Below the pieces are notes generated by a model. It was not told the DNA's origin. It was given only the letters and a program-made list of their open reading frames with translations, and made no database searches. Positions 1 through 64,000 of a stretch of 64,000 bases of DNA are shown piece by piece. Source of the stretch: a virus. Lineage: Duplodnaviria > Caudoviricetes. Position numbers and translations under genes: made by a program. Location of the stretch: the IMG/VR virus record IMGVR_UViG_3300031992_002338; one strand, given 5' to 3'. Numbering within the stretch: position 1 is the first letter of the stretch; the number at the start of each line of letters is the position of its first letter.

Positions 1-391
1 AACCGCCATCTTTTCCATATTTTTTACTCATATGATACACATTATGGTTTAATCTATGTGGATTCTCATCACCAAAATCATGGTCACGTGAGCCGCTTAC
101 AGAAAAATCATCCATAGTATTTAAATTTATAGCACCATTTTCACCACCATAAGGTTTATCGTATTGTCCTTCTAACCCATATTTTTTGTCAAATTCGTCA
201 CGAGCAGCATTCCTGAAATCATAAGACCTATTCCATTGATGTGCTGTATGAGGGTTGTTTGTCCTAAACTCATCATTTTTCCTAGCAGCATTTGCATATG
301 TCTTCCAATCAAGCTCTGACAGTACGTTCTTTATGGATTCCTCAATAAAGTTATGAAGGTCTCCTTCTGTCAATCTTAAAATCTTTTTCAT
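1..391 (-). CDS. Hypothetical protein with LTExDL N-terminal leader, 3' end beyond the window (not in ORF track)
   Basis: ATG at 391 reads MKKILRLTEGDLHNFIEESIKNVLSELDWKTYANAARK... and stays open to base 1. Confidence 0.85.
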   Translation of the reverse strand, partial: MKKILRLTEGDLHNFIEESIKNVLSELDWKTYANAARKNDEFRTNNPHTAHQWNRSYDFRNAARDEFDKKYGLEGQYDKPYGGENGAINLNTMDDFSVSGSRDHDFGDENPHRLNHNVYHMSKKYGKDGG

Positions 392-399
392 TGCGTTCT

Positions 400-669
400 T
401 TAGAAATCCTTTAACCAAAGAGCTTTTTGCAAGTAATCAATAAGCTCATTATTATTTGTACGATATAGTTCTGCTGCCTTTGTAGAGTCAGCACCATCTA
501 TAGCCTCTTGAGAGTTATAATCCTTGTCACCAAACACACTACTAACTTTGATGATGTCATAGTATGCGCCAACAGCGTAATGTCCATTAGCACCGAATAC
601 CATAGAATCCTCGTCAAGGTGCATTGCCATTGCTTTTAAAAGGTCACTATCTTTAATTTTTTTTGCCAT
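400..669 (-). CDS. Hypothetical protein (probably late/virion-associated)
   Basis: 89-aa ORF; TATTTAT motif ~21 nt upstream; co-oriented with the leader-bearing gene downstream. Confidence 0.7.
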   Translation of the reverse strand: MAKKIKDSDLLKAMAMHLDEDSMVFGANGHYAVGAYYDIIKVSSVFGDKDYNSQEAIDGADSTKAAELYRTNNNELIDYLQKALWLKDF

Positions 670-689
670 TTTACGTAAAATATTTTAAA

Positions 690-696
690 ATAAATA
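690..696 (-). promoter_or_regulatory. Candidate late promoter TATTTAT
   Basis: Same heptamer (one variant) lies 17-22 nt upstream of five minus-strand late/virion gene starts. Confidence 0.5.
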
Positions 697-706
697 TCTC
701 AAAATA

Positions 707-738
707 TTTGTTTTTCTCAATATTTTAATATATCTTTG
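707..738 (+). promoter_or_regulatory. Bacteroidota sigma-A-type promoter
   Basis: TTTG(707-710)-20 nt-TATCTTTG(731-738). Confidence 0.85.
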
Positions 739-765
739 CAAACAAAAACTAAATTTTTTAAAATT

Positions 766-1302
766 ATGAGTATAATAGCATTTAAAATCTTTGAAGACCG
801 CATTCAAGTGGCAGCAGATGGTAGAGCATTATTAAGTGACCAAATTATATGCGAAAATACGAAAAAAATTAAAAAACTCTCTGATTCCTTAATAATTGGC
901 ATAACTGGCACTGCTAATTCAAATGGTATATTTGAAAAGTTTATCCTATGTAATCAAAATTATTTTGAGAACTTAAATAATGAAACCGAAGGACTATCAA
1001 TGATGAAACGGTTTAAAGATTATTTGGAAAACTATGGTTATAATGATGAATCAATTAAAAAATTAGGTGGATTTTTAATAGTTAATAAAACTTTTTTATG
1101 TGTGTTTTATTTTGATGAAAATTGTCTTCCTTACACATATTTATGTAGTTACGAAACCAATAGTGGCGCATTCGGTTCAACTGGAATCTATACTACCGCC
1201 TTAATAGATAGTGGCTTATCACTTGAAGAGGCAATAAAAATGTCAGCAAAAAAGTATACTTCAATTAATGATAATGTAACTGTTTTAGAAATTAGTAGAT
1301 AA
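766..1302 (+). CDS. HslV/proteasome-beta-like Ntn hydrolase
   Basis: MSIIA...QVAADGR...KKI...IGITG...AFGSTG follows the T1 protease pattern; start moved to ATG 766 because the TTG at 736 lies inside the promoter. Confidence 0.7.
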   Translation: MSIIAFKIFEDRIQVAADGRALLSDQIICENTKKIKKLSDSLIIGITGTANSNGIFEKFILCNQNYFENLNNETEGLSMMKRFKDYLENYGYNDESIKKLGGFLIVNKTFLCVFYFDENCLPYTYLCSYETNSGAFGSTGIYTTALIDSGLSLEEAIKMSAKKYTSINDNVTVLEISR

Positions 1303-2324
1303 TGCAAGAATTAGAAAAGCTATATAACATATTAACTGTATTTCTTGGGGATGCAAAAAATGGATTTGATGAAAGAAATTTGCAATTTCAATTTCCATGT
1401 CCACACTGTATAGAAAAATATGGGTATCAAGAGGCTAGAAAATATAACTTAGAGGTATCTCTTGAGAAAGGAGGGGTATATCAATGCTGGAAATGTAGTT
1501 CTGAAGGTGATGACCTTATGCATGGTTCTATTAAAAAACTGATAAAAGCATTTGGAAATGACAAATTATTGGAAGAATACATATCTGTAATTCATTCAAT
1601 AAAAGACAGTGAATTGTATAAACTTCATTTTGATAACTTTGACACTTCGATTATTGAAAAGGAAGAACTGAAACTTCCTCAGTCATTTAAACTTTTCAAA
1701 AAAAATAAAAAAAATAATTATGGAGCAATAAAATATCTCCAAAATAGAGGAATTGGATGGGATATTATAGAAAAATATAAAATAGGATATACTGAAATAG
1801 AAAATGAGAATAAGAAAGGCTCATTCCGCATTATTATACCATCATATAATGCCCTAGGGGAGCTTAATTATTGGGTTGGTAGGGATTATCTACCAAAGTC
1901 TGAAAAATACACTCAGAGGCTAAAATATGACAATCCAAAAGTTGAAAAAAAGGAAATAATATTCAATGAGGAAAAAATACAATGGGATGCTGATATAACG
2001 CTCGTAGAGGGTACGTTTGACCACATTGTTGTACCCAACTCAATACCGCTTTTAGGTAAAGCTTTAAATAAAGACTATAAACTATACTGGGAACTTATAA
2101 ATCGCGCAAATGCAAAAATTAACATAATGCTTGATGGCGATGCCTATGGTACTGTTAAAGAGATATATAAACTGTTGAATCATGGTAGGTTGTATGATAA
2201 AGTGAGGTACATACCAGTTGTGGAAAAAGATGACCCATCATCTTTATATCAAGAAGGTGGCTATAAAAAAATTGCTGAACATCTTGCGAATGCCCAGCAA
2301 ATTAAAGAGGTATACCTATATTAG
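1302..2324 (+). CDS. DNA primase (DnaG/T4 gp61-like)
   Basis: Zn finger CPHC...CWKC; RIIIP...YWVGR; TOPRIM motifs LVEGTFD and MLDGDA; DDP. Confidence 0.9.
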   Translation: MQELEKLYNILTVFLGDAKNGFDERNLQFQFPCPHCIEKYGYQEARKYNLEVSLEKGGVYQCWKCSSEGDDLMHGSIKKLIKAFGNDKLLEEYISVIHSIKDSELYKLHFDNFDTSIIEKEELKLPQSFKLFKKNKKNNYGAIKYLQNRGIGWDIIEKYKIGYTEIENENKKGSFRIIIPSYNALGELNYWVGRDYLPKSEKYTQRLKYDNPKVEKKEIIFNEEKIQWDADITLVEGTFDHIVVPNSIPLLGKALNKDYKLYWELINRANAKINIMLDGDAYGTVKEIYKLLNHGRLYDKVRYIPVVEKDDPSSLYQEGGYKKIAEHLANAQQIKEVYLY

Positions 2325-2332
2325 TAGTATTA

Positions 2333-2449
2333 TCAAAATTGAACTTTTTCTAGTGCTTTACCAAATTTATGAATGGCTACAAATATTAGCATTAACATTG
2401 CTAATAATACGATGATTACAGCAATTAAAATCCAATCTAATGTGGTCAT
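2333..2449 (-). CDS. 38-aa single-pass membrane peptide (not in ORF track)
   Basis: MTTLDWILIAVIIVLLAMLMLIFVAIHKFGKALEKVQF; ATGA overlap with the upstream gene stop. Confidence 0.65.
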   Translation of the reverse strand: MTTLDWILIAVIIVLLAMLMLIFVAIHKFGKALEKVQF

Positions 2450-2661
2450 AGATATTTCTTATTACGTTCAATAATCTTGTTAACAATTTCTTTTGAATCA
2501 CAATCGAGAAATTCATAGTTGAATCTCTCACCTTCCTTGTTACGCACATATGAAGGTTTACCACTTCTAAAGATGTTTATTTCAGAGGCATACACCACCC
2601 TGAACCAAAGAACCCCTCGAAATACAAGCCTAACTTCTTCGTTTAATGTAATTTTATCCAT
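2446..2661 (-). CDS. Hypothetical protein
   Basis: MDKITLNEE...; ATG overlaps the stop of the upstream 56-aa ORF. Confidence 0.65.
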   Translation of the reverse strand: MDKITLNEEVRLVFRGVLWFRVVYASEINIFRSGKPSYVRNKEGERFNYEFLDCDSKEIVNKIIERNKKYL

Positions 2662-2824
2662 TTTCTCTATAGTATTCAAAGTGTCTGTTTACTTCACCAT
2701 TAGCATTCTTGCAAGGCATAGGGTACTTATAAGGATAACAGAAATCCTTTAAAGCGCATTTCTGACAGTTGTTTGAGGTGTCACCCTCAACAATTATTAG
2801 TTTTCTTCCGAAAATTTCAATCAT
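2654..2824 (-). CDS. 56-aa Cys-rich, probably metal-binding protein (not in ORF track)
   Basis: MIEIFGRKLIIVEGDTSNNCQKCALKDFCYPYKYPMPCKN...; C-x2-C-x5-C-x8-C; first gene after the promoter at 2851-2882. Confidence 0.7.
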   Translation of the reverse strand: MIEIFGRKLIIVEGDTSNNCQKCALKDFCYPYKYPMPCKNANGEVNRHFEYYRENG

Positions 2825-2850
2825 TGTATTATGTTTTTTTGTTTATGATG

Positions 2851-2896
2851 CAAAGATACGAAAAAAAATTGGAGTGACCAAATAATCACCCCAACT
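2851..2896 (-). promoter_or_regulatory. Fused intrinsic terminator and sigma-A promoter
   Basis: Minus strand AGTTGGGGTGA-TTATTTGG-TCACTCCAATT-TTTTTT-CG-TATCTTTG; -33 TTTG in the loop, 20-nt spacer. Confidence 0.8.
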
Positions 2897-2897
2897 T

Positions 2898-3065
2898 TTA
2901 ACACAATTTAATGTAATCATTAATATCCATTTTATTACCGTCTTTATCAAAGAACTTATATGTGGCAATACCATTTTTATTCATATACCACTCTACCCTA
3001 AAATATGGTATGTACTTCTCAGTAGAAGACCATGTAATGTCATCTTCACTATATATTCTAGGCAT
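2898..3065 (-). CDS. 55-aa hypothetical protein downstream of endolysin (not in ORF track)
   Basis: MPRIYSEDDITWSSTEKYIPYFRVEWY...IKLC; ends exactly at the terminator hairpin. Confidence 0.6.
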   Translation of the reverse strand: MPRIYSEDDITWSSTEKYIPYFRVEWYMNKNGIATYKFFDKDGNKMDINDYIKLC

Positions 3066-3090
3066 ATCACTTAAATTTTAAAAAAAATTA

Positions 3091-3594
3091 TCACTCAAAC
3101 TTGAAATCATTTAGTCTGTTAAGCCAACCACGTAAGAACTTTTTCTTAGCCCTAGTTGCAATAGATTCAAAATGTTTTTTCCTTCTATTCCAAAGCTTTT
3201 GAAACAACTCCTTTTGATTTGGGTAGTTGTTAATCGCTGCAATTGTCTTCGGACCTACTACACCATCATCTTTAACACCCAAAATCCTTTGTGGAAATTT
3301 GATACCATATACGCCACTAGTCCAATACCAATCAACAAGAAGGTTTGCAATTGATTGATTCTTAATTGCATCACCACTCCATTTATTCCAATAGCGTTGT
3401 ATGAATATGCTATCCCATTGAGAATCCGTAATGTTGCGTAAATCTTTACAAGTCTTTGACTTTCCAAAATATTTCCTATATGTGTTTATTGTAATACCTT
3501 TCATTGTGCATCCTCCATCCGTATCAGCTGGGTCAGATGCATAACCCCCTTCCCATTTTAAAACAATGGGTTTTAATTTCTTATAACTTGCCAT
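3091..3594 (-). CDS. Endolysin, glycoside hydrolase family 108 with C-terminal peptidoglycan-binding domain
   Basis: WEGGY...DGGCTMKGIT catalytic motif; DGVVGPKT; FLRGWLNR. Confidence 0.92.
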   Translation of the reverse strand: MASYKKLKPIVLKWEGGYASDPADTDGGCTMKGITINTYRKYFGKSKTCKDLRNITDSQWDSIFIQRYWNKWSGDAIKNQSIANLLVDWYWTSGVYGIKFPQRILGVKDDGVVGPKTIAAINNYPNQKELFQKLWNRRKKHFESIATRAKKKFLRGWLNRLNDFKFE

Positions 3595-3611
3595 AACTTA
3601 ATATTTTTACA

Positions 3612-3618
3612 ATAAATA
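3612..3618 (-). promoter_or_regulatory. Candidate late promoter TATTTAT
   Basis: 18 nt upstream of the endolysin ATG. Confidence 0.5.
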
Positions 3619-3619
3619 T

Positions 3620-3650
3620 TTTGTTTTTTAACAATTTTTTTATATATTTG
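3620..3650 (+). promoter_or_regulatory. Bacteroidota sigma-A-type promoter
   Basis: TTTG-19 nt-TATATTTG. Confidence 0.85.
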
Positions 3651-3668
3651 CAAAAATATGTATATGTT

Positions 3669-4493
3669 ATGAAAAATATTAAATTAGTTATACATTGTGC
3701 CGATATTCATATAAGGTTAAATCAAAGAATGGAAGAATATGTTAATGTTCTTGATAATTTTATAAAAAAATGTAAAGAAATTACAAAAAATTATGAAAGA
3801 AAAGAAATAAGAATTGTAATTTGTGGAGACTTACTACATAGCAAAAATCAACTTAGTCCTAATTTGATTACAATTGCTAGCTTTTTCCTAAGACAATTGG
3901 AAAAAATCGCTACCGTCATTGTAATCGCTGGAAATCATGACTTGGTTGTAAATAATACTTCTAAAATTGATTCTATAACGGCACTATTCGATACAGCAAA
4001 CTTCCAAGACTGCAAATTCCTAGATAGTATGCTAGGATATGAAAGTGGGTTTGTTGAGGATGATAATGTTGTATGGGCTTTATATTCCATATATAGCGGA
4101 TATAACCCACCAAACTTTAATGATTTAACGGTATATGATAAACCAGTTATTGGTCTTTATCATGGAATGGTTGTTGGTGCTTCACTAAATAATGGTACAG
4201 TAGTTGACAACGGAGTTGAAGGTAGCCTATTTGATGGATGTACTTGTGTTATGGCTGGAGATATTCATAAACGACAAATTCTTAAACGTGGTGATGTTGA
4301 CATCGTGTATCCAGGTTCTCTAATTCAACAGACATTTGGTGAAACCGTTTCTCAGCATGGCTTTGTGGTTTGGAATATAGAGAATATGACACATGAATTT
4401 GTTGATTTAAAAACTGAATATGGATTATATGATATTGAGATAGAATCTCTTGAAGATTTAGATAATGATAAAGAAAAACTGATTAACTTTTAA
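3669..4493 (+). CDS. Mre11/SbcD/T4 gp47-like metallophosphoesterase nuclease
   Basis: HCADIH, CGDLLH, AGNHD, YHG, AGDIH and YPGS motifs; start placed at ATG 3669, downstream of the promoter. Confidence 0.88.
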   Translation: MKNIKLVIHCADIHIRLNQRMEEYVNVLDNFIKKCKEITKNYERKEIRIVICGDLLHSKNQLSPNLITIASFFLRQLEKIATVIVIAGNHDLVVNNTSKIDSITALFDTANFQDCKFLDSMLGYESGFVEDDNVVWALYSIYSGYNPPNFNDLTVYDKPVIGLYHGMVVGASLNNGTVVDNGVEGSLFDGCTCVMAGDIHKRQILKRGDVDIVYPGSLIQQTFGETVSQHGFVVWNIENMTHEFVDLKTEYGLYDIEIESLEDLDNDKEKLINF

Positions 4494-5385
4494 TGTTAAT
4501 CAGTTTTTTGATTTCTATATAAGAATCTCCTTGGAAATTATCGCTTTCTTCTTTATCTCTTAATGTTATATTTCCAACAAGTGTATAAACAAATGTTTTT
4601 TCCGAAATGCTAGTTTTCTGCGAAGACATTGAAAATAAATTATATGTATTGCCCATGACGCAAGGAGCTGTTGTCCAATTATCTATTTTATTTCCAGGTA
4701 TATTATATGTGCATTCATATGTCCATTCAATTACTTGATTGCTTTCACAGCTTACAATTTTTGTTCCAAGTGATTCTATAAGTTCTTCAACGCTGTGTGA
4801 CTTGCTTTCATTTTCCGTTTGTTGGTTTATATTGGTGCAAGTCGCATCAGTCAAGAAATATGTAATATTTTCTTCATGATGTTCGATATCAGCATTATAG
4901 TCTTCAATTAAAATCCCATAAATCGAAGGTTTACAAGCTGCGTCTTGGTCAGATGTCATTGTACTTTCACAATTTCCAATGGAAAACTTATATGTGGCTC
5001 TTCTTTCTTTCTCTGAAGTGTTCTTAAGGACTTTAGCCATTATAGAGCCATTATAGAATTCAAAATCGTATAAGAAGTCTGTGTTTCCACTTAAATATGA
5101 GACGTTCCATTCCCCATCACAGTTACTGCTGTAATATGTACCGATTGTAATTCTATCTTCGCTGCCTTCACTAGGTAAAAATATACCGTTAGGATATACT
5201 CCGCAATTACATTGACAATCAGAGCTAGCACGAACAGTGTGAGTGGCTGTTATTGAATTTCCTTTGTCATTGGTATATGTTATTGTGTATACCATGTCTT
5301 CATTTCCCTTGTTTGGTTGGAAAATGGCATATCCATTATTATTAATTGTTGCGGTATCATTTGGTGAAATGCTCCAAGTACCCAT
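4483..5385 (-). CDS. Virion protein with Ig-like/BACON-like beta-sandwich segments
   Basis: Last gene of the structural block; NTSEKERRATYKF resembles BACON; Thr/Asn/Cys-rich. Confidence 0.5.
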   Translation of the reverse strand: MGTWSISPNDTATINNNGYAIFQPNKGNEDMVYTITYTNDKGNSITATHTVRASSDCQCNCGVYPNGIFLPSEGSEDRITIGTYYSSNCDGEWNVSYLSGNTDFLYDFEFYNGSIMAKVLKNTSEKERRATYKFSIGNCESTMTSDQDAACKPSIYGILIEDYNADIEHHEENITYFLTDATCTNINQQTENESKSHSVEELIESLGTKIVSCESNQVIEWTYECTYNIPGNKIDNWTTAPCVMGNTYNLFSMSSQKTSISEKTFVYTLVGNITLRDKEESDNFQGDSYIEIKKLINIKS

Positions 5386-5387
5386 AA

Positions 5388-8300
5388 TTAATTATTGTTT
5401 TTTTGCGTTATTTTAAATTTTTTCTTTCCACCAGAACATTTTGAATAACTTCTATTTGGTGAAATAATACTACAAGTTGGTGAATCTTTTTCTATTAGTT
5501 GTCCTTTTCTAGTTCTACCTGTATCTTGCTGTTCACTACCATTTATAATTACTTCCTTTTCAATGGCATACAAGTCAGTTCCATCGCACATCATTTCACC
5601 ACTAATTTCAATCCAATCTGTCTTTGGGTCTGGCGTAGGTTCTGGAGGTTCTGGTTCAACATACCCACATTCTTCTGAATTAATACTAATAAGTTTTCCT
5701 AATTTAGTTTTACCAGTCTTAGTCCATTCGTTTCCTCCGTCAGTGGATATATATTCCTCTAATTTTTCATATAAATCATAATTAAGGCATTCTGTCCCAG
5801 CTGCTTCCCATTTTTGTTTGGTTGGCGTTCCATTTCCGATATATTGAACATCGAATATTGTTGTAGAAGGAATCATTTGTGCTAAATAGTTCATGACAAC
5901 AGTATCAAGGTATTTTATTTCACATTGTCCTTCTTTACTATACCATTTATTGTGGAGATAGAATTTTATAGTAAGCCTCTTGTTATTCATGATTTGATTG
6001 GTAACATCATCTATATCTTTTTGACTATCAATGTTTACCATATTCTCTAATGTATAAGGTGTACCACCAATCATTCCTTTTGTAAGATTGTATGCACAAT
6101 TTCCAGAACTTACTTCTTCTTCTGATTTATCACTAAGTGTATATGAGCTAACATTAAATTCATCACCATCTATCCTATATTTTCTATACATTTCTTCAAG
6201 AGCTTGTGCCTTATTTGAATCTTCTCCGTAGAACATGACTGTATTACATTTGGTTAATGCGCTTTCTTTATGCCTAGCGCATTTATCTTCTTTGTCATAG
6301 TCTATTTTATAATAAGAGCCGAAGTAGTGTATTTTGGTATCAGTAAGTCCAGATATATAAGGGAAATATTGTTTTATTTCCTCATTTTCATGTATCAAGT
6401 TCTCAAATCCATATCCATAAATTTCATTTTCCAAATGATAGTAATATGACTCATAGCATCTTTCGTCAAACAGTTCATTTTCAATTGGGTATTTAAACAA
6501 TCTTTTGAAATGTGTTAAATATTCATGACCGCTATCATATTTCATATTTCCATTATGCGGGTTATTACCTTCATAATAATTGGTAATGGTGTTAACTTTA
6601 ATATATTCTTGGTCATTATCTTTAAGCCTTCTCCAACCATTATTAATCTCATTTGTTGCCAATCTATTCGAGTAATATGAATTATCTATTATGAAATAGT
6701 TGGTTGTATTATCAGTGACCTCATCATCTAATATCATGAAGGTATCAATGGTATAGGCCCCATCATAGTTAGACTTACACACGAACTGTGGTTTATCATC
6801 TGATTCGTTGTCTTGGTCTTTGTATAGGATATATGCCTTGACCTCGTATCCATTATCCTTATCATAGATGTTATAAATTACCTCTTCGCCTTTATTATTA
6901 TAGACAACAATTGTTGAGGTGAAGAACTTATCATCACCAATCTTTATGTAATCGTATTCTTTAATTAAAGAAATGTACCTATATGGTTTCTCGTTATCGC
7001 CTGAATATTCATACTTTATTGTAAACACATCATTATCCACGATTGCTATTCCATTTTCCACATGTGTGACATAGAATATTGACCCGTCATCAATGGTATT
7101 TATCGGAGTTGATATTAAATCTTTAATGGTATCAACTCTTTTTATATTCCTTATTGTTTCTTTATATAATGGGTGGTTATCTATTACTTCGTCATCTTCA
7201 TCGCTTCCTTCTGGAACATAACAAGTATATGCAATATTATCGTCAACATCATATTGGAAGTTGTATTTTCCTTCATCGAAACATTGTTCTCTGTCATCAC
7301 AGTCTTGTACGGTCTTTGACATCCATCCACCATCCATTTGGAAATATGGATTTCCATCCAACTCGTCATATTTGTTGAAATCTGGATATAAGAATCTTCT
7401 CTTAACTGGTGCGTTATTCTCATCTATTCTCTTGAATGCATCGTCTTTTTTGTTAGTGTATTCTTGAAGGTTTTTTGGGTCAGCATCTAACGGGCTTACC
7501 TCTATATAACATTCATTTAATGGTTCTTTTTCATCATTATTAAAATCATATTGTTCTTCAACATCTCTATATTTAACAGGCAATCCTTGATAAGGTACAT
7601 AGTCACTTTGTGAACCATATTTCGTATAGTTAGATGTATTTCTATTATCATAGGTAATTGTTTTTGTTGAATTAATCCAGTCAATTCTATACATTTGGTG
7701 AACTGCATCCCATTTCTCATCTAATCTTTTTGCAAAAGAAGAATATTCAACTATGTCATAATCGTAATCATTTGTTTTGCATCCCAAGTCTTTTGTATAC
7801 TGCGGAAGTCTATCGACCCACCTTTTGCTTTTAAGCCCAAACATGGCTAGTATCATCTCTATACCTTCGATAGTTCCTTTATGACGCCAGATGTAAGGAG
7901 AATTTATGACTAATCTCCTAATGAATTCATTATTAGCATCTAGATAAGTATATGAACGTTCGTCAGAAAAAGCTTTTATTCTATTAAGAAGTTTACCATT
8001 AGATTCATCATAATATGTATTGCCACTACCTTCTGCTGTTAAGTATTTATATTTAGCTTCATCTTCGGTATCATCACTATCGTTATTATAACAGTCTTGT
8101 TGTTTACCTACTGCCCAGCAAGGTGGTGTACCATCGCTACATGAAACGAAGTATCCGTCAGGAAATTCTAGCAAACCATTCCTATATGGTCTAACCTCTT
8201 TTTTCATGTTTTGGCTAAATTGTCTAACAATTTTTTTATCACCTTCTTTGTTATCAAGTTGTTGTTGAATATCGTACTCATCTGGGTCTATATATACCTT

Positions 8301-10229
8301 TACATTATTTTCATCAAAATAATATTCTTCAAGGTTATATGGATATACAAGGCATACATCCCATCCTTTATTTTCTGCTTGGTCAATTAGGAAGTAATCT
8401 GGAATATTGCTTCTTTCGTCATATGTTACTCTATTAACATTCCTGATATTGTTAATATAAGTTAGTATTTCATCGAACTCTCTAGCAAACACCCTCAAAG
8501 CTTTTTGTATTTTTTGACCGCCATTAACATATTCTTCTTCGTCACCGTAAGTGAATTCACGAGTATATGTCCAGTCAAAATTCTTGATAGCCTCATGGGT
8601 CATTGACCTATATAGGTTATCAGTAAACAATTCATCATAATATGTTCCAATCTCAGCGAATCTACTTGTATATTCAGTAAATCCAAATGATTTTGCATCC
8701 AAATTATAATTACCATAAGATGTTGGGAATGTAAATGTTTCCAATTCTCTATAATATCCTCTTTCATTATCTTTTATTACAGAAAATACAGCATTATATC
8801 TTGGCGTTGTTTTTCTATCGACAATAATGTTTTGGAAATTATCGCATCCGTTATAGAAATCCACAATGAATTTTTCTTTTGGCCTTATATGTATGCCTTC
8901 TTTGTTAGACAAATACACTATTTCATCATTATCACCAATCCAAGCACCAAAAACTACACTTTTGCCATCTTCATCTTGGTCATTTACATCAAGTTCGTTT
9001 TTCGGTGTTGCTGAAATACTAGCAGCCTTGTATCCTTTACATGGTGTCCCAAAATAGCATTCTATGTTTCCGCACATTGCACCTTTAGCTATTGTGTATA
9101 CAGTGTTTTCCTCCCATTCTTCTGGTACATTTTCTTGTGCCTCTTCAAGTGTTTCAAAAAACTTACCATATACAGAATATTCAGTACAAGGACAATCTCC
9201 AGTAATGGTTACTATTTTTTCTATTCTATATTTGTCATTGTAATTATTGAAATTTTCTCTAATTTCTCCATCTATAAAATTGTCCACCAATTCTTCATAG
9301 TCATCCTTTCCATTTTCAGTTATAGTGTCATTATCGTTTTCCATCCACCATACTTCATTATCTGGTTTGTTAAAATATTCTTCTAGAATCTCTGGTTTCA
9401 AATAATCATAATAGAAAGCATCGAGGCCATAAATTTCATCTAGGATTCTTTCATGTCTTACGACCTTTATGAAATTTCTCGTTTTCCAAGATTCAATTTC
9501 TTTACCATCAATTCCTTCGTTTTCGATAATTTGATAATTTTTATATCCTTTTTGTGAAAAATACTTTAATTCTTTACCATCTAATGGTTTTTTGATTGAA
9601 TGTATATCAATACCGAATGGATTATCAACATATTTATCATTAGTGGTGTATTCTTCTTCAGAATCATTTGTGCATGTTTTACATTTATTTCCGCTAACTG
9701 TAATCCTTTTGCATTCGCTAGTATTTTCATCTAAATCCCCAAGAAGTTGTCTTCTTTCGATTCGATTGAAGTCAATTGTTACTGTTTGTGTATAATATGC
9801 GTTTTCATTTGTTACATATAGTTCTCCTGGAAATCTAGCTAAAATATCATTTATTGAAGCCCTAAACATTTCAGTTAAAGAACCATAATATGCAAAGTCA
9901 CAGAAATCATAATAGTCTTGTTTTAGGATAATTTTAACGTCATTTTGGTCTTCAAAATCACTAGTCATACTACTTAAGCTATTAAGAGTCCATGTAACAC
10001 CGCTTTCTTCATTTTCTTTCCAGTTTGTTTGGTTGTATTGATTAGCAACTTTGCCATCATTTCTTACGGTGATAATGAAATTGCTGCTTTTATATATTGG
10101 TATTTGTCCAGCAGAAAATTGGTTGACACCACCAATTGTAGTAATGTCACGTTCCCATATAGTTCCATCTGATATTTCTTGATGTCTCTTTCTAAGGATG
10201 TAATTTGAATGCGATTTTATTAGAGCCAT
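5388..10229 (-). CDS. Large baseplate/tail structural protein (1613 aa)
   Basis: In the baseplate operon; IWRHKGTIEGIEMILAMFG resembles wedge/tail protein I motifs; PEPPEPTPDP linker near the C-terminus. Confidence 0.65.
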   Translation of the reverse strand: MALIKSHSNYILRKRHQEISDGTIWERDITTIGGVNQFSAGQIPIYKSSNFIITVRNDGKVANQYNQTNWKENEESGVTWTLNSLSSMTSDFEDQNDVKIILKQDYYDFCDFAYYGSLTEMFRASINDILARFPGELYVTNENAYYTQTVTIDFNRIERRQLLGDLDENTSECKRITVSGNKCKTCTNDSEEEYTTNDKYVDNPFGIDIHSIKKPLDGKELKYFSQKGYKNYQIIENEGIDGKEIESWKTRNFIKVVRHERILDEIYGLDAFYYDYLKPEILEEYFNKPDNEVWWMENDNDTITENGKDDYEELVDNFIDGEIRENFNNYNDKYRIEKIVTITGDCPCTEYSVYGKFFETLEEAQENVPEEWEENTVYTIAKGAMCGNIECYFGTPCKGYKAASISATPKNELDVNDQDEDGKSVVFGAWIGDNDEIVYLSNKEGIHIRPKEKFIVDFYNGCDNFQNIIVDRKTTPRYNAVFSVIKDNERGYYRELETFTFPTSYGNYNLDAKSFGFTEYTSRFAEIGTYYDELFTDNLYRSMTHEAIKNFDWTYTREFTYGDEEEYVNGGQKIQKALRVFAREFDEILTYINNIRNVNRVTYDERSNIPDYFLIDQAENKGWDVCLVYPYNLEEYYFDENNVKVYIDPDEYDIQQQLDNKEGDKKIVRQFSQNMKKEVRPYRNGLLEFPDGYFVSCSDGTPPCWAVGKQQDCYNNDSDDTEDEAKYKYLTAEGSGNTYYDESNGKLLNRIKAFSDERSYTYLDANNEFIRRLVINSPYIWRHKGTIEGIEMILAMFGLKSKRWVDRLPQYTKDLGCKTNDYDYDIVEYSSFAKRLDEKWDAVHQMYRIDWINSTKTITYDNRNTSNYTKYGSQSDYVPYQGLPVKYRDVEEQYDFNNDEKEPLNECYIEVSPLDADPKNLQEYTNKKDDAFKRIDENNAPVKRRFLYPDFNKYDELDGNPYFQMDGGWMSKTVQDCDDREQCFDEGKYNFQYDVDDNIAYTCYVPEGSDEDDEVIDNHPLYKETIRNIKRVDTIKDLISTPINTIDDGSIFYVTHVENGIAIVDNDVFTIKYEYSGDNEKPYRYISLIKEYDYIKIGDDKFFTSTIVVYNNKGEEVIYNIYDKDNGYEVKAYILYKDQDNESDDKPQFVCKSNYDGAYTIDTFMILDDEVTDNTTNYFIIDNSYYSNRLATNEINNGWRRLKDNDQEYIKVNTITNYYEGNNPHNGNMKYDSGHEYLTHFKRLFKYPIENELFDERCYESYYYHLENEIYGYGFENLIHENEEIKQYFPYISGLTDTKIHYFGSYYKIDYDKEDKCARHKESALTKCNTVMFYGEDSNKAQALEEMYRKYRIDGDEFNVSSYTLSDKSEEEVSSGNCAYNLTKGMIGGTPYTLENMVNIDSQKDIDDVTNQIMNNKRLTIKFYLHNKWYSKEGQCEIKYLDTVVMNYLAQMIPSTTIFDVQYIGNGTPTKQKWEAAGTECLNYDLYEKLEEYISTDGGNEWTKTGKTKLGKLISINSEECGYVEPEPPEPTPDPKTDWIEISGEMMCDGTDLYAIEKEVIINGSEQQDTGRTRKGQLIEKDSPTCSIISPNRSYSKCSGGKKKFKITQKNNN

Positions 10230-10231
10230 TT

Positions 10232-11149
10232 TTATCCTATTTTATCAGTAATTATCTGACTGAAATCGATGCTATTCTTTTTATTTTGTTTAACTTCATA
10301 GATTGGATTTCCAGTATATTGGTCTTTCAATGTATAATGTTCTGCTTGATGATAAATTTCATTCTCATTATTGAAAGTGGTAACAAGTCCATTATCCAAA
10401 TCTCTCAATTGGCTGTTTTCTAGCATATAGCTAATCGTATCAAGCGTATGTGTTGTCATTTCTATATCAAGCTGTATCGGTTCGAAGAATGTATTGACTA
10501 GCAATATTCTCTGTGTTGGTTTCCCTATATATGGAAGAGCATTGCTTTTGAAAGTAGGGGCTGATGAAGGAGATACAGTAATGAATATCAAGCTAGAACT
10601 ATCCTCGTAGCGATATGAATATGATTTATCACTAGAAGAATTCGGTTCTTGTACCACAGGCTCGCATTTATTGTTTGATGTTATTATCCTATAGTAGTCT
10701 TGTCTTGTTCCGTTTTCATCAAGATAAATTATTCTATACCCAACTAGTTCATTGTTTTTTCTAGCTTTAGCCATGATACTTGAATTTCTAATATCTGTTG
10801 TATCTACCACGATTCCCATCACATTTGGAAAAGCGGTAAGGCTACCGACATCAGCAATGACAGCCTCGATTTCCCTTGGTTTTATATAGACAGTATAGAA
10901 TCCCTTTTTATTGAATTCGCTTAGAGGCAGCTGTAAATTATACATCCCCTCAATGTATTCGTCAACATCACTGTCTTCAATTTTTCTTTTTGCTTGGGTC
11001 AAAATACTAGATTCCAAATGTTTAAATTCGGCATTCGAAATTGAGTCATAACTTCTAGTTTCGTGATAAGCATAAGAAATATCCACCAAATTAGGAATAT
11101 CCACATTTGCTATATTAATCGGTATTGTTGTTCCGTATGCTCCTATCAT
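10232..11149 (-). CDS. Virion structural protein, function unknown
   Basis: 305-aa ORF tightly packed in the structural operon. Confidence 0.6.
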   Translation of the reverse strand: MIGAYGTTIPINIANVDIPNLVDISYAYHETRSYDSISNAEFKHLESSILTQAKRKIEDSDVDEYIEGMYNLQLPLSEFNKKGFYTVYIKPREIEAVIADVGSLTAFPNVMGIVVDTTDIRNSSIMAKARKNNELVGYRIIYLDENGTRQDYYRIITSNNKCEPVVQEPNSSSDKSYSYRYEDSSSLIFITVSPSSAPTFKSNALPYIGKPTQRILLVNTFFEPIQLDIEMTTHTLDTISYMLENSQLRDLDNGLVTTFNNENEIYHQAEHYTLKDQYTGNPIYEVKQNKKNSIDFSQIITDKIG

Positions 11150-11163
11150 ATTGTTTTTTTTTT

Positions 11164-14100
11164 TTAATTATTTCTTATTTTAAAAAAATTATTACCAAAT
11201 TGTTCCAAAGCTTCCAAAGTATTTACTTCTCCAAGCTTTAAATGCTTTTCAAAAGCTGCATTTATTCCTCTGTCTATATAAATATCGCTCGTTATGTTTT
11301 CTATTACTGAACTCCCAAGTTTATACTCTTCTCTGAAGCATGGGAAAACTTGTAGCCCGTTGTGTGTTTCCATATCTCCACTGTATTTTTCACTAAATGT
11401 ATCACTATTACCACTGAATATATTTATATCAAACTTGAAATCTGCCATTGGGACTTCGTATGAGGAATCATATTGTGAATTATCAACATGTTCCATCTCT
11501 TGTGTCATTTTATACACATATATTGGATAGCTTATAGAGTGTACAATCGGGATAGTTCTATACTTCGGGATTATTGATGTTTTCTTTACCTTTTTCTTTA
11601 GATAATATTCCCTATTCTCTCTCACAAATTGTACAGTCTCATTATATTCTACACCATGATTGCACATCCCATTTTCATGGCATAACTTATAGTTCTCTTT
11701 TTCATTCCTAACCAAAGTTGCCCCAAGATAATATGTAATATCACAGAATATATTGTTATAGAATATATGTACCTCATCTTCTCTTTCTTCAAGTTCAGTC
11801 TTAGCTGATGTTGATGCTGAAATTGCACTTAAAGACGTATATCCGCTTGTAACTTCTGTATCTATGTATTTTCCTTTAACCTTAATTGAATACGTATCTC
11901 CACTTTCCAATGTCACATCAACAGTAGTTGCTGATTGAATGGTGTCATCGTATTCCTTGTAATAGAATGTCATTCTAGTTATTATATCGCCAACAAAATA
12001 GTTTTTACCAGATTCTATATCATCCAAATCTTCAGCAGTTTTTCTGAACCTAGATATATTAGCGGTATTTCCAACTTGGTATATCAGCTCTAAAACACTC
12101 CCTTCTTTTGGCTGGTGGCTGTAAGTTGTGCTATTAATGTCGTAAATTCCATCAATACTGTTTCCAATGCTATCTGTTAAGAAATTAGTCAGACTCAATT
12201 TTGACAGCTTAGATACTGTTCTTCCTTTTATTTCATCTGCCTTGTATGGCTGTATTTCAAATGGATAGTCAATCTGTATGAATGGTTTTCCATCAAAATA
12301 TTTTTCATCAGTCCTTAAAATAGCATTGCTTATGGTGGATAAAATTTCTCCACCTATTATTTCGCCATCATATGTGAGATATAATGTTTCACCAGAATTA
12401 TTTACGGTATATCCACTAATTCTGTAATATTCATCATAATTAATTTCCAATGTCCCACCACTAACTTCATATGAATTGTCATTGAAATCTATGTATTCCA
12501 TGATTCTTTCACTATTAAGTTCATCCCTTTTAAAATGTACATATTCATTAAAATTGAATGTTTTCCCACTACATGTTTCACTGACAACCTCACTTTCTTG
12601 TTTGAAGAACGGAAAATAAAATTGTTTTTTTGGCGCATAAAATTCAGCGAATATCTGTTTTCCATTAATATATGTATATGGGGTGTTGGTAAATGGCATC
12701 CTCAATATCATATATTTTTTATTCGACAAATATTTATTTGTCTTGTCATATTCAGCATATTCAGACTTTTTTATCTGGTACAACGACTCTCCTATTAATA
12801 TCCATCCTTCATCGCTAATTTTCAAAGGATATTTTTTCGACATTTGTTCTTTAAAATCTTCTTTTGCATCATCTAAAGATGACTTGTTAGAGACATATCT
12901 CACATTTTCATTGTCATATGCAAAATATGTTATGGCTGAGACATAAAAATCATTTTTATAGCAATATTTAACATCATCTCCATTCCATTCATAAGGATGG
13001 TTTATATAATAATTTGTATAGTCTTTCCAGCCAATAACTTCAATGTTCTTGCTCCCACATTTCGGACAATATTCAGAAAAAACTCCTTCATATTCGCAGT
13101 CATGGCATCTAGATGCGTATTTCTCCATATAAGTTTTGTCAAACTTATATCCAAGATTTGTGGTTGAACTAGAAAATAGACCTATTGACCTACCGTTTAT
13201 TGAAGAGACTGTCCCGATTTCATTTTTGCCATTACCTATCGCAGTGTTATCACTGTCTCCGTATTTTGCAGTTCTATAGTCGATTCCAAGCTCATACTCA
13301 TCAGAAAATATAGACTTTTCTCCCAAATCATCAATAGAGATTTGTAAATTTGTTGGCAAAATCATTGTTGGGATGAAACAATTCGTGTTAGCACTTATGG
13401 TTCTGTTGTTTGTCTCTAAATTATCTTGAATGGATTCATACCATTCAGTCATTGCTGAATAAATTCTTTTTCCACCCCTTTTAAAATATTCCTCACATTC
13501 GCAGCAATCTTTTATGTCTTCTTTTTTGCAATCCCAACTTTCAACCTCTCCATCTTTACCTTCCTCAAAATCAGCGATTTCATCATATGCAGTCCTTCCA
13601 CTAAACCATGCTAGCCATTTTATAACATCTGGATAAAACAATACATCTCTTTTCCAATAATCATTATATTTTTTTGGTATTATGAATGAAGGTACTATAT
13701 TCTCGCAAATCCACTTGAAGAAGCCGATATCATAAACATCAACCATCCCCATCTTGTCAGTCTTCTCATTTTTGTATTCATCATGGGCTTCAGTCGGTGT
13801 CATTCTCTTATATTCAGATGTATCTTTATCGAAAATCAAAACTTCTACTCTTCCACCTTTATCATAGAACTCTTTATCCAAGTCTATATATGTTTTCTTA
13901 TCTATTCCATATATCATTTGGTCAGCATACTTAGTAAGAGACTCATAGTTGTAATAGTCTTCCGCACTAGTGTACACTCTGTTGCAATGGCTATAACGTT
14001 TCAATAAATTATAATATTCATTGAAAAAATGATACCATTGGCTAAGTCTTTCAAAAGACAAAGTGAAGATTGGCTCTACAAATGACCTCTCATCATCGCA

Positions 14101-14511
14101 GAAATTATCATAGTAATAAGGTACTTCATTATCGTCAAAATGCGTTGGAGAACCGCTTACATCATCATACCTATTATAATCAATGTAATTCCCATAGCAA
14201 TGACAGCAAGCCGAACATTCTTTTCCAAAATCCACCAACGTATATGATGAAAATATCGGTTTTCTATCATTCAAAGGAGAATCACCTTCATCAAAGCTGT
14301 TAGGGAGTGGCTTAACAACTATATTAAGAGGTATCATACCCCAGTTGCTAGTATATTGCCATTCCCTATCCTTTAATGATTCGCTATCGAAATAGAATAT
14401 CTTGGGATTCTTGCCTTGTTCATCCAAAATCCCGTTGTAATAAGATGGCCAGACACTAGGAAGCCTAGATGTCATTGGTTCTAATGATATATGTTTCTGT
14501 ATAATTTTCAT
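11164..14511 (-). CDS. Large virion structural protein (1115 aa)
   Basis: Operon context; internal Zn ribbon CHDC...CPKC. Confidence 0.6.
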   Translation of the reverse strand: MKIIQKHISLEPMTSRLPSVWPSYYNGILDEQGKNPKIFYFDSESLKDREWQYTSNWGMIPLNIVVKPLPNSFDEGDSPLNDRKPIFSSYTLVDFGKECSACCHCYGNYIDYNRYDDVSGSPTHFDDNEVPYYYDNFCDDERSFVEPIFTLSFERLSQWYHFFNEYYNLLKRYSHCNRVYTSAEDYYNYESLTKYADQMIYGIDKKTYIDLDKEFYDKGGRVEVLIFDKDTSEYKRMTPTEAHDEYKNEKTDKMGMVDVYDIGFFKWICENIVPSFIIPKKYNDYWKRDVLFYPDVIKWLAWFSGRTAYDEIADFEEGKDGEVESWDCKKEDIKDCCECEEYFKRGGKRIYSAMTEWYESIQDNLETNNRTISANTNCFIPTMILPTNLQISIDDLGEKSIFSDEYELGIDYRTAKYGDSDNTAIGNGKNEIGTVSSINGRSIGLFSSSTTNLGYKFDKTYMEKYASRCHDCEYEGVFSEYCPKCGSKNIEVIGWKDYTNYYINHPYEWNGDDVKYCYKNDFYVSAITYFAYDNENVRYVSNKSSLDDAKEDFKEQMSKKYPLKISDEGWILIGESLYQIKKSEYAEYDKTNKYLSNKKYMILRMPFTNTPYTYINGKQIFAEFYAPKKQFYFPFFKQESEVVSETCSGKTFNFNEYVHFKRDELNSERIMEYIDFNDNSYEVSGGTLEINYDEYYRISGYTVNNSGETLYLTYDGEIIGGEILSTISNAILRTDEKYFDGKPFIQIDYPFEIQPYKADEIKGRTVSKLSKLSLTNFLTDSIGNSIDGIYDINSTTYSHQPKEGSVLELIYQVGNTANISRFRKTAEDLDDIESGKNYFVGDIITRMTFYYKEYDDTIQSATTVDVTLESGDTYSIKVKGKYIDTEVTSGYTSLSAISASTSAKTELEEREDEVHIFYNNIFCDITYYLGATLVRNEKENYKLCHENGMCNHGVEYNETVQFVRENREYYLKKKVKKTSIIPKYRTIPIVHSISYPIYVYKMTQEMEHVDNSQYDSSYEVPMADFKFDINIFSGNSDTFSEKYSGDMETHNGLQVFPCFREEYKLGSSVIENITSDIYIDRGINAAFEKHLKLGEVNTLEALEQFGNNFFKIRNN

Positions 14512-17500
14512 TCAACTTCGTAATTAAATGCTTTCTTATCAAATTGCTTCGTATTTACATTCACTATTGCCTTTCTATGCATGTTGTGGCTAATATCCTC
14601 TAATTGCTGTAATGTAGGGGTATTTAGCTCATCCATAATTTTCATTTCAAACATATTAATGTTCAAAACACCATTGTCATAATTCATGTCTATATATCTA
14701 TCATCAAAAACATAGCAATATTCTTGATTTCTATAATCATATACAGCATATAATGGTATATATGTTTGAGCATATACATATGATAAAGGTATGCCTTTCT
14801 TAAGCTCTTTAATATCATCTTCTACTGATAGTTTTAAAGCATGCTGAGGATACATTTTATTATAAGCTGTACCTCTAGTATTTGTTGTATTTCCATCCCA
14901 ATGCATAGGGACTAAAAATGGTATTTGATTACCAATGCCAGCATGATTAAACTCCACTTTCATATATATTGGTTTCGGGTGAAGATTTTCTTGATATTCC
15001 CTAAAAATATACATGTAGAAGCCCTCTGATGAAGGAGCAGTACCATGTTTGTTACTCACTGTCAATCTAGAACTAACCCTATGTTCATCATTTTCGTAAA
15101 TTTTGACATTGTTAGCATCGGTTTCACTAGAATATGAGATATTATCTGACCTATACCCTAAAAATTCAGTATCAACCCTTATTTTATCTGTTTTGTAAAT
15201 TGACAAGTTCCTTGGGTCTGAAGTGGAACCAAAATCCATTTCATACCTTCTAGAGTTATCTATGTACTTTTTATACAAATAATGCTCATCCATAAATACA
15301 CAAGACATCCCTAATAATGATTGGGTTTGTGGGTCTGTACTATCATAATATGAAAGCCTAGCAAATGATTTTCCAATCTTAGACCTTTGATAAAACACAT
15401 CATCGTTTGTGAAATACAATAAGCCAATTAAATCAGATGTCCTTTGGAGTGTATCGCCACTGTTTTGGAGTATTTTATAATATGGAAAGAAATCAGTCAC
15501 AAACCAATTATCACAATTGCCACTAGTGTCATATAAATAATCACCCTCGTTGACTTTCCAAGAATCTAAATTTCTAGTTCTGAAATGGAAGTTAAAATTA
15601 ATCTCGTATATATTCTTAAATATAGTATTTGACCCGCGATACATTCTATCATCACCATCACCATATGGCACAGTATTTCCATCATCGTCATAATAACCCC
15701 AAATGAATTTAGGTATATATACATCTTTCTCCATATCCACAATAGGGTTTATGGACTTTTTCTTTTCATTTTCAAAGAAATCACGCTTTATTATGTCATC
15801 TTGCAAAATATTTCCCCTAATATCCATATTGAAGGATAATGGGATATTAATGTAGCCATTCTTTATATATAATATTAAATCACTAAACAAATCATAATAA
15901 TCATCACTAGATTCTGGAATATTATTCCTTATAAATGCCAAATCCTTTTCTATTTCTTTTTCACCAAATATCTTGTTCTTTATATTCAATGAATAATTTC
16001 TTTGATTGTTAACAACGTCATTACAAATAGAATTACAAATTATTCTGTTAAATTCATTAATGAATTCAGATTCATTAATATCTGGATAACACACATAAGT
16101 TGAATTCCCTATCTTTTTTGAAATTATAAAAGTATAAGTTTTTGGAAGTTTTAAACTAGCATATTCATATTTAATGTTATCATCATTTTCTTCATATATT
16201 ATATATTTCTCCCCATTAATTGTTATTCCGCTGTAAGGCTTTATATCATATTGGGCTGTAATGGCTGAATTGCTATTTCCGCTTATAATCATGCCATACC
16301 TCTGTAAAGTACCACCAGAATATTTTCCACCATTAATACTTTGTATGGACATTGGGACTTTTTCCAAGCCAATTGTAACAAAACAATCAGAATTTTCAAC
16401 TTTTCCGCTGATTCCGTATTCAATGTCATATTCGTTATCATTTATCATAACTTTGTCCATCAAGTTTTTTTCTACTAGGTACTTCTTTGAATTATATAGC
16501 ACATAAACATCATCTTCTATATCAGACCCGTAGTCACTTGAATAATATACAATGAAATTATTCGTATCAACATCGCAATCTTTAAATAATATCTTCTCTC
16601 CTTCAGTCAAGGGCGAATGTGTGTTACTCATGTAGAGTATTATTTCATTTCCATCATTTGAATTCATTACTTCGTACTCAACATCAAAATATGCCTTCTC
16701 CTCTTTCTCAATGTATATGAATGATGAAACATTTTTTAAGTCATTTAAGTTATAGACAAAATGTTTATTTACGTTGTCGGAATTCATCAAAAACTCATCT
16801 GTACAAAATTCTTCATATGGAATATAACCTCCGTTATCCGAATAATCCATCAAGAAATAAAGTGGGAACTCAACGGTCTCTAGATTGGCAAGTACTGTTG
16901 TGGCACTTAATACATATAATGGTATTTCACACACAAATGAAAAACTATCACCATCATATTTTTGTTTTACTTGACAATAATGATTCTTATACTTGACATA
17001 ATAAAAATAACTAGCAAATGTAATATTATCAAATTCCTCCTTTTCGTATTGGTTTTTCTTACTAAGCCTAAACTTCGTGACCTCTTTATACATGGTAGAA
17101 GATGAATATGGGTAGAACTCTATATCATCACATCTAGTTACGGCAGATGGCTCTAAAGCAGCACCATACTCTCCATACTTAAGTATTCCATTATCACCCT
17201 CGTTTTTATCATAGAAATATTTGTCACCGTCTATCTCAACTGAATCATCTTCAATCCAATATACGGTATCGATTTTTAATACTTCATCATTTTTGCTAGC
17301 TTCAAATTTTAATTTCTCTACAACTTCCCCTTTTTCTTCATCGTAATTCAATAGATTATTAAATGTGTAGCCAGATTTATCTTCATCGATGAATTTACAC
17401 CAATAAAAATATTTGTCCTTATTCATTACATATCTATAATCTATTGTCTCTCCACTTTTTTCAACAGAATAATCATAAAACTTATCAGAGAATGTATCAT

Positions 17501-17741
17501 ACTCCTTTCCCTTAACAATAATATAACCTTGTCTAATTACATTGTTACATTCTAATTCAAGCGAAATATCACTATTTATAATGGAATTTGTTGCTGGTAA
17601 ACGAGAAAACTTTTCAATATGATAATCAGAATCTGTCACACCAGTAATATATGATAGGTCTGGAGAAAGGTATTTCTCTTTCCATTCCATCACCTCTCTC
17701 CTTATATCATCACTTCCCAATTTTATCTCGTATCTTAACAT
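14508..17741 (-). CDS. Large virion structural protein (1077 aa)
   Basis: Overlapping start/stop with both neighbours in the structural block. Confidence 0.6.
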   Translation of the reverse strand: MLRYEIKLGSDDIRREVMEWKEKYLSPDLSYITGVTDSDYHIEKFSRLPATNSIINSDISLELECNNVIRQGYIIVKGKEYDTFSDKFYDYSVEKSGETIDYRYVMNKDKYFYWCKFIDEDKSGYTFNNLLNYDEEKGEVVEKLKFEASKNDEVLKIDTVYWIEDDSVEIDGDKYFYDKNEGDNGILKYGEYGAALEPSAVTRCDDIEFYPYSSSTMYKEVTKFRLSKKNQYEKEEFDNITFASYFYYVKYKNHYCQVKQKYDGDSFSFVCEIPLYVLSATTVLANLETVEFPLYFLMDYSDNGGYIPYEEFCTDEFLMNSDNVNKHFVYNLNDLKNVSSFIYIEKEEKAYFDVEYEVMNSNDGNEIILYMSNTHSPLTEGEKILFKDCDVDTNNFIVYYSSDYGSDIEDDVYVLYNSKKYLVEKNLMDKVMINDNEYDIEYGISGKVENSDCFVTIGLEKVPMSIQSINGGKYSGGTLQRYGMIISGNSNSAITAQYDIKPYSGITINGEKYIIYEENDDNIKYEYASLKLPKTYTFIISKKIGNSTYVCYPDINESEFINEFNRIICNSICNDVVNNQRNYSLNIKNKIFGEKEIEKDLAFIRNNIPESSDDYYDLFSDLILYIKNGYINIPLSFNMDIRGNILQDDIIKRDFFENEKKKSINPIVDMEKDVYIPKFIWGYYDDDGNTVPYGDGDDRMYRGSNTIFKNIYEINFNFHFRTRNLDSWKVNEGDYLYDTSGNCDNWFVTDFFPYYKILQNSGDTLQRTSDLIGLLYFTNDDVFYQRSKIGKSFARLSYYDSTDPQTQSLLGMSCVFMDEHYLYKKYIDNSRRYEMDFGSTSDPRNLSIYKTDKIRVDTEFLGYRSDNISYSSETDANNVKIYENDEHRVSSRLTVSNKHGTAPSSEGFYMYIFREYQENLHPKPIYMKVEFNHAGIGNQIPFLVPMHWDGNTTNTRGTAYNKMYPQHALKLSVEDDIKELKKGIPLSYVYAQTYIPLYAVYDYRNQEYCYVFDDRYIDMNYDNGVLNINMFEMKIMDELNTPTLQQLEDISHNMHRKAIVNVNTKQFDKKAFNYEVE

Positions 17742-20700
17742 TCTATCTCTGGCTCTTTAAAGTAATTATCTTCTTCAATGATATTTTGCTCATTTCCTAT
17801 CCTATCAAAATCACTATATAACCCGTACATTCTATGCGGGTCTTGTCTTCTTACATACAAATTAATACTTCTGTTAATGTAAAAAGCATTATTTGTAAAC
17901 GTGTATTCCTCTATTTCCTTTTTATCAGTGCCTATTCCATTTTTAAAAATGTTTCTCCAAATAAACCTACAAGTTCCATCTCGTAGAAGCTTTGCATAAG
18001 AAGGTATATTCAGATTATCAATTTTAAACAATTTATATCTGTTTATGCCACTATTATTAGAGAATATGACACCACGAGAATCATTAACCAATCTCAACTT
18101 GGCTTTATTGGTCTCTTTATTGGTGTCATATTCATATAAATCACACGTAAAGACCTTGTAGGAATCATTTTCGCCACTGACTGTTGCACACATTAAATAT
18201 AAATCATCTACTTCATCATATATTATTGCCTTGTCTCCAACACTTAAAAAATGATTCTCCAAACAAGTAATAACATATCTATTGTCACCAACACTTCTTA
18301 TCTGCCTAATAGTAAGAAAATCTGGAAATAAATAATTTATCTTACCATAATAATGTATCGGTATCTCATAGTGAGGCTGATAATAATAACCTTCATTTAA
18401 TACGTTGCAAGCTTCACTAGAATATGTCCTAATCTCATAGTTGTTATCAAGGTCATAATCATCCATCCATATTTCATCATAGTTATAATTGGAAAAGAAC
18501 ATATCAGCAGCCGAACCAAAACACTCCCTTTGTGCTGTGTTGAATCTGTGCATTATCTGCTGAATTGGTCTCTCTATAGAATTATAATTGTCATAATAAC
18601 ATAAATCACCATAAAAATTTTCATCTATATCATACCAAATTTCATTGTCGTTTATGATTATCTCAGTTTCATCAGTTTCATTGGATGAATTATATTTCCT
18701 TCTTCCATTGTCATCACTAGAAGTGAACTTCTTATCAACTAATATGTCCTCATATTTGTTAATCGCTAACATACTATATCCATGACCAGAAGATGTGTTT
18801 GGATGTAACAAATTAGTAATAGTCTTTATGTTGTTTATATAACCATTTGCAGCTGAATTATCACTACATTCGATTCCGCAAGTAATCGCACCAAAACAGT
18901 GCGAAAACTCTATATTCTCATATTCCGTTCTGATTGACCTACCATTATTCCATATTTTACGACCATCACCCATACCATACCATTCTTTATAGCCTTTGTT
19001 GTTTTTGATGAATGTTAAATATAAACTAGTTAATGGTCTGCCCAAATTATCCACTATGTTGGATAAATCAATATCATCCAAGAAAACAATTTGGCCCAAT
19101 AAATCACCATATATATTTTGGGCATATGACAACTTAGTTGGGGAACTTTGGAAATCATATTGTATGTCCCTATACCTCTTAATCGTTGCTTGGTCATTCT
19201 TGTATAATTCAAAACTGTTGGATGTATCAGCACTGCTGAACTTGAAATTAGGGAGCTTTGAAAATATCCTCACATAATAATCACACTCCATGTCATTTAC
19301 AACCTTCTTGAAAGATATGTTCTGAGCATTATTGTCTATGTTCACATAGCTCTCATTCACAACATAATATCTCATAGCACTACCAGGTTTCGTACAAACC
19401 CATTGATGCTTGATTGTTTTATCTAAAACCATACCCAAACTAGCTATATCAGATAATGCTACCCACTGTCTACTTATCTGAACGTCAGAATTAAATACAA
19501 CAAAAGTATAATCATCCACAACCTCACTAACCTCAGTGTTGTCAATAATCTTCGTTGTGTATAACTCATTTTCGTGAGTATATTTATAAGGTCCTTCTAC
19601 CTCTAAAATGTTCTTTTCAAGATATTCAGCGTTGTACTGGTCACAAAGCATTTTAATGAAATCCTCATTGTCAGATTTTTGGGACACCCTCTCATTTTTA
19701 TTGTCTTCCCTAGTATCTATCACCCAAAACACCGTTGTCTCATAAGACTTGTATATGTTCACATAATCACCAACAGAAAGACCATGTTTTGCAATACTGT
19801 GTATAACAAGCTGTGTCATTCCATTGTCATGTCTAGTGTTTTCATCGAAATACAAAGCCCTAAGAGCATTGACACCATAGTTTCGCTCTATTATATCATC
19901 AAACCCCTCAGTTGTACTAGAGCTTGGATATGTTATGCAATAGTTCCAATTCTTCTCAACCCTATGCTGATGCTGATTATATAACGGGACAAACGAATAT
20001 AATTTATTGTCTGGATATAATTCAATAAAATCACCGCCATTGGCATACATTATTGGTTTATCTATCTTAAGGAAATCATTGGTTTGAAAGTTTCTATAAG
20101 TTTTTATCTTGCTGTTATTCTTAAAACCAAACCATCCATCAAACCTATCCAAAAGCTTTGTCCTTCTAGCATTCAAAAAGGTATCAACATCGTCATACTC
20201 ATACAAATGAAGGGATAGAAGCTTTGTATTATTTCTAACTCCAGCATCTTGAGGGAAATATATCCTCTCAACTATATTATTTCCTCTTACATCCCTAAAC
20301 AAATCGCCAATGGTATTAAATGCTGCATATGCATCAGTTCCATTTAATTTATTAACCCACTTGAAGACATTGGAACGTATTAAATGATTATTTAAGATGT
20401 CTAATCCACAATGATATACAAAACCACAATTGGATAATTGAGTATCCCTAATTGCATTCGTGCAATGATAAGTAGATTTCATGTCACCAGAATGAGAACC
20501 ATTAGTTAGGTATTCATAATTATTCTGTCCATCAAATAATCTATACTCTATGGTATTCACATCCCAAGATGCCCTAGATTGATAATCCCAATTATTTCCA
20601 GCCCAAAAATCAACATTTCTAGCTTTAAAAACAACGTCATTAAAATCATTGTCGTTAGCAATCCCATAGTTTATCAAGCTAACTTCAGGACTCCCTTCAT

Positions 20701-20947
20701 TTCTAACAATTTCAGAAATCTTATTGGATAATACATTCGATGCCACGACATTAACCTGACAAGTAAGTCTGATTATATTACAATTACCCCTCTCTTCCAT
20801 GTATTGGTCATACTGGCTTATTATAGCATCACCAAATTCATTCGAAGACAAAAGTCTCCTCTTGCCTTTGAGTCTAACATCAAGACCTTCGCTTGTATTG
20901 GTAGCTTTTTTATAGTCAAACCCGTTTAAAAATATTTCTGTATTCAT
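17735..20947 (-). CDS. Large virion structural protein (1070 aa)
   Basis: Operon context; two HxLSVGD beta-barrel-like repeats. Confidence 0.6.
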   Translation of the reverse strand: MNTEIFLNGFDYKKATNTSEGLDVRLKGKRRLLSSNEFGDAIISQYDQYMEERGNCNIIRLTCQVNVVASNVLSNKISEIVRNEGSPEVSLINYGIANDNDFNDVVFKARNVDFWAGNNWDYQSRASWDVNTIEYRLFDGQNNYEYLTNGSHSGDMKSTYHCTNAIRDTQLSNCGFVYHCGLDILNNHLIRSNVFKWVNKLNGTDAYAAFNTIGDLFRDVRGNNIVERIYFPQDAGVRNNTKLLSLHLYEYDDVDTFLNARRTKLLDRFDGWFGFKNNSKIKTYRNFQTNDFLKIDKPIMYANGGDFIELYPDNKLYSFVPLYNQHQHRVEKNWNYCITYPSSSTTEGFDDIIERNYGVNALRALYFDENTRHDNGMTQLVIHSIAKHGLSVGDYVNIYKSYETTVFWVIDTREDNKNERVSQKSDNEDFIKMLCDQYNAEYLEKNILEVEGPYKYTHENELYTTKIIDNTEVSEVVDDYTFVVFNSDVQISRQWVALSDIASLGMVLDKTIKHQWVCTKPGSAMRYYVVNESYVNIDNNAQNISFKKVVNDMECDYYVRIFSKLPNFKFSSADTSNSFELYKNDQATIKRYRDIQYDFQSSPTKLSYAQNIYGDLLGQIVFLDDIDLSNIVDNLGRPLTSLYLTFIKNNKGYKEWYGMGDGRKIWNNGRSIRTEYENIEFSHCFGAITCGIECSDNSAANGYINNIKTITNLLHPNTSSGHGYSMLAINKYEDILVDKKFTSSDDNGRRKYNSSNETDETEIIINDNEIWYDIDENFYGDLCYYDNYNSIERPIQQIMHRFNTAQRECFGSAADMFFSNYNYDEIWMDDYDLDNNYEIRTYSSEACNVLNEGYYYQPHYEIPIHYYGKINYLFPDFLTIRQIRSVGDNRYVITCLENHFLSVGDKAIIYDEVDDLYLMCATVSGENDSYKVFTCDLYEYDTNKETNKAKLRLVNDSRGVIFSNNSGINRYKLFKIDNLNIPSYAKLLRDGTCRFIWRNIFKNGIGTDKKEIEEYTFTNNAFYINRSINLYVRRQDPHRMYGLYSDFDRIGNEQNIIEEDNYFKEPEIEC

Positions 20948-23900
20948 TTAGATGTTTATGTCATAAGTTATAATTTCAGATGCAGAATTCTCATAAATAA
21001 GATTGTCATAATTTGCAGCACCATCAGCCTCAGTCAATGTAAGTATATATGTGTAATTCGGATTGCCTAATTCACTTTCACCACTTGGCCACTTTCTAAC
21101 ACATGGCGGGATACCACGATTTGGTTTCCATTTCATCATACATGTTGAATCCCATCGATTACAATTACTTGGCTCTTGGCTATTGGTATGAGAGTAATAT
21201 GGTTCAGAACCTTCGTCCCACGGAAGGTCTCCTTTACAACAATATGGGCACTCTATAGGATTCCCTTCTTTGGTTACACAACCTAATTGGGTTAATACCC
21301 AGATATTTTGAGCTAAATCATTATGCAAACGCAACCAATTGTCATAAGTGTCTGTATTTGGGTTATAATGCCCTACTAATACCTCATCTAACACACAATC
21401 ATAACCGCCTATTGATATTTCAGTAACAACTATACTCAAATCATTACGACATATATGAGACCTAAACCCTATCTTTTGAGTTGATACCTCTACCTTTTGA
21501 GTAATATAATTACCATTGGCATCAATAACCCTCAAAGTATACTCACTGTTATCTATGACGCTGTAAATAGTAACCTCATTGCTATTAATTTTAACTCTGT
21601 CTGGATAATCATTAGCCATTTGCCTTATATATCCAGGTATTTCTTCGTGTTTGTTCTCAAAATCATATGTAATTGTATATGATGTATATGTCTTAACATC
21701 TCTATATTCAAGACAATTGGACATATCACGCCCAATTACAATTTCGTCACTCATGCAATCCTCATCCTTCAATATTAGCTCATTCTTCGTGTTAAGCAGT
21801 TCAAATGAATATGGTTTATTAATTGAGTCAATTGTTACATGAATAAATGCATTACGCATACACAAATCCCTATATGTATTGGGACAATAAGGAACTCCTT
21901 GCGTATTCACATTCAAAGTGAATGTATCAACATCCTTAGTACTACACTCAGAATAGAAGCCTTCATTGAATTTGTCAATTGCAGTCTTACCTGGAGTTAA
22001 ACCAAAATAGAAGTAGAATGAATTGTTGTAATATGGCATTCTAAAACGTTCATTAACATCTGGTACACCTGGCGTATAATAGAAGTGTCTCACCTTCTGT
22101 TCATAATTTTGCGCAGCATTTTGATTTATTTCAGCACCTAACCTATAGGTAATATAATGTCCATCTGTCTCATCCCATGTGGCTTGGTCATATTCCAAAT
22201 CAGCATTTCTAGCATATGCTTGCATTGATAAATCTAATCTACCATCAAAATCAACTAGATACATGGGCTTATACTTTGGTATCAGATACCCAGTTAATCT
22301 GTCTTCTACTTGAGTATCCCCCAAATTTACGTCATAACGTCTGTTTATATCATTTATAGCTTCTTGTGGTATAAATCCAATATGATTCATCGTAGCAAAC
22401 ATAGAACGATTATACGTGTCATCAAGCTCATATTTATTTATAAACCCATCAGCTTCAATCCAATCCATATTGTGACCATATAGATTATTCGCTCTAAACA
22501 TATTAGGATACTGCCCATTATTATTTCTATGCGAATAGGCCATCCTATGCGCTGTATCTAAACTCGTATCTAATTCGCTAAGCCTTTCAACATTGAAACA
22601 AGATTTTAATCTCGTATGAATGTACATACAAGCCAAGTCCATAAACAATCCACTTTTAAATCTTGGTATTTTGTTTCCTCCATCATGACCCCAATCCATG
22701 CCAGTTGTAAAGATTGTTCCATCTTCAGAATCTGTTTCATTTCCTTCATCATTATCGCCATCTTCTTCGCCATAATTATTCATTCCTAATGACCCTACTG
22801 GAGGCACATTTGCTGTTGTCTGTGGCAATGCAGTGAAAAACTGAGGGAGACCCCATAAATTCTCTCTATTTAAATTACCTAATAATATTATATCTGTTGC
22901 GTATAGTATTTGGGCAAAAAAACCCATATTGCTATCTCTGACTAACAAATCTGTATTTGTATTCCATTGGTTTGGTTGAATTGCCGAATAATAATATACA
23001 TTCAACCCATCCATGTTCTCTACTTGTTTTATCAACCCATGACGGAAATATGTTTTTCTCGACCTAATTCTGCTTCGATGCCACCTTTCTTCGTTTAAGA
23101 CATTATTGTCTGCCCAATCGTCTGTATCACCTCCAACTCCTAAATTATTATTAGCATATCTATAATTGCAAGAAAAATATGTTTTGAGCCGTGTATATGG
23201 TTTGTTATTGTCACAATCACAAAAATCGTTCTTAGCTTTAATTTTTATGAGACCGAATAAAAAACTTCTTTTTTTACGTTTTCTCCAATACCATAAAGGC
23301 ATATACAAAGCTCCGTTTAGCCAATCTTCATAGAAATCTAATGATATAACTTTAAACGTCTCGGCTAAATCTCTCTGTATTATATCAAGTGATTGTTCAT
23401 AAGCTTCATCACCAATAATAACATCATCTCCATCTGGTCTAACATCATCACAATCTGGGCTTATATGCGTACCAAATACGTCTTCGCAACAACAAGGAGC
23501 AAAATATCTGCCATCCAATTCAAAACTAACACAGTTTGGGCATACATCCCCAAAATCAAAAATAAAAAATGTTAAAGAATCAACAATGGCATTTAATATA
23601 ATACATAGCATGCCAATAACATCTCTATTAAGTCTACATATAATATCAAGTAGAATTGTAAATATCAGACATATTATCATATATGGCATGGTAACATCGA
23701 ATCTGAACTTATTGAATGGTATTGCATTTTTATCTCCAGCATAATTAGCACCTTTTAACGCAGAATATTTTGGTGATACTGGTCTTCTAGCGGTTTGGAC
23801 TTTTGGTATATGGTTTTTCACACTATAGACATTATTCCAATACAAATCCCTAAAGCAATGATTTGGTGTTCTTGAACCAAACTGATACATATCTTCAACT

Positions 23901-25078
23901 TCTGGACCAGCTAGAAGACTGTTAACTGTTTGAATGTTTGGATTTAATATTGGATTCATAGGGACAAGGTATTTTGCTGTATGTCTTGAAAATCCCTCAT
24001 CTCCAGTTTCTTCTTTACTTATTCTGAATCTTACTTGTGCCCTAGTTGCAATTCCTCTATTTGGGTTATCTATTGGAACGATATTTCCAAATTCATCAGT
24101 ACCTATATAATCTAGATTCATTGGTATTTGGTAGCACCACACTCCATCATTATCGATAAGATAGTTTGATTTAATTGGGAATTCTTCTATAAGGCCGTCA
24201 GTAGTTCTCCTAATCATTTCAATAGTGCCATTGCTTGCAACCAACTGGTCATTCATACCATTATTTCTATTAACAGCGCAATTATTGTCGATTGAGTTTT
24301 CTCCATTATCTGATACTATTGCACCCATAAAAATACAAGTTGTCTCGAACTGATATTCTATTTGAATATCAGAACGAGTTATGCAAGCTATTCCATTATT
24401 GGAATCTCCCCAGAATGGGTAGACATATACGCTTCTGTTTTGTGTTATTATTTGTTTTAGATAATCAAGATTGGTACTTTCCTTGAATTGTGTTGTACTG
24501 TCGAAGTCTGAGAGGTTATATCCCTTATACAGAAAATCATATGGTTTTTGCGACAATATCCCTATATCTGACAAGTCGATATCTACATGTACGGTTGTGC
24601 TACCAGTAGGTACACCGAATAGCATATAGTCGCCTGCATTATTTGTTACAGTTGTATATTTCCAATACTTGTCATATATTTCTAGTTGTATATTTTCATC
24701 CAAAAGCAGTCTTTTATTAGGGAATGTTCCAACGACTCTATAACACGTATCATCACTATAATCTGGCAATATGTTATATCTTCTAGCGTTCTTGTCTTTG
24801 GCGGTAACATCTGTATAAGGGTAAATGTTTTCGATTTCTCTAGAATCATTTGTATCTCTCTCGATAAAGACTGAAATTTTGGCATTTGGGATACCAAATG
24901 CATCATTAGCCAAAACTCTTCCAATTATTACACCGTAATTGGAAGAGTGAAATCTATATGTATCTTTTTTCGCCAATTTAAGCGATAATATCTCCAAAAA
25001 ATCGAAATCTTGTTGTAGATTTACATTTAGGAGGGTATCACTTATTACATTGGTGTTAATTCTATAGCCTTTATTCAT
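20948..25078 (-). CDS. Large virion structural protein (1376 aa) with internal hydrophobic, Cys-rich segment
   Basis: N-terminal GRVLAN...IPNAKISVF beta-sandwich; hydrophobic stretch YMIICLIFTILLDIIC...; CPNC and CCC. Confidence 0.6.
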   Translation of the reverse strand: MNKGYRINTNVISDTLLNVNLQQDFDFLEILSLKLAKKDTYRFHSSNYGVIIGRVLANDAFGIPNAKISVFIERDTNDSREIENIYPYTDVTAKDKNARRYNILPDYSDDTCYRVVGTFPNKRLLLDENIQLEIYDKYWKYTTVTNNAGDYMLFGVPTGSTTVHVDIDLSDIGILSQKPYDFLYKGYNLSDFDSTTQFKESTNLDYLKQIITQNRSVYVYPFWGDSNNGIACITRSDIQIEYQFETTCIFMGAIVSDNGENSIDNNCAVNRNNGMNDQLVASNGTIEMIRRTTDGLIEEFPIKSNYLIDNDGVWCYQIPMNLDYIGTDEFGNIVPIDNPNRGIATRAQVRFRISKEETGDEGFSRHTAKYLVPMNPILNPNIQTVNSLLAGPEVEDMYQFGSRTPNHCFRDLYWNNVYSVKNHIPKVQTARRPVSPKYSALKGANYAGDKNAIPFNKFRFDVTMPYMIICLIFTILLDIICRLNRDVIGMLCIILNAIVDSLTFFIFDFGDVCPNCVSFELDGRYFAPCCCEDVFGTHISPDCDDVRPDGDDVIIGDEAYEQSLDIIQRDLAETFKVISLDFYEDWLNGALYMPLWYWRKRKKRSFLFGLIKIKAKNDFCDCDNNKPYTRLKTYFSCNYRYANNNLGVGGDTDDWADNNVLNEERWHRSRIRSRKTYFRHGLIKQVENMDGLNVYYYSAIQPNQWNTNTDLLVRDSNMGFFAQILYATDIILLGNLNRENLWGLPQFFTALPQTTANVPPVGSLGMNNYGEEDGDNDEGNETDSEDGTIFTTGMDWGHDGGNKIPRFKSGLFMDLACMYIHTRLKSCFNVERLSELDTSLDTAHRMAYSHRNNNGQYPNMFRANNLYGHNMDWIEADGFINKYELDDTYNRSMFATMNHIGFIPQEAINDINRRYDVNLGDTQVEDRLTGYLIPKYKPMYLVDFDGRLDLSMQAYARNADLEYDQATWDETDGHYITYRLGAEINQNAAQNYEQKVRHFYYTPGVPDVNERFRMPYYNNSFYFYFGLTPGKTAIDKFNEGFYSECSTKDVDTFTLNVNTQGVPYCPNTYRDLCMRNAFIHVTIDSINKPYSFELLNTKNELILKDEDCMSDEIVIGRDMSNCLEYRDVKTYTSYTITYDFENKHEEIPGYIRQMANDYPDRVKINSNEVTIYSVIDNSEYTLRVIDANGNYITQKVEVSTQKIGFRSHICRNDLSIVVTEISIGGYDCVLDEVLVGHYNPNTDTYDNWLRLHNDLAQNIWVLTQLGCVTKEGNPIECPYCCKGDLPWDEGSEPYYSHTNSQEPSNCNRWDSTCMMKWKPNRGIPPCVRKWPSGESELGNPNYTYILTLTEADGAANYDNLIYENSASEIITYDINI

Positions 25079-25296
25079 TATTCAAAATATTTCAATAATT
25101 TTTTAGGTACTACTATAGTGCTATCTCTTACGAAAACCTTATATATCAGATATAGTGTGGCTATTGGCATTATGAGCAATATTGCCAATATAGCGATAGG
25201 AGTTGTTATTATCCTAGATATTAGTTTTTGTTTTTTTAGACCTATTTTGCCTTCTTTTTCTGCTTTATCTAACATTCTTTTACAAGCGCATCCCAT
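25078..25296 (-). CDS. Small membrane protein
   Basis: 72 aa; basic N-terminus and one long hydrophobic helix (IITTPIAILAILLIMPIATLYLIY). Confidence 0.65.
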   Translation of the reverse strand: MGCACKRMLDKAEKEGKIGLKKQKLISRIITTPIAILAILLIMPIATLYLIYKVFVRDSTIVVPKKLLKYFE

Positions 25297-25313
25297 AACA
25301 ATATAATTTATTT

Positions 25314-27326
25314 TTATCTTAATTTACATTTAATTCGAATATCAGAATCAGGAGATTTTATTTCATACATTGAATTATAATCTCCGTAAAGAACCTTATC
25401 AACTGCCATTATATCAATCTGTTCAGATTCAGACCCTCCATCTACATTAAATGGTTCTGCCATTATTGTATTACAAGAGTTATTTTCTAATAACGCTGGT
25501 AATGGGCATTTATCTGGTGAATATCTTCCATTCCAAATTTTATAAACCCTTAAGTCAATTAGGCTCACAACGCCATCAATGAGAGTGATTTCCTTTTCCA
25601 AATCGCCTAAAAATATATCATCACCCATTTCGTGTTTATTTATGTCGAAGTAATCTTTAACTGAATTAATGATATTGGTTATCACATTTGCTGGGTTGTA
25701 ATTTTTATCTATGAAGACATCTATTCCAAGTCCTATATTATATATCCTACCGCTTTTTATTTCGATATAATCATTAATTTGTTTAAAGTTTGACATGTAT
25801 TCTAATACGTTCTCAACTAACGTTTGTGGCAGTGCAGAATCAAGTTTTCCCAATGCATTCACACCCAAAAAGTCCATTTCAATTTTATTATTAGTTTCTA
25901 TAACAGTATTTCTGAATGGAGCACCATATTTCGGAGGCATTTGCATAAGTTTGATTCTATAGTCTTTTATTGTGACTGCACGGTTCTGTGAGCTAGTGTT
26001 ATACTTCATCAGCATTTTAATTTCTTCTGTTGATGGTTCATCTTTACCAGCGACTGCTGTTGATATATTTGTAACTGTCATTGATGTTAAAACCTTTCCT
26101 CTTATACTGCCATCAGTATTGTTAACATTGCCACCCCAATCAACATTTGCAAGTGTTATTTTATTTATAGAACCAGGTCCTAAATTCGTTGAGACACCAC
26201 CACCAATTCTATATAAAACATACATTGTCCATCCTTCTTTTGGCAATATTCCAAGCATGTTATTGTTTATTTGAATTGATGCTGCATAATCTGCATATGT
26301 TGTTTGAGGCCCAGGAATTTCATCATATCCGTTACCAGCCCCAAAAATAATCTTCATATACCCGTTATCAGTAAATTCTGTTATAAATTTTTGTGTCAAT
26401 GGTTTCCACTTTCCTCTATAATATCTAGTTGTTCTAGATATAGTATTACCATTTTCATCTAACGCCATTTCATTATAATCATCATACAAATGTGGGTCAT
26501 ACATATCATTGATAATGTAGTCATCAATATTTGTTTGAGTAGCAAAACGATATTGTTCAGCCAATGAATCACATTCAAAAAAACGATATGTCATAACAGA
26601 TTGCTTTGATATTCTATATTGTTCTTCATCTATATAATATTCATAAATTTCTGGATTAGTATTAAAATTTGTGGTTTCTTTAAATATAATTGACTCTATA
26701 TTTAATACATCATTTTCTGGAAGCACAACTTCCATAAATGGCTTTATATCATTAGCATATAGAACTTTTTTGTAAATCTTTGTCACACCGTTTATAGCAA
26801 TACTAGATTTTGAAACTGTATATCCAGTGATATTCCCATTTCCATCCCTAGCTGGCATCATCTTTCTATTAGAAAACCCATCTTTGTTAAATTGTTCAGC
26901 AAAATTAATATCCTCAGTTAACTGAAAATTATAATTTCCAGCTGAAACAATACTAGTACTCTGTAATATTGGGGCATAATTCCAATCTGGAAGATGTATA
27001 TTAGTAGAATCAGTTGGCAATACACAACTTACCTCTATCTCACAAATAGATGCCTTTCTTCCAGGTATCTTTAAACCATTAGCCCTAGCTTGATTCAAAA
27101 CACTGCTTCTTAGGTTTGCACTGTCAATGTTGGTTTCTTGATACATACGGTCAGTATGATAGCTTAAATCATCACCAACAGCTGATACTAGGTCAATAAA
27201 CCATGCACCAACGCTTGAATCGTTGAAGCTGTCAGCCAATTCTGGATAATACATATTAGAGAACTTTATAAGCTCTTCCTTAATATCTTCGAATGACCTT
27301 GAAATATAATTAATCTTTTTTTCCAT
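25314..27326 (-). CDS. Baseplate wedge subunit (T4 gp6-like)
   Basis: INYISRSFEDIKEEL...FNDSSVG; IIFGAG; YRIGGG; QNRAVTIKDY; directly follows the gp25-like gene. Confidence 0.88.
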   Translation of the reverse strand: MEKKINYISRSFEDIKEELIKFSNMYYPELADSFNDSSVGAWFIDLVSAVGDDLSYHTDRMYQETNIDSANLRSSVLNQARANGLKIPGRKASICEIEVSCVLPTDSTNIHLPDWNYAPILQSTSIVSAGNYNFQLTEDINFAEQFNKDGFSNRKMMPARDGNGNITGYTVSKSSIAINGVTKIYKKVLYANDIKPFMEVVLPENDVLNIESIIFKETTNFNTNPEIYEYYIDEEQYRISKQSVMTYRFFECDSLAEQYRFATQTNIDDYIINDMYDPHLYDDYNEMALDENGNTISRTTRYYRGKWKPLTQKFITEFTDNGYMKIIFGAGNGYDEIPGPQTTYADYAASIQINNNMLGILPKEGWTMYVLYRIGGGVSTNLGPGSINKITLANVDWGGNVNNTDGSIRGKVLTSMTVTNISTAVAGKDEPSTEEIKMLMKYNTSSQNRAVTIKDYRIKLMQMPPKYGAPFRNTVIETNNKIEMDFLGVNALGKLDSALPQTLVENVLEYMSNFKQINDYIEIKSGRIYNIGLGIDVFIDKNYNPANVITNIINSVKDYFDINKHEMGDDIFLGDLEKEITLIDGVVSLIDLRVYKIWNGRYSPDKCPLPALLENNSCNTIMAEPFNVDGGSESEQIDIMAVDKVLYGDYNSMYEIKSPDSDIRIKCKLR

Positions 27327-27346
27327 ATGTTAATTTTTTACCCATT

Positions 27347-27736
27347 TTATACTTGTATTACTACGCTATCGTTAGTTACTTTATTCCCTTCAGAAACACT
27401 ATAATCTAGCCTAACATATATTTCTGTTTCATTTTCTTCATTTTTAACGATTTGTATATTATTAATTATAATGTTTGTTGCCCATCTCTTAACAGAGTCT
27501 GAAACCTCATTTTTAACTGATTCCCAAGTTGTTGAATCATTTGGTTCAAATATAAACTTAATTAAATCAGTTCCAAATTCTGGATTCCTAATTCTCTGTC
27601 CTTTAGGTGTGAACACAATATGCATCAACTGACTCCTAACCTTTTCTTTTAAAGACTCATTTGTGTCAACATAGAATTTCTGAAATTTTTCAGAAGTAAA
27701 CGGATATTTTATACCAAAATATTGTCTTTTTGCCAT
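27347..27736 (-). CDS. Baseplate wedge/sheath-initiator (T4 gp25-like)
   Basis: FTPKGQRIRNPEFGTDL...FIFEP GPW/gp25 signature. Confidence 0.92.
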   Translation of the reverse strand: MAKRQYFGIKYPFTSEKFQKFYVDTNESLKEKVRSQLMHIVFTPKGQRIRNPEFGTDLIKFIFEPNDSTTWESVKNEVSDSVKRWATNIIINNIQIVKNEENETEIYVRLDYSVSEGNKVTNDSVVIQV

Positions 27737-27753
27737 ATCAAAATTATTTCTCT

Positions 27754-27760
27754 ATAAGTA
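27754..27760 (-). promoter_or_regulatory. Candidate late promoter, variant TACTTAT
   Basis: 18 nt upstream of the first gene of the baseplate operon. Confidence 0.4.
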
Positions 27761-27795
27761 TTACAAAATATAAAATTTTTGTGGATAATATAAAC

Positions 27796-27827
27796 AAAAA
27801 AAAGCGAGAGTCACATAACTCTCGCTT
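27796..27827 (-). terminator. Intrinsic terminator
   Basis: 10-bp stem AAGCGAGAGT/ACTCTCGCTT, 6-nt loop, T-run on the minus strand. Confidence 0.85.
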
Positions 27828-27851
27828 AATTTACAAAATATAACCTACTAT

Positions 27852-28130
27852 TTAACACCTACCGTTGCTACTGCCGCAGCCACCACCTCCACCGCCACAT
27901 CTATCATTGTAGCTGTAAGATGATGAAGAGCCGCATCCACCTTCACTTGAAGAGCCACATGAAGAACAACCCAAATTGTTCTCTTGCCACAAGTATTGCA
28001 TCTTGTTTAGGTTATTCTTCCTAGCAATCTCCCTAACGATGGAATCAGTTAACGAATCAACCATTCCTTGAACTTTAGTCTTAACTATATCGGATAGTTC
28101 CTTTTCGGATAAAATAAACAATTTCTTCAT
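27852..28130 (-). CDS. 92-aa peptide with helical N-terminal region and Cys/Gly/Ser-rich C-terminal tail (candidate RiPP precursor)
   Basis: Tail CSSCGSSSEGGCGSSSSYSYNDRCGGGGGGCGSSNGRC (6 Cys in 38 aa); own promoter and terminator. Confidence 0.75.
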   Translation of the reverse strand: MKKLFILSEKELSDIVKTKVQGMVDSLTDSIVREIARKNNLNKMQYLWQENNLGCSSCGSSSEGGCGSSSSYSYNDRCGGGGGGCGSSNGRC

Positions 28131-28147
28131 ATTCTATATACTTTATG

Positions 28148-28179
28148 CAAATATATAAAAAAAATCTGAGAATTCCAAA
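28148..28179 (-). promoter_or_regulatory. Bacteroidota sigma-A-type promoter
   Basis: TTTG-20 nt-TATATTTG. Confidence 0.8.
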
Positions 28180-29043
28180 TTATATCCAATAAGGATGTAA
28201 ACTTCCATCCTCATATATCACACCAAAGCTGTATTTCTTCGCAAATAAGGCTCTTGTAGCTGCCTTAAACGTGTCGGAAAGCGTTGCATGGCGTAACTTA
28301 CACACCAAGAAGCAAACACGCTTCAGAACGAATTTTCCATCAAACGATGGAATCCAAGGTGTAATGTCGAACTCAGTCTTGCACCCATGAGCAAAAGGTG
28401 ACTTCAGCTTTATGCCAAATGCATCCTCGAATGATACATACATATCATCCCTATCAAACAATTCAGCAAGTTTGATGCTCTTAAATCCTAGTTTATTGTA
28501 ATGCTCAATGCAACGGCATATCTCTTCCTTTGTGCAAAGGAAAGGCTTAACCATGTTAATATTTATGGTAATCTTCTCTTTATGAGGTAACTCTGCATAG
28601 AATTTCTGCCTATCATAGAGTGATTTGTGGCCTCTAATCTTATCAGCAACTTCCTCGTCATAGTGCTGGGGAGATATTGAGATACCATCACAAAGGTCTA
28701 TAATTTCAAATAGTTCCTCTCTGTGCTTATATGCAGCATAAGGCAAAGACGTAATGATATACACCTTTAACTCTGTGTTATTTTTAACGAGTTTTACTAG
28801 CTTCAAAAGTTCAGCCATATAAATCATTGGCTCACCACCACTGATACCAACTGACTTAACTTCGTCTTTATGCTCAGAAATTCGCTGAAAAATCGACATA
28901 ACATCTGGTTTAGTACCTACACTATGTAAACCTTTGTTGAGTGCATCCACACAGAATGGACAGTTATTTGGGCATTTCTTCGTGAAATGAACTTGCAACT
29001 CACTTTCTATTTGGTCGCAAATATTGACGTTATACTTTATCAT
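28180..29043 (-). CDS. Radical SAM enzyme
   Basis: CPNNCPFC (CxxxCxxC) and ISGGEP; start placed at ATG 29043 (MIKYNVN), overlapping the pnuC stop. Confidence 0.9.
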   Translation of the reverse strand: MIKYNVNICDQIESELQVHFTKKCPNNCPFCVDALNKGLHSVGTKPDVMSIFQRISEHKDEVKSVGISGGEPMIYMAELLKLVKLVKNNTELKVYIITSLPYAAYKHREELFEIIDLCDGISISPQHYDEEVADKIRGHKSLYDRQKFYAELPHKEKITININMVKPFLCTKEEICRCIEHYNKLGFKSIKLAELFDRDDMYVSFEDAFGIKLKSPFAHGCKTEFDITPWIPSFDGKFVLKRVCFLVCKLRHATLSDTFKAATRALFAKKYSFGVIYEDGSLHPYWI

Positions 29044-29716
29044 CTTTATTCCACATGTAATATCCATAAATACAATTGGCAGTCCAAAATACAAACTGAG
29101 CAACCATACACCAATCACCAGCTATTGCCCACATGATGATACTACCAAGGTCAATTATCAACCAATAGAACCAACTCTCCTTAAACCTCAATATCATAAG
29201 AATTTGAGCCACAAACGCTGGAACTGTAGTTATTGCGTCCATAAATGGCTGAGTGTCATTGGTTATTAGTAAACCATAAAACAATGCAACAGATGCTAAT
29301 GCAGTTGTTACGAGCATCAATACATTTTGTGTTACTGTAAGGTGACGTGTTTTTACCTCTAAGGATTCGTTGTTATAATGGCTATTCCAATGGAACATAC
29401 CATATAGCATAGTAACAAAATAAAATATGTTTTCTACAATCTCTCCGTATAGATTTTGCTGCAAACATAATATCACATATGTAATGAGCTGGGCAAAACC
29501 AAATACATAAAACGAAATCTTCTTTTGGCTGCATAAAACAACTGAGATAACACCAAGCATACCACTAGCAAGTGATAGCTTAGTGCCACCCATTACTAAC
29601 CCCACAAAGCCTTGTGTGAGTAAACCAACAAGCATGAATATCAAACCAAACCTAGTGAGGTTAAAACTATTTCCGCTTTCTAGGGTTATAACATCAGATA
29701 ATCTATTATTCGTCAT
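29030..29716 (-). CDS. pnuC: PnuC-family nicotinamide riboside transporter
   Basis: About 7 hydrophobic helices; QPFMDAITT, VAQIL, ESWFYWLIID, NCIYGY; adjacent to NadR. Confidence 0.9.
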   Translation of the reverse strand: MTNNRLSDVITLESGNSFNLTRFGLIFMLVGLLTQGFVGLVMGGTKLSLASGMLGVISVVLCSQKKISFYVFGFAQLITYVILCLQQNLYGEIVENIFYFVTMLYGMFHWNSHYNNESLEVKTRHLTVTQNVLMLVTTALASVALFYGLLITNDTQPFMDAITTVPAFVAQILMILRFKESWFYWLIIDLGSIIMWAIAGDWCMVAQFVFWTANCIYGYYMWNKDDKV

Positions 29717-30794
29717 ATACCGAATTAATGTAATCTTTAACTCTGTTGAAATTGGCTAAGAAACTTCCATCAAGTATCTCTACCTTATCCCACAAACCAA
29801 ACTGCTTCAAAAGCTCTGTAAGCTTGTTAAAATTGGCAATACGCTCATCAATGGATGCTTGCTTCATGTAGCGGCTACCATCATCAACAAACTTGTTCTT
29901 TGGTGGTAACAAGAAAATCTTATCCCACTTAACACGGCCTTCAAGAGACTTTGCCACTGGCAACACCTTATTCTCATATTCCTCTTTTGTAATGGGAACA
30001 TTAGGGTCATCCACATATGCAAGGGCATACATCAATGTAACAAGGTTATCCGTATCTGAAATGAACACACCATTATCATTATTGAATACCCTCTTACGCA
30101 TGTCTAGGCTCTGTCCTACGAGGAAATCAACAAAATCGTCTGCTGTGAGGTCTGTATCAACCTTACCCTTATTGAGCAAGTCATCACGCCCAAACTCTTC
30201 TGAGTGCTGAATACCGAAATACGTTGAAATATCACGTACCAATGTGGTCTTACCCTCAGAAGCAGTACCAGTGATAAGGATATTATGACAGAGGTTATTG
30301 CGATACTCCCTTACGATGTACTTCCAATACTTGATAGGATTCTGACGAATGTAAGTTCCACTAACTGGCACTACCTTATCAATCAGAGTTATACGTGCAT
30401 TGAGTAAGTTATGCTTCTCAAGCATTTCCTTATAATAAGGCTCTGCAACATACCAAGTAATAGAAACACCATCATGCGAAGGTGTAATCTTGAGTTGACG
30501 CATTACCTCTTTCTGCCATATAATCCAATTATTATCACACATGGATTCGTCAATACCAAGCTGTGTGTCGTTGATTGACAAAACGTTGATAATCTCGTCA
30601 TTGGCAAATATCTTACGAACAATGGCAGTACGCTCTTTAAGAGTCATGTTGATGTTTCCAGCACGTTCCTCATTGTCATAACCACAAACAATAACAAAGC
30701 ACTTGTCATTCTCTTTCTTAGCCCTCATAATTGCGTCAAGGTGTCCTCTGTGCATTGGGCAATATCCACCGAAGCAAATTCCTATTTTAGTCAT
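29706..30794 (-). CDS. nadR: Bifunctional NMN adenylyltransferase / ribosylnicotinamide kinase (NadR without HTH)
   Basis: GGYCPMHRGH (HxGH), VSGTYIR, P-loop GTASEGKTT, EFGR, DTD, FVDDGSR. Confidence 0.9.
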   Translation of the reverse strand: MTKIGICFGGYCPMHRGHLDAIMRAKKENDKCFVIVCGYDNEERAGNINMTLKERTAIVRKIFANDEIINVLSINDTQLGIDESMCDNNWIIWQKEVMRQLKITPSHDGVSITWYVAEPYYKEMLEKHNLLNARITLIDKVVPVSGTYIRQNPIKYWKYIVREYRNNLCHNILITGTASEGKTTLVRDISTYFGIQHSEEFGRDDLLNKGKVDTDLTADDFVDFLVGQSLDMRKRVFNNDNGVFISDTDNLVTLMYALAYVDDPNVPITKEEYENKVLPVAKSLEGRVKWDKIFLLPPKNKFVDDGSRYMKQASIDERIANFNKLTELLKQFGLWDKVEILDGSFLANFNRVKDYINSVYDE

Positions 30795-31374
30795 AATACA
30801 AATCTAAAAAATCATGTAACGTATCTTCCAACTTGTCAACATACAAGTCGTAAATATTAAATAATTCATCAAAAATCTCATGCACCGCATGGTTAACCTC
30901 GTCAACCTCGCACTTGCAGCTTTCGTCAATTCTATCACTACAAGCACACTTCTCACAAGCAAATTCATTACCGTCACCATAATATCCAGTGGCAGCATGA
31001 TTATTTACAAGGTGAGTGAAATAAAGGAAATCCTTATTAGAGAAATCAACCCATCCAGTGAACTCAGCAGTAAGAGGCTGCTTATGATAGTCAATATCTA
31101 AATTGATGTCCTTTCTGATAAAGAACGTCTTTACACGCCCATCCTTATACAATGTCCTATACCACATGCTAAAAGCCGCAAATGAATAGCAAAGACAATG
31201 GCACATATAGAACTTAGACTTATCACTGTCCAATTCATCGTTAAGGTCACGTAGAATGTGTGGAATGAAAGGGCATATAACAATATATTGGTCTGTTTCT
31301 AGGTCAATATACTGCTTTCCGTACTCATACTTTTTCTTGGTCTTTTCCCAAGCATCTTTAAATGTCTTGTACAT
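30787..31374 (-). CDS. Cys-rich hypothetical protein, first gene of the nadR operon
   Basis: 195 aa; CHCLC and CEKCAC...CKC; stop overlaps the nadR start. Confidence 0.7.
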   Translation of the reverse strand: MYKTFKDAWEKTKKKYEYGKQYIDLETDQYIVICPFIPHILRDLNDELDSDKSKFYMCHCLCYSFAAFSMWYRTLYKDGRVKTFFIRKDINLDIDYHKQPLTAEFTGWVDFSNKDFLYFTHLVNNHAATGYYGDGNEFACEKCACSDRIDESCKCEVDEVNHAVHEIFDELFNIYDLYVDKLEDTLHDFLDLYYD

Positions 31375-31399
31375 ATTGATTGATTTTTACTTTCTGCTG

Positions 31400-31444
31400 C
31401 AAAGGTACGAAAAAAAATTGGATTAGCAAAAAACTAACCCAATT
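31400..31444 (-). promoter_or_regulatory. Fused intrinsic terminator and sigma-A promoter
   Basis: AATTGGGTTAG-TTTTTTG-CTAATCCAATT-TTTTTT-CG-TACCTTTG; -33 in the loop, 19-nt spacer. Confidence 0.8.
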
Positions 31445-31465
31445 TTTAACTTTATTTAATATTAT

Positions 31466-33520
31466 TTAGAATACATACTTAACCGATGCATAGAAACTGA
31501 TGGGAATGTCCACCATGTAACGAGGCTCGTTTGTGTTGGCAAGAATACCTGTCTGAAGGTTATCCCTATTGGTAATGTTGTTTATGTGAGCACTCAAGAT
31601 ATACTTGCTAATGCTATAACTGCCATAGAGATTAAGCTGCCATGCGTCAGGCACTGAATACTCATTTGCCGCATCAATATACATATGATTGCGATAGCTG
31701 TATTCAAGACCTACTGAATAGTTCTTGCCACGATACTCAGCATTCTGCCTAAACGTGCAGTTAGGAGTCATTACATGGCTCTTCTTGCCAAACGTAGCGG
31801 TCTCTACCTTGTTGTTAGACAGTGACGAATTATTAATGAGGTGAAATCCATTGAACGGCTCATAGTCAGCATAGAACTCAATACCGATACGGTGACTATT
31901 GTCTGCCTTTTCATGCTCTGGCAGTCCGTTCAGACCAATTGTACCTGTCAGTGCTCTCTCATTCTCAAACAGCATTGCAAAAAGGTTGAGGTTCATGTTC
32001 AACTTCTTCGTTGCTACATTCCAACCCAATTCAATGTCATTGGAAATCTCTGCATCTGTAGTTGTAAGCTCTCCAGTATACCACTCGTTTCCACCAAACA
32101 TATCAGTTCGTGTAGGCTCACGGTGAGCACGTGCATACTTCAGATAAAGCTCATCATGACTATTGAACTTGTACTCGGCACTTGCGCCAAAGTTAAGGAA
32201 ATTCCACTTGGTATTCTCGTCATATACTACACTTGGGTCAAGCAAGTCACGATACCAAAAGTTTACGTGACGATACTGAGCATTGATTGATGTTGTGAGG
32301 TTGCCAAACTCCTTCTTCAAATTGGCAAACACCTCAAAATCGAACTTATGCCCACGATTGTCGTAATACTCAGAGGGGTCTATGTTACGTGCTTTATCAA
32401 TATTGCGGTCATCCAAGTAATGCTCACGCTCAAACTTATAGATATTAGTTCCAAATGTCACATTACCCTTATTGAAATAATATCGTGCTGCCGCATTACC
32501 ACCATACATATGCTGCTTCAGTCCGTAGTTATAGAGCATACCAGTATTGGTCTCACTGTCTCCGCAAATCTTATAGAGGTAGTTGTCAAGGTCAAAACGA
32601 TACTCTCCTAACAGCATATTCCAATAAAGTGAAGATGTAAATAACACCTTATCACTCAGCCAACTATTGTACTGAATCTTATTGACAGTCTGAAAAAAAT
32701 TATCATCCTCTAACTCACTACAACCATTGTCCTTACGATTCTTTGATAATTCCTCCAATGTAGAACCAATATAACCTTGTCCATTGCGATGATAGCCAGT
32801 GATGGAAAGGAGGTCAATTGATGACTTATCGTTGATAAAATAGCCTAATTTCAAGCCAACTGACTTAGAGTTGTTAGAACTATGCTCTTTATAACCGTCT
32901 GTCTGTGACTGAGTTAAACGTGCATGAAATGCCCACTTACCCATTAGTCCACTATTGAAGCTTACAGAACTCTTATAGGTATTAAAGCTACCACCACCAA
33001 AGTCCACATACGATGTGGTATCCTTCAACAGATTAGTTGACTCAATGTTCACGCTTCCTCCATAGCTTGATGTACCTGGATTGTATGTACTAGTGCCTCG
33101 CCCTACACTAATTGAGCTTGCATCTGCCATAATGTCAGGACTGTTCGCAAAATAGCATCCAAAATCCTCTGCCTCATTCCAAGGCATACCATCAAGAGTT
33201 ACATTGATTCGAGTTTGGTCAAGACCACGAATACGGAAATAACCATATCCAAAGTCAGTACCGTTATCACTGAATGCAAAGATAGATGGCATCTTAGAAA
33301 ACAACCAAGAAGGCTCTTGACCATAGTTAGCCTTAATGAGAGACTTTGAATCAACAACAGAACCAAGAGTGGTTGCTGTGCGATAGAAAGATGTAACGGT
33401 CAACTCATCGAGATTCTGAGTAATGAGTGAATCATTGCCAATCTCGTCTGAAACAATTTCATCTGCGTATGATGCTGAGAACATCATCATTACAGTCATA
33501 AACACTAAAAACTTTTTCAT
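31466..33520 (-). CDS. TonB-dependent outer-membrane receptor (resembles Bacteroidota vitamin/thiamine-type receptors)
   Basis: Signal peptide MKKFLVF...SASYA; TonB box LDELTVTS; plug FRIRGLDQTRINVTLDGMP...GRG...GGSVNI; terminal KYVF. Confidence 0.92.
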   Translation of the reverse strand: MKKFLVFMTVMMMFSASYADEIVSDEIGNDSLITQNLDELTVTSFYRTATTLGSVVDSKSLIKANYGQEPSWLFSKMPSIFAFSDNGTDFGYGYFRIRGLDQTRINVTLDGMPWNEAEDFGCYFANSPDIMADASSISVGRGTSTYNPGTSSYGGSVNIESTNLLKDTTSYVDFGGGSFNTYKSSVSFNSGLMGKWAFHARLTQSQTDGYKEHSSNNSKSVGLKLGYFINDKSSIDLLSITGYHRNGQGYIGSTLEELSKNRKDNGCSELEDDNFFQTVNKIQYNSWLSDKVLFTSSLYWNMLLGEYRFDLDNYLYKICGDSETNTGMLYNYGLKQHMYGGNAAARYYFNKGNVTFGTNIYKFEREHYLDDRNIDKARNIDPSEYYDNRGHKFDFEVFANLKKEFGNLTTSINAQYRHVNFWYRDLLDPSVVYDENTKWNFLNFGASAEYKFNSHDELYLKYARAHREPTRTDMFGGNEWYTGELTTTDAEISNDIELGWNVATKKLNMNLNLFAMLFENERALTGTIGLNGLPEHEKADNSHRIGIEFYADYEPFNGFHLINNSSLSNNKVETATFGKKSHVMTPNCTFRQNAEYRGKNYSVGLEYSYRNHMYIDAANEYSVPDAWQLNLYGSYSISKYILSAHINNITNRDNLQTGILANTNEPRYMVDIPISFYASVKYVF

Positions 33521-33548
33521 TTTCTAAACAATTTATCGTTTGTGGTTG

Positions 33549-33579
33549 CAAAGATACGAAAAAAAATCAAATTAGCAAA
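33549..33579 (-). promoter_or_regulatory. Bacteroidota sigma-A-type promoter of the receptor gene
   Basis: TTTG-19 nt-TATCTTTG, ~28 nt from the ATG. Confidence 0.85.
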
Positions 33580-33649
33580 ATATTTATAAGAAAATTAACA
33601 TTTTTTAATTAACATTTAATTACCATATATAGATAAATCACAAATAATT

Positions 33650-34909
33650 ATGAAAGTTAATATAACAGCTAATCAATATAATAGTCTCATAATATCCGAA
33701 GCTGAAAATGTTGCATATAACAGAAACAACGCAAATGAACCTAACCTTAAAGCAATATGGGATACAATTGACAGAAAGCAAAAAATGCTACAAGATGAGG
33801 TATTTGGAGAGCTTAGTGAAAAAATATATGATATTACTGTAGAAAAAGCAAAATCTATGGGAGAAGAGTTTATGGAAGTTCCTAAAAATATATGTAACGC
33901 TGGAAATGATAAGCTCCCATCTAGTGTTTTAATAATAAACATGTCATCTTCTTTGATGTGTCCATCATATTATTTAGGTATATGCACCATAACTAACGGT
34001 GCATGCTATGCGCAAAGGGCTGAAAATCAATATTCTGCAAAAGATAAATCTAGTGTTTTGACTAACAGATGGAAAACTGACTTAATGCACACACAAATGT
34101 TACAGCAATATCAGCATGGCAATAAAAAACCAATGAAGGATTATTTTAACTTAATTGAAACTTATATCCAACTTGGTAATGCATATTCTGAAAATCTTTA
34201 TAAGAAAGAATATCAAAGAATGCAAATGAGACTAGGAAGAGAGCTTACGCCAGAGGAAAAAAATTTCTTGAGAATTCAACAATCAGAAAATAAAATAACT
34301 GATATTAGATTAAATGAAACTGGTGACTTCCAATGTCAATTAGCAGTAAACCTTTGGGCTAAATTTGCTGATAAAATCAAAAGGAAATACGGAATCAATA
34401 CTCATGCCTATACAGCTAGAAACCTAGATTTTTCGCAAGTTTCTGATAAAATGGCAATAAATCCTTCTCACGAAGGGATTAACTTAGGTAAGGTTGAACC
34501 AAGAATGTTTAAAGCTGTGGGTGATAAATTTTATAACAGCCTAGAAGGTGGGAATGCTGTTAAAGATAGACAACCAATATTAGGTATGGTTAATGGGAAA
34601 TATTTCTATAAATGCCCTTGTAGTAGAGGCGAAACACATTGTGACCAATGCGGTGTATGCTTTGCTAAAAATGAAACTGGAAAACCATACACCATCTATG
34701 TTAAATATCATGGGTTGGTTGCTGCAAATGGGTTTAAAAACTTATTCAAAAAAGATGAGGTCGAAAAAGTTATAGAAAAATTATATGAAAACGGATGGAT
34801 TACTGAAAAGGAATACCAATCATATATATCCCCTAAAAACCAGAATTTCTTGGATAGCATATCTAAAAAAATTGATAAACAAAGAAAAACAAAAAACAAG
34901 AAAGGCTGA
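33650..34909 (+). CDS. Cys-cluster protein resembling phage gp88-like proteins, with leader-like N-terminus
   Basis: GNDKL...CPSYYLGIC...ACYA, RLNETGDF, HAYT, CPC...CDQCGVC; TATTTATA at 33581-33588 upstream. Confidence 0.55.
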   Translation: MKVNITANQYNSLIISEAENVAYNRNNANEPNLKAIWDTIDRKQKMLQDEVFGELSEKIYDITVEKAKSMGEEFMEVPKNICNAGNDKLPSSVLIINMSSSLMCPSYYLGICTITNGACYAQRAENQYSAKDKSSVLTNRWKTDLMHTQMLQQYQHGNKKPMKDYFNLIETYIQLGNAYSENLYKKEYQRMQMRLGRELTPEEKNFLRIQQSENKITDIRLNETGDFQCQLAVNLWAKFADKIKRKYGINTHAYTARNLDFSQVSDKMAINPSHEGINLGKVEPRMFKAVGDKFYNSLEGGNAVKDRQPILGMVNGKYFYKCPCSRGETHCDQCGVCFAKNETGKPYTIYVKYHGLVAANGFKNLFKKDEVEKVIEKLYENGWITEKEYQSYISPKNQNFLDSISKKIDKQRKTKNKKG

Positions 34910-34927
34910 GAAGAATATCTCAGCCTT
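34902..34927. terminator. Terminator between convergent genes
   Basis: 10-bp stem AAGGCTGAGA/TCTCAGCCTT flanked by A- and T-rich tracts. Confidence 0.8.
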
Positions 34928-34939
34928 AATTTTTTATCT

Positions 34940-36094
34940 TTACCTAACGTAAAACCCTAACGGCTTATTTTTCAACACCTTAATCAATTGGTCGTTCATT
35001 GTGCTCTGCTTCTCCATTAAATTCCAAGGTGTCATTCTCTCAAGTCTCTCCTTCAATTCATTAAGAACTGTTTCCTTCTCTGACTTTCCTTGCTCAAGAA
35101 GCATGTTATAATCCATCTGCATTTCAGCCTCTGGTATCTTAACAGCACCACTATATGTACCCCTTATGATACCAAGCAATATCTTAGCCTCTGCCACAAG
35201 TAAACGTCTTATTATTTGCTGTGATGGGTTATTCATTAATTCATACCTCATCTTGTCTAATGGAACTTGGTCTGGCGTAATGATTATATCATCTTTATTT
35301 TCCAATCTACATTGTTCAATATCATCTTCAGAACCACTAGAAACGTCATAATACGTATACCATACATAGCAACTAGCATACTTATTCCATCCCCAAGTAT
35401 CATCAGCAGCAATGCCGCCAACCATATTTGGAGACCCAGGAACAGAAAGCAAATGTACAAGATGAGTTCCTTCTGGACCAGCTGTGACTTGATATGCTAA
35501 GTCACCTCTTAATAATGAGTTTTTATATTTAAGGTCAGCAGACATAAGGGCAGTATCATATGCAGAGCCAACATAAAAACCAGTGATGCCCATACCATTG
35601 CCCATATTTCCATATTGACCATAGCCGCCGCCAATACCAGTGTCCAATGTTCCTAGATTGCCATATAAAGCTGCTTTGGTCGTAGAAGGAGTGACGTACA
35701 TAACACGATTAATCTCTCTGCCTGCTGGAATTACATATACTTGTTTTCCTCTTTCAACTTGGAAAAAGTCTTTCTTCAATTCATAATGTCCTCTCTGTTG
35801 CAATCCTACTTCACGAGAGAACCAATACGAGAAATCACGAGACCAATCCATTGTGCGAACAGTCATTGCATATGCTAGCTCACTAGCATTTTGAAATTGT
35901 ATTTGACTTGTATTTTGTAAGTTTAGCCACTGTGTTTCAATTACCCAGTTTTGAACTTTCTCAGCATAATCACCGATGGCAACGTCCAATAAGTCGCATA
36001 GCTGCTCATCCTCAAGCTGTACGATACGAATTGGAGCACCTAACATTGTTCTAACTGTCCTAAACAGTGCCTTTACATCTTCTGTTAATACCAT
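34940..36094 (-). CDS. Neck/head-completion protein (T4 gp13-like)
   Basis: N-terminal LGAPIRIVQLEDEQL...AI; C-terminal AKILLGIIRGTYSG...P...G. Confidence 0.8.
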   Translation of the reverse strand: MVLTEDVKALFRTVRTMLGAPIRIVQLEDEQLCDLLDVAIGDYAEKVQNWVIETQWLNLQNTSQIQFQNASELAYAMTVRTMDWSRDFSYWFSREVGLQQRGHYELKKDFFQVERGKQVYVIPAGREINRVMYVTPSTTKAALYGNLGTLDTGIGGGYGQYGNMGNGMGITGFYVGSAYDTALMSADLKYKNSLLRGDLAYQVTAGPEGTHLVHLLSVPGSPNMVGGIAADDTWGWNKYASCYVWYTYYDVSSGSEDDIEQCRLENKDDIIITPDQVPLDKMRYELMNNPSQQIIRRLLVAEAKILLGIIRGTYSGAVKIPEAEMQMDYNMLLEQGKSEKETVLNELKERLERMTPWNLMEKQSTMNDQLIKVLKNKPLGFYVR

Positions 36095-36101
36095 AATAAT
36101 T

Positions 36102-36389
36102 TTACCTTTCTATATCATATAAATACTGTTCAATGGCACTTTCTATACCATTGTTATTATACTTTAAAAACCCTTTAATCTGCTCTATTCCATACAATGC
36201 TTCATTACCATCTATTTCATAATCATCTATCCTTATATATGGAGTATTAGAATCAATATATACGTTTCTAGGCTCTCCATTTAGATAAACTTGATATTGC
36301 CCACTTATTGACTCATTTAGCACTTTATTAACTGATTCTATAACTATTCTACGTAAATCTTGTTCAGTAAGTCTAATTATTTTTTTCAT
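36102..36389 (-). CDS. Small protein with LTExDL leader (candidate internal head protein)
   Basis: MKKIIRLTEQDLRRIVIESVNKVLNE; TATTTAT 17 nt upstream; co-transcribed with the neck gene. Confidence 0.75.
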   Translation of the reverse strand: MKKIIRLTEQDLRRIVIESVNKVLNESISGQYQVYLNGEPRNVYIDSNTPYIRIDDYEIDGNEALYGIEQIKGFLKYNNNGIESAIEQYLYDIER

Positions 36390-36405
36390 ACTATTTATTT
36401 TAACT

Positions 36406-36412
36406 ATAAATA
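36406..36412 (-). promoter_or_regulatory. Candidate late promoter TATTTAT
   Basis: 17 nt upstream of ATG 36389. Confidence 0.5.
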
Positions 36413-36434
36413 CTTTATTCTTTATAAAAAGAAT

Positions 36435-37178
36435 ATGTTAGAATTAAACAAAATATACTGCATGGATGTCCTAGAAGGACTTAAGCAATTGGATGATGAA
36501 AGCATTGACCTTATCATCACATCGCCACCATATAATCTTGCTGGTTTTAGAGGTGCAATTGTAAAACGTTCTGCTAAAAATGATTTCTGGGAAAAAAGCA
36601 TTGGTTATAATGATGACCCCAAAAATGATTTTATGAAAGAAGAGGATTATCAAAAATGGCAAATAGAAGTACTTAACGAATGCTTCAGAGTATTAAAAAG
36701 AGATGGAAGTATGTTCTATAACCATAAAATTAGGGTCAAAAAAAACCAAATATCGCACCCATTAGAATGGATTGCCAAATCAAAGTTTATATGCAGACAA
36801 GAAATTGTTTGGGATAGAGCAACGTCTGTAAACGTAGATAAATGTAGATACCTACCTTCAACAGAACGCATCTATTGGTTAATTAAAGAACCAAAAAACC
36901 CACGTTTTTATAGGGTAGATGATATTAATTGGAAGGGTGAAGTTTGGAAATTTGCCCCAAGTAGGGATAAAAATCATCCAGCACCGTTTCCAATAGAATT
37001 GCCAAACAATATCATCCCTTGTGTTGCACAAGGAGAAAAAATAATAGTATTAGACCCATTTATGGGTAGTGGAACTGTAGCAGTCTCAGCAAAGCAAAAT
37101 GGTTGCGATTATATAGGTTTTGAAAAATTTGAAAAATATATAAGGCAAGCAAAAAAAAGGTTAGAAGATACACCCTAA
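36435..37178 (+). CDS. N4-cytosine/N6-adenine DNA methyltransferase (beta class)
   Basis: TSPPY precedes HPAPFP and DPFMGSGT; start at ATG 36435 (MLELNKIY). Confidence 0.92.
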   Translation: MLELNKIYCMDVLEGLKQLDDESIDLIITSPPYNLAGFRGAIVKRSAKNDFWEKSIGYNDDPKNDFMKEEDYQKWQIEVLNECFRVLKRDGSMFYNHKIRVKKNQISHPLEWIAKSKFICRQEIVWDRATSVNVDKCRYLPSTERIYWLIKEPKNPRFYRVDDINWKGEVWKFAPSRDKNHPAPFPIELPNNIIPCVAQGEKIIVLDPFMGSGTVAVSAKQNGCDYIGFEKFEKYIRQAKKRLEDTP

Positions 37179-37183
37179 CCTTT

Positions 37184-37585
37184 TTAATATGGCACATTTG
37201 TATATAATTCAACATTTAACATAGAAGTGTTTACCACTGCTTGATATTCCCCAACCCCACCAAGTATTTCATATATTCTATCAGCCTCTTTATGAATTAA
37301 CTTTTTTTCATACTCATTTGCTTCTTCTGGGGTATCATAAGTGGATATAATCGAAAATTTAATTTTTCTCTCTTCATTCAACGCTATGTTTAACAATCTA
37401 TCTGCATTATCCACAGAATTAATATGTGTACAATGTTCATTTATTCTATCAGATGGGTTTTTACTATACCCATAATAAAAACGCCCACTCTCAATGAATT
37501 GTATTAAATATACTGCATTAATAATGCTAAATAAATCTGGTTCGTCATAAAAAACTGTAATACCATTAATTTCTTTTCGTTTCAT
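37184..37585 (-). CDS. GIY-YIG-family nuclease-like protein
   Basis: AVY...FYYGYS...DRINEH...YEKKLI...LN. Confidence 0.7.
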   Translation of the reverse strand: MKRKEINGITVFYDEPDLFSIINAVYLIQFIESGRFYYGYSKNPSDRINEHCTHINSVDNADRLLNIALNEERKIKFSIISTYDTPEEANEYEKKLIHKEADRIYEILGGVGEYQAVVNTSMLNVELYTNVPY

Positions 37586-37601
37586 ATTTTTTCATTTTAT
37601 G

Positions 37602-37633
37602 CAAATATATATTTATTTTTTCATAAAAACAAA
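37602..37633 (-). promoter_or_regulatory. Bacteroidota sigma-A-type promoter
   Basis: TTTG-20 nt-TATATTTG. Confidence 0.8.
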
Positions 37634-37661
37634 TAAAAGGAGATAAACTTATCTCCTTTTA
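37634..37661 (-). terminator. Intrinsic terminator after the GHKL ATPase
   Basis: TAAAAGGAGATAA/TTATCTCCTTTTA inverted repeat. Confidence 0.8.
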
Positions 37662-37664
37662 TCG

Positions 37665-39245
37665 TTAAATAGCAAATTTATGAGCGAACTCGTTTATTAT
37701 TTTCTTTTGCGTAGCTGTATTTAAAGTTTTCCCACTATATCCCAATAATGTTTCAGCAAGAACTGTAATTACTCTATCACTTGTTGTTGCTGGTTTTGCT
37801 TCTGTTATGGTGAACTCAGTAGCCCCAGTTGTTTTATTTTTATGATATTTTATCACATCTTCATTTTCCATATTTTTTAATGCTTCTTTCGCATTTTCTA
37901 CAGAAGAACTTACTGGGGCATATATAATCTGATTATTATTTTCTTTGTTCTCAATTGGAGACTCTGCAATTTTTAATTCTTTTTCACTATCTTCTAAGTT
38001 ATTTTTTTTATTAACAAGTAGTGATGCCTTAATAAGTGCTTGCGCTGTTGTTTTAGTAAGTAAAAGAGTTTTTGCAATTTCAACATCAATTGGTCTACTA
38101 AATTTGTTTTTAGTTCCATCACTCTGATAATTATTAAGTTTAAGTAATTTATTAAAATCATCTTTAAACGCATTAGATAAACTTTTATTATTATCAATAA
38201 CGTAATGTTCCAAAGTCTCGTTATTTAAGTCAATTGATTTTTTGTTAGCATCTATTGCAAGTATATCTTCATTATCATCAATAAATATCAATCCTCTTGT
38301 ACTACCGCTTCCACCAGCCATAGACGTTGTGGCTTTTAATCCTTCAAAACCTATCTTGTGATTAGCAAAATCTATATAACGACCTCTAAACATAGAAAAC
38401 ATACCAGAAAATTCAAAAGCGCGGTCATTTATTTTTTTTCCACCTTGTGAACTGATATAAAGAAAAATTACTTTAACCTTTTTTTCGTCATTTTTATTGA
38501 ATTTGTTAACTAATTTATATGTTTTGACCCAATATATTAAACCATTAACGTCATAAATGCCACAATCTACATCATATACATCATCACAATTAGCATATTC
38601 GCAAAGATAAGAAAGATACATTCTATCTACACAATTAGCATCTTCTCCATTAATTTTAATACTAATATTATTTTTATTAATAAGATAAGGATAAGCAGTA
38701 CTAATAGATTTGTTAAGATTAGCATGCCATTGTCTATCAGATTTTGGTATTGGCTTAATTCCATCAATACTTACAACATGACCATGTTCTGCATGCCAGT
38801 TTTTTTCAGTATATGGTCCTTCAACAAGAGGTGTATCGTGCCACGCATTTTCTTTGTTTCTATTTACTTCAAAACGGTAATAGCACACATTATCTCTGTC
38901 AATGCCACTTTTAATTGTTACATTTGCCCCAATGTCATAATCAGATAACTTTAGGATTGAATCCTTTAATCCTACACCAAACATACCAATTGTTTTTTTT
39001 GCTGAAGATGCATTATGAGAATGGTAATTTTCTCTAAAATGGCATAGTTGGTCATACGTCATGCCATGACCATCATCAACAATTGAAAAAATAGAACGAT
39101 TTGAATCTAACGTAATACTGATATTTTTTGCATCAGCATCAATACTATCATCTATCATTTCTCTAATTGCAGTTGTTAATGGGATTTGACTAGCAAACTC
39201 AAGTAAGCGTAAAAAATCTCCATTATTACTTTTATTTTTCCTCAT
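37665..39245 (-). CDS. GHKL (MORC-like, HATPase_c_3) ATPase
   Basis: AIREMIDDSIDA, IVDDGHGM, IGMFGVGLK; later FRGRYI...RGLIFID S5-like fold. Confidence 0.85.
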   Translation of the reverse strand: MRKNKSNNGDFLRLLEFASQIPLTTAIREMIDDSIDADAKNISITLDSNRSIFSIVDDGHGMTYDQLCHFRENYHSHNASSAKKTIGMFGVGLKDSILKLSDYDIGANVTIKSGIDRDNVCYYRFEVNRNKENAWHDTPLVEGPYTEKNWHAEHGHVVSIDGIKPIPKSDRQWHANLNKSISTAYPYLINKNNISIKINGEDANCVDRMYLSYLCEYANCDDVYDVDCGIYDVNGLIYWVKTYKLVNKFNKNDEKKVKVIFLYISSQGGKKINDRAFEFSGMFSMFRGRYIDFANHKIGFEGLKATTSMAGGSGSTRGLIFIDDNEDILAIDANKKSIDLNNETLEHYVIDNNKSLSNAFKDDFNKLLKLNNYQSDGTKNKFSRPIDVEIAKTLLLTKTTAQALIKASLLVNKKNNLEDSEKELKIAESPIENKENNNQIIYAPVSSSVENAKEALKNMENEDVIKYHKNKTTGATEFTITEAKPATTSDRVITVLAETLLGYSGKTLNTATQKKIINEFAHKFAI

Positions 39246-39296
39246 AAAAAAATTTTTAAAAGTTAAACATATATTGTTAAAATCTCAATCACAATG

Positions 39297-39341
39297 CAAA
39301 TATACGAAAAAAAAGTGAAACTTCCAAAAATAGTCTCACTT
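39297..39341 (-). promoter_or_regulatory. Fused intrinsic terminator and sigma-A promoter
   Basis: AAGTGAGACT-ATTTTTGGA-AGTTTCACTT-T run-CG-TATATTTG; -33 in the loop, 20-nt spacer. Confidence 0.75.
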
Positions 39342-39401
39342 CTAAAAGTCATTTTAACATTTATTCATAAAAATAGTGGTCATTTAACCAATTTTAACAA
39401 T

Positions 39402-39887
39402 TTATTTCCAAAACTTACTCGTTATATCCTCAAAATCAATCTGTTCAACTCCCTCGCTCTCAAAAATCTTGTGTTTCAGCTTATAAAGTCTTTGATTTGT
39501 GGTCTTCTTATTCAATCCACCCAATTCCTCATCGTAATGTCCTAACTTAATGTAATCGAAATAATGGAAATTGATACTTTTATAATATGTATCTCTTCCA
39601 CTATACCACCCAACCTTTAGATGTTTATTCTCATGCACATATTCTGCCAATTCATGTATCGTTTGCGGCTCTGCATCACCACCCATAAAACAAACAGTCG
39701 TTATTCCATCATTTTTCTCAATAAGTCTATCTAACTCTTCTGTAGTTAGTGAAATCCCTTTATCTTCCCATAAAAATTCTGAATGGCATCCCTTACAATG
39801 GCAAGGGCAATTTGTAATGTTGATTGCTAAAGTAATTTCATCTGGTATCTCTTCAAACACCACCATTGCATTATAATACTTTACCAT
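39402..39887 (-). CDS. nrdG: Anaerobic RNR activating enzyme
   Basis: FEEIPDEITL...CPCHCKGCHS, FMGGD, KLGHY...TTNQR; downstream of nrdD. Confidence 0.93.
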   Translation of the reverse strand: MVKYYNAMVVFEEIPDEITLAINITNCPCHCKGCHSEFLWEDKGISLTTEELDRLIEKNDGITTVCFMGGDAEPQTIHELAEYVHENKHLKVGWYSGRDTYYKSINFHYFDYIKLGHYDEELGGLNKKTTNQRLYKLKHKIFESEGVEQIDFEDITSKFWK

Positions 39888-39889
39888 AC

Positions 39890-40120
39890 CTATTTTTTGT
39901 CTTTGAAATAATTCTCATCTAATACATATAACCCGCATTCACACACATCTTTTATTTTGTAATCAGTACATGGACAATGTAAATCCTTACCTTCATAATC
40001 CTCTGAATCATGTGTGCATGGGCATAATCCATCACACTTTTCGCATCTTCTCAAGATTGCGTTTACAACCCTATCGTTAGGGTTAAGTTTCCAGCCTTCT
40101 TTTCTATATATTTCTATCAT
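39890..40120 (-). CDS. Ferredoxin-thioredoxin reductase catalytic-subunit-like protein
   Basis: WKLNPN...CPC...HCPC...CECGLY, the triple Cys-pair pattern. Confidence 0.8.
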   Translation of the reverse strand: MIEIYRKEGWKLNPNDRVVNAILRRCEKCDGLCPCTHDSEDYEGKDLHCPCTDYKIKDVCECGLYVLDENYFKDKK

Positions 40121-40141
40121 AATTACAACTTTTTGCTAAAA

Positions 40142-40168
40142 AATTGGGTACTTCGAGAGTACCCAATT
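40142..40168 (-). terminator. Hairpin/terminator immediately after nrdD
   Basis: 11-bp stem AATTGGGTACT/AGTACCCAATT with T-run on the minus strand. Confidence 0.75.
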
Positions 40169-40171
40169 ACA

Positions 40172-43100
40172 TTATTGTCTGTAGCTTCTCATATGCTCTT
40201 CTACTTGTCTAGCCTCATTAAATGAGCTAACACGCTTCAAATAGCCTATAATTCTTGTTAAATAATCTACATTGTGGCTTCCACACTTAGGACATACATC
40301 TAGAGTGTCCTTGCTAATGTAGCCACAATCATTACATACTGTGTTTTTACAGTTGAATGTGAAATAACTGCATCCATATTCTGAAGCAACTCTTAGTAAC
40401 TGCCTATACTGGTCAAATGAAAGATGCTCATTGATATTCAAGTGTGCTGCTTGCCCACCATCAAGATACTTAACAAAACTTTCACCATGTAATTTCATTT
40501 TATCAAGAATAGATAACTCTGTATCTTCTGGATTGAAGAAATAGCTGCTATACATTATATGCTTTGGTGATACATAGTATCCGTCTTTCTTATCCCAATT
40601 ATAGTTCTTGTTTGAAAGGTTCTCACCAGGAACGAACTCAGTATTATACATACAATCTCTAGTCTTATCCTTTCTATTAGAAATATTGATAGTCTCTAGA
40701 ATGTTGTTTACAAATTCCTCATAGTCCTTATTAAGATTTGGCTCAATTGATAAGAATTCTGCTGCATCTGTCAAACCGTTAACACCGATGGTCAGATACT
40801 GTTTCTTCATATTGATGAATCCAGCTCTATAAACGTCCAACATATTTGCGTTAAGGAAATCCTTTACAATCTCATTGAATGCCCTCTGATACTTGTGTAC
40901 CCTCTCTGTCATTTCAGTAATACCGCTAGAGATATAGGTATAGAGCAAATTCTTATCCTTAACTTTATTGATGTCTACTTGAACACCACTTTCTAGCTGA
41001 GTACCCTCTGCTTCCTCAAAATACTTCCTCGTAGCATTCTGAATAACACGATTAAGGTTAATTGTCATTACGGACTTTGAACCTGTTGCTACGGATGCTG
41101 TACCCATAGAGAATTGGTGTGTGGTGTGATTGTGTTCATCATCTTCCTCACCATCCTTTAGAGAGTTTCTAAGTCTGCAATTATGTGTAATTAAACCAGA
41201 TGGAAGTGTAAAATATGGTTCATCTTCATTTGTACATTCAATGCAATATACATCATCAGTATATTCTTCTTTTTCTATAGATTTAATCTTAAAATAAATA
41301 CTATTATTTTTCTTAATCCATGATTTATCTTGGTCTTTATTTGCTCTATGATTTGCTTCCGAATACCATCTTACACAATATAAGGGGTAGTTTCTATTAA
41401 ATTCTTCACCCCTAATTACTAATTTTTCATCAGTCCTATCAGAGACATTAATTATAGACTGCATACCCAAAGAAGTAATAAGAACCTCCATATCTTCCGC
41501 AAGTTCTTTACTTGTTGTATAACATCTATTACTATTGCCTCCATCAGTATTATACCAACCATCTAAAATTCCCCTTCTAAACTCATCTGATTGCAATAAA
41601 CAATTCAAATTAAGTTTTTTATTATTAGCATAAGTTCCACGTTCCCATAAAGTCCATTTCATTATGAAACTAGCTAAAATCTTAGATGAAATACGTAATG
41701 GATATACATTATTATATACCTCATTAATTTGACATCTTCCATTGTGCCCTAATTGTTGGTTGGCAATATTAACATTTTTTAGGGTGTCTTTGAACTTATC
41801 TTTGTTTTGCGAAAAATTAATATCATATATTGTACCATCAATTTCAGAACCAAAAGAACCGTCACCCAAAAATGCACCAATTATAAATCCTTGCTCATAT
41901 GTTAATCCTTCATCTAATTCAGGAACTGCTGATAATTTTTGTGTGTTGAACATTAGATAATCACCGACAATTAAATCTTTCGTTTCCTTTTCGCCATTTA
42001 GCGTAACATTAATATGGTTATCAGTCATTAAAAATTCTTTGTTATTAAACGTAATAACTTTATACATTGTTCTATTTGGCAACTTGATTGATTTACCTTT
42101 AACCCAACTTCCATTATGGAATATCCTTAAATTTTTTTTATCTGGTTCCCATTTTGTATTATGCAATTCTTCAAATGTGGTTAGATTGACACCAAGCGTA
42201 GATGATTTCCATAAAACCTTTTGATTTTTGCCAAAACAGCAAGAACTTAATGAGTCAGGTGAATCGCTCAAGTAACAGAAGAATGAGTGTCCTTCAGACC
42301 ACATTTCTGCGGTGAAATCGGCATATTCCTTATCTACGATGTCATGACCATCTGTAAGCATTGCCATTGTTTCAACTGGGAAAGTCAATACATACTTTGT
42401 TCTTTCCTCGTTGAACCACTTCATAAATTTCTTCTGAAGCCAAGATAGCGTTTCCCACTTTGGAGCTGTTCCATCTGGGAATCTGAATTCTCCAAACACG
42501 CCATCGAAATAGTTCTTGTCAAAATATCCAACATTCCAGAATACTGTTTGGTATCCTCTGTTACCAGCTGGCATATTCATTGAGTGTACTACTTGTTGGA
42601 AACAGTTCTCAATAACTTGTTCTAGTGTTCTTCCTTTCCTATTGATTTCGACTTGTTTATCAAGTATATCGAGGTAGTCTTCTCCGTAGTCTTTTCTGAT
42701 AAAATAGTCCATGTACATAAGGAACTCTGGTGTAGCCACAGCCCCCATGAATTGTGATGATACAGAATAAACTAAGTTAATAAACTCCCCACAGTATGAT
42801 TTGAGGTCTGTAGGGGCTTTAGATTGACCACCTAGATTCTTTAAACCGTCTATTAGGAATGGGTACATTGTAATTGCTACGCAATATGGGTATCCTGGTG
42901 TTCCACTTTCGTCATGTTTGTACAATACATGACTCTCAAGGTCTTTTATATACTGGTCAGCAAGTTTCTTAGAATACAATGCTTTAATCTTATTTTGCAT
43001 GATGTATCTATTTTGCTGGATGTTTTTACCTTTATGCAACTCTTGACCTAGAGTCACAATATTTTTGTTTTCAACATTTGCATTGGAATCGTACTTCGAG

Positions 43101-43423
43101 CCAGTAGAGGCATTTGAAGCATTGATGTAATCCCTTATAAAGTCGCTGTCTGTCTTTAGTGTCTTGTCCTTTCCCTCTTTTTCTTCATATTTCTTAATAT
43201 ATGCCCTTGCAACTTTCTTGTTGACTGACATTAAAGCCTCTTCGACTTGTCTTCTAATCTCTGATGATGAAATTCTATCATAAATTAAAAGGTTCTTAAT
43301 TAATGATTCGATTAGACCATCAGGACAGACTTCATTTACTGCCGTGTACGCTTCGCAAATGCCGTGTTTTACCTTTGAAGGATTGTATTCCTCAAAGTAA
43401 CCTTCGCTTTTTCTTACTTCCAT
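40172..43423 (-). CDS. nrdD: Class III (anaerobic) ribonucleotide reductase with ATP cone, interrupted by an intein
   Basis: MEVRKSEG ATP cone; LYKHD; YC; TFPVET; spliced SSCCRL; CNDC/CPKC; TRIIGYL glycyl-radical loop. Confidence 0.96.
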   Translation of the reverse strand: MEVRKSEGYFEEYNPSKVKHGICEAYTAVNEVCPDGLIESLIKNLLIYDRISSSEIRRQVEEALMSVNKKVARAYIKKYEEKEGKDKTLKTDSDFIRDYINASNASTGSKYDSNANVENKNIVTLGQELHKGKNIQQNRYIMQNKIKALYSKKLADQYIKDLESHVLYKHDESGTPGYPYCVAITMYPFLIDGLKNLGGQSKAPTDLKSYCGEFINLVYSVSSQFMGAVATPEFLMYMDYFIRKDYGEDYLDILDKQVEINRKGRTLEQVIENCFQQVVHSMNMPAGNRGYQTVFWNVGYFDKNYFDGVFGEFRFPDGTAPKWETLSWLQKKFMKWFNEERTKYVLTFPVETMAMLTDGHDIVDKEYADFTAEMWSEGHSFFCYLSDSPDSLSSCCFGKNQKVLWKSSTLGVNLTTFEELHNTKWEPDKKNLRIFHNGSWVKGKSIKLPNRTMYKVITFNNKEFLMTDNHINVTLNGEKETKDLIVGDYLMFNTQKLSAVPELDEGLTYEQGFIIGAFLGDGSFGSEIDGTIYDINFSQNKDKFKDTLKNVNIANQQLGHNGRCQINEVYNNVYPLRISSKILASFIMKWTLWERGTYANNKKLNLNCLLQSDEFRRGILDGWYNTDGGNSNRCYTTSKELAEDMEVLITSLGMQSIINVSDRTDEKLVIRGEEFNRNYPLYCVRWYSEANHRANKDQDKSWIKKNNSIYFKIKSIEKEEYTDDVYCIECTNEDEPYFTLPSGLITHNCRLRNSLKDGEEDDEHNHTTHQFSMGTASVATGSKSVMTINLNRVIQNATRKYFEEAEGTQLESGVQVDINKVKDKNLLYTYISSGITEMTERVHKYQRAFNEIVKDFLNANMLDVYRAGFINMKKQYLTIGVNGLTDAAEFLSIEPNLNKDYEEFVNNILETINISNRKDKTRDCMYNTEFVPGENLSNKNYNWDKKDGYYVSPKHIMYSSYFFNPEDTELSILDKMKLHGESFVKYLDGGQAAHLNINEHLSFDQYRQLLRVASEYGCSYFTFNCKNTVCNDCGYISKDTLDVCPKCGSHNVDYLTRIIGYLKRVSSFNEARQVEEHMRSYRQ
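41180..42238 (-). mobile_element. Intein (353 aa) with LAGLIDADG homing endonuclease in nrdD
   Basis: Starts CFGKNQKV, block B TDNH, ends ITHN followed by extein Cys; IIGAFLGDG and ILDGWYNTDG. Confidence 0.95.
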
Positions 43424-43653
43424 TAAAGCAAAACTTTTTTAATTTCATTATTTTATTTTTAGTTCGGTTAACCATTTTTTTTAGCATCTGATGTAAGAAT
43501 AAATATATGAAAATTATGTAAAAATTCACTAAAAAATAAAAAATTTGGCTACCAAAATTATAAACCTCTGATAACCAAATATGTCTAGATGAAAAATATT
43601 TTTAAGTAAATTTTTTACCCATTTTACACTGTTAAAAATCTCTTTCTGAATAT

Positions 43654-46140
43654 TTAGTTGTGCTTTTTGGTAAGACTCTTGGCTATTTCTTTCTGTGTCT
43701 CAAACAATGCGTCCTTCTTCTTCTGCTGAAGCTCAAACAAGCTATCCAACTCATCCACATTATCAGTACTAATGCGGCATGTGCCGTTGTTAAACTCCAC
43801 ATTATTGAAGACCTTACCACTCTTACCTGCTCTGTTCTTCAAAATTGCAATTGTTGCCTTATTATTCGCTATATCGTCAACTGTTCTTGCAATAGACATA
43901 ATTACGTGAGCAATCTGAGCTTTCTTGACTGAGCCGCCAATCTTATCCATCGTAACCAACTCCAAGTTGATTGAGTCCTTTGTTCCTTGAGACGGTATCC
44001 AAATCGCCATGTCAAGTTCACCAGCCATCGCTTCGAACCTACGCATAGTCTTACCCTCTTGTGAAAACTCATTTGACGATGATTTGTCTGGCTCATGCTC
44101 AAGACATTCAAAATAGTCAATAATCGTTAAATCTGGTTTAAAGCCACTGTTTATAAGCTTTTTAATGAACCTTTCAATCTGCCTTGCTGTTTTTTCACCA
44201 CTTGGGAACTTAACAATTCTCAAGTTCTTTTCCAATTCTTCTTTCTGAGGGAAAGCATCAATTGTCTGTCTAACCAAGTCAATTACATCTGGTTTTGAAA
44301 GGTCTTTTGCTTCAATACCTGTGATTCGACCAAGGTGTTTTCTCTGAATCTGCTTGATTCTATCCTCAAATACAATTTGTAATACCTTATATCCGTTACA
44401 AGCTGCGTGTGAAGCCATTGCAGTTGTTAACGATGTATTATGAGTAACAATGAAATTATCTGTTAAATAAAGTTCATCTTCAGCATCCACTTTAATACAT
44501 TGCCCATCACATATTCTTGACTTCTCAACTCTATGAAAAAACCTTTCATCGCTACGCAATGTTCTATAAACAACTCTGTCTTGCTTCCTCTTTAATCTGA
44601 AAATTGGTATTGAACTATCACACAATGTAATGGTTACTTCATAATGAGTGCCACAGTCTCTAATCTCATTATACTTTTTGTTAAAATATTTAGCTCGCTT
44701 TTCTCTAACTTTCGCAAAGCCACCAAGTGATAATACAAGAATTTTAATATCTTCTGCAAGTTGTTTTGACTTGGTATTAAAACAAGAACACCCATTTTTC
44801 ATGCAAGTACCGTCACTATCCATAAGTCCATTAAGAATCGCAATTCTATCCTCCAATGAGCTATATAGATAATCTTCTGGAATATATTTTCCACTAGATG
44901 TTAAAGATAAATCAAAATATCTCGACAATTCTTTTTTCAAATTAACACCATAGGTCAATGAAAATGCCCTATTTTTTCTTTCATGCAAATTGAATTTAAA
45001 ATTACATTCTGACAATAATTTAGAAGATTCATTAATATCTTTTTTTCCAACAGTTATTGTTGCACCATTAAAATTACCATCTCCTATTAAATACCCCATC
45101 AAATATGGGTCAATGGAAATGTTTCTTTTTTCGAATTCGACAGGACTACACATTGGAATTTTAAAATTGTGCCTACCTCTTTTAAAAAGACCCTTTTTGA
45201 CAATATTTTCCAAAGATAATACCTTAAATGAATGGTCTTGAACATAACGTTTATCATTCCTATTCTTAGATACACCGCGTATGTATTTCTTTCCACTTCT
45301 TTGATAATAAGAATTTACTGCCCACAAATGTTCTTTTCCGCATTCGCACGAAACGCCATCTGAAAATGTAACTTTATAGAATTGCCAATTTTTATGAGGA
45401 TAAACACCAATAACTTTAGTTGGTTTACCATTACTTCCAATTACATAATCACCAACCTTAATATCACCCATATTCTTAAAGCCATTTGGCGTAACTATCT
45501 GAGAATCAAAGGGTTGCACTTTTCCGAAGCTCGTTGGCCCGATTATAACGCCTAACTCACCTTTGCCAAGTCCACCCTCAAGTGCCTCATCAATCTTTCC
45601 AATACCTGTTGGGATTGGAACTCTATAATCATCAGAAAGTGTTTCATTTATATGGTCGAACAAACCTTCTCCAAAATCGTTGTGTGTTCCCTTTGTCATT
45701 GCATCATTCAAAAGGTCAACACAAGCATCATATTGATTTGTATCGCCATTTCCAGCTATCTTTAGAATTTCATTCGCTGTCCTAATGATATTCTGTTGTT
45801 TAAAAAACTTCTCTGCCAACTCCCTTGTTCTCTCCACACCATCACTTGCTGAGTTACGAACCTTTTCAAGAATTGCGAGATACGTTTCAATCTCTTTATC
45901 TGAGTGTGAAATATCTCGCAATTCAACTTCTAGCATATCATAAGAGGGAACATGACCTTCCCTCTCATAATAGTTCTTCATAACTCCTACAAGTGTTTTG
46001 AGATTTGGGTCAGTAAACATATTTTGGTCTATGATACTGCTCAAGTCCTCGAAAAAAGTGTGGTTTTCCATAAACTCATGTGTAAGGCGGTATTGGAATG
46101 TTTCACCTAAATATCCTAAATCACTTCTTTTCTGAGCCAT
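43654..46140 (-). CDS. Replicative helicase (DnaB/T4 gp41-like), interrupted by an intein
   Basis: IPTGI...GGLGKGEL...GPTSFGK|TS; IVFE; IIDY; SQG; LKNRAG. Confidence 0.93.
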   Translation of the reverse strand: MAQKRSDLGYLGETFQYRLTHEFMENHTFFEDLSSIIDQNMFTDPNLKTLVGVMKNYYEREGHVPSYDMLEVELRDISHSDKEIETYLAILEKVRNSASDGVERTRELAEKFFKQQNIIRTANEILKIAGNGDTNQYDACVDLLNDAMTKGTHNDFGEGLFDHINETLSDDYRVPIPTGIGKIDEALEGGLGKGELGVIIGPTSFGKVQPFDSQIVTPNGFKNMGDIKVGDYVIGSNGKPTKVIGVYPHKNWQFYKVTFSDGVSCECGKEHLWAVNSYYQRSGKKYIRGVSKNRNDKRYVQDHSFKVLSLENIVKKGLFKRGRHNFKIPMCSPVEFEKRNISIDPYLMGYLIGDGNFNGATITVGKKDINESSKLLSECNFKFNLHERKNRAFSLTYGVNLKKELSRYFDLSLTSSGKYIPEDYLYSSLEDRIAILNGLMDSDGTCMKNGCSCFNTKSKQLAEDIKILVLSLGGFAKVREKRAKYFNKKYNEIRDCGTHYEVTITLCDSSIPIFRLKRKQDRVVYRTLRSDERFFHRVEKSRICDGQCIKVDAEDELYLTDNFIVTHNTSLTTAMASHAACNGYKVLQIVFEDRIKQIQRKHLGRITGIEAKDLSKPDVIDLVRQTIDAFPQKEELEKNLRIVKFPSGEKTARQIERFIKKLINSGFKPDLTIIDYFECLEHEPDKSSSNEFSQEGKTMRRFEAMAGELDMAIWIPSQGTKDSINLELVTMDKIGGSVKKAQIAHVIMSIARTVDDIANNKATIAILKNRAGKSGKVFNNVEFNNGTCRISTDNVDELDSLFELQQKKKDALFETQKEIAKSLTKKHN
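44437..45519 (-). mobile_element. Class-3-type intein (361 aa) with LAGLIDADG endonuclease in the helicase P-loop
   Basis: Starts VQPFDSQIVTP; HLW, QCIKV and VTHN|T give the W-C-T triplet; LMGYLIGDG and ILNGLMDSDG. Confidence 0.92.
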
Positions 46141-46164
46141 TGAAACCCACTTTTAATTCAATTA

Positions 46165-46977
46165 TTAATATAAGTCTTTAAAATACTTATTTGTCTTTTT
46201 CTGTACGGCACGTTCCCAGTCTCTCTCAATCTTCTTATTAGCCAAGTAAAGACTGTAAGAATACTTCTTTGGCTTCACCTTCTTGCCATTTGCTTTCTCA
46301 AACTTCTTGTCATTGCCGTACTCATCAATGACAGTGTACTTGCTGAGATACTTGTTGTTTTCACGTGGGTCGAAATAACCCTTTTGGCTGTTGTCCTTAA
46401 TCTCATCCTTTGTGGGAGAGCAAGCTTCACAGATTTTCTTTGTAATTTGTAACAGTACGTCTGGCTTATCAATAATCATACCCTTCAGTACCTCATGCTC
46501 AAATGAGAGTCTGTCTGCATTTGTCTTGAAAAACGTCTCCTTATCATATACAAAGGTTTGACCATCCTTGTTTGTGACCTTTACATTCTTATTACTAAGG
46601 TCCACTTTCTCACGGATATACTTTGGATAAGCATATCCATCCCAAATCTTCGTGATTACGTCACGTTTGTTATCAGAGATTACAAGTTTGAAAGTGCAAA
46701 CCCAAGGCTCAATCAGTGGATTGATGAACTCTTCGTTGTCCTCTGGAAATTGTGGATTAAAATAATTCCACGTATAAACTCTACTCTTTGACTTCAAATC
46801 GTCATCAATAATGCCGACAATCTCATCTACTTTCTCCTTGAATTCCAAAGTATTCATACTGTTTTCAATGAAATTGTAGATTCTGAAATTTCTCTTACAA
46901 ATGATATTATCATTTACAAACACCGTAAACTCAAATCTCTCTTCTTTGTAATCTTTGATTTCTTTATTAATTTCCAT
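46165..46977 (-). CDS. Hypothetical protein of the replication module
   Basis: 270-aa ORF immediately upstream of the helicase. Confidence 0.75.
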   Translation of the reverse strand: MEINKEIKDYKEERFEFTVFVNDNIICKRNFRIYNFIENSMNTLEFKEKVDEIVGIIDDDLKSKSRVYTWNYFNPQFPEDNEEFINPLIEPWVCTFKLVISDNKRDVITKIWDGYAYPKYIREKVDLSNKNVKVTNKDGQTFVYDKETFFKTNADRLSFEHEVLKGMIIDKPDVLLQITKKICEACSPTKDEIKDNSQKGYFDPRENNKYLSKYTVIDEYGNDKKFEKANGKKVKPKKYSYSLYLANKKIERDWERAVQKKTNKYFKDLY

Positions 46978-47011
46978 AAAATAAATTGTTAAAAGTTAAA
47001 CATATATATAA

Positions 47012-47260
47012 TCAAACTCTAAAATATCTAAATATCTCATCTAAATAAACCTTTTCGCCTAATGTAAACTGTGGAAGACTATTATTAACTACCCAATATT
47101 TCTCTGGGTGTTTCATAGCATCATACAGCATTGTATATGAATTGTGTCTGCCAATTGCCATAAAATAATATTCAAATATTCTAAACCTTACCCATAACTT
47201 ATCCCTTTTAAGTTTAAAAGCAAACTTTTTGAATAATTTATTATCATATTTCTCTTTCAT
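47012..47260 (-). CDS. Hypothetical protein
   Basis: 82 aa, directly after the promoter at 47279-47310. Confidence 0.65.
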   Translation of the reverse strand: MKEKYDNKLFKKFAFKLKRDKLWVRFRIFEYYFMAIGRHNSYTMLYDAMKHPEKYWVVNNSLPQFTLGEKVYLDEIFRYFRV

Positions 47261-47278
47261 ATTTCAATTTCATCAATG

Positions 47279-47310
47279 CAAAGATATGAAAAAAAATGTT
47301 AAAATGCAAA
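47279..47310 (-). promoter_or_regulatory. Bacteroidota sigma-A-type promoter
   Basis: TTTG-20 nt-TATCTTTG. Confidence 0.85.
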
Positions 47311-47338
47311 TAAAATAAAAAAATATTTTAAACTTTTT

Positions 47339-47692
47339 TTAAATACTATAAACCTCACAAAATTCCTCAATGGTCAAAAACTCATTAGAATAAGGCTCTG
47401 TTCCATATTTTTTCTTGTAGAAATCATCCAATGGCTTATAGGAGTATTCATCTTCATCTAATACAAGCCTTACAGTCTCTGGATTATTCAAAGCTCTCTC
47501 CAATAAGTATGAATCAATCTTGGCTATACTAGGGAAATAATATATTAGGGTCTTTAACCTTACATACTTCCTAATATCCTCTTTCCTAAACTTCATCAAC
47601 AACTGATAGGTGTCATAAATCTTAGGTTCACCGTCAATTAACAATAACTTATCAACTTTAGCCCTTTCTACTATGCTTCTTAAATTCTCCAT
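47339..47692 (-). CDS. Hypothetical protein
   Basis: 117-aa ORF overlapping the exonuclease 3' end. Confidence 0.65.
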   Translation of the reverse strand: MENLRSIVERAKVDKLLLIDGEPKIYDTYQLLMKFRKEDIRKYVRLKTLIYYFPSIAKIDSYLLERALNNPETVRLVLDEDEYSYKPLDDFYKKKYGTEPYSNEFLTIEEFCEVYSI

Positions 47693-48824
47693 ATTCCCTA
47701 AAACGTTTTTTTTCCATCATAATAATTCTTCCAAAAGGAGAAAACAAACTACTAAATTTATCTTCATTTGTTAATTCTGTTAGGTCAAACTCACTTACGA
47801 GTTTATATACATTCTTTATATCTCTATCACTAGTGTCCATTATGCCATACAATTCATCAGTAAGTGACTCCCTAGCTTCATCTGTCAATAATGGCTCTGA
47901 TAAATCTATTATTTTTTGGTTAATCTCATAAAGTCTATCCCCTTGGCATCCATCTGTAGCCCCATTAACGATGTTTTCGAGCGATTTGAGAGGTTTTTTC
48001 TTGTTCTGTGCTCTCTCTTCAAGCAACTGTTTTGAACGCTCTATAATGGTGTTTAAATCGGTCTTCGTATCTTTTATCTGAGGGAACAACTTTATCAATG
48101 TCGTTTCGCCAATACCCTTAACTCCTTTTATATTGTCGGATGCATCACCACAAAGAATTTTCTCCAACACAACATTCTCATGCGTGATACCTATTTTCTC
48201 TACTGAATTATCCTTTGTAACAAAATCCTTCATTCTAGGATTGTATATAATAACTGTATCTGATATTAGCTGCGTTAGGTCTTTATCTGATGAAACTATA
48301 ACCACTTTTTCATTCGGTTTCTTATTCTTTACGTAATAGGCAATTATATCATCACCTTCAACATTCTCATATTCGTATTGCCTAACACAAAGCTCTTCAA
48401 GAATTGCATTAATAATAGACTTTTCTCTTTCAAAAGCCTCATCATCATTATCCTCTTTCTTATCTCTCATCTTCCTAGAGTAGGATAACACCTTATTCTG
48501 GTATTCAAGTATCTTTCTATCGTAGTCACTCATATTAGGGTCATGCAGACTATAATTTTTGTCTCTATTGGCCTTATAATCCTTATAGTACTCCCATCTT
48601 AATACCCCACTTCCAACCCCATCAAAACAAACTATACAATAATTGAAATCCTTCTTGTTTAAAATGTTACCCAACATTCTCAAAAAAGACACAACAGCAC
48701 CATATTCCTCCCCTTTGCTGTTCATTGTCTTATCAACTAAAGATATTTTTAATAGGTTATTCCCATCTACAATCACCGAATAAAATGATTCATCCTTCTT
48801 GTTGCGCTTTGTTACTTGTTTCAT
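47658..48824 (-). CDS. 5'-3' exonuclease / flap endonuclease (T4 RNase H, PolI N-domain family)
   Basis: IVDGNN, CFDG, YKANR, EGDD, SSDKDL, GDASDNIKGVKGIG. Confidence 0.93.
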   Translation of the reverse strand: MKQVTKRNKKDESFYSVIVDGNNLLKISLVDKTMNSKGEEYGAVVSFLRMLGNILNKKDFNYCIVCFDGVGSGVLRWEYYKDYKANRDKNYSLHDPNMSDYDRKILEYQNKVLSYSRKMRDKKEDNDDEAFEREKSIINAILEELCVRQYEYENVEGDDIIAYYVKNKKPNEKVVIVSSDKDLTQLISDTVIIYNPRMKDFVTKDNSVEKIGITHENVVLEKILCGDASDNIKGVKGIGETTLIKLFPQIKDTKTDLNTIIERSKQLLEERAQNKKKPLKSLENIVNGATDGCQGDRLYEINQKIIDLSEPLLTDEARESLTDELYGIMDTSDRDIKNVYKLVSEFDLTELTNEDKFSSLFSPFGRIIMMEKKRFREYGEFKKHSRKG

Positions 48825-48840
48825 AAAACCATTTTTTATG

Positions 48841-48872
48841 CAAATATATATAAAATATTGTTAAAAAACAAA
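48841..48872 (-). promoter_or_regulatory. Bacteroidota sigma-A-type promoter
   Basis: TTTG-20 nt-TATATTTG. Confidence 0.85.
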
Positions 48873-48884
48873 AAAAGAAGAGAA

Positions 48885-49472
48885 TTAATTTCCCTTCTTT
48901 TCTTTTCTCATTTCACTTATTGGTCTTAATATATCTTGAAACCCGTCAATCTTATCTCCTATATATTCTTTACAATATGAAACACGTTGTAATCTATTAC
49001 GGTATCTGTGATTATCGTGCTCAATGGCTTTTTTATCCCTTCCTTTCCCATCAAACATCGTAGCTCTTACATTTGGATTCCTACCAAGTGCTTCACCGAA
49101 TTTCCTATGTGCTGTCTTGATATACAATCTATAGTCATGGTCTTCATCAGACAAGGACTTTACAATACCACCACAGAAATTAAAAATTATTGTACTAAGT
49201 CCTAACCCTTGATAATCTTCGAGTATGACAATTCTACTTATAGAACAGCCATAAGGTATTCCTTTTCTCGGTGTATTAAGAATTCCAACAAATCCGACTG
49301 GAATCCCTTCCCATTCAAATAACAAGCATTTACAAGACTTATTCAATTCAGCGGTCAAATAATGGCATTTTGAAAATCCTAGGCTTTTCCACACGCTAGA
49401 TTCTACTCTTCTAACAGTTAATTTTATATTGGGCCGCTCTCCTTTTTTATGGTTTATATTTACAGTTTTCAC
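48885..49472 (-). CDS. GNAT-fold acetyltransferase of the type usually fused to a phage ABC ATPase
   Basis: RPNIKL...FSKCHYL...ISRIVILEDYQGLGLS acetyl-CoA-binding motif. Confidence 0.75.
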   Translation of the reverse strand: MKTVNINHKKGERPNIKLTVRRVESSVWKSLGFSKCHYLTAELNKSCKCLLFEWEGIPVGFVGILNTPRKGIPYGCSISRIVILEDYQGLGLSTIIFNFCGGIVKSLSDEDHDYRLYIKTAHRKFGEALGRNPNVRATMFDGKGRDKKAIEHDNHRYRNRLQRVSYCKEYIGDKIDGFQDILRPISEMRKEKKGN

Positions 49473-49494
49473 TAATAATATTCATTTTCTCTCA

Positions 49495-49863
49495 TTATTT
49501 TTTAGTGTGACATTCTTCACACTGCGGATATATCCAATGATTTTCTACAATTGGTTTATCTATATATTTGCCGCAAACTTCACAAGTATTATATGATTTT
49601 TCTTCAGCATCATCAATCATTTTTCTGACAGTATTATCGTAAGAAGACAAATATATTCTAAGTTGTCCAAATTTTTCTTTCACTTGATGAACTTCGATAT
49701 TATGCTCGGCTGCATAATCCAATATAGGCTTATATAACTTTTCCCACCCTTTGCCACATTCTATGCCAAACAGCTCATAAGGCCACTTTGGTTCTACCTT
49801 TGGTCTGTTTTTACGTTCTTCTAGAAATTTTGCTCTAATCTCTTCAAATTTTTTCTTGTCCAT
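49495..49863 (-). CDS. Hypothetical phage protein with C-terminal Zn ribbon
   Basis: CGKGW, QVKEKFGQLRIY, CEVCG...CEEC. Confidence 0.75.
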   Translation of the reverse strand: MDKKKFEEIRAKFLEERKNRPKVEPKWPYELFGIECGKGWEKLYKPILDYAAEHNIEVHQVKEKFGQLRIYLSSYDNTVRKMIDDAEEKSYNTCEVCGKYIDKPIVENHWIYPQCEECHTKK

Positions 49864-50152
49864 AATACAAATCTATTAAGTTATCTGCATACATCCACCC
49901 TTTAATCTTATCCATAGGTATTTTTCTTTCACTAAATCTACCATATGAAAAAATGCCATTTTCTAACCTTGTTTTCTTGTCATAGAAGCTTTCTTTTTCA
50001 AAATCTCTATCATCAAAAAATACTTGCCAATAATCAGTAGATACATATAAGGATGTGCTACCGCTTAATCTGCCTTCTGAAAGAATTAATACTTTTTTAT
50101 ACTGTTCTTCTTTCATTGGCAATTCCCCTATTTTATTCCATTTTAATTCCAT
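49844..50152 (-). CDS. Hypothetical protein
   Basis: Start moved to ATG 50152 (MELKWNK), just downstream of the promoter at 50157-50188. Confidence 0.65.
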   Translation of the reverse strand: MELKWNKIGELPMKEEQYKKVLILSEGRLSGSTSLYVSTDYWQVFFDDRDFEKESFYDKKTRLENGIFSYGRFSERKIPMDKIKGWMYADNLIDLYYGQEKI

Positions 50153-50156
50153 ATGG

Positions 50157-50188
50157 CAAATATATAGATATTTTTTTAAAAAAACAAA
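50157..50188 (-). promoter_or_regulatory. Bacteroidota sigma-A-type promoter
   Basis: TTTG-20 nt-TATATTTG. Confidence 0.8.
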
Positions 50189-50189
50189 A

Positions 50190-50321
50190 TCATTTTTTGA
50201 ATTTCTTAACAATTGTATCAATAGCTTCACTTAATACTTTAGGCTGTATCATTTGAATATCTGCCCCTTTTCTCCATTTATTGTGGTACTCTAATAGTCT
50301 AAGTGCCTCTTGTACGTCCAT
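50190..50321 (-). CDS. 43-aa hypothetical protein (not in ORF track)
   Basis: MDVQEALRLLEYHNKWRKGADIQMIQPKVLSEAIDTIVKKFKK; fills the gap between neighbouring genes. Confidence 0.65.
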   Translation of the reverse strand: MDVQEALRLLEYHNKWRKGADIQMIQPKVLSEAIDTIVKKFKK

Positions 50322-50324
50322 AAT

Positions 50325-50579
50325 TTATTCAATTTTCCCAACTGTTATACATTGATTATCAAATTTCTTATAAGCATCAAGATACCATCTATTTTTATCT
50401 CCATCATATGTCATTTCATAATACATTCCATCTGGCAATGTGGTTGAAACTAAATACTTCCAATTTTGCAAAATTTTAGACTTCCAAACTGTATATACCT
50501 CAAATTGTGGTATTGGGTCGGATTTATCTAAATGCTCATTAACGTAATCTCTAACAATTTCTAATACTTTCTCATCCAT
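50325..50579 (-). CDS. Conserved small phage protein (DUF6275-like)
   Basis: VWKSKILQNWKYLVST...DGMYYEMTYDGDK...YLDAYKK. Confidence 0.75.
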   Translation of the reverse strand: MDEKVLEIVRDYVNEHLDKSDPIPQFEVYTVWKSKILQNWKYLVSTTLPDGMYYEMTYDGDKNRWYLDAYKKFDNQCITVGKIE

Positions 50580-50609
50580 AATTTTTTTTAACCTTATTAA
50601 ATGTTTATT

Positions 50610-50819
50610 TTAAATTATCCCAACTGTTTCAAATGCAATTTCTAATATTTCGTCTATCTCTGCATCCTCATCATTCTTGTATTTATGATTTTTACGAATG
50701 AATTCCAATGCTTCATCGTAACCATCTGCAAGTACATATACATATTTGCTTATGTCATTTCCCAAATAATACGTATTAATATGTATTTTAAAAAGTTTAT
50801 GTTTCATACTATATATCAA
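50610..50819 (-). CDS. Hypothetical protein
   Basis: 69 aa; ATGA overlap with the upstream gene. Confidence 0.6.
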   Translation of the reverse strand: MIYSMKHKLFKIHINTYYLGNDISKYVYVLADGYDEALEFIRKNHKYKNDEDAEIDEILEIAFETVGII

Positions 50820-52222
50820 TTTATCATCCTTGCTTCGCTTAGTGCCTCAGTTTCTTTAATGGATTGGTTTGAGTTGTAGTTAGTATCATCGCTATACACC
50901 ATTTTCTCTAGTTCAACATTGCCATTTTCATCCTTATGATTCAAGTTGAATATGTAATTTGGATTTAACCATTCTATTATATCAAAATGACAACTAGCAA
51001 TCACTATTTTCAAATCTTTTTGTCTCGCATATCTCTGCAAAGAAAAACTCATTGATTTAGCAGCTGCTCTGTTAACCACACTAGTGAACTCATCTAAAAT
51101 TACTATCCCACCTTTTGCATCATATATCGACTTCGCAATATCTAGTCTAGCTCGTTCTCCATTAGATAATTCGTTTGGTTTTCTAAGCCAATTTGGAACT
51201 GATGACAAACCCACTCCGTTAAGTAAATCGCATACATCTTCTTCACTATATCCTTCAAACTGACTAATTACTGCTTTACTATAATTATATCTGATTGGTA
51301 TAACATTGCCTATTTCCTTTAAAATCGTGGATTTACCGCTACCGCTTTTACCACAGATAAGCATAATATTCCAATGACTCTTATTCACTTCTTCCATATC
51401 TTCTTTTGATGGTATTGGAACTTCGGTAGTTGTAATATCCCTATTCTGTATATCATAATTATCATATAAGAATTGGGTATAATTATCATTGACTATTTTA
51501 CTTTCCAATATAATTTTATTACCATCATATTTTTTTCTTTTCTCACAAATGTTTTGTTCTTCACCGCACACAATTGTTCCATGCATATGTGCTAGTCCCA
51601 TATATGTTTCCTTCTTCAATAATATATTGATTGGCTTTTCAATATAGGAATCGCTATATCTAAATGACACATCATTTATAAATTCCTTTGTTTTAACCTT
51701 TCCTTGTTCTCTAATCTTTTTATCTTGTAAAGCTAACCTATCTAATGTCCATCCCCTTTCTTCGAGAAAATCCATTATCTTTTGCCTTGATACCAACACC
51801 CAATCTATTTCTTTTATATTATCCTTTGTAATTAAATCAGTGTCATACCTCTCATATTCCTTATTATACGGTATATCAGCTTTTTTAATCCATCCAAAAA
51901 GATAATACTTGGTTATTTTTGTATTGTCTATGAACCATCCACATCTTTTATCACCATTTCTACCTATAAAAGATAACTCTAATGAAAACGTATTAAGCTC
52001 TGTGTTGGCATATCTTGCTGCCACCTTCTCATCTATCACCTCCCTATACAAAACGCCGTCAGAAGTGCTTAAAATAAGGTCAGAACCCTTTATTTGCTCT
52101 TCTTTATCATCAGTTCTGACAAATTCTGAAAACAAATCTTTGTTTGAATAAAGCTTTTCGTCTAAAAACTTTGCAATCTCTCTTTCCACAATCGAATCGT
52201 TTTTTCTATTGTTAATAACCAT
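50816..52222 (-). CDS. Fusion of a PD-(D/E)xK nuclease-like domain and an ABC-type ATPase
   Basis: N-half QIKGSD...IDEK...FSLE; C-half GKSGSGKST, LSNGERAR, ILDEFTS, ASCH. Confidence 0.8.
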   Translation of the reverse strand: MVINNRKNDSIVEREIAKFLDEKLYSNKDLFSEFVRTDDKEEQIKGSDLILSTSDGVLYREVIDEKVAARYANTELNTFSLELSFIGRNGDKRCGWFIDNTKITKYYLFGWIKKADIPYNKEYERYDTDLITKDNIKEIDWVLVSRQKIMDFLEERGWTLDRLALQDKKIREQGKVKTKEFINDVSFRYSDSYIEKPINILLKKETYMGLAHMHGTIVCGEEQNICEKRKKYDGNKIILESKIVNDNYTQFLYDNYDIQNRDITTTEVPIPSKEDMEEVNKSHWNIMLICGKSGSGKSTILKEIGNVIPIRYNYSKAVISQFEGYSEEDVCDLLNGVGLSSVPNWLRKPNELSNGERARLDIAKSIYDAKGGIVILDEFTSVVNRAAAKSMSFSLQRYARQKDLKIVIASCHFDIIEWLNPNYIFNLNHKDENGNVELEKMVYSDDTNYNSNQSIKETEALSEARMIN

Positions 52223-52241
52223 TTTGAATTGTTAATTTTTG

Positions 52242-52273
52242 CAAAGATATAAAAAAAAGTTAAAAAAAACAAA
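52242..52273 (-). promoter_or_regulatory. Bacteroidota sigma-A-type promoter
   Basis: TTTG-20 nt-TATCTTTG. Confidence 0.85.
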
Positions 52274-52293
52274 AAAAAGTGAGAAGGAATTTC

Positions 52294-53076
52294 TCAATTC
52301 CCTCTATCTATTTCAATTTTATAATCTTTAATGTATTTGACTAATTCATCAACGTCATTAAAATAAATGTCATCGTCTTTCATATATTTATTAAAACGTT
52401 TATCTAGGAAATATATCAGTTTAACTCCATTATTTTCGCTTAACTGTTTTTTATTATTATCTCTATCTAAAACTTTTTTAAATTCTTGTTCACCCCCAAA
52501 TGCATTAACTATTTCAAAATGCTGTCTCCCTTGGCATTCAACTGCAATATTTTGCTTTGGAATGTAAAAATCATATGAAAGTTTCCCATATGTTGACGTT
52601 TTCATCCATTCAAAAGAAAACTGAGGTTTAAACTCGATATTATTTTTCTCAAAAATATTTTTCAATAAAGATTCTGCCCTACTTTGTTGACAATATGGGC
52701 AACCATGATAACGAAACAAATCGTGTGGTTTACCCATAAAACTGCCATGTTTCTTGCAAATTATTTCTATTTTTGTTCTTGCATTTATATACTCAACCCT
52801 AGATAAATCGTATTTATCGCCATATATTTCTGTGAGTCTTCTAATAACTTCTTCTTGCGGCACTCTCCTTTTTAAATGTGCATCTTTAGCTCTGCATATT
52901 GGACATCCATGATTACCAAGAAGCACACTAGGTAATGTTTCCCATTCATGCCCACAAACGTTGCATTTTACGATTCCTTTTGTGTTTCTATTAACGTATA
53001 TAAACTTAGTTAAATCCAAGTCATATTGATTCTTGGATTTAACCTCGTCTATGAATTCTTCTCTCGTCTTAGTCAT
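52294..53076 (-). CDS. Free-standing homing-endonuclease-like protein (DUF723-type Zn repeats plus PD-(D/E)xK/Vsr-like nuclease)
   Basis: Two repeats YDL...Y.N...K..I.C..H...GCP.C; YDFYIP...VECQGRQH...RD..K. Confidence 0.8.
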   Translation of the reverse strand: MTKTREEFIDEVKSKNQYDLDLTKFIYVNRNTKGIVKCNVCGHEWETLPSVLLGNHGCPICRAKDAHLKRRVPQEEVIRRLTEIYGDKYDLSRVEYINARTKIEIICKKHGSFMGKPHDLFRYHGCPYCQQSRAESLLKNIFEKNNIEFKPQFSFEWMKTSTYGKLSYDFYIPKQNIAVECQGRQHFEIVNAFGGEQEFKKVLDRDNNKKQLSENNGVKLIYFLDKRFNKYMKDDDIYFNDVDELVKYIKDYKIEIDRGN

Positions 53077-54259
53077 CAGATTCCTCCTCAGAAAACTCTA
53101 CCTCATTTTCATTAACATTAGAACCGCCATTTAAATTTTCTAAACTAGATAAAATGTCTTTTATGCAATCTTTCTTGTATTTATCTAATAGTTCTGGATT
53201 TAACAAACCATTATGAACGCAAGCAATTTCTCCAGTATATGTTACATTCCAAGGTGTTGGGAGTTGGTTTTTAGTTACCCTACATTTAGTTACAATTCCA
53301 TATTGGTATTTTTCACCTTTTGCAGTTGCTTCTAGTTTTTTCACTGATGCCTTACCAATACCTCCCATATGGATAACTAACCTTGCCCCATAAAACATAG
53401 TCTTTCCTCCTTTAAGTTCTATACTTGGTGCAGCACCTGGCATACTTCCCATTGAATCTGACCATATCTTATTCACACAGAAAAATGTATTTGTATAATG
53501 TTCACTAACTTTTCTTGATGATGGTATTCTATTGTTTATAATCGAATTAAACGACTCAGACATCGCACCTGCGTTGAACATATTATTATTTCTCTTAGAT
53601 GCATAAGATTTAAATGATTCTATAGAGCCAATTGAATCCCAAATAAAACACAACGGCTTCGTTATTTTGCCCTCATCTTGATAATCAAGAAATTCATTTA
53701 TTGCATACGCAATATCCTCAAGAACTGCAACTTTACGTTTTTGTTTAGATTTCCCACCAGTTGAATAATCATTGTCACCGTATCTGTCTGCTAGTATTTT
53801 ATTATCCATATATATGAAATCCCCATCATAGTCTATAATACGATTTTCAGTGTGATAGGTAATCTCCCCAGTCTCCTCATCTACATCTTCAACTTCCACA
53901 TCACCATAAACTGGCGTTGCTTTCATCCCACAATCTATGGCATATTTGAAATCAAAATTACCCTCTGTCTCAAATATAATTGGCATTATCCCATTATTGA
54001 TACAACTTGCAATTAGGCAGTTTTTAATTGTTGATTTACCAGTATTAGACCATCCAGTTACAATGGTTAAATATCCCATAGGAATTCCTGGAAGTTTAAG
54101 CGCATCTGCAAAAGCTTGTGGTAGCGCAATAAATTCTGTTGGTTTCTCTGCTGCTGATTTAACTAAATCATCATTCGACTTAACAGTTAAGCCTATCTGT
54201 TCTTTAAAACTTTTAATATCAAACTTTTTGAATTCCTTTTTCTTAATAGGTTGTTTCAT
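53069..54259 (-). CDS. RecA/UvsX-like recombinase
   Basis: GWSNTGKST, FETEG, FIWDSIG, VNKIW, KGGKTMFY, VTKN. Confidence 0.9.
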   Translation of the reverse strand: MKQPIKKKEFKKFDIKSFKEQIGLTVKSNDDLVKSAAEKPTEFIALPQAFADALKLPGIPMGYLTIVTGWSNTGKSTIKNCLIASCINNGIMPIIFETEGNFDFKYAIDCGMKATPVYGDVEVEDVDEETGEITYHTENRIIDYDGDFIYMDNKILADRYGDNDYSTGGKSKQKRKVAVLEDIAYAINEFLDYQDEGKITKPLCFIWDSIGSIESFKSYASKRNNNMFNAGAMSESFNSIINNRIPSSRKVSEHYTNTFFCVNKIWSDSMGSMPGAAPSIELKGGKTMFYGARLVIHMGGIGKASVKKLEATAKGEKYQYGIVTKCRVTKNQLPTPWNVTYTGEIACVHNGLLNPELLDKYKKDCIKDILSSLENLNGGSNVNENEVEFSEEESDD

Positions 54260-54300
54260 AACTATTTATAAATTTACGTAAATTATTCATTTTTTGTTTT

Positions 54301-55356
54301 TTAACATTTATTTAAGATTTCCTTTAATTGTGCAAAATGTTTATCTCTTTCTATTATTTGTTTTGCATCTATATCATAGATTTTATTTTTTCTTCCAAAA
54401 TCGTCAAATGCCTTATTAATTGTTCTCATAAAGATACGCCTTATGTATTCGTACATAGATGAGACTTTGAATTTCAACTTAACGAATGCTGATTCTAGAT
54501 TAATATCCCCCAATTTTGCTAATTTTATATATATCAATCCTAACTCTATTTCTTTGTTTTTATCTTGTTTATTATAAATTATATCATCAATATAGCTAAG
54601 ATATTTTTGCACTGAAACCAATTTATCATATAAAGGAAAATCTTTTAAATAATCAACAAAATTATCTCTTGTTATTTTTTCGTTCTGCCTTATAAATTCA
54701 TAAAGCCTATTAGATTCGCTTATAATTTCATTTTTGCTAATATTGTAAAGCGAATAAACCATTTTATAATCATCATCCGAACTATTACCAAAAGCCATTA
54801 ATTTTATCCAATTGCCATATTTTGATGATATTTCTTTTTCATTGGCAATATAACTATTATTTGATATGCAAATGTTGTAGAACCTAAACGCATGATGAAG
54901 TTCATGAGCCATGCCCATAAAAAATTCGTTTTTACTTTCATTTGTTCTCAAATCATCATTTGTAATCCCAATTGTTATTTTCACATCATCTAATTTCAAA
55001 TCTTTGGAAATTTTAGCATTGTCATAATCATTGATAAAATAACTTCCATGATAATTTAAGCCTTTTTTACTAGCCAATACATTAATATTAACCGTTTTAA
55101 TAAAGCACTCTGTTTTAATTTCATAATTCCTCAATCTATAAATTAAATATGAAATCTTCGAATCATAAGGCATTCCTTTTACTTTTATTAATTCACCATA
55201 AATTTCATCAATTATCATATAATAATTGTCTATAATTCCTTGGCTTTCTCTTAAAAATTTTAATGATGGCGTTTCAGTTTTAAAAACGTCACTTTCTGTT
55301 AATAAGAAATCTTCAAATAAATCATATATTGTATGTTTATTATAAAAATCACCCAT
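54301..55356 (-). CDS. Hypothetical protein with HExxH zinc-metalloprotease motif
   Basis: AHELHHA followed by a downstream NEIIS Glu; LTE/LRE sites near the N-terminus. Confidence 0.55.
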   Translation of the reverse strand: MGDFYNKHTIYDLFEDFLLTESDVFKTETPSLKFLRESQGIIDNYYMIIDEIYGELIKVKGMPYDSKISYLIYRLRNYEIKTECFIKTVNINVLASKKGLNYHGSYFINDYDNAKISKDLKLDDVKITIGITNDDLRTNESKNEFFMGMAHELHHAFRFYNICISNNSYIANEKEISSKYGNWIKLMAFGNSSDDDYKMVYSLYNISKNEIISESNRLYEFIRQNEKITRDNFVDYLKDFPLYDKLVSVQKYLSYIDDIIYNKQDKNKEIELGLIYIKLAKLGDINLESAFVKLKFKVSSMYEYIRRIFMRTINKAFDDFGRKNKIYDIDAKQIIERDKHFAQLKEILNKC

Positions 55357-55358
55357 AT

Positions 55359-55967
55359 CTATTTACTGATTTTATCTCTAACTTTATCTTTCCAACATTT
55401 CCTACAAATGGCTCTGTATCTATCGTTTCCACCAATTTCAACTTGGCTACCTTCCGTAACAATTTCTCCATTCTCATCGAATCTTGCGTTTATTGATGTC
55501 TTTCTATCACCACATTCACAAGTCGATTTAATCTCTTCAATGTCATCAGCAAGCTCAAAAAGACGTTTTGAACCTGGAAATAGCTGTGATTTAAAATCAG
55601 TTCTCAAGCCAAAACACATAACGCTGACATCTAGAAAATCAACCACATCTGATAATTGATTCACTTGGTCTTCAGTTAGGAATTGGCATTCATCAATGAT
55701 AACCCATTTAAGTGTTTCAAACTGTGCAGCCAAAACATTTTTATAAGCCTTGATTGCCTTGTATAGGTTCATATCTTTATCAATCATCACACATTTGCGC
55801 TCAAGACCTGCTCTAGAACGTATAATTCCTTCACCATCCCTTGTATCTAGTGCTGGCTTCAGAACCATTATCTGTACATTCTTTTCTTCAAAATTATAGG
55901 CTGTGCTCAATAGCCTCAGTGTTTTAGCTGAAGCCATTGAGCCATAATAATAGAATAATTTACTCAT
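55359..55967 (-). CDS. tdk: Thymidine kinase
   Basis: YYGSMASAKT, DTRDG...SRAG, IDECQF, FGLRTDF, CECG...YRAICRKC. Confidence 0.93.
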   Translation of the reverse strand: MSKLFYYYGSMASAKTLRLLSTAYNFEEKNVQIMVLKPALDTRDGEGIIRSRAGLERKCVMIDKDMNLYKAIKAYKNVLAAQFETLKWVIIDECQFLTEDQVNQLSDVVDFLDVSVMCFGLRTDFKSQLFPGSKRLFELADDIEEIKSTCECGDRKTSINARFDENGEIVTEGSQVEIGGNDRYRAICRKCWKDKVRDKISK

Positions 55968-55993
55968 CTGTTCATATTAATCGTAACATTGCC

Positions 55994-56182
55994 TTATTTA
56001 ATCTCCTTACATGAGAACTCTGCATACGGTATCTCATCGTCCTCGTATTCCTCATCTTTCCAAGCCTCGTACTCACCTATAAACTCATTTTTCATAAAAT
56101 CAACTGCTGTTTCGTAGTGATTTTCAGAAATAATGTGCATTGAGTCACCGCTATCACTTTTAAAATAATAAGAATATTTCAT
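55994..56182 (-). CDS. Small acidic hypothetical protein
   Basis: 62-aa ORF between ssb and tdk. Confidence 0.6.
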   Translation of the reverse strand: MKYSYYFKSDSGDSMHIISENHYETAVDFMKNEFIGEYEAWKDEEYEDDEIPYAEFSCKEIK

Positions 56183-56196
56183 AACATTTTTACACT

Positions 56197-57213
56197 TTAG
56201 AATGGCAAGTCCTCTTCCTCTTGAGCTTCCTCTGCCTTAGTTTCTGCTGTCATGGTAGTACCATCTATAATAATGCCATTACCGTTTATTGCTGAGTAAT
56301 CTTTCGTTTCCTCTGTAAGTTCTTCTTCGATTCTCTTTTTCTCAGCCTCTTCCTTAATCTTATTCATTTCCTCCTTGTCAACATATTTGTTAAGTTCCTT
56401 GTTGAACACTGGAATGCCACCTTGTGCAATAATTGCCATGTAATCGTAAGACTTAACGGTATATACATCATACCAGTTCTTATCGTCTTGAATCCATTCC
56501 ATTCCAAGGTCAAAATCGTCAGTTAAAGGTGATGGGAATCCGTCATCTACAATCTGGATTGACGTCTTATTGTCTGCTGTCTTTGTAAGTGTAACAATAA
56601 GGTCAAGTCCATTGTTAAGGTCGAAAATACTGTAATTGTTTCCCTTTCTTGCAGCAGCTTCGGCACGAATCTTCGCAAGGTTCATAATTTTGTCGTAAAC
56701 TCCGTCCTTCTTCTTTGAAGAGTTGAAGAGCCAAAATTTAACGCCATCTTCCTCGTGGTCACGTTCAATACAACGCACAATCCACATTTCCTTAACCTTG
56801 TTAAGGAATTCGATGTCACCGTATCTCTTCTTTGTACTCTCATCTAATGCTTTTGACTTTAACTCCTTTGCCTTTGCTGATGTCTCGCAGAAAGGACAAC
56901 TGTCACCCATTACATCACCATCTTTCTTGTTGTGCGTAGGGCATACAAAAGTCTTCCAGCCGTTAGGTGCGACTTCTTTATTTACCTTTACGGTGTGCAT
57001 AAAAACTTTTTTGAAAGGACTACCGCCTTCTGGGGAGAAGGGTAGCAAACGAATTGTTAAGGTTTTTGATGTTTCCTTGTCACCCAATCTAGCTTGTAAA
57101 TAATTCTTCTCGTTAAATTGAGTTTTTTTAGGTGTAAAAGTTTTTTGTTCTTGTTCATACTGATTTTTCACAGCTTCTGCGTCAATGTTAACGCTAAAAT
57201 TTTTGTTGTTCAT
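56197..57213 (-). CDS. Single-stranded DNA-binding protein (T4 gp32-like)
   Basis: IRLLP, H...CP...CPFC Zn site, FDL..G.D, acidic tail EEEDLPF. Confidence 0.88.
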   Translation of the reverse strand: MNNKNFSVNIDAEAVKNQYEQEQKTFTPKKTQFNEKNYLQARLGDKETSKTLTIRLLPFSPEGGSPFKKVFMHTVKVNKEVAPNGWKTFVCPTHNKKDGDVMGDSCPFCETSAKAKELKSKALDESTKKRYGDIEFLNKVKEMWIVRCIERDHEEDGVKFWLFNSSKKKDGVYDKIMNLAKIRAEAAARKGNNYSIFDLNNGLDLIVTLTKTADNKTSIQIVDDGFPSPLTDDFDLGMEWIQDDKNWYDVYTVKSYDYMAIIAQGGIPVFNKELNKYVDKEEMNKIKEEAEKKRIEEELTEETKDYSAINGNGIIIDGTTMTAETKAEEAQEEEDLPF

Positions 57214-57278
57214 AAATTGAATGTTGTTAAAAAAATTATTTTACATGCACGTCAGAACGTGCTTAAAAGTTTACAATG

Positions 57279-57309
57279 CAAATATATAAAAAAAAATTGA
57301 AAAAACAAA
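57279..57309 (-). promoter_or_regulatory. Bacteroidota sigma-A-type promoter of ssb
   Basis: TTTG-19 nt-TATATTTG. Confidence 0.85.
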
Positions 57310-57310
57310 A

Positions 57311-57345
57311 AAAATCCTAGTTTATTCCCAGTAAACTAGGATTTT
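57311..57345 (-). terminator. Intrinsic terminator of the 59176-57351 late operon
   Basis: 14-bp stem AAAATCCTAGTTTA/TAAACTAGGATTTT, 7-nt loop, T-run. Confidence 0.88.
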
Positions 57346-57350
57346 CTATA

Positions 57351-57614
57351 CTAGAAGCGACTTTGCCATTCTCTAAAATCATATTGCCTAAAAATATAGG
57401 CAAGGCATTGTGCTAAAGTTTCATCACCAAGGCATCTTACAATGGCACTGTTAATTGTTTCCTCTCCCATTTCTTGAACGGCTAGATTATAAGCCTCTTG
57501 TGCTTCAGATGAATCAACAACCCATCCACCACTTTCAGCCTCTTTAATAATTCTATTTACAGATTCTTTCACAATGTTGTGAAGGTCTTTTTCGGTTAAT
57601 CTCATTGTTTTCAT
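57351..57614 (-). CDS. Small protein with LTExDL leader (candidate internal head protein)
   Basis: MKTMRLTEKDLHNIVKESVNRIIKE. Confidence 0.75.
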   Translation of the reverse strand: MKTMRLTEKDLHNIVKESVNRIIKEAESGGWVVDSSEAQEAYNLAVQEMGEETINSAIVRCLGDETLAQCLAYIFRQYDFREWQSRF

Positions 57615-58021
57615 TTTGGAAAATTTTTTTGTAAATAATTCAAATCCATATCATCTATGTCGTTTTCTTGACTTTCATCACTCTTAAAGAACTTGTTGTG
57701 GTCAACCTTACCAGTTGTGGCATCGAAGAACTTGTCTTGTTGCTCTTTCTTCTTATTCAACATGTCATAGATGATGTCAGCACATCCTTTAATCTTTTCT
57801 AGATAAGGATTACTTGTTTGTTCCCCTTCACGACTGTCATATTTAGCCTTGAACATTGCGTCATCAAGAGCACTGTAGAAATCCTCAAAAGTTGAACGAA
57901 CTTCCCAGAAAAGGTCATTTGCCCTATCATAAGCATGGTCAACAGTACCATAGCTTATCTCATTGATGAGTCTATCTTTAAGCTTGTTATATGATTCTTC
58001 AGATAACTTAACTGTTTTCAT
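57611..58021 (-). CDS. Small protein with leader variant (candidate internal head protein)
   Basis: MKTVKLSEESYNKLKDRLINE. Confidence 0.7.
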   Translation of the reverse strand: MKTVKLSEESYNKLKDRLINEISYGTVDHAYDRANDLFWEVRSTFEDFYSALDDAMFKAKYDSREGEQTSNPYLEKIKGCADIIYDMLNKKKEQQDKFFDATTGKVDHNKFFKSDESQENDIDDMDLNYLQKNFPK

Positions 58022-58899
58022 TAGATTTTAAATATTTTTTCTAGTGTCTGAATGTCATCGTCATCAATATTGAAGAATGTGTTTGCAATATCATCAGACG
58101 GGTTATCTACATCATCATTGGTAATGACGTACTCCTTTGTTGTAGGCTCGTCATTATCTGCATAAGCCTCATATCCACCTTGTTTTGCTTTTTCTGCCCA
58201 ATACTCATTTGGTTTTACGTTGAATGGATACGAATCTAATGAACGAAGATTCAATTTCTCAGTCTGGGTTGGATTTCTCTTCTCGAACTCAGCTTTTAGA
58301 GATTCAATCTCACTATTATTACTATCAACTTTTGTTAACAAATTATTGATTGTATTAATAAGTGTTGTGATTCTGTTATCAACCTTTGATAAATCCCTTC
58401 CGATGCGGTTTTGCTTAACATTAAGTTTGTCTTCTGCTTGTGTTAGGCCATCAATGTCAATTGTTTCACCATCATCTGCTGGTTCTCCACCCATTGGGTC
58501 TCCCATTGGGTCAGCGCCCATATCACTACCCATGGGGTCAGCCATAGGGTCTTGGGCATTTTGGTCTGCTCCACCGCCCATTGGGTCTCCACCCATAGCG
58601 TTAGGGTCAGCGCCTCCCGCCATTGGGTCTTGTCCTCCCATTGCATTTGGGTCTCCACCGCCCATTTGGTCAGCACCACCCATTGCATTTGGGTCTTGAG
58701 GCATTCCACCGTCAGCAGGCATACCTCCCATTGCATTTGGGTCTCCACCCATAGCGTTAGGGTCTTGCATGTCATTACCAGCTTCCTCTATCTCTTCCTC
58801 TGGTAAAACGGTTGGTATATATGCCTCGCTGAGACGCATAAAATGTTTATGTGCCTCTAACAAGTTATTTTCTTTAAGATACTTAATGTTAGTTGCCAT
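58021..58899 (-). CDS. Low-complexity/coiled-coil protein, possible prohead core or scaffold
   Basis: GGDPNAM-type repeats, then a coiled coil and LRSLDSYPFN; several LxE sites at the N-terminus. Confidence 0.6.
   Translation of the reverse strand: MATNIKYLKENNLLEAHKHFMRLSEAYIPTVLPEEEIEEAGNDMQDPNAMGGDPNAMGGMPADGGMPQDPNAMGGADQMGGGDPNAMGGQDPMAGGADPNAMGGDPMGGGADQNAQDPMADPMGSDMGADPMGDPMGGEPADDGETIDIDGLTQAEDKLNVKQNRIGRDLSKVDNRITTLINTINNLLTKVDSNNSEIESLKAEFEKRNPTQTEKLNLRSLDSYPFNVKPNEYWAEKAKQGGYEAYADNDEPTTKEYVITNDDVDNPSDDIANTFFNIDDDDIQTLEKIFKI
58488..58770 (-). repeat. Degenerate coding tandem repeats (DPNAMGG / DPMGG)
   Basis: Recurring plus-strand units CCCATTGCATTTGGGTC, CCCATAGCGTTAGGGTC and CCCATTGGGTC. 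Confidence 0.85.
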
Positions 58900-58906
58900 T
58901 TGTATA

Positions 58907-59176
58907 TTAATCGTTCAATAGTTCTTTATTATCTTCTGTCAAAATAGTTTTTGAACTTTCTGTTCTCTCAATAAGACCTTTATCTTTTTTAACTCTCTTT
59001 ACTGATGCTTGTTGGTCTGCGCCACTTAGCACATTTTTAGCCATTGCAATTTTCTCACTAGTTGTCATAACTTTTTCATTTAATTCATTTTTATGTTCTG
59101 CCACTAGATTATCACTTGGATACATCTTAATTTGTGGTTTTCTGTTGTCTACGTGTTTAATGATAAATCTTCCCAT
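58907..59176 (-). CDS. Hypothetical late protein
   Basis: 89 aa; TATTTAT 22 nt upstream; heads a four-gene operon. Confidence 0.7.
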   Translation of the reverse strand: MGRFIIKHVDNRKPQIKMYPSDNLVAEHKNELNEKVMTTSEKIAMAKNVLSGADQQASVKRVKKDKGLIERTESSKTILTEDNKELLND

Positions 59177-59197
59177 AATATTATAACATTATTTATT

Positions 59198-59204
59198 ATA
59201 AATA
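59198..59204 (-). promoter_or_regulatory. Candidate late promoter TATTTAT
   Basis: 22 nt upstream of ATG 59176. Confidence 0.5.
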
Positions 59205-59209
59205 TCTAA

Positions 59210-59617
59210 TTAATTAAAAAATATTGAAAAATCCTCTATTTTAGATAGGCTTGACAAGGAAAGTTCTCCATTTGTCTGGATTATTAACTTATCCTTATAT
59301 TTATCCCAATCAATCAGATATTCATTATTAGGCTTATCAGAGTCTGAATTCTCTTTTTCGATTAACTTATTGAGAGCATTTATGGAGAATAGACAACCGT
59401 TTTTGACATGCATTACTGTTGCATTACTAAGATTCTTAATAAATCTTTCCTTATCATAAGTCTTAAAGGTAACTAGATATTCATATTGATTTGTATCAAT
59501 TAAATATACAAATACTTTATCTAAGTTTACCTTAAACTTATACTTAAGGGTTTCCAAAAATGATAAAATCTTATTTTTCTTTACGAATGTTCCTATTATA
59601 ATTCCATTTACACTCAT
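59210..59617 (-). CDS. Hypothetical protein
   Basis: Start placed at ATG 59617 (MSVNGIIIGTF) to avoid a long overlap; FSINALN motif. Confidence 0.7.
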   Translation of the reverse strand: MSVNGIIIGTFVKKNKILSFLETLKYKFKVNLDKVFVYLIDTNQYEYLVTFKTYDKERFIKNLSNATVMHVKNGCLFSINALNKLIEKENSDSDKPNNEYLIDWDKYKDKLIIQTNGELSLSSLSKIEDFSIFFN

Positions 59618-59630
59618 TGCTTTATGTTTT

Positions 59631-60218
59631 TTAACTAGAAATGAAATACGGTACTGCGTATTTCTTATTACCCAAACGTTTGGCGAGTTTGAACACAAAC
59701 TTATTGTCATCTTCAAAAACATTGTTGTTTGGGTTACATTTAATCTTTTCCAAGATTTTCTCTCTCATAATTCCGCAATACTCTAGAACATTTAAAGATA
59801 CACCTAAAATGCTACCTTTATACGGAATATATATCATGTTATTACTAATATAAATATTTTTATCTTCTTTAGAAAATATTATATTATATAATTTTTTTAT
59901 TTTATTATATTTTAATTTAAAAATATCTATATAAAAATAATTAATATTATTTAATATATTATTATATATAATATTATAAAATTTTTCCAAATCATCCTCA
60001 AAATCTGAACGACTCTCAGATTTGCTGAACGTCCAATACAAATTGTCAGCAAGTTGTTTATCTAATATGGAGGTGTAATATTTGTTGCTTTTTGCATTCT
60101 TCCAACCAACTAACAAGATTGGCTTTGTGGCATCAGCAGATTCTATATCAGATACTTGCTCCACAAAGCCATCAATGTTTTTTAATTTTTTATCAGTAAC
60201 AATATATCCCAAAATCAT
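59631..60218 (-). CDS. Hypothetical protein
   Basis: 195 aa; PILLVGW...WTFSKSE; follows the promoter at 60239-60270. Confidence 0.7.
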   Translation of the reverse strand: MILGYIVTDKKLKNIDGFVEQVSDIESADATKPILLVGWKNAKSNKYYTSILDKQLADNLYWTFSKSESRSDFEDDLEKFYNIIYNNILNNINYFYIDIFKLKYNKIKKLYNIIFSKEDKNIYISNNMIYIPYKGSILGVSLNVLEYCGIMREKILEKIKCNPNNNVFEDDNKFVFKLAKRLGNKKYAVPYFISS

Positions 60219-60238
60219 AACATTATTTAACTTTTTTG

Positions 60239-60270
60239 CAAAAATATATAAAAAATGTTAAAAAAACAAG
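60239..60270 (-). promoter_or_regulatory. Bacteroidota sigma-A-type promoter (variant)
   Basis: CTTG-20 nt-TATTTTTG. Confidence 0.65.
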
Positions 60271-60276
60271 AAATAT

Positions 60277-63200
60277 CTATTGTTTTCCGTTTCCTTTATA
60301 CCTCCAAACGCTATAATTGCCTCTTGCTTTAAGATTTACTCTATTAAACTTAGTTTTATAATCAGAATACCATCCATCACCACACCACATTTGAATATGA
60401 CCATGTTCATGGAATTCTCCTTCTATATAGTACTGACCAAATACTGTAATATCACCAAGACACATATCGCCATATGTTACACTTTCTTGTCCAGTGTATT
60501 CGCCTTTACTAATACATACAAACCCATTTTTCATTAAGAAGTCTTTTGCTTGATAAGCAGACCTAGATTCAGGTTTTTTAAAACCGCCTGCAACTAGTCC
60601 TTCTTTGACAAAATGCCAACACTTAGTACATCCATATTTTCTCCCACAATTTTTTAGATTATTTTTCATTGCATTTACACTATTAGCAACATTCCAATCA
60701 CCAATTTTTCCATCTTTAATATTACATTTTAAATCAGTTATGTTTATATCTTTTATGTCATTTGGTATGTTATCTTTGTTAAATATAGATTCGCAATCCT
60801 CTGGCATATATTTCTTCAAGAATTCAACAGCATGGCCCTTGTTATTTTTATCTTCAGCTTGTTTTATTTCCTTCACAAATATTGATTCCTTGTTAGATGA
60901 CAACAATGTGCTAAGTCTTTTTGCCAATGGCTTAAGTAGTATTTCATTACCATCTGGTATCATTTGCAATGTATAGTTATCACCAATATAATTGTTTTCT
61001 TGTGTAATCCACACCTTTTTCTTCGTCAAATCTACTTTGTCAGTAGCCTTAACCTTGAAATATATTGATGTTGGAGGGCATTTTGTTGTTATTCCTCCAT
61101 TAGGAAATACATATCCAAGTTCCTCGACATAATTATAATACTCGCTGTTCAAAATCATGTCAAAGACAGTACCAAGTTTTGAATTACCGCCACCTTTCTG
61201 ACTTATACTAAAATGACCAGGCATTTTTGATTCAACATATTCAAGCTCAACACCTATTGACGGAGTATTAATAGCAGATTTATTTACTGCATCAAAAAAT
61301 AACTTGCTGATATCTTTGACATCATTTGGATTCTTAGCTGGTTTAGAATCTTTTTCTAAAATATTAGAATTTCTTTTTTCATAAAATTCTTTAGCTTTAC
61401 TTTTTCTACGACCTAATTTTGACTCTTTTGGGTTTGGATTTGGATTTTCATAACCATCATATTTTTTATTAGGGTTATTTCCGTTACAGAAAATATGAGC
61501 AGCCTCATCAGGTGTTTTAGCATTGGTTAATTTCGTCCATAATCTTTTTTGGTTATCGTTTTTGTTATCTCGTAATGATTTAATGACAAATTTGCATTGA
61601 TATTCAGCACTTTTTGTTTTTATTAGTTTTTTAACCGCATTAGCTTTATCTTCACTATATCTATCCTTTTCATAGTTAGTAGCATGACCATAATTTTCAT
61701 AATCATTTGTAAGCATTTGACTAAGCGTAAAAAATTTATCATTCCATTGACACAAACCACCAGCTACAAATCCGTTAGAATCATTTTCTTGTACAGTTTC
61801 AGGATTAAATGTTGGACTACCTTCAGTTTCGACAAACATATTTCCTACAATACCAGCTGCAATTATGTCAGCATTTCTAGCACTACTTCCAATTTCATCT
61901 TTTAAAAACCCCATTAAAATTTTGGCCTTCTCAACATCATCTTTTGAAGAAGGGTCAAAATCATTTGTGCTGTTTAATGGATATATTTTATATTCGCAAT
62001 CATTATCGATGCTAGCCTTAAGTGAGATGTCATCCATTTCATCATTATCAGTATATCTCTCATTTGGTGAAAAGTCATCATCTGTGAATATATCCTCAAT
62101 CATTCTATTTGAGATATTAGCCATACGGCAGCCAGTGAAGGTTGTTGTCATATCACCAGGTTTTAGTGTATGCTTAACCTTCATAATCATGTATGAGCCT
62201 CTAAACATTGGAACATTTAACAGCACAAAGTACATTAATGGCTGAACCCAAGGGCATCCCATCATTTCAACGTCACAAGTGTATGATTGGGTTGAATAAA
62301 TGTCATAAAGGTCTTGCGATGTTATTCCCCTTTCCTTTTGAGTTGCAGCTTGTTGGATTATAAAATGTTTTGCCTTTATTGCTTGCTCCGTAGCAATTGG
62401 GCTTTGCATGTTTATATTGACGGACTTGAAATAACTTTGGTATTGTTTTCCATATGAAACTCCAAATGCTGGTATCTTATACATAGCATCAGTCTTTGTT
62501 CTAATTGCTTTTGGCGTTTCACTTTCTTCATTAAGCATAAAGCCATCATCATTATATTCATTGTTGTTGACATTAAGATTCCTAGAAGGTTGGTATGGGT
62601 ATACAACAACGAAACTAGGATACCTATTTACCTCAGTGCTGAAATTAATCGAATCTAATGGCATTGGAACAAACATCTTGTTCATTGAGTCTGAATCAGA
62701 TAAATCAGAGAAATTCTGTATACACTTAAGCATACATTTGTTACTAGCATATACATCAGATATAAACCCTAACATCATGGCATTAACATCACCAGTAGAC
62801 AATATTGCATCAATTCTTTCTGATAGTTTTTTAGGGTTAATTAAAAGTATATCACCAATATAGTTATAATAAGAATCAATAAAATGGAACGTATGTCCAA
62901 CCTCTGTATGGCCACTATTTGTGAAGAAAGTATCTAGATTCCAATTGTCAAAAGATGACATTGGTATCCATTTGTCATATACTTGTTTCATATATCTGTA
63001 AAGCTCTATCTTCATATCCTCAGTGGTATGCTTTGGATTCTCTGTGGTCTTCACTTGGCTTGTGTTTGTCTCATCATCATTTGTATTATTGGTATATTTG
63101 CTCTTCAACCTTTCTATGAATGCATCCAAGTATGATGTTACAATACCTTCAGCCACATAATAGCTATCATTGTTGACACTATGTTTTACATTAATTGACA

Positions 63201-64000
63201 TATTAAGTATTAAAACTGGTTTTAATAACTCGTTTGTCAATTTCTTAACATAGTCGATGTTTTGGTTTAATAACATTCTACTAGTTTCAACACTAGGTTT
63301 TATATAATTTGATTCATTTATTAAATTAGAATAAATTTTTTTAGCTGTATCTGTACAAGTTATCCAATCATAAAAGTACTTCGCATATTGATACCTAACT
63401 TGTTCAGACATCTTAAATACTTCACTTGTTATGACCTTTGATAGAGTTTCCTTATTCAAAGACAAATTATATGCCATTTTATTAACCATCTCATCCAATG
63501 AAGCAAACTCTTTACTAATCCCACCAGTAGCAAAGCAATATATTCCTAATTTCAATGCACATAATTTTGGCATATATGTAAATGTTCTTTCACATAAGTT
63601 ATTGAACTCTGTGTTATTTGTTCTCATGCATAGAATTGCAATCGCGGCTTTAGATTGACTTTTTCCAATGCTCATATCGCCAAACGATAACAAAGTTTGA
63701 ATGTTTTCGTGGGTTTTAAAAAATGACCTTTCATCGTTTACACATTTTTTCTCATCTATACCAAAAACTTCAGATATTGTATATCTTGTCAAATTTCCTT
63801 GTTGAACTTCACTACCTATTGAACTGACATCATTGTTGTATACATGTTCTTCATTGCCACAAGTTATTTTAGCAAAATACCCTTCTATGGAAAATGTGGC
63901 AGTTTTTGCGTCTATCTTGATATTTGCTGTATTAACTACTGAAGAATAGCCTTTAACTGTCAAGAAAGATGCATATTTCTCATCATTGAACGTAGAAGCA
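60277..64000 (-). CDS. Baseplate-hub/tail-associated lysin: hub region, phage tail lysozyme and CHAP/NlpC-like amidase; 5' end beyond the window
   Basis: Frame open to the window edge; YTCDVEMMG...QPLMYF...GSYMI hub; AAGIVGNMFVET...GLCQW lysozyme; KCWHFV...HGHIQMW...WYSDY. Confidence 0.8.
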   Translation of the reverse strand, partial: ASTFNDEKYASFLTVKGYSSVVNTANIKIDAKTATFSIEGYFAKITCGNEEHVYNNDVSSIGSEVQQGNLTRYTISEVFGIDEKKCVNDERSFFKTHENIQTLLSFGDMSIGKSQSKAAIAILCMRTNNTEFNNLCERTFTYMPKLCALKLGIYCFATGGISKEFASLDEMVNKMAYNLSLNKETLSKVITSEVFKMSEQVRYQYAKYFYDWITCTDTAKKIYSNLINESNYIKPSVETSRMLLNQNIDYVKKLTNELLKPVLILNMSINVKHSVNNDSYYVAEGIVTSYLDAFIERLKSKYTNNTNDDETNTSQVKTTENPKHTTEDMKIELYRYMKQVYDKWIPMSSFDNWNLDTFFTNSGHTEVGHTFHFIDSYYNYIGDILLINPKKLSERIDAILSTGDVNAMMLGFISDVYASNKCMLKCIQNFSDLSDSDSMNKMFVPMPLDSINFSTEVNRYPSFVVVYPYQPSRNLNVNNNEYNDDGFMLNEESETPKAIRTKTDAMYKIPAFGVSYGKQYQSYFKSVNINMQSPIATEQAIKAKHFIIQQAATQKERGITSQDLYDIYSTQSYTCDVEMMGCPWVQPLMYFVLLNVPMFRGSYMIMKVKHTLKPGDMTTTFTGCRMANISNRMIEDIFTDDDFSPNERYTDNDEMDDISLKASIDNDCEYKIYPLNSTNDFDPSSKDDVEKAKILMGFLKDEIGSSARNADIIAAGIVGNMFVETEGSPTFNPETVQENDSNGFVAGGLCQWNDKFFTLSQMLTNDYENYGHATNYEKDRYSEDKANAVKKLIKTKSAEYQCKFVIKSLRDNKNDNQKRLWTKLTNAKTPDEAAHIFCNGNNPNKKYDGYENPNPNPKESKLGRRKSKAKEFYEKRNSNILEKDSKPAKNPNDVKDISKLFFDAVNKSAINTPSIGVELEYVESKMPGHFSISQKGGGNSKLGTVFDMILNSEYYNYVEELGYVFPNGGITTKCPPTSIYFKVKATDKVDLTKKKVWITQENNYIGDNYTLQMIPDGNEILLKPLAKRLSTLLSSNKESIFVKEIKQAEDKNNKGHAVEFLKKYMPEDCESIFNKDNIPNDIKDINITDLKCNIKDGKIGDWNVANSVNAMKNNLKNCGRKYGCTKCWHFVKEGLVAGGFKKPESRSAYQAKDFLMKNGFVCISKGEYTGQESVTYGDMCLGDITVFGQYYIEGEFHEHGHIQMWCGDGWYSDYKTKFNRVNLKARGNYSVWRYKGNGKQ

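Follow-up and report, generated by a model that had tools for sequence, protein, structure and literature searches.

Systems related to a proposed phage NAD+ import module

The closest described system is NARP3 of Escherichia phage TrudiRoth, in which the PnuC-like transporter Bas30_87 and the HTH-less NadR Bas30_86 were shown experimentally to import nicotinamide riboside (NR) and rebuild NAD+ (Yan et al., Sci Adv 2026; PMC13464706). The phage locus described here shares with NARP3 an adjacent PnuC and HTH-less NadR, the latter with both enzyme domains, and would follow the same proposed route from NR through NMN to NAD+. The initial annotation had put forward import-based NAD+ reconstitution as a new route, a priority that belongs to NARP3, since PnuC with an HTH-less NadR has already been published with experiments. 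Our locus differs in that it adds a TonB-dependent receptor, while PMC13464706 mentions no outer-membrane part; in that its host belongs to the Bacteroidota rather than the Enterobacteriaceae; in that pnuC overlaps a radical SAM gene; and in that the module is known from sequence alone. Relative to the published two-gene pathway, the new parts are the receptor and the radical SAM partner, which is found only in phages.

Bacteroidota also carry NAD-salvage operons, such as nadV-TBDR-pnuC-nadR-prs of Mucilaginibacter pocheonensis (locus L041) and nrtR-ADP-ribosylglycohydrolase-TBDR-nadR of a gut Bacteroidaceae (L017). The receptors of such operons are of the same family (33-44% identity) and tied to PnuC and NadR, but the phage order is receptor, hyp195, nadR, pnuC and then radical SAM, nadV and prs are missing from the window, and the phage NadR-PnuC pair is of another subfamily. 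Bacteroidota thiamine loci likewise combine a TonB-dependent receptor of ~660-700 aa with a Pnu carrier and a trapping kinase, and their receptors form a sister clade; the partner enzyme differs, however, and a TPP riboswitch precedes their receptors (L089 and L091), whereas none precedes the NadR-linked ones. The best structural match to the phage receptor is the PQQ importer PqqU/YncD (PDB 9C4O and 6V81; TM 0.79-0.82), a small plug-and-barrel cofactor transporter whose 16% identity to the window receptor does not indicate a shared substrate.

Among megaphages, Michniewski et al. (2021) described a "TonB-dependent receptor (SusC)" in Mar_Mega_1 and LR745206 as an auxiliary metabolic gene for carbohydrate uptake (PMC9723777). 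LR745206 encodes two TonB-dependent receptors, one of which is directly followed by pnuC-nadR, and the published label could refer to either. A search of the available literature found no publication on the Bacteroidota receptor-pnuC-nadR operons or on the substrate of their receptor. We propose, with a probability of roughly 0.72, that the phage carries a receptor-PnuC-NadR supply line for NAD+, which would bring a riboside across both host membranes.

Gene layout and transcription signals

The window, a stretch of 64,000 nucleotides from IMG/VR record IMGVR_UViG_3300031992_002338, comes from a giant gut phage that uses the standard code and whose relatives include the Prevotella-infecting Lak megaphages. 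TAG recoding was rejected, as the window reads cleanly in the standard code. Profile matches identify a baseplate wedge gene (25314-27326) and a gp25 baseplate gene (27347-27736), and the module lies beyond them on the minus strand. It begins with the 684-aa TonB-dependent receptor (P0001; 31466-33520), recognised by its Pfam Plug domain and AlphaFold2 fold, and continues with hyp195 (P0002; 30787-31374), which belongs to no known family; a NadR without the HTH domain (P0003; 29706-30794; TIGR01526, PF01467 plus PF13521, phrog_3462); a PnuC-family inner-membrane transporter (P0004; 29030-29716; PF04973, TIGR01528, phrog_1880); and a 287-aa radical SAM enzyme (28180-29043; PF04055 plus PF13353). 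From hyp195 through nadR and pnuC to the radical SAM gene, successive genes overlap by 8, 11 and 14 nt, the 11-nt overlap being that of nadR and pnuC and the 14-nt overlap resulting from an ATG at 29043 (the longest radical SAM ORF begins with a GTG at 29118). All of these genes are intact, in agreement with the full-length receptor and coupled hyp-nadR-pnuC-radical SAM operon that had been called at these positions. The G+C content of the island is 0.36-0.39, versus about 0.30-0.34 in its flanks.

Both transcription units are preceded by TTTG-N19-TAnnTTTG, which we take to be the Bacteroidetes-type promoter consensus, and both have leaders of about 20-25 nt. The predicted receptor promoter (33547-33579, minus strand) consists of a -33 TTTG (33579-33576), a 19-nt spacer and a -7 TAtcTTTG (33556-33549), which puts the ATG at 33520 behind a leader of about 22-25 nt. 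A second promoter of the same class (31398-31430, minus strand), with TTTG (31430-31427), a 19-nt spacer and TAccTTTG (31407-31400), stands ahead of hyp195-nadR-pnuC-radical SAM. The window contains an extended form of the motif, TTTTCGTAYCTTTGCA, at 7 sites, always on the minus strand, against 0.14 occurrences expected. Positions 27000-35000 yielded no Rfam family match at E up to 1, and a riboswitch ahead of the receptor is excluded because a 20-25-nt leader is too short to hold one. The host-type promoter of each unit and the lack of room for a riboswitch had both been noted in the initial annotation and are borne out here.

At the other end of the module, a 92-aa ORF with a Cys/Gly/Ser-rich tail (P0366; 27852-28130, minus strand) is weakly conserved among relatives and probably shares a transcript with the hyp195 operon. 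A terminator-like hairpin (27802-27827, minus strand), with an 11-bp stem and a T run, would terminate the transcript running from hyp195 to this ORF.

NadR and PnuC

The phage NadR matches TIGR01526 at 1.7e-53, has both the NMN adenylyltransferase and the ribosylnicotinamide kinase domain, and spans positions 63-405 of the 411-position E. coli-type NadR profile, with the HTH domain absent. Among solved structures it is closest to L. lactis NadR (6GYE; 4e-43), against which the motifs GxxxPxHxGH, SxTxIR, Walker A GKTT, DTD and DDGxR are aligned and kept, in the phage protein as FGGYCPMHRGH, VSGTYIRQNP, GTASEGKTTL, SDTDNL and VDDGSRYM, respectively. The best 120 matches in a homologue search with this NadR were all Lak-like, and the comparison with bacterial proteins was made against PDB structures instead. 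There, the best score of the window NadR, 151 bits, is with L. lactis NadR, against 62-81 bits with other NadR structures, and the window protein is distant from 9X6F/9X6H (61.6 bits), which from their name and date we take to be Bas30_86. NadRs from the Bacteroidota operons show the reverse pattern, with 90-109 bits on 9X6F or 8X7F versus 46 bits on L. lactis NadR, and are 24-25% identical to the window NadR.

PnuC matches PF04973 at 1.6e-41, scores 121.9 bits on TIGR01528 (cut-off 42.45) and falls in phrog_1880. It also matches N. mucosa PnuC (4QTN) at 1.4e-21, with the Trp, Gln and Asn positions conserved. A branch of 2.5 changes per site leads to the Lak-type clade in the PnuC tree, which neither fixes the placement of this clade relative to thiamine-type Pnu proteins nor bears on PnuC specificity.

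The TonB-dependent receptor

The receptor begins with a signal peptide (MKKFLVFMTVMMMFSASYA, followed by DE) read from the translation, carries a TonB-box-like LDELTVTS at residues 37-44 ahead of a Pfam Plug domain (PF07715; residues 54-155; 1.2e-8), and ends in Phe684. Within the TonB box, L37 and V42 are invariant in one family alignment (A1) and present in at least 90% of rows in the other (A2). The Pfam barrel model PF00593 stays below threshold on the window receptor and scores on Lak-A1 and many relatives. An AlphaFold2 model (pLDDT 86, pTM 0.83) contains a plug and a barrel of ~22 strands, a rough count from DSSP segments, and Foldseek returned PqqU, YncD, FecA and FhuA as its best matches (TM 0.72-0.82), which share 12-16% identity with the window receptor. 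Conservation extends to the TonB box, the plug and many residues that the family shares invariantly with bacterial transporters. Both the receptor and NadR are under purifying selection, with a dN/dS of about 0.06-0.12 against relatives, at saturated dS.

PHROGs has no family for the receptor, and NCBIfam gave two weak general receptor matches and no SusC/RagA model. A SusC/RagA identity was rejected on its length (684 versus about 1000 aa), the missing SusC/RagA match and the lack of a SusD-like neighbour, the genes on either side being hyp195 and a phage ORF.

Distribution among megaphages

We found the trio of receptor, nadR and pnuC at the same site, between a neck gene and gp25, in 7 related IMG/VR contigs. 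More widely, 56 viral loci carry this receptor, and downstream of it NadR is encoded in 51, PnuC in 43 and both in 41, so that phage contigs with a co-localised receptor, PnuC and NadR, for which the initial annotation had suggested a search, do exist beyond this one. The receptor is present in all 15 Lak records, as is DNA matching the nadR region (15/15). The three genes are adjacent, in the order receptor-pnuC-nadR, in LR756501, LR756502 and LR745206, while in Lak-A1, Lak-B2 and Lak-C1 the receptor is followed by nadR-pnuC after 5-6 kb; this spacing in Lak A, B and C counts against the supply-line reading. Across the five megaphage records searched for energising proteins, a TonB C-terminal domain was found in LR756501 only and ExbB in none. 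Lak-type phages must therefore use the TonB energising system of the host.

Origin of the module and alternative explanations

Among Bacteroidota, about 47 of 80 loci contain receptor-pnuC-nadR and seven more contain receptor-nadR. Genes of NAD metabolism recur around them: nadV lies nearby in 12 loci, eight of which also have prs, and one gut Bacteroidaceae locus (L017) combines nrtR, an ADP-ribosylglycohydrolase, the receptor and nadR. Phages did not invent the receptor, which falls in a bacterial clade that is already linked to pnuC-nadR. In a mixture-model tree, Lak-type phage receptors (SH-aLRT 99) are sister to gut Bacteroidales receptors (99), with a support of 100 for their union. Lak-type phages acquired their receptor from gut Bacteroidales, and their nadR-pnuC pair is of another, Lactococcus-like subfamily; environmental megaphages carry the whole bacterial block in the order receptor-pnuC-nadR. 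Given these two modes of acquisition, a mosaic in Lak-type phages and a whole block in environmental ones, the trio has arisen in phages at least twice, three times being the more likely number. This repeated, mosaic assembly in unrelated megaphages is good evidence that the trio is under selection.

At about 40% identity, the nearest bacterial receptors come from gut Bacteroidaceae and Barnesiella, and most of them have neither pnuC nor nadR within 7 kb. Their mostly solitary state and the unplaced, long-branch Lak-type PnuC both count against the supply-line reading. The receptor might instead act apart from PnuC and NadR, importing iron, a cofactor or some other nutrient, with its neighbourhood a legacy of acquisition. 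Such independence would suit these often solitary gut homologues, the siderophore and PQQ transporters that head the fold matches, and the carbohydrate uptake suggested for a megaphage receptor labelled "SusC" (PMC9723777). We nevertheless consider it improbable, because the linkage has been kept in bacteria and phages across receptors that are only 29-40% identical, and because Lak-type phages put the trio together again from components of separate origin, a sign that the trio itself is selected. Moreover, fold matches at 12-16% identity are uninformative on substrate, and the window receptor lacks the hallmarks of SusC.

Pnu transporters carry thiamine and riboflavin too, and the module could import thiamine or another vitamin through an OMthi-type thiamine receptor. 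Receptors of the thiamine type, with TPP riboswitches and neighbouring Pnu genes, are indeed the nearest other clade (28-30% identity), and the Pnu tree leaves room for this possibility in its placement of Lak-type PnuC. However, the enzyme coupled to pnuC is a full NadR that retains every motif, not a thiamine pyrophosphokinase, and the window has no riboswitch and no leader long enough for one. Likewise, no TPP riboswitch turned up in 18 bacterial loci, which were NAD-linked ones and gut Bacteroidales ones; the two riboswitches that were found (L089 and L091) both stand ahead of receptors of the separate clade. In the mixture-model tree, this riboswitch-linked clade is split from all NadR-linked receptors with an SH-aLRT of 100, leaving the window receptor outside it. 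With nadV, prs and nrtR as neighbours of the bacterial relatives, we regard import of thiamine as very improbable. The phylogeny also speaks against the earlier suggestion that the phage re-specified a thiamine receptor, since the receptor groups with the bacterial pnuC-nadR clade and riboswitch-linked thiamine receptors form a separate sister clade. What survives of that suggestion is its observation that the partner is NadR rather than a thiamine enzyme, to which the absence of TPP riboswitches and the gene neighbourhoods of the bacterial relatives add an NAD context.

TonB-dependent receptors commonly serve as receptors for phages and bacteriocins, and complexes of FhuA are among the fold matches, which might point to a role at the cell surface, such as luring away competing phages or colicin-like toxins, or excluding superinfecting phages. 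Only a slender chance attaches to this, as a mere decoy would not need the conserved TonB box, plug and many transporter-invariant residues, and the tight linkage to PnuC and NadR would be left unexplained. An origin of the island as misassembled host DNA, or its being a passenger in decay, might be hinted at by its slightly higher G+C content. Either is barely credible given that 7 contigs share its site between the neck gene and gp25, that every Lak record has the receptor and nadR-region DNA, that the frames are intact with low dN/dS, and that the promoter motif is common to other phage genes in the window.

The radical SAM gene and hyp195

The radical SAM protein contains CxxxCxxC and four further conserved Cys residues. 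Its family comprises 133 relatives, all on megaphage-like contigs, and the gene is present in 20 of the 56 viral receptor loci. The 79 bacterial loci examined, on the other hand, yielded no strong match and a single weak, general radical SAM similarity (L023), and the gene was rejected as a partner of the bacterial operons for this reason. It is a phage-only add-on outside the bacterial pathway. Its place in the operon, as described in the initial annotation, is borne out by the 14-nt overlap with pnuC. In an AlphaFold2 model (pLDDT 89), viperin, MoaA and sactipeptide/SuiB maturases are about equally similar (TM about 0.6), and because several enzyme types match about equally, the fold does not single out a function.

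The hyp195 protein is Cys-rich, has no signal peptide, and has no match in Pfam, NCBIfam, PHROGs or ESM Atlas. It occurs in the three closest loci (L007, L008 and the tblastn-identical L009) and in a fragment (L015) and is missing or replaced in L010-L014. Because it varies among relatives in this way, we do not count it in the pathway.

Proposed mechanism and significance

For the supply line, we infer substrate, transport, enzyme activity and purpose as follows. The receptor would be made from its host-type promoter, exported and placed in the host outer membrane, where, powered by host TonB-ExbBD, it would import a pyridine nucleoside or nucleotide. Its gene neighbourhood, from which alone this substrate is predicted, points most likely to nicotinamide riboside, or possibly to NMN or NAD trimmed in the periplasm; either of the latter would require a periplasmic nucleotidase, and none was seen in the module. 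PnuC would then carry the riboside across the inner membrane, and NadR would phosphorylate it to NMN, thereby trapping it, and adenylylate the product to NAD+. As a result, the NAD+ pool may be raised or restored during a long infection, and the extra NAD+ could feed phage enzymes that consume it, offset defences that deplete it, or both. Any benefit presupposes a long infection cycle, because the barrel must first be synthesised and inserted into the outer membrane, which costs time.

A bolder version can be drawn from the same data, in which the receptor clade would represent the first TonB-dependent transporters for pyridine nucleosides or nucleotides, assembled into the trio at least twice and as a mosaic in Lak-type phages, and the phage-only radical SAM enzyme may have as its target the imported precursor, NAD itself or immune signals derived from NAD. 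Taken as a whole, we hold this version to be unlikely; if true, its radical SAM component would amount to a new enzymatic layer of counter-defence.

Bacteroidota generally take scarce cofactors across the outer membrane via TonB-dependent transporters, and a receptor supplied by the phage itself would imply that the NAD+ import route is limited by uptake at the outer membrane. The phage would also rank among the rare viruses that remodel outer-membrane transport in their host for nutrition. Beyond phages, our findings offer a predicted substrate for a widespread, uncharacterised family of Bacteroidota receptors, which would bear on the sharing of vitamin B3 in gut and environmental communities.

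A receptor and an overlapping NadR-PnuC operon lie between phage structural genes

The genes of the NAD module are all on the minus strand of the window, between the phage structural genes for the baseplate wedge (25314-27326) and gp25 baseplate (27347-27736) and a neck-like gene (34940-36094), for which PHROGs gives a weak match, over 62 residues, to a head-tail adaptor. The 684-aa TonB-dependent receptor (31466-33520) carries a signal peptide, a TonB-box-like LDELTVTS and a Pfam Plug domain and ends in Phe; the Pfam barrel model gave no score for this protein. Its AlphaFold2 model, built with 32 relatives (pLDDT 86, pTM 0.83), has a roughly 22-strand barrel enclosing the plug and matches solved TonB-dependent transporters at TM 0.72-0.82, with PqqU/YncD as the top match. 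The other genes are hyp195 (30787-31374), NadR (29706-30794), PnuC (29030-29716) and a radical SAM gene (28180-29043), whose coordinates bear out the overlaps of 8, 11 and 14 nt reported in the initial annotation; its description of a receptor with an overlapping operon is confirmed as a whole. NadR has both catalytic domains without the HTH domain, and all its motifs can be aligned to L. lactis NadR, while PnuC scores above the NCBIfam PnuC cut-off and can be aligned to N. mucosa PnuC. G+C in the island (28001-34000) is 0.36-0.39, whereas most of the window is at about 0.30-0.34, in keeping with a host origin of this DNA.

A TTTG-N19-TAnnTTTG element precedes both transcription units, with leaders of about 20-25 nt. 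The extended motif, TTTTCGTAYCTTTGCA, occurs seven times in the window against 0.14 expected, always on the minus strand (850-865, 2849-2864, 31398-31413, 33547-33562, 39295-39310, 47277-47292 and 52240-52255). It is promoter-like and contains what we take to be the Bacteroidetes -7 element. The five copies checked against the ORF list (those starting at 31398, 33547, 39295, 47277 and 52240) are all upstream of non-structural genes. The element resembles a promoter class used throughout the phage and recognised by the host sigma factor, and its sites are probably a single temporal class. Rfam gave no family match in the module region.

The receptor, NadR and PnuC recur together in megaphages

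All 15 records of Lak megaphages, which infect Prevotella and have genomes of about 540 kb, contain one gene with 39-41% identity to the receptor; its identity to genes of the 635-735-kb phages LR745206 and LR756501-3 is 29-31%. Close relatives (receptors 66-99% identical) abound in metagenome assemblies on contigs of up to about 370 kb, and some contigs with receptors of a roughly 48%-identical group exceed 400 kb. In seven IMG/VR contigs, the receptor, NadR, PnuC and radical SAM genes lie between the neck gene and gp25, with flanking genes 64-98% identical; this shared position rules out misassembly of the island. Only the closest relatives have hyp195, which is elsewhere replaced or absent. 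In Lak-A1, Lak-B2 and Lak-C1, nadR-pnuC is 5-6 kb downstream of the receptor, and LR756501, LR756502 and LR745206 have the three genes side by side as receptor-pnuC-nadR.

A profile scan of IMG/VR added 41 viral contigs with the receptor family. Together with the loci above, and counting genes downstream of the receptor on the same strand, NadR is present in 51/56 viral loci, PnuC in 43/56 and both in 41/56; among loci with enough sequence downstream, just two have neither. Nine viral contigs (L113, L115, L118-L123 and L138) have a receptor and full NadR with PnuC absent within 8 kb, and may use a host PnuC or their own copy elsewhere. The receptor and NadR have dN of 0.08-0.23 with saturated dS, giving dN/dS of about 0.06-0.12; on these estimates, both are under purifying selection. 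A contig binned as "Clostridia bacterium" (L018, JAFRDD010000051.1; protein P0089) also carries Lak-type receptor, NadR, PnuC and radical SAM genes. It falls inside the phage clade in the receptor and NadR trees and most likely comes from a megaphage and was binned wrongly.

The window reads in the standard code, and its large structural ORFs contain no in-frame TAG. Nearby late genes of Lak-A1 have up to 12 recoded TAGs, and its receptor, NadR and PnuC have none. There, a DUF4407 gene with seven in-frame TAG codons (L001 14127-15422) separates the receptor from nadR-pnuC, consistent with the NAD genes being expressed ahead of the change to the recoded code.

A radical SAM gene found only in phage loci accompanies the module

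The radical SAM family was found only in megaphage-like contigs (133 relatives). Besides a CxxxCxxC motif, the protein has further conserved cysteines (C9, C221 and C244 invariant, C178 nearly so), and its model is about equally like viperin, MoaA and sactipeptide maturases. Its profile hit downstream of NadR in 20/56 viral loci, distant environmental ones included, and had no strong match in any bacterial locus; the gene is a recurrent module partner found only in phages. After it comes a 92-aa ORF with a Cys/Gly/Ser-rich tail (27852-29043 with the radical SAM gene), followed by a strong terminator-like hairpin (27802-27827). Since this peptide is weakly conserved or absent where relatives retain the enzyme, a strict reading as enzyme and precursor peptide is weakened.

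The receptor family is bacterial and tied to NAD salvage

Scanning prokaryotes at one genome per species yielded 80 loci, almost all from Bacteroidota. About 47/80 have receptor-pnuC-nadR with genes touching or overlapping, and seven more have receptor-nadR. Mucilaginibacter and others have an operon of a nadV-like phosphoribosyltransferase, receptor, pnuC, nadR and prs; nadV is nearby in 12 bacterial loci, 8/12 of which also have prs. A gut Bacteroidaceae contig has the order nrtR, ADP-ribosylglycohydrolase, receptor, nadR. Because of these neighbourhoods, we conclude that the receptor family is bacterial and linked to NAD salvage.

The thiamine receptors to which the initial annotation likened the window receptor do exist: among the most distant receptors (28-30% identity), two are directly preceded by a TPP riboswitch and have a Pnu gene close by (L089 5405-8980 and L091 5546-9109). 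No TPP riboswitch was found in any of 18 NAD-linked bacterial loci. A kinase-only NadR-like ORF of about 160 aa lies beside the Pnu gene in four thiamine-type loci (L089, L090, L093 and L094), which suggests that the vitamin may be trapped there by an AAA_28-type kinase instead of the usual pyrophosphokinase. In the mixture-model tree, with which a FastTree of 92 rows agrees, the thiamine-type clade (100) is apart from all NadR-linked receptors, and gut Bacteroidales receptors (99) are sister to Lak-type phage receptors (99; union 100). The origin proposed for the receptor therefore needs correcting to a NAD-linked bacterial family. The environmental megaphage receptors are placed elsewhere in the tree, that of LR756501 within the main bacterial operon clade and those of LR756502 and LR745206 near the base. 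The starred branches therefore require that phages captured the receptor at least twice, and three captures are suggested by the tree as drawn.

NadR and PnuC in Lak-type phages probably come from another lineage

The window NadR matches L. lactis NadR (6GYE) at 151 bits and H. influenzae NadR, 8X7F and 9X6F at 62-81. NadRs of Bacteroidota operons show the reverse pattern (90-109 bits on 9X6F or 8X7F, 46 on 6GYE) and are only 24-25% identical to the window NadR. A branch of 1.8 changes/site sets the Lak-type clade of the NadR tree apart from bacterial operon and environmental phage NadRs, and gene order is nadR then pnuC in Lak-type phages and pnuC then nadR in bacterial operons. Most simply, Lak-type phages would have combined a receptor from their Bacteroidales hosts with a nadR-pnuC pair of another lineage, and environmental megaphages would have acquired the bacterial block intact. 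Arrival at one trio along two such routes would argue for a joint function of its genes.

Relation to described phage NAD+ pathways

An import-based NAD+ route is already known: NARP3, consisting of a phage PnuC and an HTH-less NadR, was shown experimentally to import NR, synthesize NAD+ and defeat Sir2-HerA (PMC13464706). Neither TonB nor the outer membrane comes up in the NARP3 paper, whereas the window module has a TonB-dependent receptor. An earlier catalogue lists gut jumbo phage pnuC and nadR without a receptor (PMC11662467), and the module genes go unmentioned in both Lak papers. A "TonB-dependent receptor (SusC)" was noted in Mar_Mega_1 and LR745206, with carbohydrate uptake proposed (PMC9723777). 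LR745206 has two receptors, one within the NAD module; the second, larger one (LR745206.1 79335-79634, L099; 883-aa ORF) is outside it and may be the "SusC" of that 2021 paper. No description of the bacterial receptor-pnuC-nadR operon was found in the non-subscription literature searched.

A proposed route for NAD+-precursor import

The context of NadR, PnuC and receptor upholds the pathway proposed in the initial annotation, though not its novelty or the origin given for the receptor. Five phage records searched contained no ExbB, and TonB was found in LR756501 only, not in Lak-A1, LR756502 or LR745206, so the host must energise the receptor. The LR756501 TonB C-terminal domain (LR756501.1 470226-470459, L002; 81 bits) is in a 268-aa ORF of this 735-kb phage, at a distance of about 42 kb from receptor-pnuC-nadR. 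Judging from gene neighbours, NR would be the simplest substrate, since PnuC carries NR; NMN or NAD would require a periplasmic nucleotidase, which the module lacks. The module could supply NAD-consuming phage functions or counter NAD-depleting defences, and the finding offers a clear experimental test of the pathway reading.
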